A stretch of 64,000 bases of DNA. It comes from Botryllus schlosseri (Eukaryota). The position numbers and the translations under genes were made by a program. The stretch spans positions 19,842,001 through 19,906,000 of the forward strand of contig CM119371.1 of NCBI GenBank assembly GCA_051294905.1. The letters run 5' to 3'. Positions 1 through 64,000 of this stretch are shown one piece after another (position 1 is the first letter of the stretch; the number at the start of each line of letters is the position of its first letter). The notes beneath the pieces are model-generated. The model was given only the letters and a program-made list of their open reading frames with translations. It searched no databases and was not told where the DNA came from.

Positions 1-1928
1 ACGATTTTTTGTTAATTCAATCGTGATTCCTTCCCAGTGTTACTATATATAGGTGTAGGCGATATTGGCCCGGAGATCTAGCTGTTGGTATAAAATGTAG
101 CTAAATCTAGATTGCCCGACAATTCGATCATGATTCCTCCATGGCGTTACTATGCATAAATGTATATGCAGACAGTTTTAATTGAATTGATTGCCAATCT
201 TGATATTCAAATTCTGTAATTGCGCGGGATGTCAACGCATTAATCACTCCCCAGTCGCCATCAATTGAATATCGCGAAGAGAACATATTTGAATAATGCG
301 AAGACCCCTGAGCGATTTTAAAACATATTAAATGTATTTTGAGTAATATCTTCCAATTAGCTACAGCCAAGATTCATGCGTTGTGACGTGTCATGTTGGG
401 CTACCGTATTTTGGGATTCAGAATGGATTACACTTTTCAAAAATAGCAAATGTTAGTTTATGTTACTTTTATGGCGTTGACTAAGAAAAGTCCATCACCC
501 TGTTTCGACTTCCTAATGACCCTCGCTATCTATTTCTCATCATTTATGACGATTTCCAGTTGACCATGTCGATTAGCTTAGCTGTAAAAGCTGTTAAGTA
601 GAGCAAATTGCCAAATGTAATGACATTTAGGCGTTCTGGGAGGACATTTTCAATTTCTTGAAAAATTAGGACAAATCCCTCTAACTGAGGACGTATAGTA
701 ACCCTTTGTGTCATTTTGTAAATGCGATACTGAAAACATGGTAAGTGTTTGCACCTATAAAGGAGGTCAAATAACTTGGGGTTTCATATAAAGTAGAAGA
801 AGTTTAATTCTCAGCTCATCGCAGCTTCTTTTACGAGGTTTGGATTGTTTTCCTGAATTGAAAGAAGTTCTCTGCGATGAGGTAGTAACCTATTATTAAA
901 CTAAAACTTGTATTAGCAAGCCAATCGCAAAGAAATCATTTGAAAATCCTCCTTGCCTTTGTTGGCTGATATTTTTTTCTTCTAATGACTGATATCAATA
1001 TCTGTTTCCAAGTGCGATATCCATTTGATATGAGCGGTGAACCAATATAATCGGTCAGTCTCTAATCACCAAGTGCAGAATTGGTAGTGTTCATTGTATT
1101 GTATACTAGAGCCCGATTGATATTGTAGTTTTGGGCCGGTACCGATAAAACCAATATCTTACTCCTTCACCGACAACCACTATAGCATATATTCAAGATG
1201 TGTGGAGTACCTTGAAGTGCGCATTTAAATAACTTCAGAGCATCTATTTGAACAGCTTTACAGCCAATGCTATACTTGGTGATATCTGTTTTTCCATGGA
1301 TCCCGTTACCATTGTAAATAACCTAAATTGGGTGCGAAATGAATGTCGTCACTATCAGTTAAGGATAGTTATACCATCGGACAGTTTAAGCGCCATTCTT
1401 GTTCTGTGAGTTTTAACGAAATGATAAATTAATTGCATCTGATATAATTCTATTTTGCAGTAGTATCGCGCGGCCTTCAATAAACGTGAACTTTATTTGG
1501 ATTTCAGGATTCAGAAGTGTCTGTCGTAACGAAAAAGAAGACCGACTCGCAAGATGTGCACCATCAGGTACAATTTCAGATATATCACAAACGCAAAGTC
1601 TACCTCTCAAAATGTAGATCAATCGTAATGAGCATTGCTATGGATAGAGTGGAAGTCAGAACTCACAATACCAAGGCCTCAATCCGAGATTTGTTTGTTT
1701 TATTAACACAATTGGCGCTTACCAACACTTAGGCGATTTGCGACTGTACACTAATTTCATGAGGTCGTGTCTTTTGCGGTCTTTCCGATTTCTTGCTAAC
1801 TTTTTCTGGTCTCTGCTGCCGAATTTTTTCAGTTAGGCTCTCTCTTCTTCTGGGCATTTGAAGAAACATGGCAGAGCCGAGACTCGAACCAGCAACCATC
1901 TGTGTTGTGACTGTGTGTGTCGCTAGCA

Positions 1929-4572
1929 CAGTGGTTCTCAACCGCCGGTCCACGGAGCGGTGCCGGTCCGCTCCGACTTTTCTGCCGGTCCGCAAGGTAT
2001 ATTGAGATTTTACACCTAAATTTCAAGATGCAAGATGTTGACGGCTTGTCCATTGGTAAAATAAATAAAACTTCAAATTTTAAACTGATGAAGAACTTCG
2101 TGACGTAAGATTAGGCCCGGAAACATGTTCGATTTGACTTAAAGTTCAAGCTGTCTCCGGTGACGACAATCACGACATGTGAGCGACTCGCTAAGTACGA
2201 GCTGACTCTCTAAACCTCGTAATCCGTACGATCATTCGTTCTCGATTCATTAATTTTGTGGATGGCTAGGTATCGCTGTAATCAGTTGTCTTCCTGCGGA
2301 GGATTGTACCCGTAGTAGGCTACATCTGGAAGTAGTGGGAAATGAGCAAGGTAGCTCGACAAGGTGCTTGGTCCTACTCCGAAACGCTTTATCTCTGGAT
2401 ATTGTCGAAGAGAAGAATATTATTCCCGTTTGCGCGGTTGGTTAATCCACAGCTTTCGGCGCAAAATTAGTCTATGTTTATCTGGGCAAGTCCATTTACC
2501 CCGACTCAGCACTCAGCAGACTTTACCGCGAAATCAAATGAATACCATCATAAACATATTTAATTACGAACAAAACCCTCGAAATTTCACTCTCTAGTAC
2601 ATGGGGTGGCCAACCTGCGGCCATATAGAAGGAAGTTTGCGCGGCAGTCGACACGTAATTCATTGAGTATGTGTTGGCGGCCGTCGACATGAAAATTGAA
2701 TTTACGAATTGACTTCCGAATTTTTGAGATATTTTATTTGATCTCGAAATTTTTTTCACGCTTGGCGCGATTCAATGCGACTTCATTTTCGATTTTAATA
2801 TAGTCGTAGCACCCTTTGCAATCTGAGCCCCACAGTACAGATGGGAACGGGGAGGAAAATGATGCACCCCATATTGAAATACCAATTTGGAATCGTGCGC
2901 TCCTCACGAAAGCAATTAATTTCTGGTATGTTTGGAGATTCCAATATCTTTCCACTATACCGACAATCCTGGTGGGAGGTCACGAAATAACAACACGCCC
3001 CAAAGTGACTATACTAACAATTAGCCCGCGCGGAGATGTATCATCTGCTCTAAATTTTCGAAAACACTCCCTCCATCAACTCTACTGATGAATTTGATCT
3101 CTTTGGTTGAGAAAGAATAAACATTTGACAGTAATATGTGAAACTACGAATATTATTGACAAAATTCATGACAAAAATTGTCGCGCTTCGCGCGATCATA
3201 ACCGGCCCTAGTCAATATTCGTAACATGACCACTATGTAGCAGTGTTGGGATCAAGTCACTACCTTCGAGTCACGAGTCATCTCGAGTCATTGCACATTT
3301 TGACTCGAGTCAAGTCAAGTCAATCGATTTTCGAAGGTGACTCGAGTCAAGTCAAGTCACTCGTTTTTTGGAGGTGACTCGAGTCAAGTCAAGTCAAGTC
3401 ACGAGTCAAGTCACAATTCAAGTCAAATTGAATTTTCGCAGTATCAGTGATGATTGAAACTCATTACATTTTGCTAGCTGTGTGATAAACAGAATAATTG
3501 GCCATTTATCTTGAATAAAATAACGAATATAAAGGTAAATATGCATGCAAGAAGGCGTTTTATCGCTCTCGCACACGTAGAACTGCCAATAAAATGTGTG
3601 AGTAACTGTATAGTAGGCCTATAGCTACTGCTACTTGCTACAGTCTGTTATTATCAACCAAGAGGGTTGAATACGAAGCCACGAGAAGTTGAAAAAAATT
3701 GATATGATACAATACACTTCCCATCTACACATCCGTGAGACTATAGACGCATAAATGGTATTCGCTCGATTTTTAAATCATACGAGAGGGTTGGTTAAGG
3801 TGATCACTGTAATCAATGTAAGAACTGGGCCGCCTAAAGAAACACCTGCGATATTTGCTATTGGATTAATCTACTGCTACTACGACAACGTAAGCTGTGA
3901 TCATTTCGGTTGTGGTCAATCTATCTGTGATGTAACAATAGAGGATCAGGGAACGTACAATCAGTGAATGTATGGTTACTCTCAGAAATGACACAGGCGT
4001 ATCGCGAACGATACGAACAAACACTAAATACAGTGATTTAATCGACATCGTTTACTTGATGACTTGAAATTGACTCGTAAATTTTTCTCCGAGTCACGAG
4101 TCAATGCACATTTTTGAAGCGCCGAGTCAAGTCAAGTCAAGTCATTTTTTCAAAGTGACTCGAGTCAAGTCAAGTCATATGAAAAAGTGACTCAAGTCTG
4201 ACTCGAGTCAAGTCATGACTCGAGTCATCCCAACACTGCTATGTAGCGATTTTGACGCGTATAGTAAGAAGATATGAAATAGATTAGTCCGGCGTTCACC
4301 AGAAATGGACATGGAGAGTCAGCATGGGTATTGGATGTCCAGTTAGTTCAGTGCGTCTATGTCCTGGAATGCGGCCGTAGGCCGTATAAGTTATCGAAAT
4401 GCGGTCGTGAATAGCAAAAAGGTTGGTCACCCTTGCTCTAGTACCATACTTGCAAAAAAACGGCTGCATACATTGCATTCACGGTTGATTTCAATTTTTA
4501 AGGTCCACTGGTCCGCTAAATATCTTTTGAAATTTTACCGGTCCGCGAGGTGAAAAAGGTTGAGAACCACTG
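1929..4572. mobile_element. hAT MITE carrying nested insertions, inserted in a SINE head
   Basis: CAGTGGTTCTCAACC TIRs, CCGGTCC subterminal motifs, imperfect TAGCA-containing duplication. Confidence 0.75.
3241..4238. mobile_element. hAT MITE, AAGTC/GACTT-repeat family, copy 1
   Basis: CAGTGTTGGGAT TIRs; perfect TSD CTATGTAG. Confidence 0.92.
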
Positions 4573-4699
4573 TTAGCACGCTGTGCCACTCGCTTCCCCC
4601 TCATTCCGAGATAAGATTCGTCTATCTTATCCCAACATTAAACCAGATATTGCGGGTCAATCTGTAATGCTGAATCTGTACAGGATTGGGTGTCATGGC

Positions 4700-6165
4700 G
4701 AGAGAGAGAGAGTCTTTATTTTTTCATCCAACCAAAATACATATCAAACGGCAGTGATGATGGTACAGAAAATATGCATGCAGAGTATTCGGTATTAGAT
4801 AGGAATGATCGATAAGACCGTGAAGGTCATCTAGTCTGATTACACCAGCATCAAACAGGTACACTTGACTCTGAACAGTCTGGCTGTAAAAATGCTTAGT
4901 TAAAAAAGGAAAATAGAAGAAAAATTAAACGGTGGTAGCAAATGATCAATGAAGCAATGTCTGGGCGAGGTAGGGCAACAGTGATAGTATAACGAAAGGA
5001 GGTGATCAAGTAGGTATTTTTTGAATCTAATATAAGGCAATTCACGGATATGTGGTAGTAATGCACTCCAGATGATAGGTCCCGAGCAGTCGATAGATCT
5101 CTTAGTTAGGTTGCTATTGGGTAGGGGGAAAGTAGATATTTATCTTTGACGAGGATCTCGTGTAATGGGAATGGACATTTTTAACAGGTATGAAAAAGTC
5201 ATCAAACACAGGAGGCAGATTAGTGGGAAAATATTTGTGAATAACTTTTGATACTTCGAAGCGATATAGTTCGTCAACTCGCAAAATTCAATGCTTACGG
5301 TAGTAAGGCGAGAAATTGGTACGTGAAGGTACAGATGAGTTCAGCCGTATCGCACGGTTTTGCAGGGTTCGAATTCTGCACAAAAATGTTGTGCATGCTG
5401 CATTTCCCCATAGTACGATTCCATATTGCAGGTGAGAGTGGAAAAGAGAAAAGTAGATGGTTCGTAGTACTGATCTGGAAACCAAAGATTGCAGACGGGT
5501 CATTATTCCCACACACCGAGCTAATTTTGATATTGTGCATTCAATATGCTGATTCCAAGACATTTTGGTATCAATGGTGACGCCGAGATATTTTGCTCAG
5601 TCACATATCGAGATTTTTATGATCGATATTCACAGTGAAATTATGATTGACATTATTTAAAACGAGCATCTCGGTCTTATCTGCATTCAAACTTAGTTTG
5701 TTTGCTTGCAGCCATCTCGACACTTTCGGAGTTCCCTATTTACAGATGCATGCAAATCATCGACAGTGCTGGAGGTTATAAAGAGGTGAGTATCATCAGC
5801 AAATAGGGTTATGCGGAATAAAGATGCATTAACAATGTCGTTAATATAAATGAGGAAAAAAGTCGGTCCAAGGACTGAGCCTTGTGGCACGCCACAAGTT
5901 ATATCTCTGGTAGTCGTTCTTAATGTCCCCAGTTTAACAAATTGTTTGCGGTTTGCCAGGTAGCTTTCAAGTAGAGTTGCTGCAATAACCCTTATTCCAT
6001 AGTGTTCTAGCTTGTATTTTAAGATTCACTTTTTTTGCTTGATGGTTTTGTAATAGTCCGTTACAATTGATAGTATTGCATGGTTGGTGTTGGGGTTTGA
6101 TCTGAATCCATGCTGAGTCGGAGACAGTACTGCATTCAATTCAAAAAATTTCTTGAGTCGGCAGT
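4700..6165 (-). mobile_element. 5'-truncated CR1/L2-group LINE (RT C-half, 3' UTR, AATAAA + CT microsatellite tail)
   Basis: QHGFR, VPQGSVLGPTFFLIYIND, LFADD, HSHLQYGIVLWG in broken frames. Confidence 0.9.
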
Positions 6166-6869
6166 CAATCCATGAAGGATTATGCCGACTGTGCCCACAG
6201 CCCATGGGGCATTTCCTGCAAGAATACCTGAGTGAGACAGTCCACATAGACAATATATCATTGCAGCTGCCAGGAATCATAACGTTAACATTGCGCTATC
6301 AGGCGTACTTACAAACTAGTTCATTACACTATTGTCGAAAAGAGTGCGTATTTCCACCCACGTATACCACTCCTGATATACGGGTGTGAATGTACACCTC
6401 ATGACACACGAAACTCTAACCTACGTCAGACTCACACCGCGTTATAAATCGCGTACAACATTTTAATCCAAAATATGCGTGCACGTAGGAACAGGAAGGT
6501 ATGCACGTAGGCACGTGGGATTTATGACCGCGATATAATTTTGAGTTAGATTCTGTTTTCGAGAACCATTCTTTTCGGGCCTTCGGGTGTGATTACACGC
6601 TTTTTGCGCAAAGAGTGTTTAAGTCTGTCAGGGAATTTGATATTTCATCATATCCAGTATTGTAAGTAGACTTATCACAATCAAAACCTCTGGTGCACAA
6701 AATCATGGCAGCCGGACACCAAAACCCTACGCTACACAAATCTATCCACTGCTTTCCTCAGATTCACGCAATGATCTCTTGATGGAATGTTTTTATTCGC
6801 GCACATTTTTTCAATACATCGCCATGTAAAAAAGGTCATGTTTTCGTTACGACGACCGTAGCACTTCCA

Positions 6870-6956
6870 TCAGCCTTTGGTGAGAATCGGTTTGATGGGG
6901 TAAGGAGTCTGTGGGCAAACTAATCCTGGGAATTTGCAAAGCTTGCGAACGACTTC
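6870..6956 (-). CDS. Single-IB-domain gene 1, exon 3 (tail); protein 145 aa
   Basis: ttttcag acceptor; EVVRKLCKFPGLVCPQTPYPIKPILTKG*; AATAAA at 6792-6797; homologous to exon 3 of the other copies. Confidence 0.88.
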   Translation of the reverse strand, partial: EVVRKLCKFPGLVCPQTPYPIKPILTKG

Positions 6957-7596
6957 CTGAAAAGTACATTGTACATTACATAATTGACTGGATCGTTCCG
7001 GGATGGCTGCATAACCCAATGAGTATTCGCAATGGATTCATAAGCGGAATTGGACAATGTAGATTTCTACTCAATTAAAAGTAGAAATAGTGGTTTCCAA
7101 GACGGGCCAAAACTACTTCTAGCTGAAGTATAAAAAGTACTCAAGTAAGTAGTTTAAAAAATAGATCTGGTCTACGCTACTTTCAAAACTTCGTGACTGA
7201 CACTCAATGACTAGTGACAATACAAAATGGAACGATTCTTCAAAATATATTCAGCCACCAGGATACAGACGCATTATCGCTGTGCTAACAATTTCACTCA
7301 TAAAATTGATGCAGTCATATCATAAAACTATTTTATATTTTGTTACATTCAAAAGGTAAAATGTGAGTCATTTTAGTAGAAGTAGAAGTAGGAGTATTCT
7401 AAACACATTTCCACAAGTAATGTTGTAACCTGGTACTCCATAAAATCCAGGTACAAATGGTAATTTACGTTGTGACATTACTGACCACCTCAGGATTGGA
7501 CAGTGGACATACACAATATGCATACATCGGAAGGCTATCAAGCGGTATGCTCGTCTCTTGCACTATACTGACACGAGTCTTATAGTATTGACTCAC

Positions 7597-7798
7597 CACT
7601 TCCTTCTTTGTCAGACAGTATCCAGATCTTCTGACGAACGGAAGGGCTGCAGTGTTTGATAGATAAGATGGACTGCCACGGCAGAGAGGACCCACTTGGC
7701 AGACCAATTGTTTTCTGCTGTCGCAGTGTCCGTAATAGTTGTATAAACCACCACAGCGTTCGTATTGTTGCTTAGGTTTGACACACACGTAGCAGCAA
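7597..7798 (-). CDS. Single-IB-domain gene 1, exon 2
   Basis: tttcag acceptor, gtgagt donor (phase 0); completes CGCCYVC, then CGG-x5-GHC...LVC...PLC...GYCLTKKEV. Confidence 0.92.
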
Positions 7799-7941
7799 CT
7801 GAAAGAACACAGATATCGTTGATTATTTATATATCATGATAAAGTCTTTTGATGACAAGAAAGTAGCAATGCGCATATATCATCAAAATATTCATTGGCG
7901 ATACCTATGCACCACACATGGTACATCCTGGCAATACCTAC

Positions 7942-8090
7942 CCGCATCTGTCCTTTACAGTAATCTGTCCATATGGACAGTAGGGTCTTGGACAAGGTCT
8001 GGTACATGGTGCGCAACGAAGTGATGTCGTAGATGATGTTCCATACACTGCACCGACGTAACACAAAACGACAAGACACAAAGTCTTCAT
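7942..8090 (-). CDS. Single-IB-domain gene 1, coding exon 1 (signal peptide + first 5 mature Cys)
   Basis: Manual translation MKTLCLVVLCYVGAVYGTSSTTSLRCAPCTRPCPRPYCPYGQITVKDRC-GG, then donor gtaggt (phase 2); not in the ORF track. Confidence 0.9.
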
Positions 8091-11000
8091 GATCTCTGCT
8101 CGATATTATATAGATATTCTACAAATATAGATATAGTTCACATTTATTTCGACCCCACATGGTAATGAGTTGCCCTTACATCGGCTGCTGAACAAGTGGA
8201 GAACAAGCAGGCTATAAGGGCGTTATAGGTGCTTGACTTGTACCAGGACCTTCACACACATTCCTAGATGTAAATTTGTTTATATCGTCCTGGATCCATA
8301 TCGTCTCCGTGACGAAGTACTTCTACTTTTCTGTAATACTCAAGTAGGTTCGGCCTATTGGACCAGTTGCTCAAGTGGTTATGCTTTTAGACTAGTTTTA
8401 CTACTACGTCACAGTTTCGAATTTAGTCCTAGGATACATACTTTTATACTTTCGCGGAAAATTGCTTGTACTAACTTATAAATTGACGACTCTACTATTA
8501 CTTACTATATCTGACTAGTAACGCCGACTGCTTCGGCCACCCCTGCCTAACGCTTGACAGACAGTAGTGTAACTTTAATAATAGCGTGGACTCCTGTAAG
8601 TAGCGATTTTAGTGTCATGTTGGTTTGTTCGTTTGGGTATTTCATATCGTCTCGTATCTGCAAACAAATGGCATTGTAGTAAGCTAGGCTAGAATGCGTA
8701 TTAGTCTCCCTAACTGGGCCCAATTATATCACCTGACATCGACAAACTGTGTAGGTATTTGGCTGGAAACCCAATGGACACGTTACCTTCGATGCTAAAA
8801 ATCAAATCATTGCATTTAATGACACCAGGTTAACTTCAGATCTCGTATTATGTAAATACATAATTGAAAAATAGCGGTGTTTACCAGATTTATACCATAA
8901 GCAAGGTGTCAATTAGGCCATCACTACTTTCTCGTACCTGAGTCAAAACAGGTCATATACACCAATCATTATGAGGGCATATACCATGGTGTAGTGGTTC
9001 TGTTCACGTGTACGCTAACCAGATTGTTTGCCTTCCTGCCGTGGTACACGAAATCATAATACACTGTAGGCCTACCCCTCGGATACATATCTCCATATGG
9101 ATTGGTGGTTTCCACGATTTCAATAGGCACACTATAGGGTGCAGATCGGTAAAATAGGCGATTGTGCGTATACAGCGTACATCGCATTCCACTATAACAT
9201 CGTGGTATACTAAAAATTGTTCCAATTTCGAGAAACAGCTAAACATGATTATCGTATATTTTATTAGATTAGGCCAGGTTCATCCCCGGCAGCCAATGAA
9301 CTCAAAGTATACTCCCAAACCCCGTTTAATAGCTCATAAAAGTCAAATTGCGTATGAGTCATTGAATAACCTTCACAAAAAGTCAGTATCGGACAAATGG
9401 TTCAATAATCAGACTCCAGCAAGGTTAAGGCTCTCATTGCTCAATGCTCAGGCCTGGTTCACAGGCTTCTGGATTGGGCTTAGGATTAGGAACTGAAATT
9501 TCGGATTTGGATTGGATTAAGACATAGAAATTTCAAATCCGGTCATCTATTCTAGACACCTACCGCGTCCATCTTTGTAACGCGTCTCACCATCAAACTT
9601 AGGCTATATGTGGTCCCCGATCTCAAAGGCGAATCTGATCTCTGTCTCATCGAGTGGGCGGTATTTATTCTACGGAGTCACGGGATGAAGCAATTATTCC
9701 TTGATAGTCACTTTATACGTCACTCGTTTAATGATCGCAAATTCCTTTCTCTAATCGCCCTGCGGCAAGGTCGACAAATAATTGTAAAGGATTGAAGGAC
9801 ATGTTTATCCCAATCACAGGGTTGAACCAGCGCTGTAAGCACACACTGCTATCGCAAGGTTTGTGTTTCTGCGAAAATAAATTTATGCTTTATGCATCCA
9901 TTCCAGCAGGTGGCCAAAGTAGCCATTGTTGGTAATCAAGTAGAAGGAGACGTCATGTCCTAGTTTTCTACAGCGTTTTTGAAGACATACTAAAGCATAT
10001 TGAAGTAGTAGAGTCAGCTGAGTGCCGTTTTCATGAATCTTCCTTAATTTGTTTGCGTCCGTGACACACAAGACCTTAACAGTTGATAAGTGCCACCGAA
10101 AACTTTTAATAATATTAATAATAAAGCAGATTGAAGTCAAAGCGGAAATAGGGAGGTCAGGATGTGCCACAGTTGACTAAATTGGAAGTAAGTACACAAT
10201 TAAGTCGTTGAAAAGTGGATTGAGACGGGGCTTTGTTTAATTTTGTCAGTCAATTGCCGGAGATAACTTTCAATATTGCAGGATACATATTCTCACGACT
10301 AACGCAGAATGACCAATCGCCTGGACAAATGTAGGAATAATTTTCCCAAATGATATCATGTTACCGTCATACGAACACCAAGTCGTTTGGTGTTTTCGAC
10401 AATTAGTTGCTGAATTGGACCCAAACCACTTTACAAAAGCCATAAATTCCAACCGAAACGGGCTTGGATTCATATGAAACTGTCAACAGCATAAGTGCAA
10501 GTAGTATAACAATAAGTAGTCAAAGTTAACGAAGCCAGTTTGATTAACCTGAAAAATTTGAATTTGTGCCTTACTGACCACATTTATACTGTGCATTCTG
10601 CAATTCGTTTTAATCTGTTTATATGACTTTCAAAGACTGGAAACATAGTGCAAGAGAAACTACGTGCGAGTTACTAAAGTGTCGGGCCTGGTACGATGTT
10701 GAACGATGAACAACTTAAGATAGCAACAACAACATAGAAGCATCTAACTTCTGTAATATCTGTTTGTACAGTTCTCGTTGTGACTTTCTTCTGCAGTTTC
10801 ATCTCCTCTCAGATAATCCGACACAGGACGGTCACATCGTGCCATGGTACCTTTGTCGGGGTGTCCTCCGTTTTACAAAGGAACCGATCACAGGAAATTA
10901 AACGGTTGCGATTAATTGAAATTGCTACAATAACCATAATTCATCACGATTAAGGATACTGCGGTCCGATTTGGAATTATCATTTTCGTCGAAAAGAAAG

Positions 11001-12795
11001 AAAAAAAGATATATTCACGCTTTTCACAGTAAAGTCGTTGCGTCAGTACGACGTAAACATGTTGTAAACCACACAGATATTGCAGTGCCGGGCAGAACCA
11101 TAGATGCAACGACAGAAAGATAAAAAAGAAGGCTATCATGATCTTGGGTTCCGCTACAGTTTCATGGGTTTCCTCACTGCACACGGTCAAGGGAGTCACA
11201 GTCGATGATCAAGTAGAAGTAGAAGTAGCGATATAGAAGTCAATAAAAGGTAAGTATCCTAATATTGCGTAAAGACCGGAAACTGTTAAGTAGAAGTAGC
11301 ATAATATCATATTTACCTCGGGAAGTATAGTGTGAGTAGGCAAAATCTACTTGAAGTACTTCGAAAAGTGGAAGAAATTCGTTACTGACCACCTCTGGTA
11401 TTCATATTCATGAAATATTGCATCTCGATTCCTTTGGTATCGAATCCGGCTCTGGAATGTGGATATTTGTTATTAGCTCCGCATTGATTGAAATCACCAC
11501 CACTATAATTCTGGAATATCACGCTTACCATACTATGACGGCACAGGAGGGACCCCGGAAGATCATACATCACGCACTCAACGCCACAAGGTCTATCCTA
11601 AGTCGGGCCAATTAACCTCCTTGCCTTCTATTGCTCAATGAAGCACCGAAATCAGAGGTATAAAACAAATTGGATTGGCCTCTACTCTGACAATATTGCT
11701 TTAAGTCTACAAGGCGACGCGAATAATGAACCCCTCTTCTAACCGTGATAACACGTTCACGCTTTGAAATTCAACTCAAACTTGAGCATCAACTTTGCTT
11801 TGGACAACAGCAACAACAGCAGCAGCTGCTTTCTCCTACTTTGTATATGCGCGTGTCAGAATTGATGATTTTCAATCATCATTTTTTCACGACTCACTGA
11901 GTGCACTCAGAGGTGGTCGGCAACGAAGTACTGGTACTTTTTCGGAGTACTCATGTATGATTTGACTATACTTGCACTACTTTCTCCACTGCTCACGCCA
12001 CTGTTTTTAAACTATTTCCACTGCTACTTGCATGATTTGGTTGGGAAAAACAACGTACTTTTTGTACCTTGGACTTTAAACAGTAAAAGGTAGTTTGGGA
12101 TTATAATTAGTAGTATTTTGAAATGTACTAGAGATGCTTATCCTCCACAAGGGACTGGTGCGCCATGATGTGTAATTACCTTCTGGTATAAGTTACTTTG
12201 CAACATAATTTAGCTTTTAATATGAATGTCAAAATTAAAGGAATCTATCACACGATATCACAAACTAGGCAACAAGGGTTAATAGCTCAGGCAGGACTAA
12301 GAGGTTATAAGTTGTGAATGAAATGTAACGGTTGTGACTTGTGACAGGATTCGTTGGAAAAGGATTTGAGATTCGGGTTTCCTGATACGGTCGCTTCACT
12401 TGTACATTAGTGAAACAGTCATTAGAACCGTGTGAAATTTCTTCCTTAGCACGGCAAACTAAATTCACGTTCGATAACTCTGCCCATTGCGGTGCATTTT
12501 TTTCATTAATCGCCGTGATGTATTTTGAAATGTCGAATGTAGTCACACGTTATTAATTTTTTTTCTACTTCACTCCCGGAGTATCATCGCTGAAGACGTT
12601 GACCACCTCTGATGGCACTATGACTTCCATGAGCATAGCCCAGAGCCAAAATAGGACCGCGAATGCGATATGCCCTTGTGGAAAGACCTGGCATGAATAG
12701 GCAATAAACACTCCTTGCAGATATAATTTCTTTATTAATTCACAAGTCACGTACTCGATTCTTATAGGAATTGCAGCGAAGAAGGTCCTTAGCGT

Positions 12796-12879
12796 TTATT
12801 TGTCGAAGTGATAGAATGGTGGTGGTCTTGGCTTCGGACAGACCGTTCCTGACAGTTTGCATAGTTTCCGCACGATGCT
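12796..12879 (-). CDS. Single-IB-domain gene 2, exon 3; protein 129 aa
   Basis: ctctttttag acceptor; SIVRKLCKLSGTVCPKPRPPPFYHFDK*; AATAAA at 12731-12736. Confidence 0.88.
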   Translation of the reverse strand, partial: SIVRKLCKLSGTVCPKPRPPPFYHFDK

Positions 12880-14968
12880 CTAAAAAGAGATGGTGGCCAG
12901 TCAAAATGCCGGATTGATAGATCATGATAGACCTCGACATATCCGATAACTGCTGACGCCGTGACATGAATCAAAGGTGAATTTTGATTCCTTGTCGAAG
13001 TTGCTATTTTTGACTGTTACGATATAGAGAGTGATTCCTTCCTAACGTTACTATGTATAGATGTTGACGGTGTTCGCTCAGCTGTTGTATATGCGGACTG
13101 TTTTAATTAAATTGATGGCCAATCTTGATATTCAAATTTTGTAATTGCGCGGAATGTCAACGCATTATTCATTTCCCATTCGCTAGCAATTGAATATCTG
13201 GAAAAGTACATAATCGAATAACCCTAAGGCGCCTGAGCGATATGAAAACATATTAAATATCTCTTGAGTGATAACTTCCAATTACCTACTGCGGAGATTC
13301 ATGCGTCGTGACGTGTCATGGCGTAAATGCGATACTGAAAATTTCATAAGTGCGCAAATTCTATAAGATCTAAATGAAAAATTAATGAAGATAGTTATAC
13401 AAAATTCTGACGGACTTATACCGGTTCTCCTATAAATTAAATTGTTGTTGAGCCCAAAAGTACGGTGAGCCGTGTTACCGTTTTCACAACTCTTGATCCA
13501 GATTTTCGTGATGGCCATTTTGATTGGAGCGTGTTATTTGACATTGCGTCGGCGTGTGCCTTGAAATCGGAAATCATTCATTCCTTTCTCCAAAGGCTTT
13601 ACGGACGTTGATCAGAAAATGCGATCCAACTCAATTATAAGTAGCAAACAAATGCCGAAATGAGTTGTACAGGCCACTTGTGAACAGTTTGGTATACAAT
13701 TGTGACGAACGCCTTAAGTAGCCCAGGGACTGCGACACGACACCTTTCTGGGTAATACTTTCCAAACTTCGTGATCAATAATTTGATGTTCCATTTATTG
13801 GACAAGCGTTCAACGTCTTGCATTTTTTAAAGTTAGATAGAATATTTTAATATAGGTGGTGGACAGGCAGAAAACCTGCCACCGACCGTGGGTTGAGAAC
13901 CATTGGTTTAGGTCCAAGGTGGGGTGTGATTTAACAGGACCACAATAAGTCCTTTCGATACCCATCCATCACTTCATTTACCACAATCTTGCAGTGTTTA
14001 AAAAAATACTAAATAAACGAATGAACGCACGAACAGAAATTGATGTTACTACTATACTCAAATTCATCTTGTCACGATCATAAAGTAAGCTTCTATGGCA
14101 AAATGACACCAGATCGCATCATCGAACAACAGGCCGCATTAACACCACGGTATCGGCCACATACGATCGTGGAGTGGTAGCAGTTTCGAACAATTGCGCT
14201 GAACCACCCAATTATTCGAGATAAATACAGTCTTTAGCCAAACGCCAATCGCATAATTAGTGGATACTGAAAGCCATTCGCAGAACAAACGTAATTAGCT
14301 ACTGTCGGATAGACGTGATACGCATTTGTGGTTAACCAACCGAGGAGCAGTCACTTTTCACGTGATTAGTTGTGGATAGCAACGACCGACTTGTCATCAC
14401 GATCCATCATCAGAGTTTGTACATTTATGGTAAAGATATCATTTTATTTCTTGGTTGTGGGGTTCTGCACGTATCACAATTCGCTGGCGATAGTGTTATG
14501 AGACGTAGCTATGTAGGTTGTGTCTACGACGTGAGAGTTTGTACTATTCTCTGACGCGGGTGTTTTACGGTAGTATTGCGAGCGATAAACAGACCTACCA
14601 CAAATTTAACTTGTGATCAGGCACCAGAGGTGTTCTCTCAATTTTTGTAATACTCAGGTAGGGTTCGCCCATAATACTTTCACTACTTACTCGAGTGATT
14701 TTGTTTTTAGACTAACTTCAATTCCCTCGAACATTTGTTCAAACAAAACTACGTACTTTTTAAACATCGGATTTGAAAGCTAGAAAGCAGTTTTGAGGTG
14801 AGAGAGTGCTTCGCTTTTATGGGTCTAATTAATATATAACCCGCATGAAAACCGCAAAATATACCCTGTACTACGGTGACTCAATATATTTCGACAATTG
14901 TACTTATTTGTAGCGTCGTTACTTCTGCTTGTGTGAAAACTTTGTCTACTTTCACCACCTCTGTTGGG

Positions 14969-15382
14969 TAGGGTTACCATGTTTTGAGATTTGAAAAAGA
15001 GAACACTTTTTACTAGTTACAAAAGATATCATAGCGGACGAGAAAACAAACATGAAATATGAAATTTTTTAACGGGAAATAATATTGCGTTGGCTAAAAA
15101 AAAGTCCTTTTCCTACTCGGCTCCCAAAAGAGCCGCTCCCGCTTGTAGTCGATTGGCGTCGACATTTTTTAGTCAAATTTACTGTCACTGCCGTCGAAAT
15201 CCGGATGATTTCGAGTCATTTATGGTAATTTTAGTTGTTCGTGCACCATCGCCTGGCTCCCAAAGCTCCAAAGGAGGACGAATCGCTAATGATTAGGACG
15301 CCTGGGCCTCTTCGGGATACATTTTCGATTTCGTAAAAAATAAGGACAAATCGTTTTAAAGGAGGACGTATGGGTAACCCTA
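14969..15382. mobile_element. hAT MITE (TAGGGTTACC TIR) in gene 2 intron 2, about 20 bp from the exon 2 donor
   Basis: TIRs; TSD CTGTTGGG/CTGTTCGG; related ends near 690-704 and 56850. Confidence 0.85.
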
Positions 15383-15404
15383 CTGTTCGGCATAGGGTAC
15401 TCAC

Positions 15405-15573
15405 CACATCTCTCGATCTCAAGCAGTATCCGCTTTCTGGAAACCTGACAGGCGTCTTGTCGCAAATCGGGCTCTCTACACAGACAAGTTTCTTCCTGGG
15501 ATCGCACCTACCGACGGTGTTGAACAGTCCACCGCATTTTTCGTAAAGTTGTTTCGAGCAAACGAGACAGCAT
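15405..15573 (-). CDS. Single-IB-domain gene 2, exon 2
   Basis: cctgccag acceptor, gtgagt donor; CCLVCSKQLYEKCGGLFNTVGRCDPRKKLVCVESPICDKTPVRFPESGYCLRSRDV. Confidence 0.92.
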
Positions 15574-16001
15574 CTGGCAGGATATTTCAAGAGCAAATCG
15601 GTAAAATTGAGCTGTCGCGGGGGTGTCGCTGCTTTAAAACTGAAAAACTATTAAACGTCATCTCCTGAGGTTATTGACCGATACGAAATAATATCAAGAG
15701 AATAAACGGTTTAAATTTCAAAACGTCGCAGTAAATTAAATCATTGGGGGCCTATTCACTTTACCTTGATTTAATTGGAAAGTCGATGGTAATACTGGTT
15801 GGTGTTGTCGTTGTTTGCCTAGTATTCATGGTTTAGTGACATCTATGGTCATTTTACACCGGACCGATACTATTTATTACGATCCATGAGATGGCCAATT
15901 ATAGCACGGCTCAATTTAACCAAAAACGACAGTGGGTCGTGCGGAAAGACGGCGTGTCAGGAGTCATATTAATCAATATCGGTATCCTGGGGTACATGAC
16001 C

Positions 16002-16883
16002 CATTGTTGGGATCACTCGAGCCACCTTTTTCGCATGACTTGACTTGACTTGACTCGAGTCACTCTGCTGAAATGACTTGACTTGACTTGACTCGACGTA
16101 TCAGAAATGTGGATTGACTCGTGACTCGGAGCAAAATTCACGAGTCAATTTCAAGTCATCAAGTGATCGGTGTCGATTAAAATCAATATTTTGCATATGT
16201 TTGGACTGTTCGCGAAACGCTGGTGTAACCCATGAGAGCGACCAATCATTCAATGATCGTGCGTTTTACTGAGCCTTCATTGCTCTCTCGCGAATAAATT
16301 GAACGTAAACGAACTGATCGAATCTTACAGCCTGCGTTGTTGTAAACTAGTAGTAAAGTAATTTAATAGTAAAATGTATATTTATGTTCTCACCTTCACC
16401 AAACCTCTTGAAAGTGTATTCGAATATAGTTTATATAGTCCTCAACCATATTGGCGCAGGCTCAAATGGTATCATATGAATTTATAAATGGGTAATGTAT
16501 TGCATCTTATCAATTCGTTTCTCTATTCTTTATTTTGGCTGGTAACTATGAACGAGACTATGCAATTACCTACGTAGTTTAACAGTTCTACGTGTATATG
16601 AGCGATACAGCGCCTACTTGGGTGTATATTCAACTCTATATTCGTTCATCGGATCAGAACCAATGACCACTAAACCTGTATTTCAGACAGCTAGCAAAAT
16701 GCAATGACGTAATCATGCGCCATACTTCGAAAAGGCAACCTTACTTGAATTGTGACTTGACTCGTGACTCGACTTGACTCGAGTCACCTTCTAAAATCGA
16801 TTGACTTGAATTGAATCGAGTCAAAATGTCCAATGACTCGAAATGACTCGTGACTCGAAGGTAGTGACTTGATCGCAACACTG
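16002..16883. mobile_element. hAT MITE, AAGTC/GACTT family, copy 2 (gene 2 intron 1, opposite orientation to copy 1)
   Basis: Degenerate CAGTGTTGGGAT TIRs; TSD ACATGACC. Confidence 0.9.
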
Positions 16884-17479
16884 ACATGACCATAGACATC
16901 GAAACACATCGAATACCACCGACCTTCCAATTTTATCAATACTTATACCCGTGGAGTTATACGACATTTTAAATATTCGATGCATTCTTAATCTTTGACT
17001 GATGTTCCCTCTAAGCTGCGCACATGCGCAATTGAGCAGTGATGACCTCTTTAGCCGTTACGCACTGTTGTCCAATGGACCGTACCGCGCAGTGAGTTGG
17101 TGAGTGCACGCAGACTGGTGAAAAATTAGAGCGAACAGTGATCGAGATGTAGCCGTATTCTATATGCGGTTTGACAGAGATGGACGCAATTCGAATCCAC
17201 GATTAGAATTGGTAATTGGCCGAGAACGCTTGATTTAGGAACTGGACCCGGATTCGGTCTCTTTTGAATTGACACAAAATACAAACGCGCACTAACACAC
17301 GGTTTGAAAAGTACGTTTTACGGCAACGGGATCGCAAATCATCCCTGTTGCAGCTGTATTGCATCGATACAGTTACCGGGATAATCAGGTATATCTAAGA
17401 TCATCATCCATCGCCACTACTGCAGTTGTTATGCAGACGCCAGAATACACTAGGTATCATCCAAATAGGCATCACTCAC

Positions 17480-17616
17480 CCGCACGGGTCTAAAACAAGA
17501 CTGACTCCTCTCTTGCAGTAGGGATGTTCACATTTATCTTTATCGCAAATGCAGCTGAGCGATGATATCCCAACCACGCAAAGGGAAAGTACTGCAATTA
17601 TACTGAGTTTCATCAT
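17480..17616 (-). CDS. Single-IB-domain gene 2, coding exon 1
   Basis: MMKLSIIAVLSLCVVGISSLSCICDKDKCEHPYCKRGVSLVLDPC-GG, then gtgagt (phase 2). Confidence 0.9.
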
Positions 17617-19222
17617 CACGTCTGTCAGAAATCTGAAAAATTGTACGTAAGGGTAATTTGAAAGTTAGATGCATTCAGTCCGAATTAGCCTTGATACGTA
17701 TATCTTTTATTGCTACGATCGAAATTGTAGCGTAAGGAGTAGTCAATGGAATGAATGCAATGTCGCGAATCTGCCATTTAAGTAAGGAGCCTGTGGAACG
17801 ATCACTTTGATTTAATAAAAAAATACATAAAATATGCAAGTCACTCGGTATAATTTTAATTTTGGGAAATCCCATTCGACCACGATGGAAAAGTAAACAG
17901 ACTAAGTATGCTCGACGGAGTTTACCACGGGATGAGTACAGGCTGTGCGCTCGTTGCACAGATAAAAAGCAGATTACTGGTCATTGCTGCAATGTCGCTG
18001 TCAAGCAATTTTGTCGTATTGTTATGTTGTCATTGCAACATAACGCGGGATAGATCCTAAATATGCTATATCTATCAATATAAAACAACGCTGGACTGCG
18101 TAGAACAGATTTGTAAATGTACAACGCTGCTCTCTATATCCGAATATTGACATTTTCGAGATAGCTCCTATAGCATCGCGCTCATAGAAAATATCGTTCA
18201 AATAATGGTTCACCCGAAGTATCGGCCTCAGATATGAATCATGAAAATTATACGGTCGCTGCGCATTGCGATTGACAAATATAAGTTCCGCCGAGTTTAT
18301 TATTTGCATTATTATTTGGACCGGTGATCTTCAATTCTGCTTGAAGTTAAACTCTGGTATTCACTCTTTCTAGTCAACAGTCGGCCTAGCATATACAATC
18401 AACTTTCAGGACAGGAATAGATTTTATTTGGATAAGATTTTTACAAAATTATACTTGGCATTGCCTTCGTTAGGTGGAGGTGATATCCTTAAGCCTCAAC
18501 TATTGATATTGCTCTCAATCATGATACACGGTTGCGAAACGAAGTCAATGAATTATCGCGCATGTCTATCTCTCGTGTTGTTACAAACCTTCATAAATTC
18601 CTGTTACAATATTTTATTGATGTAACATATAATGCATATATGCAAGACATTCGTTGTGCATGGCTTCATTTTATCTTCGTCACAGAAAAAAAAACGTGCC
18701 CGTAGCTTGGAAAAGGAGACGAGTTTGATAAGGATAATCCTCACATCACTGCGGATTCTTGGCAACACTCGCATATACTGCTAAGACGAGGCGAAGCCGT
18801 AAAGCCGATATCATTAATTTTATCTTGTCATTCTGTGCACCGCGTTGTGGGAGAATACTTGGAAACAACAGATTAATATGGAGACACAGCCCGCTTATCC
18901 ACTTCAAAAGTACATCAAAAGTAGTTCAAATGCGCATACGCTGCTATTGCACTTGAGTGCCTTTGGGCATAAAAGTTTACATAATTTGGAACCAAAGTAA
19001 TACCGGCACCCTATTGGATGAACTGGTCACTTGCCAGTAACGAATTAGTTGGGTACTTCTACATATAAAATTATAAAAACTAGGTTTAAGTAGCCTGCTT
19101 ACACTAGTAATTCAAGTAGGTACAGTTTCTGGTTACTTCCACTGCTACTTATACAATCTCAAAAGCAGAACTGCGAACTTTTGATGTTATTTATTTCGTC
19201 AAGTAGGAAGTGTAGTACACGG

Positions 19223-20053
19223 TAGGGATGGTGTGAACGTGAGGCTCACGTTCGCATTCTGTGTTTGAAGTTTGAACCTGAGAAATTTAGAGGTTCACGT
19301 TCACAAACGAACCTTGGTAGGTTTTGCATTGTGAACCTTTTCCATTTATTACAATTTTACACGTCATTAGAACATCCTCGGTTAAAATTCTTTGTATCTA
19401 AAGATCGGACCACTCTATGCATGGCGCGGGCAGTATAAAAAATCAACACTAAACGAGCATGCACCTTGACAATCTTAAAAAAGTTAACTTGCTTTGTCAC
19501 AAAAGCTTACTCGAAATATCCAGCTTTCCGTTTGCGAATAATTAGTGACTCTCTGCTGTGAGCTTGACCCGCAATCACACAACATCAAGAGCGAAATATG
19601 CGATATGTAAGTCTGGGTAGTCATTGAATGATGCTTATTGAACCAATCAATGAAATTTATATAAAGAATACATCATTGTAACTTGTTAATGGGGTAATAT
19701 AGTACAGAAAGTATATAACGTATAGCAATAAGTAAGAAAACCCCTTTTACACTCTGCTCAATATCAATGTAGCAATAGTCAGATGACGAATACATCGTCC
19801 GGTCTGACCTAGACCGTTAAGACGTAAGCTTATATTCCCTTGCAATCAGCGCGTACTTCAGCATTGTGACATAATGTGGCCTGAGTCGTCGCCACCGTGT
19901 ACAATAATATATCACTTTACTGAAATGGCAGATTGGAATTAGCATTTTGACGTCACGTGACTTCATAGGTTCACGTTCGCGTTCAGACCGACCCTTTCAA
20001 AATGGTTCGCGTATACACGAGCCTGAACCTTTCAGAGGTTCACACCATCTCTA
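19223..20053. mobile_element. hAT MITE, TAGGGATG TIR / GTGAAC-repeat family, copy 1
   Basis: Ac-like TIR; TSD GTACACGG/GTACACCG. Confidence 0.88.
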
Positions 20054-20550
20054 GTACACCGATACATTACTCTCTTTGTCATGAGTGAATATGCCTGGCA
20101 TGGGGCGATACTGATATTGTATCGCGGAAACCGATTTTCATTTCGTGAATTCGAGCTTACTAAATCGGTTCTTCTATATCAAATTGACTACACTGTGAAT
20201 AAGAACTGCGCACTTCGCATGCCCCCACCATAGCGTAGAGTAGTTCTTAGTAACATATGGTACATTCCGCTGGGCCAACAGCAATGGGTTGCAGGTCGAA
20301 TTAGGTATAGACTTCGGATTCCCTTCCAAGGGTTTAAGGTTAATCACGGCTTCTCATTCTCTCCGCAAAGCCAGACTAGATAGGAATATTAGAAAATCGC
20401 TAGAACAATTGGGGCCGTTTAATAAGACCTCAGGAATCATAACAAGAATATCGGTCTGGTGTAAAATTATCATAGATGTCCACATTGTCCAAATACGACG
20501 AATATTGAACAAGAACAACAGCAGCATAGGCTGCAATTCAGGTAAACAAG

Positions 20551-21409
20551 TAGGGATGGTGTGAACCCTAAAAAGGTTCAGGTTCGTGTGAACGCGAACC
20601 TTTTTGAAAGGTTCTGCGTGAACGCGAACGTGAACCTCATGACGTCACGTGACGTCATATTGCTAATTCCAAACTTACATTTCAGTGACGTGATAGCCTA
20701 TAACAATGTAAACGTCGACAAACGTCATCAAATGTATTAAATGGAGCAATCAAATCATATAATGATCCCATAAAATCAATGTCTTCCGTCGCTCATTTGC
20801 CAACAATTTAGACCAGGACTTGGAAGGTAATATAAGCTTACGACTTAACGGTCTAGGCCAGACCAGACAGTTCATTCGGCGTCTGAGTATTGCTGCTGCG
20901 TTGATATTGCGCAGAGCGAAAAACGGGTTTCTATACTTGCCACCGATGTCACCCCATCAACAAGTTATATAGCAGTAGCCAACACCCCAATCGCAAGGAT
21001 TTGTTTTTTATGATACAATAAACACATGAAATCAAGATTGACCGCGTACGGCAGCCAGATTTTTTTTACATCAGACAACGATATCAGTTTCATTGATTGG
21101 TTGAATAAGCATCAAACGAAAAGCTGGATATTTCGAGCAAGCATTTGTTACTAAGCAAGTAGAATTTTTGAGATTTTCAAGGTGCATGGTCGTTCAGTGC
21201 TGATTTTTTTTATGCTGCCAGCGGCAGTGGCTCGCAGTTGACATGTAATAAATTTCAACCAAAGATGTTATAATGAAGTGAAAATTGTAATATATGAAAA
21301 AGGTTCACAGTGCAGAACCTACCGAGGTTCGTTTGTGAACGTGAACCTCTAAACTTCGAAGGTTCACACACAGAACGCGAACGTGAACCTCACGTTCACA
21401 CCATCCCTA
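20551..21409. mobile_element. hAT MITE, TAGGGATG family, copy 2 (inverted relative to copy 1)
   Basis: TAGGGATGGTGTGAAC TIRs; flanks GTAAACAAG/GTAAACAG. Confidence 0.88.
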
Positions 21410-21859
21410 GTAAACAGCAGTCTCTATTGTACAGGTTTTGAGGGTTAAGGTACATGATTGGTGTATTTGGCTCGTTTTCACCTATTCGAGTGGGTGTGAA
21501 AGCAGGATCTAGTACCAGAACCTGGCGGTACCTTGCACGTAACTCTAACAGGAGCTAATCGCCATTTTCAATTCATAAGACTATGAAAGACTTCTGTTAC
21601 TCGCTCTCTTGACTACCTAGCGATTGTTGCTAATGATTACGAATTACTGGTTACAAATTAGTCATGTACATTTGTACATCTGAAATGGTCTGATGAACAT
21701 CAGTGCCTTCTGCGAAGGATACAGTGATGATTATTTTTCGAACCACATGTGGTTTTGTTTTTGTGCGCGACACAGATCTTTCTGTGCGCGCAGACTTTCA
21801 CAGCAAAGCGTGCGCGCGCACGCACCCAGCTCAGAAGGAACATCGGTCAGGATGTTCTC

Positions 21860-22000
21860 TATAGAGAATGACACGCCTTGTTGCCTAGCTGCACATTCCT
21901 GATTCCATACTCCCGTTCGCCTGAATATCTGGGGCAATGGATGAGGAAATTCTCAACAGTTTCTTCTTGCAGGCAAGTATGACATAGTCCGTCTAGAGAT
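21860..22000 (-). mobile_element. Non-LTR retrotransposon C-terminal zinc-knuckle remnant
   Basis: DGLCHTCLQEETVENFLIHCPRYSGER; a similar remnant lies at about 6170-6250 (+). Confidence 0.55.
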
Positions 22001-22174
22001 TGTGAATGACTCACTATTAGCACACTCGCTATTTCGAGACAGTCTGTTTTGGCACAAATATATTGTAATCATAAGTCAATTGCGGCCACGAAAATCGCAA
22101 CCTATCCCATTCCAAATTACTAATTATTATAGGTTTCTATGCTAAGATTGTAAAACCAGAAATCAGGCATCCAA

Positions 22175-22249
22175 TCAATAATAAATTGGAGGCCGTACTT
22201 CAGCTGGGCACATGACTCCATTCAACTTGCAGAGTTTCTTCGCGATTTT
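22175..22249 (-). CDS. Single-IB-domain gene 3, exon 3; protein 132 aa
   Basis: ttttgattttcag acceptor; KIAKKLCKLNGVMCPAEVRPPIYY*; no canonical AATAAA seen just downstream. Confidence 0.85.
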   Translation of the reverse strand, partial: KIAKKLCKLNGVMCPAEVRPPIYY

Positions 22250-24348
22250 CTGAAAATCAAAATACGCGAATGATTTTATCGTAATACAATCTAATCAAGA
22301 TCTTTTTCGATGGGAGTTTTCAAGGTAAGGAGTACTTGTGTAGCCAATCTACTTATATGTGCAGAAGTAGTGACAGTAATCATTGGTGCTACTAAAGTTG
22401 AAGTATGGGTGTATTTTCGCCGTGAAGTTCTACCCGATTGCAAGTACAGTACTGCAATAATTTACAAGACATGCTAGAACGTAACGCCTGAAGAGTACTC
22501 AAGTGATAACGTTACAATCTTCATTGCCCAGTTGCTAATACAATTTCACTTACAAAGGTGTCGCAATTGTAACCAAAATGCTCATTACTCGTCAAGATTT
22601 ATATCATCGAATTTTGCAGATAGTAAGGTATGTGGTACAAAAATATAACCTTTCCTGTAAGATGACTTGAGTATAGCCAAGTACTTTTACGTAACGGATG
22701 TGTTTCGTTAACGACCACATTTGCAGAGCTTCTTGGAGTTACAAAATTTCCATATACAATTGAATAGCATATTCATATTGAAATGAACCCAAATATTTTC
22801 GGCTGACACTCGTCAGGGGTAATCGTCAGCAACTAGTAGAGAATTGGAACGAGCATTGTATCAACAATGGTGTCACAAAATATGACGTCACATGAATATA
22901 CTCTTCAATTATAACACATTTGGATATCTGTTTTTAGAATCTGTAACTCCCTTAATAGGTACGTAATAATAGAATAACACACGATCGCGTTTCTTCAAAG
23001 TACATGCACATTGCCTGGATACAAAGCATTCAAGGACGGCGGGTGTGACTAAAATCATGGATATATCATATTTACTATACAGTCCATAGAAGCTATTTGA
23101 ATCATATTGGCTGGTCAGCAGTCCCATCGTGTAGTGCTTTTGTAATATTCTGATATCCAACAATCCAGTTAGTAGGTATTTTTCAGACAATGTATCTGAT
23201 GGCAATAAACTCTTGTGTCTGATAGTCGATATTGTGTACAGTTTGCGTTCAAGGAGAAAGTTTGCCTTGCTAAATTATGCCATCGGCAATTTAGTAATTT
23301 CTTCCCGATTACGAAAATAGGAGAACGCGAAGTATGTGATTCATTTACTTCTGAAACTAATTGTGTGTGCTTGAGGAATACGTTTACCGTTCAATTTCGT
23401 AATTAGACATTCGCTTTGTACCTGCACCAAGCCCGACCAAAACACAACTGATATTCTTCAACTGTGCGTAAACGCAGACGGTACATGACAGAAATACCTC
23501 CGTAAGACCAAATTGAAATATTTCCATCGCTATGGTGAACGATTTCCCTCGAATCAATTTCGATCAGTGCTGTTCCCAATTTGTTTCCAACACCGATAAT
23601 ATTATAACTGATATGGACGTTATCAACGCGACTTAGGGGGATGGCCGGGATGGGAGATGGCTCAGCTACTAGAACATCAAGCGACGTTGTTGCTGTTGTT
23701 CTATGAGGGGTTAATGGTGCTTAACTACTATCAGCCAATGTTCAAACTTGACTATCCGCTAAATTAGATAAGTCGGGACACTAACACGAATTCAACAACA
23801 GGTTGAATGATATCGCTAGGTAATCCTTCCGCTACGATACCGTGGTTCTATGACGTCACGGGATTGCAGAAATATTTTTATTCGCTAATATATTTTGAAA
23901 TGCAAGTCCCAGATATCGATGCACCTGACTACATACGTTTTTTATGATTTTTACAAGTGGAAATTAGATTAGGGATAAGTTTGCGTCACTTTCGTGGGTG
24001 AAAATTGCAACAACAAAAAAGACAGTGTAACATAGACCCTGAATTACGGTAGCGGAATATACTTTCGAATCGTTCTTAGTCCTTTTGCGTTATTCGACAA
24101 GATACATCTCGGAATTGTGATAGTGGCCAACTGCTTATAGTACGCGACACCTCGACCAAACCTACGTTTTGTAATTACTCACTTGACTACTTTCATTTTA
24201 TTCTGCAACTTGAAGTAGTTTTGATGTCTTGGCAATTTTCACATCTACTTGTAATCGTGTAAAAATTTATATCGGTACTTCCAGTTCTACTTTGGTAGTA
24301 ACGCTGCCTACTTTGCCCAACTCTGAAAAAATGGATTCGTGTACTTAC

Positions 24349-24529
24349 CACGTCGTACTTATTCACACAGTAGCCATTACGTTGAAACAGAAGCATTTCG
24401 TCTCTATTGCTGCCCCCACAGATCGGCTCTTGCACACAGACTAAATTCTTTTCGGGGTCACATTTACCGGAGATTCCAAAGTCCCCACCGCACGGTTCGC
24501 CTTCTTGCTTCGAGCAGACATCGCAACAG
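24349..24529 (-). CDS. Single-IB-domain gene 3, exon 2
   Basis: ttctccag acceptor, gtaagt donor; CCDVCSKQEGEPCGGDFGISGKCDPEKNLVCVQEPICGGSNRDEMLLFQRNGYCVNKYDV. Confidence 0.92.
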
Positions 24530-25335
24530 CTGGAGAATTGAGATACGAACTGAGCATTGACTTGGATTTGGATTTGCGAAAACCGGAATTAAAGATTTCA
24601 AGCGGATTCGGAGTTACTATTATTTAGAGCTGGATTTGGATTTTAACAGAAACATGGATTACTCGATTCTAATTTTCATGAAACTTCGTAATAGATTTGA
24701 GCCAGTAACAGACTTGACATAATACGGAATATTTCTGAATTTGGAGATGAAATTCGATGAAGAGGAGGTGAGAGGAAAATTTAAATGTGAGGTCCTGCAT
24801 CAGCTTTTTAATTTGATAATATGTAGTAATAAGCAATTATGTTGCCACATCAATTTTGTAATAGGCAGAGCGGCTAACCCTCACCAGAATGGCACGATGA
24901 AAATTTGGGGCGTGTCAGGGCATTTAACATCGGCCTGACGTCACGGGTTCCACTAGCTACGCCCCATGAGCCCAGCAAATATATAAGTTCCTGTATACAG
25001 TATATCAGATAGCATTTATCACTTTGTAATATCAGTTGTGGTCCAAATAGCAATCGTCCCTACCGAGTAGAAGTATAAGTTGCGCCCTCGTACGAGTACA
25101 AATAAAGATATGAAAGGTCTGCCAAAGCTACTTCACGTGGAAGTCATAAATGAAAGGTCATAAATGAGTTCAAAAAGTAGATTTGGTCGAAAGATTGCAT
25201 GCTTTTGACAGTTAATCGGAGGTATAGCTAATTTCGAAACGACACCACAAGATATGTGTAATACTTTAATATTTGCCGGAATGCCAGAGCTATCTCCTCA
25301 TATCTAAGATCATTAGACCTACGTAGGCTACTTAC

Positions 25336-25478
25336 CCACATATGCCTTTAACCAAGCTCACACCTTTATCACATTTGGGAGTTTTGCAAGGATAGGTTCC
25401 GCATGGTAAGCAGCTAAGTGCAGACGAGAGTGCGACACAAGTTGCGAGCAGTACGGCGATACACAGTGTCCTCTTCAT
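25336..25478 (-). CDS. Single-IB-domain gene 3, coding exon 1
   Basis: MKRTLCIAVLLATCVALSSALSCLPCGTYPCKTPKCDKGVSLVKGIC-GG, then gtaagt (phase 2). Confidence 0.9.
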
Positions 25479-25595
25479 GTCGATAATACGGATATTAAAA
25501 TATATAAGCAGCAATCAAGTATTTCTGATGAGCGGTACCTCTACGCTGGTACAAGTACTGTTACGGAATATGGTAAACCCATCCACCACAACAGC

Positions 25596-25602
25596 TTATA
25601 TA
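25596..25602 (-). promoter_or_regulatory. Candidate TATA box of gene 3
   Basis: TATATAA about 120 bp upstream of the ATG; motif and position only. Confidence 0.3.
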
Positions 25603-26251
25603 CTCACAATCCCCTCGTCGTCTCGCTATAACACCATTCAAAAACATCCCGTTTCATAAATATCCTATAAATGTAGCGTCATTACACGTGTTACAAAACC
25701 GATGTTTCCCGGATTTCATAATTTGCCTACTTTCGGTGGTATTGGGAATTTCGAGCATCCTGTGTTTATAACAGTCGCAGGTAAATGATCGTCTCGGGCT
25801 TATAAATAAATGTCTGTATCATATTTACGTATCTGTTAGGCTACGCCGAAATGGCATAATAATAATCATGTGAATGATTAAAGTAGCTCGGGAATTAAGA
25901 GATGTTTGTATTGCTATTGCTTAGTTTTGTTTTGCTCTAGCAACAGACACAACATTTCGCTTTCGAATCTGAAACAGATGGAACGCCATTGTTGATTTTA
26001 CAAATACGATGCTTCACTGATTGGATCATCTATTAATTTTTTATGGTAAATGTTTGCCGCGGGCATTTACCATATAATTATGTGTGAATCATATCCACGC
26101 TTATGTTACAACGCTTCGAAACAACACAATATTAATCCAGTCGGCGGTTGAAAATAGTCCGGGAAATAAAACGTGATTTGAAGGCTTCGTGTTATAGTAT
26201 TGAAGACTCACATGAAGTGCTTTTATGAAATAAATCTAGTAACTATGTACA

Positions 26252-26828
26252 CAGGGTTGTTAAAAATACCTTTTATCCGGCTTCCTCGGATTCACTGATT
26301 AAATTGTTAAGTTGCCGAAAAAAAACGCTGCACACCAAACTTCGCTAGATTTCAACTGGTAGATGTGAACGCACGGGAGTTTGGATTCATAATTTCTTTC
26401 AAATTTTACTTTTAACACCACGGAAATGTGGAGTTGTATATAATTACAATGCAACACAAATTTGACGCAGTTCCAACCGGTAGAAGCGAAGTGGTTTGAG
26501 TTTTTCAGTAATAATTCTGGGAATATCTACCGTCCATGCTATTTTTGCAAATCCAAAATTTTTACCGGTAATAACTTCGTTTCGTCTGGTGCGAAGTGAG
26601 CAAAAATAGTTCATCATCGTTCTTTTAGACAACCTAACAATTTCTTGGGGTTGACAGTAACATTTGAAATTGAAATTTAAGATAAATTCCAATTTTTCAA
26701 AGCCCTGTACGCTCACATCTACCAGTTGGAATCGAGCCAAATTCGATGTCAAGCGTTGTTATAGTCAACCTAACAATTTAATCAGTGAATCAACGGTATC
26801 CAGGGAAAAATGTTTCTGAACAACCCTG
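26252..26828. mobile_element. Long-TIR MITE (Tc1/mariner-like ends) upstream of gene 3
   Basis: CAGGGTTGTT ends; imperfect inverted repeats of roughly 150 bp (GATTCACTGATTAAATTGTT and CAACTGGTAGATGTGA mirrored). Confidence 0.7.
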
Positions 26829-27141
26829 TCCCTACATAGAGAGGATATCATACGAGAATTGGATACTAAGCCGAGATAGCGCGGACCAGCTTCAGAGAGC
26901 GGGATATTATCCATTCTAAGTGTGGTTAGAATCAATCGGATTCTCTTGCCCTTTTCGTATGTAATCATCAACCAGTAGTCGGCCAAATAGGCAGGCTATT
27001 TGTTCTGCGAGTGCGTAACAGCACCCCGGAGGTAGTGAATGGAATAGTAATAATCGGGTATCCGCATTGAAATCTGTATACTTCTGCATGGTTTTATAGT
27101 TATTGCGATATGATGTGGGTCATACCCAGAGGTGTTCAAAG

Positions 27142-29643
27142 CAGGGCTTTGGAGCAGTGGTAAATCTTAAAATGCTCAAGCTCCAGCTTCGCAGCTCATT
27201 GATACGACTGCTCCGGTTACAGCTCCGACTTGGACTCCGAAAACTGTCGAATGGTTCAGTCAATAGTAGGTAACAACAGTTGCAGCCCGCACATTAAACG
27301 GTCATTTTGTGTGGTTATGGGTTATGCTAAGTCCCGTGACGTGATAATTACTACGTGTCATTTGCCGATGAAATTACAGCAACACGTTTTAATACCGTCA
27401 CTGCACTCGCTAATATCGAGCTAAACGGTAAAATAAAATCTTGAAACGGAGCGATTAGTCAAGTGCAACTGCAGCAATAGCAATATGAGCGATTACCGAG
27501 ACCTTATCGGTAGAAATTAGCTTTCTACCCAATACCCAACGGTTTAAAATTCAACCTTGGTGCGCTCGTTACCAATCCGAACGGCTTCAATCAAGTTTAT
27601 GAATGAACCAAGAATTAGCGCCGCTGAGAATCTGGTATTACATCAAAATTTACAACTTGATTCAACGACTTGCACTATGGTGCACAATGGAAAGTGTCAG
27701 TACCGAATTAAACTACATGCCTAGTTGTCCACAAGTAACACTACGCGATAATTCAAGAATACGAGTGTATCAAGCAGACAAGAATGAATATAGCTTGCAT
27801 AGCGACAATTGTATGCGGGCTATAATGGCGTGCTGGCCAGCTTTGATGCATTTCCCTATTTACATGCGTAAATATGTAGGGCCTTCTGGGGTAAACGGTC
27901 ATGCGCTGGAATGAATTTCAATTCGTAGGCGTACACAATTACGCGCTGTTTAATTTTTGGCTATCAAAATACCATCAAACAAAGTACGTGCATTTGCTCG
28001 TCTAATTCATGGAGTAGGCCAGGGGTCCCCAACACGCGGCCCGCCAGGTGTGTTTTTGCGGCCCGCAACCTGATTTCAGATTTCGGAAATATATATCATT
28101 ATTGTATTTCAAAATGCTCGAAATATTTTACTTTTAAAATCTTGATTGTTTTCGCAAAGATTTATTCCTTCGCTTTCAGTATCACCATTCTTCGCTATAA
28201 AATGGCTTTGACATTACTAACAGCGTGCTCATAAAAGACGACATGACGACGAGACTGAACCACCTATAGCCCATACACTAGAAATCAGCGAGTCATGGTC
28301 AACCTAATGCAGTGGTCATATCAAACAGTGGTCCTCGAAACCTCTAAATTGGCAAAATAGTTAGTAGTCTAATTTCGATTTGATTTTTACATTAGGAATA
28401 TTACGAGGCAGTTTCGCTTCATTACTGCTCAAAGCTCACGATTCTAATCAACAGAATGACCGCCTCAGATGAAATATCCTACTGTGCAAACTCAAATTTA
28501 ATTGCCAAATTGCCAGTAATCTACTGATACAAACATATTGCTGTTTAGAGGTGTTTCGTTGGGGTTCGTGAAAGTTGGAACAGCAAGGTCAATCAGCGTG
28601 ACTTCGAAATGTTTGCAAAAATCCACTTCTCCTGTGACATACATATCCACTATTCCAGAAAAACAATACAATGATATTATTTTCAAGAAAAGTCATTTTT
28701 TTGCTGTTTATCACTAGCCTACAGGTAATATTTGCACAAGACGGTTGTACGGTTTATTGAGCTAAATTTGAACTAAAAAGATTGATAATCACTGACCTAA
28801 TGGATCTGCCTACGTTCGCGACCGAAAGAGCATCTCCAAGCGGTATTGACACCATAAAATAAACGGCGCATCATCCTCCAGTCGCAGTAAAGCGCGGTCA
28901 GATATCGAGTGTTAGACAACAACACGCTACATTGATGTAGTTATAGTCAATATAGTGCCTTTTCACCTTTGGTAAAAGCTAATCAGGTGCCAGATATTAG
29001 GTGTAGACAATATAATCGTGCGGCCCGCGGCGTCTATCAAGTTACGAAAGTGGCCCGCGACCCATTTTGAGTTGGCGACCCCTGGAGTAGGCGGTGTTTC
29101 CGGTGTGAAGCGTGTTCGCCGTCCAAATCTGTATGCACAGCAAAGTCATGTTTTTGTACTCTGGTGTCGCTTATGTATATTCAGCTGAATACTAATTATG
29201 GTAATAGCGCAGCTCACGAAACCATCAGTACTGTTTTGTGACATGTATGATAATCATTATATTTCGAACCTCACGATTTGCCACCAGTGTTGAGCTGATG
29301 ACGAAATTACGGGAATGACGAATACCCTCAATGCAGTAATTATTGATTAAGACCGGGTTATCTAACCCATGTGTGGTGCCTATGTATGAACAATAACTGA
29401 GCATGGCTAGTTAGAAAAGGAATTGCCAGAGAGGCAACAATTACTAGCTTTGAGAACGGGTAGGCCTACCGTAAAATTATGTGAATTCAGCCAATAGTAG
29501 TAATACATCCGGGCCGGAGCTACTTTTTAAACAAGCGAATCCAGCTCCACTTGAATTTTATGTAGAGCTCCGGCTCCAGCTCCGATTCCACTGAAAATGC
29601 ATGAGTCCGGGGCTCCGGCTCCGGCTCGGGATCCGAAGCCCCG
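27142..29643. mobile_element. hAT-type element with the same TIR type as 41261-42904
   Basis: CAGGGCTTTGGAGC...TCCGAAGCCCCG; TSD GTTCAAAG; sits in the end of a CAGAGGTG-family element starting at 27127. Confidence 0.85.
28020..29084. mobile_element. hAT MITE nested in 27142-29643
   Basis: CAGGGGTCCCCAAC/GTTGGCGACCCCTG TIRs; TSD GAGTAGGC. Confidence 0.9.
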
Positions 29644-30829
29644 GTTCAAAGTAGTCGGAGTTGGTATTTAAGTACAAGTAGAACAAACTCCGTAAATTGC
29701 TACACGAATAAACGTAGAAGTAACTAACCAAGTCAAATGTGGTTCAGTGCAGCATAAAAGATTTTTATGTACCAGGAAAGTAGTTTTAAGGGGACTGTAA
29801 ATTCAAAAACCGAACTTGCGGATGACTACCCCATCACCACGAGATTTTCACAGTCGGTAGATGTCGCTATGCTGCATACAAAATGGTTCTACTCTGGCAT
29901 ATTGTGGAACACGGAAAATGCAATATCTCAAAATTGTGAAGCCCTTTTCCCGATCTAACGTCGTCTTTAGGAAGTACTAGGACAGTGCTGTTTCATGCTA
30001 AAATTTTAAGGATTATATGCTACCCATCTCGGAGAAATTTCATTTCGAAAATTAAAAATTAAAATATTTGTCATAAATTTGCTGTAAGCTTGCTGTGAAA
30101 TTCTGCAACTCTTGGCATGGAAAACGATGCAGTAACCTTACCAGCATTGAATTTGGCATCATCTGTTTTGCCCGACTCTGATACCCGGGTCAACTTTATT
30201 CACAGTGAATTCTAAAAAGTATCAGTTGCATCCCTACATACACGAGAAGTATCAGCAACACCTGTAGATAAATATATCACCATAGCGGCAGGAAAATCAG
30301 CAATCAACAATCAAACCGATATTTAGTTTTGCGTTGGACCCGTGTGAACTTCACCGTACTGCGAGTTCCGCGTGATCTGTCAAGGTCCAAGCATATCAAA
30401 TGATCACCAGTTCGCCTCTTCATATGCCTTCAAGTTTCCGTATATTTATCCCACGGAACAAAGGCAGGGTCATCCGTTCAAAATTGTGTACTTACTATAA
30501 CCATACTTTAGTTCAATATAACTGTGTTAGATACATAAGACAATTGTATGCAACAGCTTTTAGGCAAAATTAGTTAGTTGTTGTACTTCGGATTCTTTCA
30601 TTTTTGGCAGATAGCCTACTTGCTTTACTTTCGTGAGTGAAATTGTCATCACAACTCAGCGGTATTGACCCTGCATCACCGTAGCTGAATGCATTTTCAT
30701 AGTTCGCACCTGTTTATAGTGACATACGTCATTTTTGCTGCGAAGAATGACCCTGAACCCTGACCACCTACCGTTAACTGCAAAAAGTGTGCCGCCCATG
30801 AACCGAATATAATCTGACGTATATACATG

Positions 30830-31330
30830 CATTAAAGATCGAACTGGTTCTAGTCTGCGTCCCTAGCCGTAAGGGCATCCGTGGCAACGAAAAAGATGAT
30901 GAAATTGCACGGAGGGCAGCCTTGAGGCCACTCACACGTGATGAAACCCTCCAGCAAAAAATAACTCCGAAGGAAATGAAATCTCACATTACCGATATAC
31001 GTCGGGAAAAGTGGATCGGTCACACGAATGTCAATGACGACGACTCGCAATATAGAAAAATTATTACAGTTATCAGTGACATGAAACCAATCACTAAGTT
31101 GTCTCGCAGAGAAGCCGGAATTCTGATTAGATTGCAGACTGGTCATTCTAGGCTGAACGGCCATCTCCACAGAATGAAATATCACCAAAATGGCCGGGAT
31201 CGCTGCCCTAAGTATGACCGTGCCAGGATGAATCTAATTCAGACCGCGGAGCGGAATAAAGTACCATTACCCCCTGAGTCTTTAATCCCCTATCCGCATT
31301 TTTTTTATCAAGATTTAAATTGTATATGGG
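30830..31330 (+). mobile_element. Fragment of an RNase H-bearing non-LTR retrotransposon (I-group-like)
   Basis: VPSRKGIRGNEKDDEIAR (decayed WVPSHxGIxGNExADxLA), LSRREAGILIRLQTGHSRLNGHL, CPKY. Confidence 0.8.
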
Positions 31331-32386
31331 ATACTACAAAAAGCTTGCCTTCCGAGCTGTGTGCAGCTTGGCGAAATAGCCTTGTTGTTCAGCGAACTTG
31401 CAGTTCTTCTGAAATCCGCCTACCCTTGACCGAATGTATGTCTTCCTGCTTTTGTCATAAAACTGACTTCAATTATACTCCTTAAACACGGCGACCTGCT
31501 CGACGCCAACTAGTAAAATGCCGGGTTGACCCATGACTCCAGTAAACAAATACTTAGTGCTCCAAACCTTCTATGAATTTCAGCATTCGGCTTTCTTTTT
31601 TTTGACATGCCTGTTCATCCTTTAGGGAGGATGATGACTCATAGTAATCACGGGCACTGATTGACTTGTTTTACGACTTACGTATTTTGAAACGTATCAC
31701 GTAGCAATTTGAAGACCTTGTAATGCGTAATGTAACAATGGCAAAAACTAAGGTTTAGTGACTTCTTGTGACTTTAATTGATATGGCATAATTTGCTACA
31801 TTGACTTTTTTCGAATCTGGATTATATATGCGAGGTATTAGGTATGCTTCGTAATCACTGCCTATTAATAAACAGGCTTGAAGGGGAACGAATTTTTGAT
31901 ACAGTTTATAAAACGTATAATTTTAGTCCACGTAGCAACATTAAAAGGTAGATTTACTGTTGTTAATTCCAGGCAACTTTTTGCGGGTCGCACTTTGCCC
32001 AGGTCTGCTCTCAACTGTACCTTGTATCTATCTCCTAATGGCTCTTCCAATTCATAAGTAAAACTCTTTGAATGGAATTGATTTGTATGTAACCATGCGC
32101 AACGATCATATCAATTTTCAGGCAACTTCTCCAATCGGCGGGCAAGATATAGGAAAATTAAGTAGTCGGCGGGCCGGATTGCTGAATCGATACATTATTG
32201 GCCCATTTATCCACATATACAAAGGGTAAATCGTATTTAATGAATGTATTTTAACGACAGCATTGTCACTTCAAAGCCATTTCTCGCCGATAATGACGAA
32301 GACAATGTGGATTTGAGAACAGCATTGTCATACAGGCGCCGCCATGTGTGCTTCTCTCTGATCAATCAACGCACGGTGCAATAGTG

Positions 32387-33150
32387 GCGAGATAGCGTAG
32401 TGCAGGGCTGGCCAACCTTTTCAGCCAAAGGGCCACATTCGATTGACGAACTGTTGCGCGGGCCAATAGCCGCGCGAAGCGCGAATTTTTTTTGAAGTTC
32501 ACAGGTCAATAATATTGTCTCCTGACTATATTGCGGGCCCGCTGTATATCGCTGGGCTCAGCTTGCAAGGACTGGGCTATTGGCGTCTGGATCATCGATA
32601 TCGAAAGTTTCGACCAACATGCGTCAATCATTCTGTGCCTATAGGTTTCATAGTCGACGGTCTTTCTGCGAGTGCAAACGCAAAAGTCGCATATGTTTAA
32701 CGACACTCTGTCTCGTAATCGCGAATATAGTTCGATTCAAACTGATACATTAGGCTTTCTTTCATTTTCACAAAGGGGCAACAATATTAAAAGCAAGAAA
32801 TCGAGTGACAACATGTTGCGCGAAGCGTGTAGAAAATTTTTACTTTTGATAAATCTATCGCAAATTATTCTGCTTTATTGTAGTCTACGAATATCTACCA
32901 ATATGTGACTGGCTCATGGATCTGCCAATGCGTCGGAACTGATATTTTAGTCATCACATCTCAAGGGTGGTGGCCAGACTAATCAAATTTTTGGTTGGCC
33001 TCACAAGTTCACAATCTGTGCAATTCATTTTTGATAACATTAGAAATTTCGGAAATTTACTCGCGGGCCACGGGTTGGCCGGCCCTGGCGTAGTGGTATA
33101 ATCCATAGCTACAACATCAATGGGTGTGGGTTCGAGTCCGGCCGAGGTCG
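32387..33150 (+). mobile_element. tRNA-derived SINE head (or tRNA pseudogene) interrupted by a MITE
   Basis: Removing the MITE gives A box TAGCGTAGTGG and B box GGTTCGAGTCC at tRNA-like spacing. Confidence 0.6.
32403..33087. mobile_element. hAT MITE inserted in a SINE A box
   Basis: CAGGGCTGGCCAACC/GGTTGGCCGGCCCTG; perfect TSD GCGTAGTG. Confidence 0.9.
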
Positions 33151-33517
33151 GCTCCAGAAATACTACCGAAGTGTTGGATGTTTATCTAGGCGTCACAAGA
33201 CCAAACTCCGTTACAATTTAACATTCCAGGCTTATTTTAGGGGGTTCCAGGACCACGAGCAGATTAAAATTTATTTTTTCACGATCAGTACCGTGGTAGC
33301 TTACGATTGATACCCATTTTATCAAATTTCGTGCTCGGCAAGCCGGTCAAAAGTTACCGTGAAATTGCCTTTGGCCAAATTGAAAGTGTGACGTAGACCA
33401 ATTTCACTGAGCCGTGAGATTTGCTTGTGTCCACACCAAATAGGACACTATGGTGCACTCCTCAAGTAAGATTTCAAGGCATTCGATAAGCCCGGTACCC
33501 CAAATTTAACAACATAT

Positions 33518-33668
33518 TGTAGCGACTCTACAAGGCGCGCTCGTCGATCGTGTGATTATTTGATTGCCAATTTGTGAATGTTTGCGCGTCCCTCTTCAAT
33601 GCATGCATGTTGATGCGTTTACTCGCCAGTTACTAACTTCGCTCGCAATAAACGGAGCTCTCGCTTCA
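33518..33668 (+). repeat. Outer Gypsy 5' LTR
   Basis: TGTAGCGAC...CGCTTCA, contains AATAAA, identical to 43289-43439. Confidence 0.96.
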
Positions 33669-33669
33669 T

Positions 33670-33683
33670 TGGTGACCCCGACG
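33670..33683 (+). promoter_or_regulatory. tRNA-Trp primer-binding site
   Basis: TGGTGACCCCGACG, complement of the tRNA-Trp 3' end, 1 nt after the LTR. Confidence 0.9.
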
Positions 33684-34135
33684 AGCAGGAACGTATTCCT
33701 GCACTACGAGCATGGATCAGCAGGCAGGCAAGCAGAATGCGGTAGCTGTTAAGCTTCCAACCTTTTGGGCAGAGGAGCCACGAGTTTGGTTTCGACAGGC
33801 GGAAGCACAGTTCGCCTTGAAAGGAGTAACTGCAGATGTAACCGAATTCTATTACGTAGTTTCAGCTTTAGATCAGACCACAGCAAAACGACTGATAGAA
33901 CTCTTGGACAATCCTCCACTGGCAGAGAAGTATAACACGATCAAAAGCAAGTTATTACAGTCTTTTGCCTTGTCTCCACAAGAGCGAGCTGCACGTCTGT
34001 TAAATATGTCACCTCTTGGCGACAGAAAACCGACAGAGATGATGGACGAAATGCTCGCACTGCTAGGAGATCATCACCCCTGCTTCCTTTTCAAACACTT
34101 ATTCTTACAGCAAATGCAGGAAAACATACGGATAG

Positions 34136-37100
34136 TGTCGTAAACTGACTATTGCGTTGAATAACTAACTGAAGCTTTATTAAAGCAAAGGTAACCAATG
34201 TGGCTTTAAGCAACATAGAACACTACTGACAGCAGAACAGAAGAGAATAGAATGACACGGTAACGATAAGGCGACACTGTACTGTACAACGTAACTAATC
34301 AGATGAAAGTAATTATTGCCTAATTGCGGATCACCACATTCTACCCCCCTTGCATTTTGTAAATTCACATATAAAAATGACAAAAGAATATCAATGACTA
34401 ACAAAATGACCATACCGATCCGGCTGGCGCCTAACTCTAGTTGAACGCCGAAGCTCGACGTCTAGATTTCTACTCGAATCATCTGGTACATCCTCTGGAT
34501 GGTTAGATTCTTGAGGCTCTTCATCAGATGACTTCAACTCAACGTTAGAAACTTCGCGACTTGGCTCGTGGCCATCGATATCAACAGGACAAGGTTCAGC
34601 TTGTTTCGTTTCAGGATTAGTCGACGGTGTTTCTTCTCCAGTAGGAAAACGGGCCAAATCATTGAGTGAGACGTTGGACTCACGGCCGTTAGGAAAACGA
34701 ACACGTGCGTAAGTTTGGTTGGCTTCAAGAAGTTCGACCTCAGAACATAGTTCGTCGCCCTTGTTTCTGACGAATTTGCGTAAGAAAACTGGCCCCGGTG
34801 TCAATAGCCAGGATGGCACGCTATTCCCCACCATACTTTTTCTTGGGAAGGAAAAGAATCGGTCATGCGGTGTTGAATTAGTTGACGTGCAAAGTAGCGA
34901 TCGAACTGAATGTAACGCATGAGGAAGGGCGTCAGCCCAACATGATTCTGAGACTCCCGTTGATTTCAAAATGAGTTTGATAGTTCGCCATAATGTTTGA
35001 TTAAGGCGTTCGCACTGCGAATTTCCTGTTGGGTGGTAAGGCGTAGTGAAGCTAGTTGCAACCCCGCAAGAATGTAAATAATCCTTGACTTCCTTGGACA
35101 CGAAAGCGGTGCCTCGGTCACTGTGAACGTATCCCGGAAGTCCAAAAACAGCGAATAGTGTCGACAAACACGAAACGACGGTTAGCGCGGAAGTGTTGCG
35201 ACATGGAAAGGCGAACGGAAAACGACTATATTCGTCTATGACAACGAACATGAAAGGGGATTTGTTAGATTTCAAAGGCCCTTTGAAGTCTACGTTGATT
35301 CTTTCCCAAGGTTTCGTTGCTTTCACAAGCACTTGCGGATTGCATTTGTAAAAATTTGGTTTGATTTGAGCACAAATGCGGCAACGAGCGCAGGTCTCAC
35401 GGACGTCATTTAGGGAGAACGAGAGATTTTTCGAACGAACGAAATGATGCAGCCTTGTGACTCCTGGATGACCCAGAGTGTCGTGTATGCGATTTAGATT
35501 AGAACCTAAACTCACAGGGTGAAATCGATGCGCAATACGAAGATGTGGTCCGCGAAAACATATCAGCCGCAACATTCAGTGCCCCCGGTTTGTGTACGAT
35601 ATCATACGAAAGTTGACCAAGTTCGACACGCCACAGCTGGATTTTTGTATTTTTGATTTTACCTTTAGATTTGCCGTCAAACATGAACGCGACAGATCTC
35701 TGGTCAGTAACAAGAGTGAAATGTCTGCCATGTAAAAAATGAGCCCATTTACGAACTGCCGCGATAATTGAGGACGCTTCTTTCTCAACAGAGGAGTAGC
35801 GTATTTCACTTGGCGATAGTGCTTTTGACATGAACGCGACCGGTCGACCGTTTTGACTAAGGATAGCTGCAATGGCTGCATTAGAAGCATCACACTCTAT
35901 TGTGAACGGACTTGTCTCGTCGATCCTACCAAGAGACGCGTCAACTAACTCGCGTTTTAAATCGTTAAAGGCGATAGATGCATTTTCGGAAAGCGGAAAT
36001 TTTTCGACTGAACACAAAGGACGGATTTTGTCGGAGAAGTTTGGCAACCATTTGGCATAGTAGGCAAACATGCCACACACTCGTTTTAGTTCTGGGTTGT
36101 TGCGTGGCGGCAATAAATCGATTAGCGGCTTTAGTCTTTCTGGGTCCGGTTTGATCACGCCATGCGACACGCGATAACCGAGCAAGTCTAATTCCGTAGA
36201 ACGGATGATCGACTTCGAATGATTGAAAGTGAGGCTGTATTGCTGAGCAGCATTGAGAAACGCGTCGAGATTCCGATCGTGGTCGTCCTTATCCATACCG
36301 CAAACAGTAATATTATCCAGATAAGCGAAGGTGCCGGTGAGCTTGTTGTCTTTTATGACGTTGTCTATTATTCTTTGAAATGCCGAAACTCCGTTGGTGA
36401 CTCCAAATGGCAATCGACGGTATTGGTAAAGATTTCCAGCGGCTTCGAATGCCGTATACGGGCGATCATCAGGTGATAGTGCCACTTGATAATACGCGGA
36501 CTTCAGATCTAACGTACTGAAAACTTTGAAACGGGCGATGTTGTTGACTTGGTCATCGATCCTTGGTAAAGGATAGGCGTCTAGTAAGGTATACCTGTTG
36601 ACCGTCTGAGAGAAGTCGATGACCATGCGCTTCTTGTGTCGACCGTCATTTACAACAAGAACCTGTGCTCGCCAAGGCGATGAGGACGGCTCGATGATTC
36701 CTTCCTTCTCGAGTTTCGCAACTTCCGCTTAATGAAATGTAGATCGGCTTCGCTGTATCTTCTGGATTTAGTGGCAATCGGTTTACAATTCGGTGTCATA
36801 AACTTGAAAATTTGCGGTGCTTCGACACACGCTTGAGCAACTCCGCATACACTGTACTTCTGATCTCGAGGGAGTTCCAAGGTATCTCTATCTCCGCCCA
36901 TATTGAAAATGACTCGTTTATGCAAGTTCATGAAATCGAGACCAAGCACCACATCAGCGCATAAATCTTCCATTCCTTTAAGAGGGAATTCCGTATATTT
37001 CGTTTCGTTTACAAGAATGTCCGGTCTCTAGAGTTCTTCAATCTTGCAAGAATGGGATTTGGAAGCAAATGAAACCGTAGAGGAGTACGGAGTGGATTTC

Positions 37101-38281
37101 AGGTCAATTTCGTTGGCGTATCCAGTGCTTATGAAGCTTTCCGCGGAACCGGAGTCGATTAAAGCAAATGTTATGTGGCTGCCGATCTTAACCACGATTC
37201 TTGCTTTTATGAGACATTTGGGTACTCCGATGGCGCTGAAGTATGATATCATTGCAGTTACTGTTCTCCTGTTGTCGGTGGCCTTTCTCATGCAAACCAT
37301 TTCATAATGACCTAGGACTCCACAATAGCCACACTCGCTCCGTTTCGCTGGACATTTATATCGGGAGTGGAATGTCTGACCGCAAAAAAAGCACTTCCGA
37401 TCAGGTTTGATTGTTTTGCTCATTGCGTTGAGTCGACTGTGAGTTTCTGCGGATGATAGTTCGACTTCAGGATTCAAAGATTTTTTTAGCGGTTCGACGC
37501 CGACAGATGAACATGGAGTGCTGCAATAGATACTAGAGCTTCGCTGGGCGAATTCTAATGAGCGGGCTTTTGAGATCGCCATTTCGAGGGTTACAGCCCC
37601 GTCACTTTCTAATAACCTCTGTCTGATAACGTTTGATCGGAGACCAGTAACGAAAGCGTCGCGGATGGACTCCTTGCGATGATCTTCCGCCGAGAGAGTC
37701 TTGAATGTGTAATCCTTCGCTAGATCTGCCAAGGCGCGGGAAAATTCCTCGATCGTCTCTTCGGGCTTCTGAATACGGGTTACTAGCATGTGGCGGACGA
37801 AGATTTCGTTCTTTTGCTTGATATAAATTTTTTCGAGAAGTTCTATTGCGGTATCGTAAGTCGAACTTTCTTCAAAATAGGAATAGACAGACGACGACAC
37901 GAAATTCGTTAAGATCTTCAGCTTGTCGATCTGTGTATCTTGATCAAATGATGAAAGAAAATTATCGAAGGTCTTCTTCCAGTGCTTATACTGTTTTTCA
38001 GCGGAGGCGGAGTCCGGACTGATATCGAGCTTGTCTGGTTTCAGAATCCTTTCTGCCATAATTCTATGTTGCTTAAATTGTCGTAAACTGACTATTGCGT
38101 TGAATAACTAACTGAAGCTTTATTAAAGCAAAGGTAACCAATGTGGCTTTAAGCAACATAGAACACAACTGACAGCAGAACAGAAGAGAATAGAATGACA
38201 CGGTAACGATAAGGCGACACTGTACTGTACAACGTAACTAATCAGATGAAAGTAATTATTGCCTAATTGCGGATCACCACA
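34136..38281 (-). mobile_element. Nested Ty3/Gypsy LTR retrotransposon (inner element, 4146 bp)
   Basis: 203-bp LTRs (34136-34338, 38079-38281) with one mismatch, GATAG TSD, PPT AAGGGGGGTAGAA next to the 3' LTR. Confidence 0.96.
34391..38059 (-). pseudogene. gag-pol: Inner Gypsy gag-pol (probably one ORF originally), three lesions
   Basis: Two Cys/His knuckles, LIDSGS protease, YLDN RT, CDAS/TDQR RNase H, HHCC + VDFKGP/HSDRG/SQCER integrase; in-frame TAG 37028-37030, frameshifts near 36730 and 35500-35570. Confidence 0.93.
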
Positions 38282-38500
38282 GATAGTGCTGGCAAAAGAG
38301 GATCTAGATAACCCCCGAGATTTGGCTCCGCGGGCTGATCAAATGTGGCTATCGAGATCCAGCGATTACAGAATTAGTAAATTGAGTAAGAACAAACCGA
38401 CCAGTCCTAATACGATGGAAACGGTTTCAAACTTCTGCTTCTACCATCGGCGATTTGGCAAGAAGGCACGACAATGTTGCCCTCCCTGTGCTTGGCAGCA

Positions 38501-41500
38501 GGAAAACGACAAAGTCGGTTGTCCGCAGTAAACGGGGCAACCGGCAACAAATTATTTTACCTGCAAGACCTGAGGTCCAACTTCCTTTTTCTTGTCGATA
38601 CCGGGGCGGAAGTAAGCGTATTCCCACCCACCAGGCTCGAACGGAGACACAAAACCTCTGGTCCGCTGCTTACGGCCGCGAACGGAAGCATCATACGTAC
38701 TTACGGAACCAAGCGTCTTCCTTTGGTTTTCCCGTCAGGCAAATATGGTTGGGAATTTACCTTGGCCGACGTGTCCCAGCCGTTGCTGGGAGCAGATTTC
38801 CTTAGGGCGCAAGATTTGCTGGTTGATGTCAAACACCATCGCCTTATTCATTTGCATTCCCTAACCAGCGTTCCTCTCGGTATTAGTGAACATGTTTCGC
38901 TTGGTCTTAATTCTGTCAGCACGGGAAGGTCTTGCTACGCGCAAATCTTAGCCGAATTTCCCGAGATTATTACCCCGCATTTTACGCATGTACAACCCAA
39001 GCACAAGGTGGAGCATCTCATCTCAACTACCGGACAGCCTATTCATTCTCGTGTAAGACGATTGGCACCTGATAAACTCGCCATCGCGCAAACTGAGTTC
39101 AATAAAATGCTAGAGTTGGGAATCATCCGCCGTTCTTCGAGCCAATGGTCTTCGCCTTTGCACATGGTGCCCAAGGGTTCCGGAGGGTGGCGGCCTTGTG
39201 GAGATTACAGGCGTCTTAATACCGCCACGCAGCCAGACCGTTACCCCATCCCACATCTTCAAGACTTCACCGCGCGTCTCGCGGGATCAAATGTCTTTTC
39301 TAAAATCGACTTGGTGCGAGGCTACCATCAGGTTCCCGTGGCACCTGATGACATTCCGAAAACGGCTATTACCACACCATTCGGATTGTTCGAATTCCTA
39401 CGCATGCCATTCGGGCTTAAAAACGCAGCGCAGACATTTCAGCGAATGATGGACATGGTTTGCCAGTCACTTGATTTTGTCTTTGTCTACCTCGACGATA
39501 TCTTGGTAGCGAGCGAATCGCTTTCGCAACACAAACGACATCTTCACGAACTTTTCGGAAGGCTATCCAAGCACGGACTGGTCATAAACATTGATAAATG
39601 CCAGTTCGGAAAACCCGTCATAGATTTCCTCGGCCACCGGGTCGATAATCACGGTGCTAAACGACTACCCGGAAAGGTAGACGCAATTTTGAAATTCCCC
39701 CGGCCCACAACAGTGAAAGGCCTTCAGAAATTTACGGGGGTGATCAATTTTTATCATCGATTCATACCCGAGGCAGCGAAAATCATGATGCCTCTCTATG
39801 GTGCTCTTTCCGGAAATCCAGAAACGCTACTTTGGACAACTGAGATGGACACTGCAATGGCAAAAGCAAAAGAAGCTCTAGCCAGCTCCACACTTCTGCA
39901 TCATCCTTTACCAGATGCAAAGCCTGCTTTGACGGTCGATGCCTCGCAATACGCAGTTGGGGCAGTTTTGGAGCAATTCATAGACCAACGCTGCTGGAGG
40001 CCATTAGCGTTCTTCAGTAAACACCTCCGACCACCGGAGCTCAAGTACAGTGCTTTTGATCGGGAATTGTTGGCTCTGCACCTTGCCATTCGACATTTCC
40101 GGTATTTTCTTGAGGGCCGCAACTTTACAGCCTTTACTGACCACAAGCCACTGACGTTCGCATTTGCGAAGATATCAGAGCCTTGGTCGGCGCGTCAGCA
40201 ACGTCACCTGTCGGCAATCTCTGAGTTTACCACAGATATTCAGCACATTGATGGGAAAAACAATCGTGTAGCTGACGCTCTTTCGCGAATTGCAATTTCT
40301 AATGTACAGAACCCGTTACTCGACTTAGATTATGAGGCAATGGCGAAAGCCCAGCTTGACCCGGAGGTACAAGCATATCGTACGGCAATATCAAATCTAC
40401 GCATCGAAAACGTTCCGCTTGGAACGGCCGGCCTTACCTTACTTTGCGACACTTCTAGAGGTACGCCACACCCAGTAGTCCCTCGCTCTTGGCGAAGGAA
40501 AGTCTTTGAAGTTGTACACGGACTCTCGCATCCTTCGATCAGAACAACACGAAAACTGGTGGCATCAAAATTTGTATGGCATGGGTTGAAGAAAGAGGCC
40601 GGATTATGGGCAAAACAATGTGTTCCGTGTACACGCGCTAAAGTACACACACACATCCGGGCACCGCTAGCGGATTATCCACCTATAACTTCTCGTTTTT
40701 AGTCGGTAAACATTGACATCGTGGGACCATTGCCAATGTCACAAGGTAAAACGTACCTGCTGACAGTAGTAGATCGTCTCACTCGCTGGCCGGAGGCGAT
40801 ACCAATGGAGGACTCGACGACATTAACGTGCGCTAGGGCATTCATCGCCAACTGGGTGGCGCGCTTCGGTATTCCAGCACACATTTCCTCCGATCGAGGA
40901 CCGCAATTTACTTCGCATTTATGGGCCCAACTCAATCAGCTACTAGGCGTGATCCTACACAGAACGACTAGTTTTCACCCGCAAGCCAATGGCCTCGTTG
41001 AACGCTTCCATCGACATTTGAAAAGTTCCCTTATGGCAAGACTCACTAGTCCAAACTGGCTGGATGAGCTACCATGGGTTCTTTTAGGCATCCGCACAAC
41101 ACCCAAAGAGGTATTGGACGCCTCTTCGGCCGAAATTGTGTACGGTGCTCCATTGACGGTTCCCGCGATTTTGTTTCTTTTTCAGGAGAAAGCGCACGTC
41201 GGGATTTGCCAACGTTACAGGAAAAGATTCGCAATCTCCTTCCACGTCCGATGTCACGACCAGGGCTTTGGAGCCGGAGCCCGGAGCCGGAGCCCCGGAG
41301 CCGTGCATTTTTACCGGAGGTGGAGCCGGAGCTCTATATAAAATTCAGCCGGAGCCGGAGCCGGAGCTGGAGCCAGTTATTTGAGGGGTAGCTCCGGCTC
41401 CGACGTATTTCATAAGATGCTATTATATATGCAACAACCATATCTGCTGAGTTCACCGAATTCAACAGCAGGCCTTCGCGATATTAAGAATCTTTTCCTC

Positions 41501-43262
41501 TTTGGCGCTACATTTTCCGACTAACCATGTTCCTGGGGGTTTGACAGCAGAGCAGTCGTATGTTCAATGTTCCATTTTCATACATGAGTGCTGAACCTCG
41601 GTATGCGCCATATGCCTGTGAATATTGTGGGTATTCGGCATACCCGCAATTTCATCATCGGCACAACCTTGTTAGCCAATTGTATACGGTTCGAAAATAA
41701 TGATCACTATGTATTACGCGAAATAGGAGAGATGTTAAAAACGTGATTTCGTTGCACATGCCGATATGACGAGCACGAGCCGAGAAATTCCGTCTCATCA
41801 TTGCTATGAATCGGATAAGCAAATACTCGTTTTTTCGTGATAGTTCTTTAGTCGGGCCGCGAAAGTGGACAGTGTTATTGCGAGTATGCAATTATGCATG
41901 CTAATTGCAATTCATTACTGCGCATCATTGTCATCTCCAGTAAGGATTTTCGAGCTTAAATAGGAGATGGCAGAAGAGTAGGCCAAAACCCCATAGTATT
42001 CTATGTTGGAGACAAACTACTGATTTGATACGCGATTTCCAATTTGTAATCATCTGTTTCGTAAACTTGTAAATGTGCAATGTGCATACGGCATAGTTTT
42101 ATTCGTTATGGGCATGGTGCAATGTGCACGGCACAGTGTTTATTTCGATTCATTTCAACGGGAAAATATTATTCCGATAAACTTGATCGACACCGGATGG
42201 ACTGGTAACGAGTGCACCAATATCGAACGTCAAACCATTGACCATTTGGTACAAATCGAATTTCTATTGATCACGTCGTTATATCCGCCCATTTTGCCCT
42301 TACTACAGTTACAGGTGTGAGTTGAATAATAATCGCACATTTAAAGATTGAACTAAGCTGTATGGTAATGGTAATCGCCTAATGGTAATGAGTACAGTGC
42401 CAGTGTTAAAACGCCGCATCAGAATTGTAATGCTGTGGCACGGAGTAAAGTGCTTTTTTTAGTTTATTGTAACATACGACGATTTACTAAGATGTGACTG
42501 GACCCTGGATCTGCCAATGCGTCGAAACTGATATTTTAGTCCAGTCATCAATAACATCCCAAGTGCCGCGGCTAGACTAATGATATTTTTGGTTGGCCTA
42601 GCGAGTTCACAATCTGAGCAATTCAATTTCGATAATATAACAGAATTTCGATAGTATAATGTGAAATTGGCTCGCGGGCTACTCGAAGCCTTCTCGCGGG
42701 CCACATATGGCCCGCAAGCCGCGGGTTGCTCACCCCTGATACAGACAGACACCTTCAATAGTTTTCAGAGCCGGAGCCGGAGCTGGAGCCGGAGCAGTGG
42801 TAATATTGCTGCTCCGGAGCTGGAGCCGGAGCTGATGTATGATAGAAGAAAGCTCCGGAGTCGGAGCTGGAGCAATGCAAATTTACGGCTGCTCCGAAGC
42901 CCTGGTCACGACACGGCACGTCAAAAACCGCAGTTCCCGGAAGTTTGAAAGAATGCACATACGTGTTCATTCGAAAGGATGCACACCGACCACCGTCGAC
43001 CAAACCTTACGACGGACCGTACAAGGTTCTGAAGAAATCGACGAAATCATTTACGCTATCCATGGGCGGCAGAACAGAAGTGGTGTCCGTCGATCGTCTA
43101 AAGCCGGCGTATATGGATCTTAACGAACCAGTGGAAGTAGCACAACCTGCAAGACGGGGCAGACCACCGCGGCAACCAAGTGAGATCGAGCAACCGCGCG
43201 ATCTTCAAAATGCAAGAAGATCGAAACGCAACAGGCATCCTCCATCTCGCTACGGTTCCTGA
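38501..43262 (+). pseudogene. pol: Outer Gypsy pol (PR-RT-RNase H-IN), disrupted
   Basis: LVDTGA, YLDD, DAS/TDHKPL, HHCC, SDRGPQF, NGLVERFH, DGPY motifs; in-frame TAG at 40700-40702, 1-nt frameshift near 41165, hAT insertion 41261-42904. Confidence 0.93.
41261..42904. mobile_element. hAT-type non-autonomous element (GGAGCC subterminal repeats) in the outer Gypsy integrase
   Basis: TIR CAGGGCTTTGGAGC/GCTCCGAAGCCCTG; perfect 8-bp TSD GTCACGAC; integrase resumes afterwards. Confidence 0.93.
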
Positions 43263-43288
43263 GGATCCCCGCCGCTGGAGGGGGATGG

Positions 43289-43439
43289 TGTAGCGACTCT
43301 ACAAGGCGCGCTCGTCGATCGTGTGATTATTTGATTGCCAATTTGTGAATGTTTGCGCGTCCCTCTTCAATGCATGCATGTTGATGCGTTTACTCGCCAG
43401 TTACTAACTTCGCTCGCAATAAACGGAGCTCTCGCTTCA
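43289..43439 (+). repeat. Outer Gypsy 3' LTR
   Basis: Identical to the 5' LTR; preceded by PPT, followed by TSD ATAT. Confidence 0.96.
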
Positions 43440-46312
43440 ATATCAATTCATTAGGGTTGAGTAGGTGACGAAATAGCGTCGTTGTTGAACTGTGTGGCCT
43501 AATTAATCTGGATATTGAATTTATGCGGCCCGCGTCCTCTATACGAAATTTGAAAATTGACCCGCGACCCATTTTGAGTTGGTGACCACTGGCATAAGCG
43601 GTGCCTTACAAAAGCCTAGAAGTGAACCGTGCTACAAGTCGGCGGTTACCGAATCAAAAATTAGAAATAGCAGTCTGGTGTAAATGACCATTGTAATCGA
43701 CAAACACCGTGATAACCACAGACGACATTAGGGTTGAGTAGGCCTACATCGTAAATGACGATAATGCAAGTCTTCTCGCTTCGACGAACTTACGAGTAAG
43801 CTCTACTCTCGCACACTGCGCATACACGTATATAAAAACACACAGTCACTGAAATTTGACATAGCAAGCAAGTAGTGGGGAATCTCGGCTGACTGGGGAC
43901 GCGGACCACCTTATCATGTAAGACGGAAAACTGTCCGCGGGCCGGATCCGGCCCGCGGGCCGTATGTTGCCCGCCCCTGCTCTACAGCTACAGCACCAGT
44001 GGAACTTTTTCACCTGTTCTCTTCTCGCATTCAGTGCACTCTAACGAGTAATAAAAGTAATTAGTTACCTGATCCTGCACTATATAATGTCATATCTGTA
44101 TTATGTGATTTCGAACATTCGAACGTATATATATATATGAAAGCATGTATGGACAGGACGAGTTGTGGTGAGTAATCAATGCGAAGACTACAGAGGTGGT
44201 AGCCTCAAATGACATTTTAATCACAGTGTGGGGGCCACAAAAGATATTATGGAGTACAACAGGAGTTTCCATCGTGGGCGATGTCCCCTCCGCCCCCAGT
44301 AGGCGAAAAGTACAAAGGGACGATAGGGAGCAAATATGTTAGAACGTTCAGTCAGATATCTTTAATTACTCGGCAACCAGATACCGGTACAAATTACACA
44401 TGACGAACGGGTCATTCTGTATCGCTGCGAAAGGTTGAACATTTTCTTTGTCAATTCACCAGTTATCAGAGTCAATTGTATAAATATCCATTTATATGTC
44501 CACTTTCTCGGATCCCAAAGTAGGGGCGGGAGCGTTAAATATAAGTCGTGCTTGATAAGAGGGCGATTAGTCGAAAAGGTTGGGAATCACGGGTGTACAA
44601 TATCATTCTCACTGTAATCGTACGTGTAATGCTTCGAAATAACATTAAACTATAACAATTCCACGGAGAGGGAAAGGATTTTCTCTAGGTACTGATCTTA
44701 ATAACTTGGACATATTAGTTAGATGAAGGAATCAGAGAAGAACATCAGAGGAAAGGATACTCTCAATGTAGCCTACTGATATTAATAACTTGTACAGAGA
44801 ACATAATAAGTTGGTGTGTAATGTGTATACGCGTTGCCTCCGTGCAAAATCTTGAAAATTTCCACATTGTCTAACGAGTGGCAAATCAAAGAATATACAC
44901 TGCATATATTCTATTTCCATTTGTTTCTGAAGCAAGTAAGAGCAGATCTGCGCTATGATCTCTTACCATCATGAATGGTAATATTGATCATTCGCCATGG
45001 CAGCTACTGGGGCAGGAGAAAGCAGAACATGCGTCCATTATGGGTGAAGAAAAGGTTTCATACATGAATGCGGCAGCAATGAAAAATTGAGAAGAACCCG
45101 CACTGGCCCGGTGACTGTACCGTGTAAGTCGGCCCCGCAACTGCCAGTATGAAGGGCTTGAACGCTTTGCTTCCAGAATAGTACGTAATTAGTAATATGA
45201 TTGTCATTTGAATGATTGTAGAGACTGCGGAAGCGAAAACCATTTATCTTCAATCCCGTGCTCACTGAACATCCGTAACGTGAATGCAAGTGACATTTAC
45301 AGGAAATCATATACCCGATCAATTTCCGAAACATGAAACCTGCTGTGAAAATATCTTCCTGTTTTCAGATATCAGATTCAGCTCAAAGGGTCCTGTAATA
45401 AGTACGGTATAGTCGATCACGCAGATTCTTACACTGATCAACGAAAAATGCTGTAGCTGTACCTTACTTGATTCTGTCAAGCTCGGTTCTGATAGTATAC
45501 CCAATGCAATTTATTCCCCGACTCCTAAAATCCATCGAGGACATAAGCAACATCGCAAGCGAGAACTTTTTGATACCAATAATTCCCGAGGAATTTGTTC
45601 CTAGCCCATCTTTAGTCGCATTTACATCCGTTGACATCATGCTATATTGATACGCCATCCAACATGCCACAGTCGCGAAGCGTCAACGCATGCCAGGTAT
45701 TAATTAGCCTCATCTTTAAATTAATGTTACCATATACCACCAACGAAAGAAAAATAAACAATCACACCGGTGCTTATGGTTGCTTTGAGACCCTGCGAAA
45801 TATCAAGGTGGACTACACAATACTACATGTCATGTCTGATTCGCTACGGCACGCAGTCGCAAAACTCCATGAATTAAAAAAATTCCAACAACATTAAAGG
45901 GATCCGCTTCAATCCAAAGTTAGCAAAGCCTGGTGAACTTTTTGCTCCGAACAAATGAACTTTCATCTGGTATTCTACCAGAGGTCCATTCCTGATGTCG
46001 TGATCTTCTAACCAGAGGAATCTTAGAAAATCACGATATGGCTGCGATACAATAAAGTGATGAAACATATCTTCTATATCTGCACACTGAGCCACGTGTC
46101 CTTTCCTAAACCTGCAAAGAACTCCCAACATCTCATTCAGTAGTATCGGACCAGACAAAGCATCATTCAGGGAAATTGAGCAGTACGGAGCAGAACAATC
46201 GAACACGACTTTGATTTTATCCGGTTTATGAGGGTGATTACCTCATAAGTGTGGTATGTAATCCACTTTGCCATTTGCGATATTTCTATCAGTTTCTGGT
46301 ACTACCTCAGCC

Positions 46313-48201
46313 CAGAGGTGGTCAGTAACGAAGTACTTCTACTTTTTCGAAGTACTCAAGTAGTTTTCTTCTTCTACTTCTGTGGTTCAGTGTTGGGATG
46401 ACTTGACTTTTTCTTATGGCATGACTTGACTCGAGTCACTTTGCAAAAATGACTTGACTTGACTTGACTCGGCGCTTCAAAAATGTTAATTGACTCGTGA
46501 CTCAGAGCAAAATTTACGGGTCAATTATTTACGGGTCAATTTCAAGTCATTAGGTAAACGAAGACGATTAAATCAACCTTATCTTGTGTACGTTTGGTTT
46601 GTTCGCGATACGCCGGTGTCACTTGTGAGAGCACCCAGTCATTCGCTGATTGTACATTTCATTGATCCACCATTATTACATCACAAATACATTGACTGCG
46701 AACGCAACGTTCACAGCTTACGTTGTCGTATAGTAGCAACGTATCTTTGTTTCATATACGGCTCAGTGCTTACATTACACAGAGATTACCTTAACCAACA
46801 CTGTTGTATGATTTAAATCGGACGAATATGGTTTATGCGTTTATATTCTCACGGATGTTTTGATGGGATGGTAGTGTATTGTACCGCATAATTTTTTTCC
46901 ACTTCTCGAGGCTTCGTATTCGATCCTCTGTATTGGCTGATCCTGATAATAACAGACTGTAGCATGAAGCTATACAGTCACTCACGTATTTTATTAGCAG
47001 TTCAACACCTTTTTGCATGTATATTCAACTTTATATTCGTTATTTGATTCAAGATAACGGCCACTTCGTCTGTCCTTCACCTATTTAGCAAAATGTAATG
47101 ACTTTGCATCATCTCCCAAACTTCGAAAATTCAATTTGACTGGAATCATGACTTGACTCGTGACTTGACTTGACTTGACTCGACTAGACTCGAATCACCT
47201 CCAAAAAATGATTGTCTTGACTTGACTCGAGACACCTTTGAAAATCGATTGACTTGACTTGACTCGAGTCAAAATGTGCAATGACTCGAGATTACTCGTG
47301 ACTCGAAGGTAGTGACTTGATCATAACACTGCTGTGGCTCCATCCACACCGCATTGTCCCCTATACCGAATATTTCATCATAGTAAGAATGGCCCCCATA
47401 ACGGTTGAAACCACCGTTTCGCAATCTAGCAATTACTTATTATACCTTGCAACCCATGACGTGTCCTAATCTGGAAAAGTGGACTTTGACCTGTTTTAAC
47501 GTTAGACCTGTTTTAGCAGACCACCGTTGAAACCTTCTGGACAAAAGACATGAAACATATTCCCCGCTATTTAGAAGTAGTATTTGCATTTAACTTTCAA
47601 CTACGATTATTATACGTTGAGTTATTATTATACAGCTTTAGTTCATTTGTCTGTAGATGCCTTATATTGTCCACTTATATTGTCACTATATGTGATATTT
47701 TTACGGTCTGCCATCTTTTAATTACCGTATACTAATCGTGCAAAGTGTTAAAGCCTTTCCGACACAACTTCTCCGTATTACTCTTCGACCGAACTAGGGG
47801 CCTTATAATATGGGGAAGGGCGCCATGCATGATATTCTCTAGATGCGGTGTTCAAGTAAACAAAGGATTAGTATCGCATTTCCATATCTATACTATCATT
47901 AACATCCCATGATGTGGACGACTGCTTATTCTGTCAAAAATTGACTCCTCCTGGGATGCATCAATATGAATCAAGCTCTCCACTTTCCATACAGCTCCAT
48001 TTGCAGCTTTTGACGGTCCACGCGAACGATTTACGATCGTTTTCACAACTGCTCAGTAGATTTAAAGTCAGTCAATTCTACTACTTCAAGTAGTTTTAGG
48101 TTGCTATGTAAGAAGTACTTCTACTCGTACCTGAGAAGATTTTTTGGTAGCTACTTCTACTTCTACTCGAGTAGCTTTCTAGACTACTTTGATCACCTCT
48201 G
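46313..48201. mobile_element. hAT-type element (CAGAGGTG TIR, AGTAG repeats) in the Pao pol
   Basis: CAGAGGTGGTC/GATCACCTCTG; TSD CCTCAGCC/CCTCTGCC; relatives at about 14625-14963, 11390, 11908 and 27127. Confidence 0.88.
46388..47331. mobile_element. hAT MITE, AAGTC/GACTT family, copy 3 (inside 46313-48201)
   Basis: TIRs as copy 1; TSD CTGTGGTT/CTGTGGCT. Confidence 0.9.
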
Positions 48202-49097
48202 CCTCTGCCCAATTTTTGACGACATTTTCCATGGAGATTGCATAGGATGCGGAATACTTTTCATCTTTATCATCTTTCAGAAGGCGCTTATCAAGTTGAC
48301 CGATTCGTTTTACAGTCAGTGGCTTGTTATTCGGTAACGTTGCCGCACTACTTTTCAAGGATAAGGGCATTTCCAAATGACCATCGCATCTTTGAAATGT
48401 GCCTTCTTTGAGAATCTCGACAAACCTACAGTCTTCTATGGACAGTGGAATACGTTTACCATGGTGCTCCGCAAATTCAATCTCAAACATGGTTCCTACT
48501 GATTGAGGTGTCAATGCTTCTTCACATTTCGAAGCGAACACAAGTTTGTCATCTATGGCCACCGGTCGAATTAACGTTTTGTGACAAACAACGGAATCCT
48601 TAGCAACGTCCAGACACATTGGACCTACAACTCCTCAACCTAATATCGTGCATACGCCATATGGCTTATTGTCACCTTCAGCCACGGTGTCTCTCGGCCA
48701 CAATGCTTTCGGTACATCTGTGCAGAGCAATACTGAAACATCCAACTTAGAGTCGTACGGGACAAGCTGATTACAAACCTCTGTGAGATGTACCCACTCC
48801 TTGCAGATTTGACGGTTGGTAATCTGGGTTCGACAGACAGGAATCTCCTCTTTCGTGAAAAGCGTCGCCACATTAACCATTTCTTTCTTGTCGTAGCTCA
48901 AGATCTCCAAATCCTTGACTTTCTTGCAAGGCGTGTTGATGTCTCTCCCGGCAAGAGTTGTCAACGAGATCTCTGTATCCATTTAATCTAGGTCAAGCTT
49001 ATCAAACAGTTCATCTGAGATAAAACTGGAGTTGGAATGGTCGTCAAGAACGCAATATCAAAGTACTTCACATCTCGCATTAGACTTTGATCTAACC

Positions 49098-50322
49098 CAG
49101 TGGTTCCCAACTTTTTTCGACTCATCGCCTCCTTTTCAAACTCCACACCGATAATCGCCCCCCAAATATTGCGAACCGAAAAATAGGCATACAGACTGAA
49201 ATCACCGGCCAGTTGACTAAGAAAAAAGGTCAATTTTCCGGCTCGACCTAGAAATTACACTTTCCAGCTAATTTTGGTGAGTTGACTAACAAAAAAGGTG
49301 ATTTCTTCGACTTGATTCCCAAAGGACCGTAACAACACTTCGTCAAACCCCCCAATACGCCGGTCTTGACCCCCCTCCATACGGCGATAAAGCAAACTTC
49401 TGCACCCCTCATACCAAACTCCCCCGATACCTCTTTACCGCTACTTCTCAGCACAAATTGTTAGACTCTTCAGTAAGTCGGCTTAATTCGCACTATGCGC
49501 GAAAAATTTCTATCATTCATGATTGAATCGGTCAATATGATCGGGAATTGCATATATGCTGCTGTCAATTTTTTCCTCTCTCTGCTCATGTATTCAGATT
49601 TACCGGTGAAGCTGAGTGAGGTGTCTTTGAAAATGTAGGTCCCGTAAATAATAATTGAACATATTCGGGCGGACCTGTGGGTATAATGACTTCGTTACGT
49701 TATGATTAATTTTTCTCTGCGAGATAGCATTTTTTTGTGGGGTTCTGATTGCCAGGACTGGAACATTTGGCACCAGCCATTTAAGCGCCTATGGACAATT
49801 AAATATATACGCATATCGTATATATATCGAAGTCGGTCAGCATAAAGGCAGTCCTTTTCCGCCAAGGTTTTCTCGTTCAGGCACACTTCTCGGAGTCGCA
49901 TGTTACATGGCCTGAAACTTCATATGTCTTGGTGCGTCATGGTGTGATAATGGCTGACGCCGAGATGCCCATTTCTATAACTCATGTGTATTATTTCTTG
50001 GAGGAAGGGTATCCAATAAGCAAGAAATATGCGACCACGAAATGGCACGCAGCGCGAATTTTTTTTGAAAAAGTTGCCTATATTGACTAAATTTCTAAAA
50101 TAATACTCTATAATTAATGTTAATTCACGAAAAAATTGTGGGCCCCCTTCGAGCTCGGGCCCCCCATCCCAATTGGGGGTTTGGGTGTGGCAGTTACGGT
50201 CATGGACGCCAATACAGCCATTTCAACGCGCCATCGCCCCCCTATCGCCTGCTTGGCAATTTTCACCCCGTGGACAGACAAACCGCCCCCTGGGGGCGAT
50301 ATCGCCACGTTGGGAACCACTG
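49098..50322. mobile_element. hAT MITE in the Pao protease region
   Basis: CAGTGGTTCCCAAC TIRs; TSD ATCTAACC/ATCCAACC. Confidence 0.9.
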
Positions 50323-50369
50323 ATCCAACCAATACAGGTACAATGAGCGCACTGCTTATGCCTCTATAC

Positions 50370-50688
50370 CAGTGGTTCTCAACCTGGGGGGCGCCCCCCT
50401 TGGGGGGGTGTGAATGAAAGCTCTGAAATGGGGCGCGAAGAAGCGGTCAACTGAAAAAAATTATCGCGCTTCGCGCGATTGACCTCCGATTCACACGTGT
50501 TTCTCTGTATATACACCGAATTTCATATTTTTTAATTCTCTCAACAACAGTTATAACCTCCATGCCATCAAAAAATCTGTTGGGGTTGATAGCATCCCGG
50601 TTGGATTTGGTGATATGAGGATAAGGGGGGCGCGAAATTTGTCACTATCATAAAGGAGGGCGTGTCTAAAAAAGGTTGAGAACCACTG
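50370..50688. mobile_element. Short hAT MITE in the Pao element
   Basis: CAGTGGTTCTCAACC TIRs; TSD CTCTATAC/CTCTATAT. Confidence 0.9.
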
Positions 50689-53008
50689 CTCTATATAATT
50701 TAAATCGAATATCTGCGTACATAGAGAAGTTGAGGAACGAACGTCATTTTCATTATCTGTGTCAAGATGGAGGCACGGAGGATGCCGTTTATTACATTTG
50801 AAACATTTTGCTCGTTTGGTACAGGATCTCGAAATGTGAGTTTTACCAGTTTTGTGGCCGCAGCCGAAACACGGTAAAGAGCATAAAATGCCTTCTTACG
50901 CTTCGCCATGGGTTTACCTTGCAATTCAGTGCAGCCAGCAATGTGATGATTTCCGTCACAACGCTAACAACTTGCCTTCTCCACTTCCTGATGTCGGATT
51001 GGTCCTTCACAAATCCGACAATCTTAACAAATAGCGGGTAACTGTCGTCGTTACCAATAAACGGCTTGTATTTGTGAACTTCATCCATTCACCGGTTCTT
51101 CAAATACAATGGTAGTTCGTTGACCACAGCCGGTATTTGACATGACGCATAGCCCAGTGTTTTCAAGCTCGTATTTCGCTCCTTGGCTGAAATTTTCAAC
51201 AGAAAGTCAGAAAACTCACGAAGCTCATGACGGGCTTCCACGCTTTCAGTTCATTGATGAAGGCGCTTCAAATCGACGTGCTACCCCCGTATCTGAGTTT
51301 CAACTCTCTCTTGGCAGCGAAGTAGCCTACAACTTCTCGGTTTTATTTAGGAAGTAACCATCGACAACTTTCAATGGAACATCAACTAAATATTGCCGTA
51401 ACAAATTCATTTTTTGTTGGTATTTCGAACTCGGACTTCACCAACGCCTCAAACGACGCTTCCCATTAGGGAAAATCCAAAGGGTAACCAGTAAACGTCC
51501 GTAAGCGAATACTTGGAAGTCTTTGAGCAAATATCATCTCCCTCATCATTGATAGAAGTAACTCCTCGCTGCGTTGGAGACCACCTACAGTGCCGCAAGC
51601 ATTCAAGCTCGATGTTGTGACCTTCGGGGCTACGCCGGACCTACTCACGGGATCACGCAAAGTCTGTGCATTACGTGCAAACATTGGCACAAAGTTATCG
51701 GAATAGACGTTAAGCCTATTAGTTACTGGTGGTGCAGACGGTGCGCGAGCGATGTGTCCCGCGATCGTATTGATTGAATGCTCGACGCGAGAATAATCAG
51801 CCACGCGAAAGTTATTGGCTACCTACCACGCGAGTACTAAATTGTGGTCGGTCACGAACATCAACTGGATCTTCTACAGGATTTCTCGCTGGTGGGATTT
51901 CGTTAACGGCGATGTCTGTTGTTTGATCGTGACGTGAAACCACTTGTGGCTCCATGCGTGAAGAAGGCTCACGCGAGAGATCCTCCAACTCTTCCATCAG
52001 ACCGAACGGATTTTCCACTTTCTCCACTTCCCTGCACTCTCTTACGATCGCTTCTAGCGCGGCGATCTGCTTCTTCGTTTTGAGTGCATCACGCTCCTGC
52101 TTTATTTTGTTTTCGAGCAGCACCTTTTTTGATTCGAGAGAGGCATTTTGTGTTTCGAGCGAAGCAATCTTTTCAGCGAGTTCAGTTTCGAGTTCCTTTT
52201 CTTTCTGCTTGAAAGTTGAGCCTGATTTCAACACGGCTGCCTTTTCCCTTTCCTTCGCATCTCGTATCTTTTGAATATGATATTTGACACTGCCTGCTTT
52301 GGAATAACTTCCGGACGACTTGGTTCGACTCGACCGACTCGAACGCAAACGTTCATCGCTTCTAATATCCTCTAGACCAGTGGTTCCCAACCTGGCTTCC
52401 GGACGTTGGAAATCTCCTTCGCATGGGACATCGTCGTCTGGAAGTACATCTTTCATTAGTTTCAGAATAATCTCAAACTGTCTTCTGTGCTGTAGGCATC
52501 AGTTTCAAGGACTCCCCAACTTCACTTTCATCACTCGAGATTATTGCGATCTCGGAGCATTTTTCCATTCTTCGGCTCAAATGTTCAGTACTTTCTGAAT
52601 ATCTTGCCTTTGTTTCTTTGCTCTTACTGCGTGTCGCCGCCGGCCGCTTCTTCGCTGGATCAGACGGTCCTTCATGTTCGCCTGCATTGCGGTCGTTGCG
52701 CGGTACATTAGCGTCATACGCGGACGTTGCGCCCATACATGCGCGTTTCGATGGGCCTTATCGGCGTCATCAGCGGAAGTTGCATCCACATGCGTGATGG
52801 TTCCATTGGCTTCATCGGATGCCTTTACATCATGATCACTCATCTCGTGATTGGTTGGCGTATTTTCTTTCGAAGCCATCTTCGAATTGCTTCAGTCTCC
52901 CGTTCTGGTCTACTCAAACTGCTGTCGAGCTGATCCTGTCCGTCGAAAGGCTGACCTTCCAAACTGTTTTCGCTGATCGGATCTTTCGACAGGCTAATGT
53001 TTTAAAAC

Positions 53009-53402
53009 TGTAACTGCTCCTAACTTAAGGACAGTTATCGAAACCACTTTTTGAATTGAACTCAAATTGCACGACTGATCCAGACAAATGATGATCCGTA
53101 GATGAAGGTAGGAATGATATGTATTGCAATATTCGACGTAACGAAGGAATATCCAAATACAACAAGTAAAACTAGGTCGTGAAATTTGGTTTTAAAATAG
53201 TGGTCGCCTGCGGTAGAGTTAGATAGAGACAAGCCTGCACGATGAAGAACACAAGTTAGTGACTATAGCGACCACACATAATGCAACGCAAGAAACAACG
53301 TCAATACAGCAAACCAAATAAACTGAAGAGGCGACGCCCAATCAACATATATGAAGGACGAAACACGCGGCGCCTTATCAACGAATGATAATAGTCACTA
53401 CA
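53009..53402 (-). repeat. Probable 5' LTR of the Bel/Pao element
   Basis: TGTAG...TTACA ends, 130 bp upstream of the gag ATG at 52879; no partner LTR to confirm. Confidence 0.5.
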
Positions 53403-54066
53403 GTAAACACTGCAGATTAATGCAGTAACATCCGTAATTGTAGACCTGTGATACACAACATTAGCAAATCCAAACTAATATCGTAATATATCCAACATTT
53501 CATCCGCGAAGCAATTCTGAGTAGATTGCAAATGCTTGCATTATCCTGCACCTTTCTAATAAATACTTTCATTAAATAATCTCTCATAAGGGCACATGCC
53601 GAACGTGTCCATTGCCCATAGGCCTCATTATAACTATCCGACAGCGGTTTCGCTCTAGTCAGCGATAAGAACAAGTCGGTGACATTGGGACCCGATTACG
53701 AGAAGGCAACAGAGTCCACACCATATTCAGAGTTCTATGAGGACATGGACTAAAATTAGACATTCACAGACGTGAAAACGCGGTGGTCTGGTAATCTTGA
53801 GGGTCGACTAGTATTGATTCAGTAAAAATTGCTTGTATTGCGATTTGAATGTTGACATGCTCGACGACGGTCGGATAGCCGCGAGATACTGTTCCACACT
53901 ACAAGGAGGCATACTACTTGATAGAGCACTGCGTTTTCTTGAATTTGGTCCTGATCATATGGTAGTTGTTCTTCCAGGACGCGTGTGTGTAGTAGTTGTG
54001 AGCTTTTGATTCCAAATTCAAGTACTGGGACTGTGAATCCTAAATCAAGATATTTCTCAGAAACAA

Positions 54067-54144
54067 TGACGTATTACAAGAATTTCACTCTCCAGGCGAT
54101 GCAACCTGACGTATTACAAGAATTTCACTCTCCAGGCGATGCAA
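54067..54144. repeat. Tandem duplication, 40-bp period
   Basis: TGACGTATTACAAGAATTTCACTCTCCAGGCGATGCAA twice, exact. Confidence 0.95.
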
Positions 54145-57100
54145 ACTAACGTAACTATAGAGCAGTGGTTCCCAGCATTTTGTTTTACTGCGTACCACCT
54201 CGAGTTTCTATGATGCACTTACGTACCAACAAGAACTAACGGAAAACTCAACTTTATTCGTAGTGCATATATGATACTCAACATGGTTGGATCAGCAAAA
54301 TATTAAGCCAGACGTGGTGTCGTAGTAGTAGCATTACAGTCCGAGTCTACCCCAGACGTCGCGTTGTCAGGCCGCAATTAGGGTTGTCCAAAATTTGGAA
54401 AATCTCAAAAAGTCTCCGTGATTGTGTCTCATTCTATATAGATTATTGATAAAAAACAACAATTAGCCTGAAAGAAGCTTACAGGAAAGCCGTTAAGATT
54501 TCGGACAAAGCGTTTGAAAGTAGCTGCTCAAGAATGGGCGTGCCACTGACCATAGAACGGCGAGAAGACTAGTCATCAAATAACCACGGCTCTTGATTGG
54601 CTAATCGGCTATGCTTCAATGACCACGGCAGCAGCAGCTTGCTGATTAGGTGTTCAATAAGTCTGCTACCGGCGAGGATTCTGAGTGCGCATTGTTAGTA
54701 GTTTGGCAGGTGATGATTTAAGATCAATTCAGGACATGTTGAGGTACGAAATACATGATGAACAAACAACACCTGCTTCACAGAAGCTTTTACAGCATGA
54801 CTGCTTTATTGTGAAGGAAACGGCTGAAGCCTACATGTCGTGTTTTGATCGAGAGAAAGCAAAGGCGCTTATGCAAGTGTTTCGAGTTCACATAAGAACG
54901 CGACCTCGGGTCGGGTATCATAACAGATTTCACAAATGATAACGTCGAATTCGAAATTTCTTATTTATGAGGAAATTGGCGATGAATTAGCTCGGTCGAT
55001 GGAGTAACGACGGCCCTCCTTGCTAAACATTAGGTATTCGGGCCTCTAACACATCCCCTGATTGGCATGGTTTGGTATCCGCGCAAATACACCTTCGCCG
55101 TTGCTATGAATTGTTCACAGATCGTTTCTGCAGATTCAAATAATGTTTTGATTCAACATTCTATCGTTCGGTAAACTGATGTAGCATTTTTGCTATGTTG
55201 GGATAGTAAAGGCCAATGTGTGCGATACAATCGCCAATGTCGGTAGCCTGGTTTAAGCTCAGGCTCGAAATCGAAAAACTATTTCCTAATTTGATTACGT
55301 CACAAAAGTGACAAACACGGATTGTCCAGGACCATGTCTTCTCGTTATTACCACATTACATCGAACATTTATTGAACGTTATACATACCTTTTTTTCTCG
55401 CCCCCGATAGTCTACCTGTCTTTTTGGCTGAATGTGTGAAAGCAGGACAAGAGATACCATAGCACTGAACGACGTACAGTTGCTTCTCACGCAACCGAAT
55501 TATACCAAATTCATTGATGCAGCAGATTACGCATTGGACATTTCATTTAAACATGGCAAGATATCAAGCCGAGTCGCCAACTTATTTGAAACGCGAAATG
55601 GCGAGAGCTCCCGCTGTGTTCTAACATGATAGCTAAATTGGCATTCTTATTATATATCACTTCGGTATATCTACTGGCGGTTATCACCTTATAGAGATTG
55701 TGTAACCTGTATGAGTAAAGAGTATCCACGGCGTTTAAAAAATAGTTTAGATTAGATAACTCGAGTCACACCAAATTTTCATGTCATCAAATATTATAGT
55801 TCGCAAAGCATTCTGAACCTTTCCGCAGTACTCAAAAAGGACCACAATAAATATCATCATTTATTTAAAGTATCGATCGCAAATGTTTAATTCTGGGCCG
55901 CCACGGCCCAATAACGATCTGGTAATATGTAGGATATGTAGTTTTTGTTTAATTTCTTGTCAACAAGTTCTTCGCGTGATATCGTGGGGATAGTTTTGCC
56001 AAGGCTACTATGTTGGGTACAATAGCCAATAAGGCAGAAAATATGGCTTGATCATGATATTCCTTGCTTACATTTTTATTACACATATTGGTTTGAATTC
56101 ATGATGAGATTTGTTCGAATGGTACTCTAGAAAACACCGTCGAAGACCGTTGGATTGTTTTGTCTATGGGTGCGCAACTATAGCCAATGCGGAACACATT
56201 CATTTCGAGGCCAGCCTCTTCTACGTCGGGACACATGAGGACGAGAAGTTTTGGCCAACATACCGCTTGGAATGTGCGTTGCCAAAAAGACAAAACCTTG
56301 GCCAAAAGTTACAGTAGCTGATTGTCCAAAACTTTCGATATTGATATGATCGGCAGTACGAACTTCGAAGGCGTCGCGCAGAGGAAAATAATTCACCCCA
56401 ATTTGATGTCGCGTGCGTCAGACATGCTTCGTAGAGCTGTGTTGCGTACAATTGTTGTGAGCGCGTTCTCTATGTTATACATGCCAGTAAAACCGTAATA
56501 TATAGGCCTACTATTATAAAATTTAAACTACATTCTCTTTTGATGTGCGGGGCTGGGGTCGTGAGATGTTACTAACACTAAAATTGCAGCAACATATCAA
56601 AAGCTAGCGATCTGTAAAGCGCCTACTAATCTTAATAGCTTTGGGGCTTATTTTCCAAGCCATCATCAGGCAGAAGCAGAAAAACAAACTTGAGGTGGTT
56701 TCACCCCTACGACGAACTGCAGCCTCCGAGAGGTTTCTCTCATACTCTTGATAGACTCCATCTTCTGTCAGCATCAACTTCGCAGGCAAGACCGATTCGA
56801 CATGCTCTTAACCGACCTCGTAATGGCTTCGACTTGCAACATGATATTATAGGGTTACCATACGTCCGGAGTTTCCCGGTCATGTCCGGAATTTCACTGC
56901 AAAAACTGCGTCGGGAGTGAATTCTGAATTATGCCTGAATGTCTGGAAGTTTGAAGGCTTGAAGTAAACAATATTATTTGCAGGCAGATTTATGCTATTT
57001 GAAATTTTTCGTCGCCCTGGTCGCGATTAAGTGCTACGCATATGGATATGAATATGGCGACCATGCACCGCCCTCGCAAAAATGCATTCATAAATAATTT

Positions 57101-59975
57101 TAAAAAACATCATTTACTGAAATAAGCCTAATCGTAATCGCAATTATAATATAACGGTATATTCCTAGAGTTGGTGAAAACGGTTTGGATGCTTTAGTCC
57201 AAGACAGTTCTAAACTATATCTAACAACCAAATACATATAGTAAGTCCCCAAGAAGTTGTATCCCTTACCCTATGGCCTATGGTGAACCCAAGATCCGTG
57301 CTTTTTGGGCGGACTGTGGATGAAAAATGTTGTTGCGAACCTGGTTGCAACACACAACCAGAAAACCGGACCGACCTAACAGGATTATAGTAGTGGTGGC
57401 AAGCACCCGAGCGGTGGACCGGAAAAGGTTTACCAGGTCACCAGATGTTTTCATCTGACCCGTGAGGAAATCTGGTGCAGATCCAAGCAAACCCCAGAAC
57501 TCACATTAGAGATTGTTCTATTCAGAACCTATGTTCCACCCCACTCCTGTATACAGTCGATAGGCGAAACTTTTCTAGTGTGACTTCATATTGACTGACC
57601 ATGTGTTCACCGTTGATATCTCATTGCAAAATCCGCTAGTTGGCGCTAAAGAGTGTCTGGAATTTGAGCAACAAAAATATGGCATCCCTATTACATCATT
57701 ACAACCAGCATGTATTAATCTTGCGAAGCTCCTTGTTGTGGAGCTATAATGGTGGCATAACGGGCCATTTCACTGCAGATAATCCGTATTTTCGATATGA
57801 TCGAACCGGATTAGGTAACGATGACGACAAGACTTATCTTACTACGCACCAAAATTGCTGAAATTTTACTCATAAAAAATCAATAAACATTCATGTTCCA
57901 GTCGAGCGAGGCACAAAAATATTTCAAAGTAAACGAACGAGTTGTTTCAATATTACTGATACTTGCATAAATTGCTAGCCGCATTTGTACCGCGGTGATC
58001 AGATTGCAAGGACAGCAATATTCGGTGCTCGGTCATTTCACAGATATGCTGGCTGCATAGTGCATATCGCAGAATGACGGAATCATCTGAACGGAATATA
58101 GCGATACCAGGAATATTTCATATCGTTGTTGAAAATAAATTAGAGCACGGGCGTCCAACTCAACTTGGTTTGCGAGCGGGATTCAAACTTTTTGCATCGC
58201 TCGCGGTCCAGACCAGTCAAATGATTTTGAACTGTTACGTCAAGTCCATACCCATGATTTTCATTTGAATACTTTGTTACCAAGCCTATGTATACAGTAG
58301 TATAGTACATTACATGACAGATCATATGAAGTCAATTCTATGAATATCTTCACTCGCAGGCAACGGCAGTGACAAAAATATGATGGTTGGCCAAGTGACT
58401 CGCTAATCAGTTAATTGGTGTATTTCTATGCTCCCGGTATTCTCGACGAAAAGTGTACTGAGAGGGAAACAAAAGAGTTAACTGTAAACGCCGACTTTGC
58501 AAGTTGGATCATTACTATTAATATGTCACCATTCTGGGTTATCCGGAGACAGGGATATTGTGATTCAGTGGTTATACTGGAGTGTGACCACGGATTCTTT
58601 GTGAACTATCATAGTATACCTGCAAGCTATACATATTATGGTTTCGCATTAGCGTTTTGGCATCTGGGATTATAGCTACATTTTCCCTTAAAAACTCAAA
58701 ATTAAGTGTGCATTTTTTGGCATTTTCCGAATATGGTGTCAAAGTCACTGACTATAATCTGTCCTCTGAACATATGCTGATTTGAGGGAGAAGTAGGCCT
58801 ATCCATCATAAAAAAGCTCAATAATTGATAAAAATGTACTGAAAATGCAAGCATGTTCCAATCTGCTCAGAATTTCTCCGCGGGCCGGATGAAATCGTCT
58901 GACAGGCCGGATGCAGCCTGTGGGGCCGCATGTTTGCCACGCATGAGTCAGACACGTTTCTCTGAATTACATACGTCTTTCTTCTCTGTTAATTTTCGGG
59001 AAAGGTTGTAGAAGCAAATATTGGCACTAAATCGCGTGAAGCGCGAAGAAACAATATGTCTCGAAATACTCTTCTTTATGAACGATTTACAACTATTTTC
59101 GAAAATGCATGATCGCACGGTTAATTGTGTCTATACGGCAATGCGTCGATACTGTTTTAATAGTCATCAGCATCCCAAATTTTGCGGTCGCGCTAATTAT
59201 GTTATTGGTTGACCTTGCAAGTTCTCAATAATGGGCTATTTATTTTTATGAGGGTGAAGCTCATTTGGAAAATTACCATGCGGGCAACTCGAAACCATCG
59301 AATAAATCACGCTTTCTCCATGTCCGCCTATATTATTTTGTTTCGTAATATTTTACTACTCTCAGTGGTCTGTTTCCAGCTCACAAAGACCCAATATTCA
59401 CACCAGCACTGTTTGCATTCTCAGAGATTCTTTTGACCTCGAGAACATTTTTGCCCCACGGAACTCAGATAAATGGTTTCACGAGAAATGACTCACTGAC
59501 CATGCCACTGCGCGTATCATGATCTTATTTTACACTGACACTTGGCGGTGACGCATGGCATTACGTTATTAACAATCCTGATAGTGCGATATCTCAAACG
59601 AAATTCTTGAGAATCAATAAAGTATACGAGTATCCTAGAGTTGCTTCGACCTGTACCTGGATATACGATCATGATGTCCTTCAAACTCCCCAATCGTCGA
59701 ATAACCGCGAAGCAGCCTTCATAGATATTGGCATAGGCTATAGGCACAGATCCGCGACATTGTCTTACTAGTCACTTTTGTATTTTTGGATTTCTAACTT
59801 TTTATATAGCTTTACTAAATATGCCTTGGTACGGATTCTTCCTTACGTGGAAACAGTCGCAATCGAACCGTCTGGTGCCTTCACAAGCATTATGCAAGTA
59901 AATTTATTATTAACGTTTAATACATCAGCACAAAAGAATGACATATGCTCCCGCTCTGTTTAGTTGTGGCGATCA

Positions 59976-60047
59976 TCAAAGTCCATTCAAAGTCGTCTGC
60001 GTACGGCACACAGCTCTTTCGTAGTGACACAGCTTCTGCACAATGGC
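59976..60047 (-). CDS. Single-IB-domain gene 4, exon 3
   Basis: ttcgttccag acceptor; AIVQKLCHYERAVCRTQTTLNGL*; AATAAA at 59903-59908. Confidence 0.87.
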   Translation of the reverse strand, partial: AIVQKLCHYERAVCRTQTTLNGL

Positions 60048-60127
60048 CTGGAACGAATATAATTGTAGCTATTCAGACCGGTGAATTCCATTCCAAGAGT
60101 TTAGGTTACGAATTTGAATCGCTATGA

Positions 60128-60666
60128 CAGTGGTTCCCAACCGGCGGAAATTCCCTCTAGTGGGGAATTCAATGGTTTGTGGTTGGGGAACAGACGCATC
60201 TGTTGAACAATACATACAGGATAGTCTACATATTTACGGAGACACATGCGCGATCGCCATTACCGGTTCACTGCTCTGGAATGTATGGATCGAAAATTAT
60301 AAATTGAAAGTGTCCTAGAAGGACGCCTAATTCCTAAATCATTTTTGGGAATTTCCCTGAAAAGGATTTGAATGCCACGAAAAATGCGACTCCGACGCGG
60401 CGAACGTCAGAGTTTCGTAAAAATATCGGGAGCAGAGTCGAAAATGATAACGTTTCTTTAGTCAACACAATAGCATCGGTCCAAAATTTTTTTAAATCAC
60501 CACTTTTCTTGGAGATTTCGGAATTCATTAAAAGTGTTCTCTTTTTAGGATCTCAAAATACGGTAATCCTATTTTAAAGGGTATATATGATTTTTGGGTA
60601 GTGGGGAATGTAGACTCGGAATAAATCTGAAGTGGGGAATGAGAGTAGAAAGGTTGGGAACCACTG
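60128..60666. mobile_element. hAT MITE in gene 4 intron 2
   Basis: CAGTGGTTCCCAACC TIRs; TSD CGCTATGA/CGCTATAT. Confidence 0.85.
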
Positions 60667-61380
60667 CGCTATATAGGGACTGAACTGCAAAGAAGCATGT
60701 GCAGCGCTGTTACTGAGGCAAAACCGACTCCTCATTTTTTTGGAACCCCGGCTGATTGCCCAAACGTGATTAATAAATCAAAATAGATGCAGTATTCTGG
60801 CGAACACTCGTCAAACTGGAATTTTTTTTCGTACTTGCGCACTGATGTTCGCTGCAATTTTGCAACGATACCGAACTGTGCAAGAAATCTGAAACTGCTG
60901 GCGATCACAATGCAATGAATTGTGTGCAGGGAAGAAAGTCAAGCGTATCGCTGCCTTTCGAATTGATTTTTCTCTTATCTGACCTCAACATTATCGCCGA
61001 TGCATTAGAATTCATACATGACTGAAAACTCCAGATTTAATGATATTTAGATTGAAATCATTATCATTCATATTATTTTTTTTCATACGCGAGTTGCAAA
61101 ACTATTTTGCCTTCAAATAGATGTCGACCGGGGTGGGTGAGTCTGCGTCGTACTTTGAGATGTGAACATAAACGTGTCAGTGAACGATTTCCTGAGGTAT
61201 ATGCAATCAATTTGAGAAACCAAAAGTTGGCTCATTTACATGGTTCTGGCAAAATTGCCAAAGTATGGAATGTACGGAATAAATTCCCATACCCTAACAT
61301 GAATGTTTTCATATTCCATATCGAAAATTCGTTACATATCATACCATACCCTACCATACCATGGCCTGCCTCAAACCTAC

Positions 61381-61561
61381 CACATCGGACTCTTTCATGC
61401 ATATGCCATAATTTCCCACGATTATGAATTGCGCATTCGGATCTTCACCGCATATAGGGCTGTCGACGCAAGTGAGGCCCTTATTAAAGTCGCACGTTCC
61501 CGCTCTTCCGAACGGCCCGCCGCATTTTTCGTAGAGCTGCTTCGAACACACATCGCAACAT
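61381..61561 (-). CDS. Single-IB-domain gene 4, exon 2 (exon 1 not found, probably beyond 64000)
   Basis: ctgttccag acceptor, gtaggt donor; CCDVCSKQLYEKCGGPFGRAGTCDFNKGLTCVDSPICGEDPNAQFIIVGNYGICMKESDV. Confidence 0.9.
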
Positions 61562-61849
61562 CTGGAACAGGGATATTTGTAAATCCGAATCCTTTTGGGT
61601 CTCTAGGTAATAAATCCACGTCGAAGCACGAATATTTGAAAAATCGCATACATAAGGCAAACTAAAAAAAATTTCATGTCCAAAAATTATAAATTCAAAT
61701 CGAGCCACAGTCTTTGAAAACAGATTTTGCAAATCTAAACATTCATCCGTGCTCAATGCTCAGACTTTGTCAGAAGAGCACGCGCGCTCTAGCGCGCAGC
61801 TTAGTGGGAACATTAGTCTCCGATATAATGACATGTCAACAGTCAAGAT

Positions 61850-62711
61850 CAGTGGTTCCCAATTTTTTGGTGTCGGAGCTGCATTTCAAGTTTCCGAGTA
61901 CGTTTGGAGCCGCACAAACACACTCATGAGGTATAACAAAAATTATAAAACATGAAAGCACCTACCAACGAATAGCAACTCTAACAAGGAAACAAAACAA
62001 AAAAAATCAAGTTCATGTTGAACTTGGCATTGACTTTGAGCTACATACATAAGTTGATTACAATCGAGAATCGTTTTTCCGGGCACTGGTTATCAAGTTG
62101 GGATACTTTGCCTCTGTAACTTGACTCCAAAATTCAAGTAAGTTTTCACTTTTAAATAATTGCTCGAGCTCGACATCTGACCGCATGTCTAGCAACTCAA
62201 GTTGAAAATTAGTAGGGGCGGTGGTCACATTCTATGCAATAGAATTCGGAAATATTTTCATCATGTGCAAGAAAGCATTCATTCCGTCAATGCGGCGGTT
62301 GAACCCATCAATAATGTTGCTGATAAGCCTGTTGCATGAATCAGATGATCCGTTAGTTTGATGGTCAGATACAGTTGGAAAATCTGTTGTAACACCACCT
62401 GGACTTAAGTCTGGGAGTGAGCCGACTTAAATCTGAGAGCCGATACCAACGCATTTGAGTGTGAGTATTTTGGCGTGAGAACGAAATCGTTACTGAAGAG
62501 AGATTAGTTACTCGACTGCAGAGGAATTGGTCTATAAATAGAAACTCCAGACTCCAAGCCAAGCAAGGGTAACTTTTGTACCATGAATTTAATTTTTTTG
62601 TTATATATTGATTTTTTAATATTTTGCGTGATTTTCAAACGTCGATGGGAGCCGAAAGGGGGCTAGCTGGGAGCCGCATGCGTCTCTCAGAGCCACCATG
62701 GGGAATCACTG
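61850..62711. mobile_element. hAT MITE in gene 4 intron 1
   Basis: CAGTGGTTCCC/GGGAATCACTG; perfect TSD GTCAAGAT. Confidence 0.88.
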
Positions 62712-64000
62712 GTCAAGATCGTCTCTACAAGCGTTATAAAATATTTAGGCGTGGTATTGAATTCGGAAATCAGGTATTCACAATTTCAAGCTGTCTACAG
62801 GCGATGACGATGGTTTAGTTGGAGAGCAAGTCTATCAATGTGACTAGAATTACGTTAACGACTTAACAGTGTATAATTCCAAAGCAACAATCAGCATAAA
62901 TACATCGAACCGAAATAATGAAATTGATACTAGCCAATAACACTAGTACTACTATCAATTTTTTTTTATTGGATTTGGTGTGTGAAACAAGGAACCTGCT
63001 ACTAAGTAGAGGTGAATTGACGCAAGAACCGCTCCTCGCAAGAACCCCGTAACACATTCCCGATTGAATATAAGTATTGTCCACAGTTCGTTAACGTAAC
63101 AATCAGTAGCTTCTGTACTACGCTGGTTTTGTTTTCCCAATAGACAAGACGATCTCAATATCATTGTAAGCTCTTGATCGTCTTATCATCGTGATTGTTC
63201 GGGCATTCCTTCTGAAATTGGTTTGGGGAAAAACTGCATCGACCATTTACTCCACTGGTTCTCAACCAGGGGTCCACGAAGCATACCAAAGGGTTCGCGA
63301 AGCCTCTAAATTTGCAAAATGATTGATAACCGTATTTTTATTTTATTTTCAAAATCGAGAAATTACAAGGTAATTACGTTTCATTACTGCTTTATGGCTA
63401 ATTCCATTATAATTTAACAGGGGCTGTAATGCATACCCTCAGAATTGTCCAATATTTACAAATGTTATTCTTTTTGGAATTCCAAGTTTATTAAAAAAAA
63501 AAAAAAATTGAAAAATGTTCAGCGGTTCAAAAGATATTGCGATTTAAAATCCTCTCGTCACTAGGTGGCGCTACTTTCAAAAATCTTTGAAATCGATATT
63601 TTTCGCTCAAATGATGGTAGAGAACCAATCAAAATGTCCATTTAACCAATTCTGGGGCCAAGGAATTCAATAAAACCAACTGTTTCGCCCTAAACTCAAT
63701 GAAAAAAAAGTTACGGATGAAAAAAAAAATGGGGGGGACGGGCTTGAAAATGTCTGTAGGATACGGCCTACACAAAAAAAAATTCTTGTGAAATGTGCTT
63801 TTAAGGAGTATGGTTGACAAAAAGCTTGATTTTAAATTTCCCAATTATTCCACCGTGAAATATGCATTATATAAAAATTTCATGGTCCCAACCCATATCC
63901 CTGCTCACCGTAAATACTATGATCACCAGTCAGTTATATGAATAAATTTATTGAATTAGGTTTTCTAAATTTTTCAAGTAGAATCCGTGCAGAACCACCG

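Follow-up and report, generated by a model that had tools for sequence, protein, structure and literature searches.

A Ty3/Gypsy element of Botryllus schlosseri carries, directly after its 5' LTR, a primer binding site (PBS) that is the reverse complement of a segment of that same LTR, and comparison of sequences confirms that this pairing generalises from one family to a deep, multi-phylum clade. These chromodomain-less animal Ty3/Gypsy elements probably start minus-strand reverse transcription by self-priming, in the manner of Tf1. We borrow the mechanism by analogy, because the clade lacks the chromodomain that characterises the sole group in which self-priming has been proven experimentally.

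The window is the whole stretch of 64,000 nt that we analysed (contig CM119371.1, positions 19,842,001 to 19,906,000). The LTR element spans 4,146 bp on the minus strand (34136-38281), and it sits within a second Gypsy element on the plus strand. In window coordinates, the features of the two elements are:

38282-38286 and 34131-34135, minus strand: target-site duplication CTATC, 5 bp
38079-38281, minus strand: 5' LTR, 203 nt, TG...CA; direct repeat with 34136-34338
38167-38172, minus strand: TCAGTT, initiator-like, 4 nt upstream of the arm
38148-38163, minus strand: LTR arm TTCTATGTTGCTTAAA, LTR positions 119-134, putative self-primer; GCC comes next
38119-38124, minus strand: AATAAA, candidate poly(A) signal, in the loop that separates the arms
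38062-38077, minus strand: PBS TTTAAGCAACATAGAA, 16 nt, 1 nt (A, 38078) past the LTR-terminal CA, without TGG
37028-38059, minus strand: gag and start of the protease (DSG), 343 aa, two CCHC knuckles, in-frame stop at the end
35499-36728, minus strand: RT and RNase H frame, RT motif YLDN, Pfam RVT_1, RT_RNaseH and RT_RNaseH_2; entered via a frame change near 36.73 kb
34391-35575, minus strand: integrase frame, H2C2 zinc finger and rve core, no chromodomain; entered via a frame change near 35.51 kb
34339-34351, minus strand: polypurine-like tract AAGGGGGGTAGAA, abutting the 3' LTR
34136-34338, minus strand: 3' LTR, 203 nt, with its own copy of the arm at 34205-34220
33518-33668 and 43289-43439, plus strand: LTRs of the outer Gypsy, which has the target-site duplication ATAT and Pfam domains
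33670-33685, plus strand: PBS of the outer Gypsy, TGGTGACCCCGACGAG, classical TGG type, 1 nt past the LTR

The first-pass annotation had described a 19-nt leader without a TGG-type PBS and, within it, a 16-mer complementary to the LTR across a 70-nt loop, with the polarity of a minus-strand primer; the minus-strand coordinates bear out all of this. After the 5' LTR, the leader reads A (38078), TTTAAGCAACATAGAA (38077-38062) and TT, followed by the ATG of gag (38059), and it contains no TGG. TTTAAGCAACATAGAA is the perfect 16-nt reverse complement of the arm at 38163-38148, with 70 nt between the two arms, and the 3' end of the LTR arm pairs with the end of the PBS that touches U5, as a minus-strand primer requires. 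The arm/PBS pair is the sole inverted repeat of at least 9 nt within 37900-38600, and the window RNA from 38163 to 38040 folds with this helix at -30.4 kcal/mol (z = -3.45). The same annotation had taken TCAGTT (38172-38167) as a start motif and placed AATAAA (38124-38119) downstream of the arm. Both are present here, but in the sister families described below TCAGTT is not kept upstream of the arm, and in most of them AATAAA lies within the PBS-complementary arm itself. The two LTRs of the element differ at a single base (38167 T vs 34224 A). The window copy is defective: its protease is cut short by an in-frame stop (37028-37030), and single-base changes shift the frame twice, near 36.73 kb and near 35.51 kb, as seen against a long-frame copy at 97.85% identity. 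The outer Gypsy, with its TGG-type PBS, is an internal contrast to the inner element.

We assign the inner element to Ty3/Gypsy because, among solved structures, the long-frame copy is closest to Ty3 Gag-Pol (7q5b, E 6.6e-62) and Ty3 RT (4ol8). It is a member of the Metaviridae, with TG...CA LTRs, a short target-site duplication, and the domain order gag-PR-RT-RNase H-IN; the Pfam domains found in the window element are RVT_1, RT_RNaseH, RT_RNaseH_2, Integrase_H2C2 and rve. It belongs to a large clade of animal elements whose members measure about 4.1 kb, have LTRs of roughly 150-300 nt and encode gag-pol in one frame of about 1,240 aa, with YxDN as the RT motif. As the first-pass annotation had it, there is no chromodomain: none appears in the window copy, in four intact polyproteins (0/4 at E <= 0.1), or in the 120 closest full-length relatives (0/120, from precomputed Pfam lists). 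A PF03732-type gag is likewise found in none of the four polyproteins and none of the 120 relatives. By the domain criterion alone, the clade falls outside the definition of Tf1/sushi because the chromodomain is missing. The database names of the relatives are 17.6, opus or K02A2.6 and not Tf2, which is just a hint on placement. A chromodomain search of the genome returns 150 matches, and the one that we inspected is a Maverick/Polinton-like integrase and not a chromovirus.

Chance complementarity, or an LTR boundary put in the wrong place, could produce the appearance of such a pair, and nothing but the low G+C of the region speaks for it. Allowing at most two mismatches, the window contains the 16-mer 3 times (the two LTR arms and the PBS) where 0.10 occurrences are expected, and none of 100 shuffles reaches 3. 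The exact 16-mer occurs 71 times genome-wide, vs 0 for a reversed control. In a positional control, each 20-nt window was compared with its own upstream 120 nt. A perfect complement of at least 11 nt appears in 2 of 1700 control windows, and one of 11-19 nt appears at the PBS position in 17 of 17 chosen family representatives. The LTR boundary is secure because of the target-site duplication, the TG...CA ends and the many independent insertions. Shuffles, positional controls and the covariation reported below all oppose this explanation, and we give it practically no weight.

The family is young and numerous elsewhere in the genome, with 41 LTR matches at 96-100% identity. Four of the 12 full-length gag matches lie in open frames of 1230-1242 aa. 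Where the window copy stops after 343 aa, other copies continue in one frame. LTR, PBS and gag start are all present in 15 other copies, 12 of which keep both arms unchanged. The other three have five single changes, of which four leave a G.U pair and one gives C.A: two arm changes in L012, each leaving G.U; one arm and one PBS change in L028, each leaving G.U; and one arm change in L029, to C.A. These 15 copies are too similar for a covariation test. A rearranged copy (L036, 1053-1390) consists of U3 and arm, the 70-nt loop, the PBS and the reverse complement of U3, and then pol. This hairpin fits what is expected if the 3' PBS of plus-strand strong-stop DNA folds onto its own arm and extends; it is only anecdotal, because the copy is without a target-site duplication and its junction is unique in the genome.

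More distant families in the same genome keep the arrangement and change the letters. A gag search of the genome gives 119 matches, mostly at 32-45% identity, many of them in open frames of 1200-1270 aa. Twelve families, the window's included, share the arrangement with differing arm sequences of 12-16 nt, and the sister gags are 32-41% identical. The sister families are read from short stretches upstream of gag, mostly without 3' LTRs, and their LTR starts come from flank divergence and TG ends. Families B and C, read at loci L057-L066, are two examples: in B, TTAGTTCATTTAA followed by GCC pairs with TTAAATGAACTAA, and in C, ATTTAAGTTAGTAAAA followed by GCC pairs with TTTTACTAACTTAAAT. In 17 of 20 further stretches upstream of gag, the inverted repeat that ranks first is the one between PBS and LTR. 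The three exceptions (L074, with a 1-nt bulge; L077, chimeric with a mutated PBS; and L079, with a mutated arm that leaves 10 nt) belong to families otherwise showing the pairing. The partner starts 1 nt past the LTR-terminal CA (2 nt in L081/L086), and the arm lies 22-65 nt upstream in the LTR. What follows the arm is GCC in 10 of the 12 families, ACC in one and TAT in one. The loop-side end of the duplex is constant, with ...AAA before GCC facing CAA before TTT..., and it has no inward extension in any own-genome family. The outer end is variable, which gives duplexes of 12-16 nt, or of 17 nt including one G.U in family K.

The arrangement extends to other organisms. Relatives of the RT-RNase H frame, at 48-62% identity, have as named hosts a sea slug, a sea anemone, a coral, flukes, nematodes, a spider, Ciona and a ray. 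Among metagenome contigs, a profile search picks out 80 loci with an RT-RNase H that is 45-66% identical to that of the window. A perfect complement of 11-19 nt stands at the LTR end in 17 of the 22 metagenome loci with detectable LTR pairs; the non-matching ones are either decayed (L088, L128, L160) or have a miscalled LTR boundary (L137, L147). In an unbiased census, perfect inverted repeats of at least 11 nt with loops of 15-95 nt number 75 in 540,022 bases, and about 31 of them have the signature, which we define as an arm followed by GCC or ACC, a partner preceded by CAA, and the gag ATG within 0-40 nt. The expected zone holds an inverted repeat of at least 11 nt in 26 of the 43 loci containing the 5' region, and in L123, L149, L138 and L158 the repeat is outside that zone or has one mismatch. 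Contigs of other organisms contribute about 19 further families, for a total of about 31 families with complements of 11-19 nt. No clade member examined, from the Botryllus genome or from the metagenome, has a TGG-type PBS. We considered whole contigs of about 4 kb as transcripts and rejected them, as they look like collapsed one-LTR assemblies instead, and a search for poly(A)-tailed, transcript-like copies among the fetched loci gave nothing relevant.

Covariation between PBS and R across family members was a check proposed in the first-pass annotation, and the roughly 31 deeply diverged families do have co-varying pairs. We picked 20 family representatives after the repeats had been seen, omitting decayed or odd copies (L074, L077, L079, L088, L128, L138, L158 and L160). 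Across these representatives, all 220 cells at duplex positions 1-11, counted from the loop, are Watson-Crick. At position 12, 19 representatives have a Watson-Crick pair and the remaining one has G.U, the single G.U in the 240 cells of positions 1-12. Position 7 uses all four Watson-Crick types, and pairing decays to noise beyond position 13-17. The PBS is 1 nt past CA in 19 of the 20 representatives, with an offset of 2 nt in the L081 family. For alignment A3 (19 sequences, 16 pairs; L081 was omitted because MAFFT misaligned it), 95.4% of the cells are paired vs 71.0 +/- 1.8 in shuffles, and on each of five measures 0 of 500 shuffles match the observed value. Both sides change in 13 of the 16 pairs (67 cells), and slid controls give 31-51%. 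RNAalifold applied to the 19 leaders predicts the arm/PBS helix and no other. There are also near-identical LTR pairs that differ by one compensated change, as in L095/L104 (T:A vs G:C) and L147/L148 (G:C vs A:T), and the near-identical LTRs of families F and G have one compensated pair (G:C vs C:G). Judged by these comparisons of sequence, the arm/PBS pairing is under strong constraint across families.

A PBS without TGG could still bind a host RNA (half a tRNA, a mitochondrial tRNA, some other small RNA), and its copy in the LTR would then be incidental. Half-tRNA priming exists in Copia lineages (PMC6317226, in excerpt), and our comparison covered a search of the window for tRNA genes and of Rfam. 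The window yields no tRNA gene, and no Rfam family fits; a tRNA match to the 16-mer is what the first-pass annotation had named as speaking against self-priming. The PBSs of the approximately 31 families differ from each other, each one matches its own LTR, and none starts with TGG. The arms have a G+C content of 12-37%. The 71 genomic occurrences of the 16-mer are mostly arm/PBS pairs, 86 nt apart on opposite strands, or fall at known LTR positions. A host primer is in our estimation very improbable.

In the self-priming mechanism that we propose, transcription would begin at or just before the LTR arm, and the first 12-19 nt of the RNA would fold onto the PBS, 1 nt after U5. The RNA would be cut at the conserved arm/GCC boundary (in Tf1, RNase H does this), and the freed 3'-OH would be extended across the spacer A, U5 and R. 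The primer, still on the minus strand, would be copied during plus-strand strong-stop synthesis, so that the PBS would be rewritten from the arm in each cycle, just as a PBS is re-copied from a tRNA primer. Such rewriting would keep PBS and arm perfectly complementary. In most families, whose LTR has its only AATAAA or ATTAAA within the arm, the priming helix would also hide the poly(A) signal at the 5' end. With a start at the arm, the signal would fall within the first 16 nt of the RNA; its 5' copy would be base-paired to the PBS and its 3' copy unpaired, and since the partner is present only after the 5' LTR, the pairing would silence the 5' signal alone. The 5' poly(A) hairpin of HIV-1 is an RNA helix that is able to hide the 5' copy of an R-repeated signal; that hairpin is local and unrelated to priming, whereas here the partner strand is the PBS.

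Masking of the 5' poly(A) signal, or else packaging or dimerisation, might also be the whole function of the helix, a structure of the leader and nothing more, with another primer that has gone unrecognised. AATAAA or ATTAAA does occur in the arm of 14 of the 20 representatives, and most own-genome families have no other such signal in the LTR; the RNA data, which have no start at the arm, also agree with a purely structural role. However, the partner occupies the exact position where a primer anneals, 1 nt past CA in all but one of the 20 representatives, and no alternative TGG... PBS follows in any family. Families A, B and C retain the pairing with arms that lack a canonical signal. One G.U in 240 cells is not usual in an RNA helix with a purely structural role, and we infer that so few G.U pairs are better explained by copying than by a helix kept only as RNA structure. 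We consider it unlikely that the helix is leader structure only.

The position of the RNA start is where the self-priming interpretation of the first-pass annotation is least well matched: its anatomy, its polarity, the constrained pairing and the lack of a fitting tRNA all stand, but the RNA data gave no start near 38163. Three raw RNA runs, comprising bulk RNA (10 reads only) and single-cell reads (mostly one solo LTR in a host transcript), and one contig run yield no usable start at the arm. The sole 5'-end-like signal consists of four single-cell reads at 38121, which is 27 nt downstream of the arm and past 38148, the downstream limit that the first-pass annotation had set for the start. 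The loose end of these four reads is presumably the template-switch oligo of the library, and in depth bins the reads stop short of the LTR end. Their probable source is a solo LTR within a host transcript; they are ambiguous, and the end at 38121 may be a reverse-transcriptase stop.

If 38121 is instead a genuine 5' end, the start is downstream of the arm. The arm would then be in U3 and present only near the 3' end of the RNA, so that self-priming from the 5' end would fail, and the pairing would be a long-range 5'-3' contact with the primer cut from the 3' copy of U3. The A/T-rich end of the arm could in that case be a U3 poly(A) signal or a TATA-like box, and the RNA 5' end would be without the arm; ...TTAAAG or ...AATAAAAG in the arm is indeed TATA-box-like and stands about 27-32 nt upstream of 38121. 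Some retroviruses keep AAUAAA in U3. A downstream start, however, has to fit start, R and cleavage site into the 21-52 nt that separate the arm from the LTR end in most families, with the only AATAAA in the arm. In family K this distance is 21 nt, so short that a start site and R could hardly be accommodated downstream of the arm. We know of no system that primes from a 3' U3 segment, and the four reads have the probable solo-LTR origin given above. TATA-like motifs offer weak support in sequence for an upstream start in three families: TATAAAA starts 31 nt ahead of the arm in family E, and similar motifs are at -29 in F and -28 in H. In wild-type S. pombe, the usual start of Tf2 RNA is likewise downstream of the self-primer, and an upstream start is seen only upon nucleosome loss (PMC5341516, in excerpt). 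A downstream start in ordinary cells is therefore not decisive, because wild-type Tf2 does the same. A downstream start, with the arm in U3 and any primer cut from its 3' copy, seems to us quite unlikely.

Several known systems resemble the self-priming that we propose. Within the chromoviruses, self-priming is described as common to the monophyletic Tf1/sushi sublineage, where it needs a three-duplex 'pretzel' structure (PMC10085805, in excerpt), and it has been proposed for Tj1 (PMC4600332). Like Tf1 and Tf2 of S. pombe and Tj1 of S. japonicus, the clade has a PBS right after the 5' LTR that complements an LTR-internal segment, with the polarity for priming and no tRNA. In Tf1, RNase H cuts between bases 11 and 12 (PMC7175516, in excerpt), and the invariant core duplex of our clade, at 11-12 bp, matches these 11 bases. 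The clade differs from Tf1/sushi in having neither a chromodomain nor a PF03732-type gag, in its animal hosts, in arms of 11-19 nt that usually hold the poly(A) signal, and in the conserved GCC after the arm. The extra two duplexes of the 'pretzel' (PMC10085805, in excerpt) are not found in the RNAalifold consensus of the 19 leaders, the loops of which align poorly. On the evidence available, the element would be Tf1-like in the way it works and, by the domain criterion, not a member of Tf1/sushi. Self-priming has also been predicted for plant Tcn1-clade chromoviruses and for TAR-lineage Copia, from the same type of evidence, a PBS that complements the element's own LTR and not a tRNA (PMC6317226, in excerpt). 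Those are other lineages in other hosts, and here we give an explicit covariation count over families and organisms. With tRNA-primed animal Gypsy elements, such as Mag and the outer Gypsy of the window, the clade shares the gene order gag-PR-RT-RH-IN as well as short LTRs and the placement of the PBS 0-2 nt past the LTR. The known animal lineages whose data we consulted are tRNA-primed. The mosquito Mag lineage uses tRNA-Leu/Ser, with a TGG-initial PBS matching the tRNA 3' end (PMC3286476, in excerpt), and the PBS of the inner clade is never of this kind. In the literature, supplements aside, we found no report of self-priming in an animal non-chromoviral Gypsy.

If the clade is self-primed, tRNA-independent priming has a wider distribution, and the question arises of convergence versus ancestry. 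We also advance, as a tentative proposition, that self-priming may not be specific to chromoviruses, but would be at work in a multi-phylum chromodomain-less clade with a primer of 12-19 nt that contains the poly(A) signal, a helix that both primes and hides the 5' signal, and a PBS rewritten in every cycle. In that case, it either arose more than once or predates the chromovirus branch. Self-primed elements should escape host small RNAs that are aimed at a tRNA-type PBS (PMC7472051, in excerpt). Annotation tools that look for a tRNA-type PBS would call such elements PBS-less. The conserved arm/GCC boundary and the poly(A) signal within the primer are concrete features that can be tested.

The Cigr-1 clade, named from Ciona intestinalis, is a lead by description only: Cigr-1 measures about 4.2 kb and its LTRs about 245 nt, and Ciona proteins are among the relatives of the clade studied here. 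We found no published account of the Cigr-1 PBS. Beyond tunicates, the Cigr-1 clade is reported from molluscs (PMC6238403, in excerpt).

The reverse transcriptase of the inner element, the minus-strand Ty3/Gypsy whose PBS is complementary to an arm in its own LTR, departs from the usual catalytic motif:

36308-36319 of the window, minus strand: RT catalytic motif YLDN, in place of YxDD

The departure is shared across the clade of chromodomain-less families with the same PBS/arm complementarity, where YxDN appears in 15 of 19 aligned members, the remainder having YxDD or FxDD (3 cases) or YLHN (1 case). Since young copies with long open frames occur in the clade, the second aspartate seems to be dispensable in these elements. 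YVDN has been recorded in the Cer7-12 BEL elements (PMC554778).

Of the 19 aligned leaders, 14 have GCC immediately 3' of the arm (columns 21-23), 4 have ACC and 1 has GCG. In many families a (U)AGGY close by can base-pair with GCCU(A), whether in a local hairpin or near the end of the LTR, and this candidate pairing may belong to a structure at the putative cleavage site. One metagenome family (L090, positions 3630-3714) has 19 nt of complementarity, and its leader is essentially the PBS alone, because the PBS runs right up to the start codon of gag (sequence …GAATCA, then directly TGG).

The host genome also includes one perfect hairpin copy of the inner family:

L036 1053-1390 (G000:C11:5858552-5858889): perfect hairpin copy, found once in the host genome

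This copy reads, in order, U3 plus arm (a 134 bp stem), the 70-nt loop, the PBS with the reverse complement of U3, and then pol sequence. We find no TSD at this hairpin, which may record an event in which plus-strand strong-stop DNA folded on itself.

A solo LTR of the inner family lies in sense orientation within an expressed host transcript: when RNA sequencing runs X21 and X22 are read against window positions 38079-38281, 54 and 48 reads in X21, and 16 and 40 in X22, pass from the LTR ends into a single, identical pair of flanks. Three copies of the 16-mer of the arm and PBS lie in the host genome at G000:C14:17180717, 17190636 and 17200555, and the spacing of exactly 9,919 bp suggests that an LTR was captured in a tandem array with a repeat unit of about 9.9 kb.

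Chromodomain matches in the host genome number 150 at E <= 1e-5, mostly within frames of 339-384 aa. We rejected a chromovirus identity for these matches on the basis of the single copy inspected (L167, G000:C1:19603100-19609600), where the chromodomain ends an rve integrase adjoining an ATPase-like ORF, an arrangement that resembles a Maverick/Polinton-type element.

The inner element interrupts the gag of another Ty3/Gypsy, a gag that includes a DUF7041 domain:

33518-43439 of the window, plus strand: outer Ty3/Gypsy element, host of the inner insertion, with 151-nt LTRs and TSD ATAT
33670-33685 of the window, plus strand: PBS of the outer element, of the classical TGG type, 1 nt past the LTR
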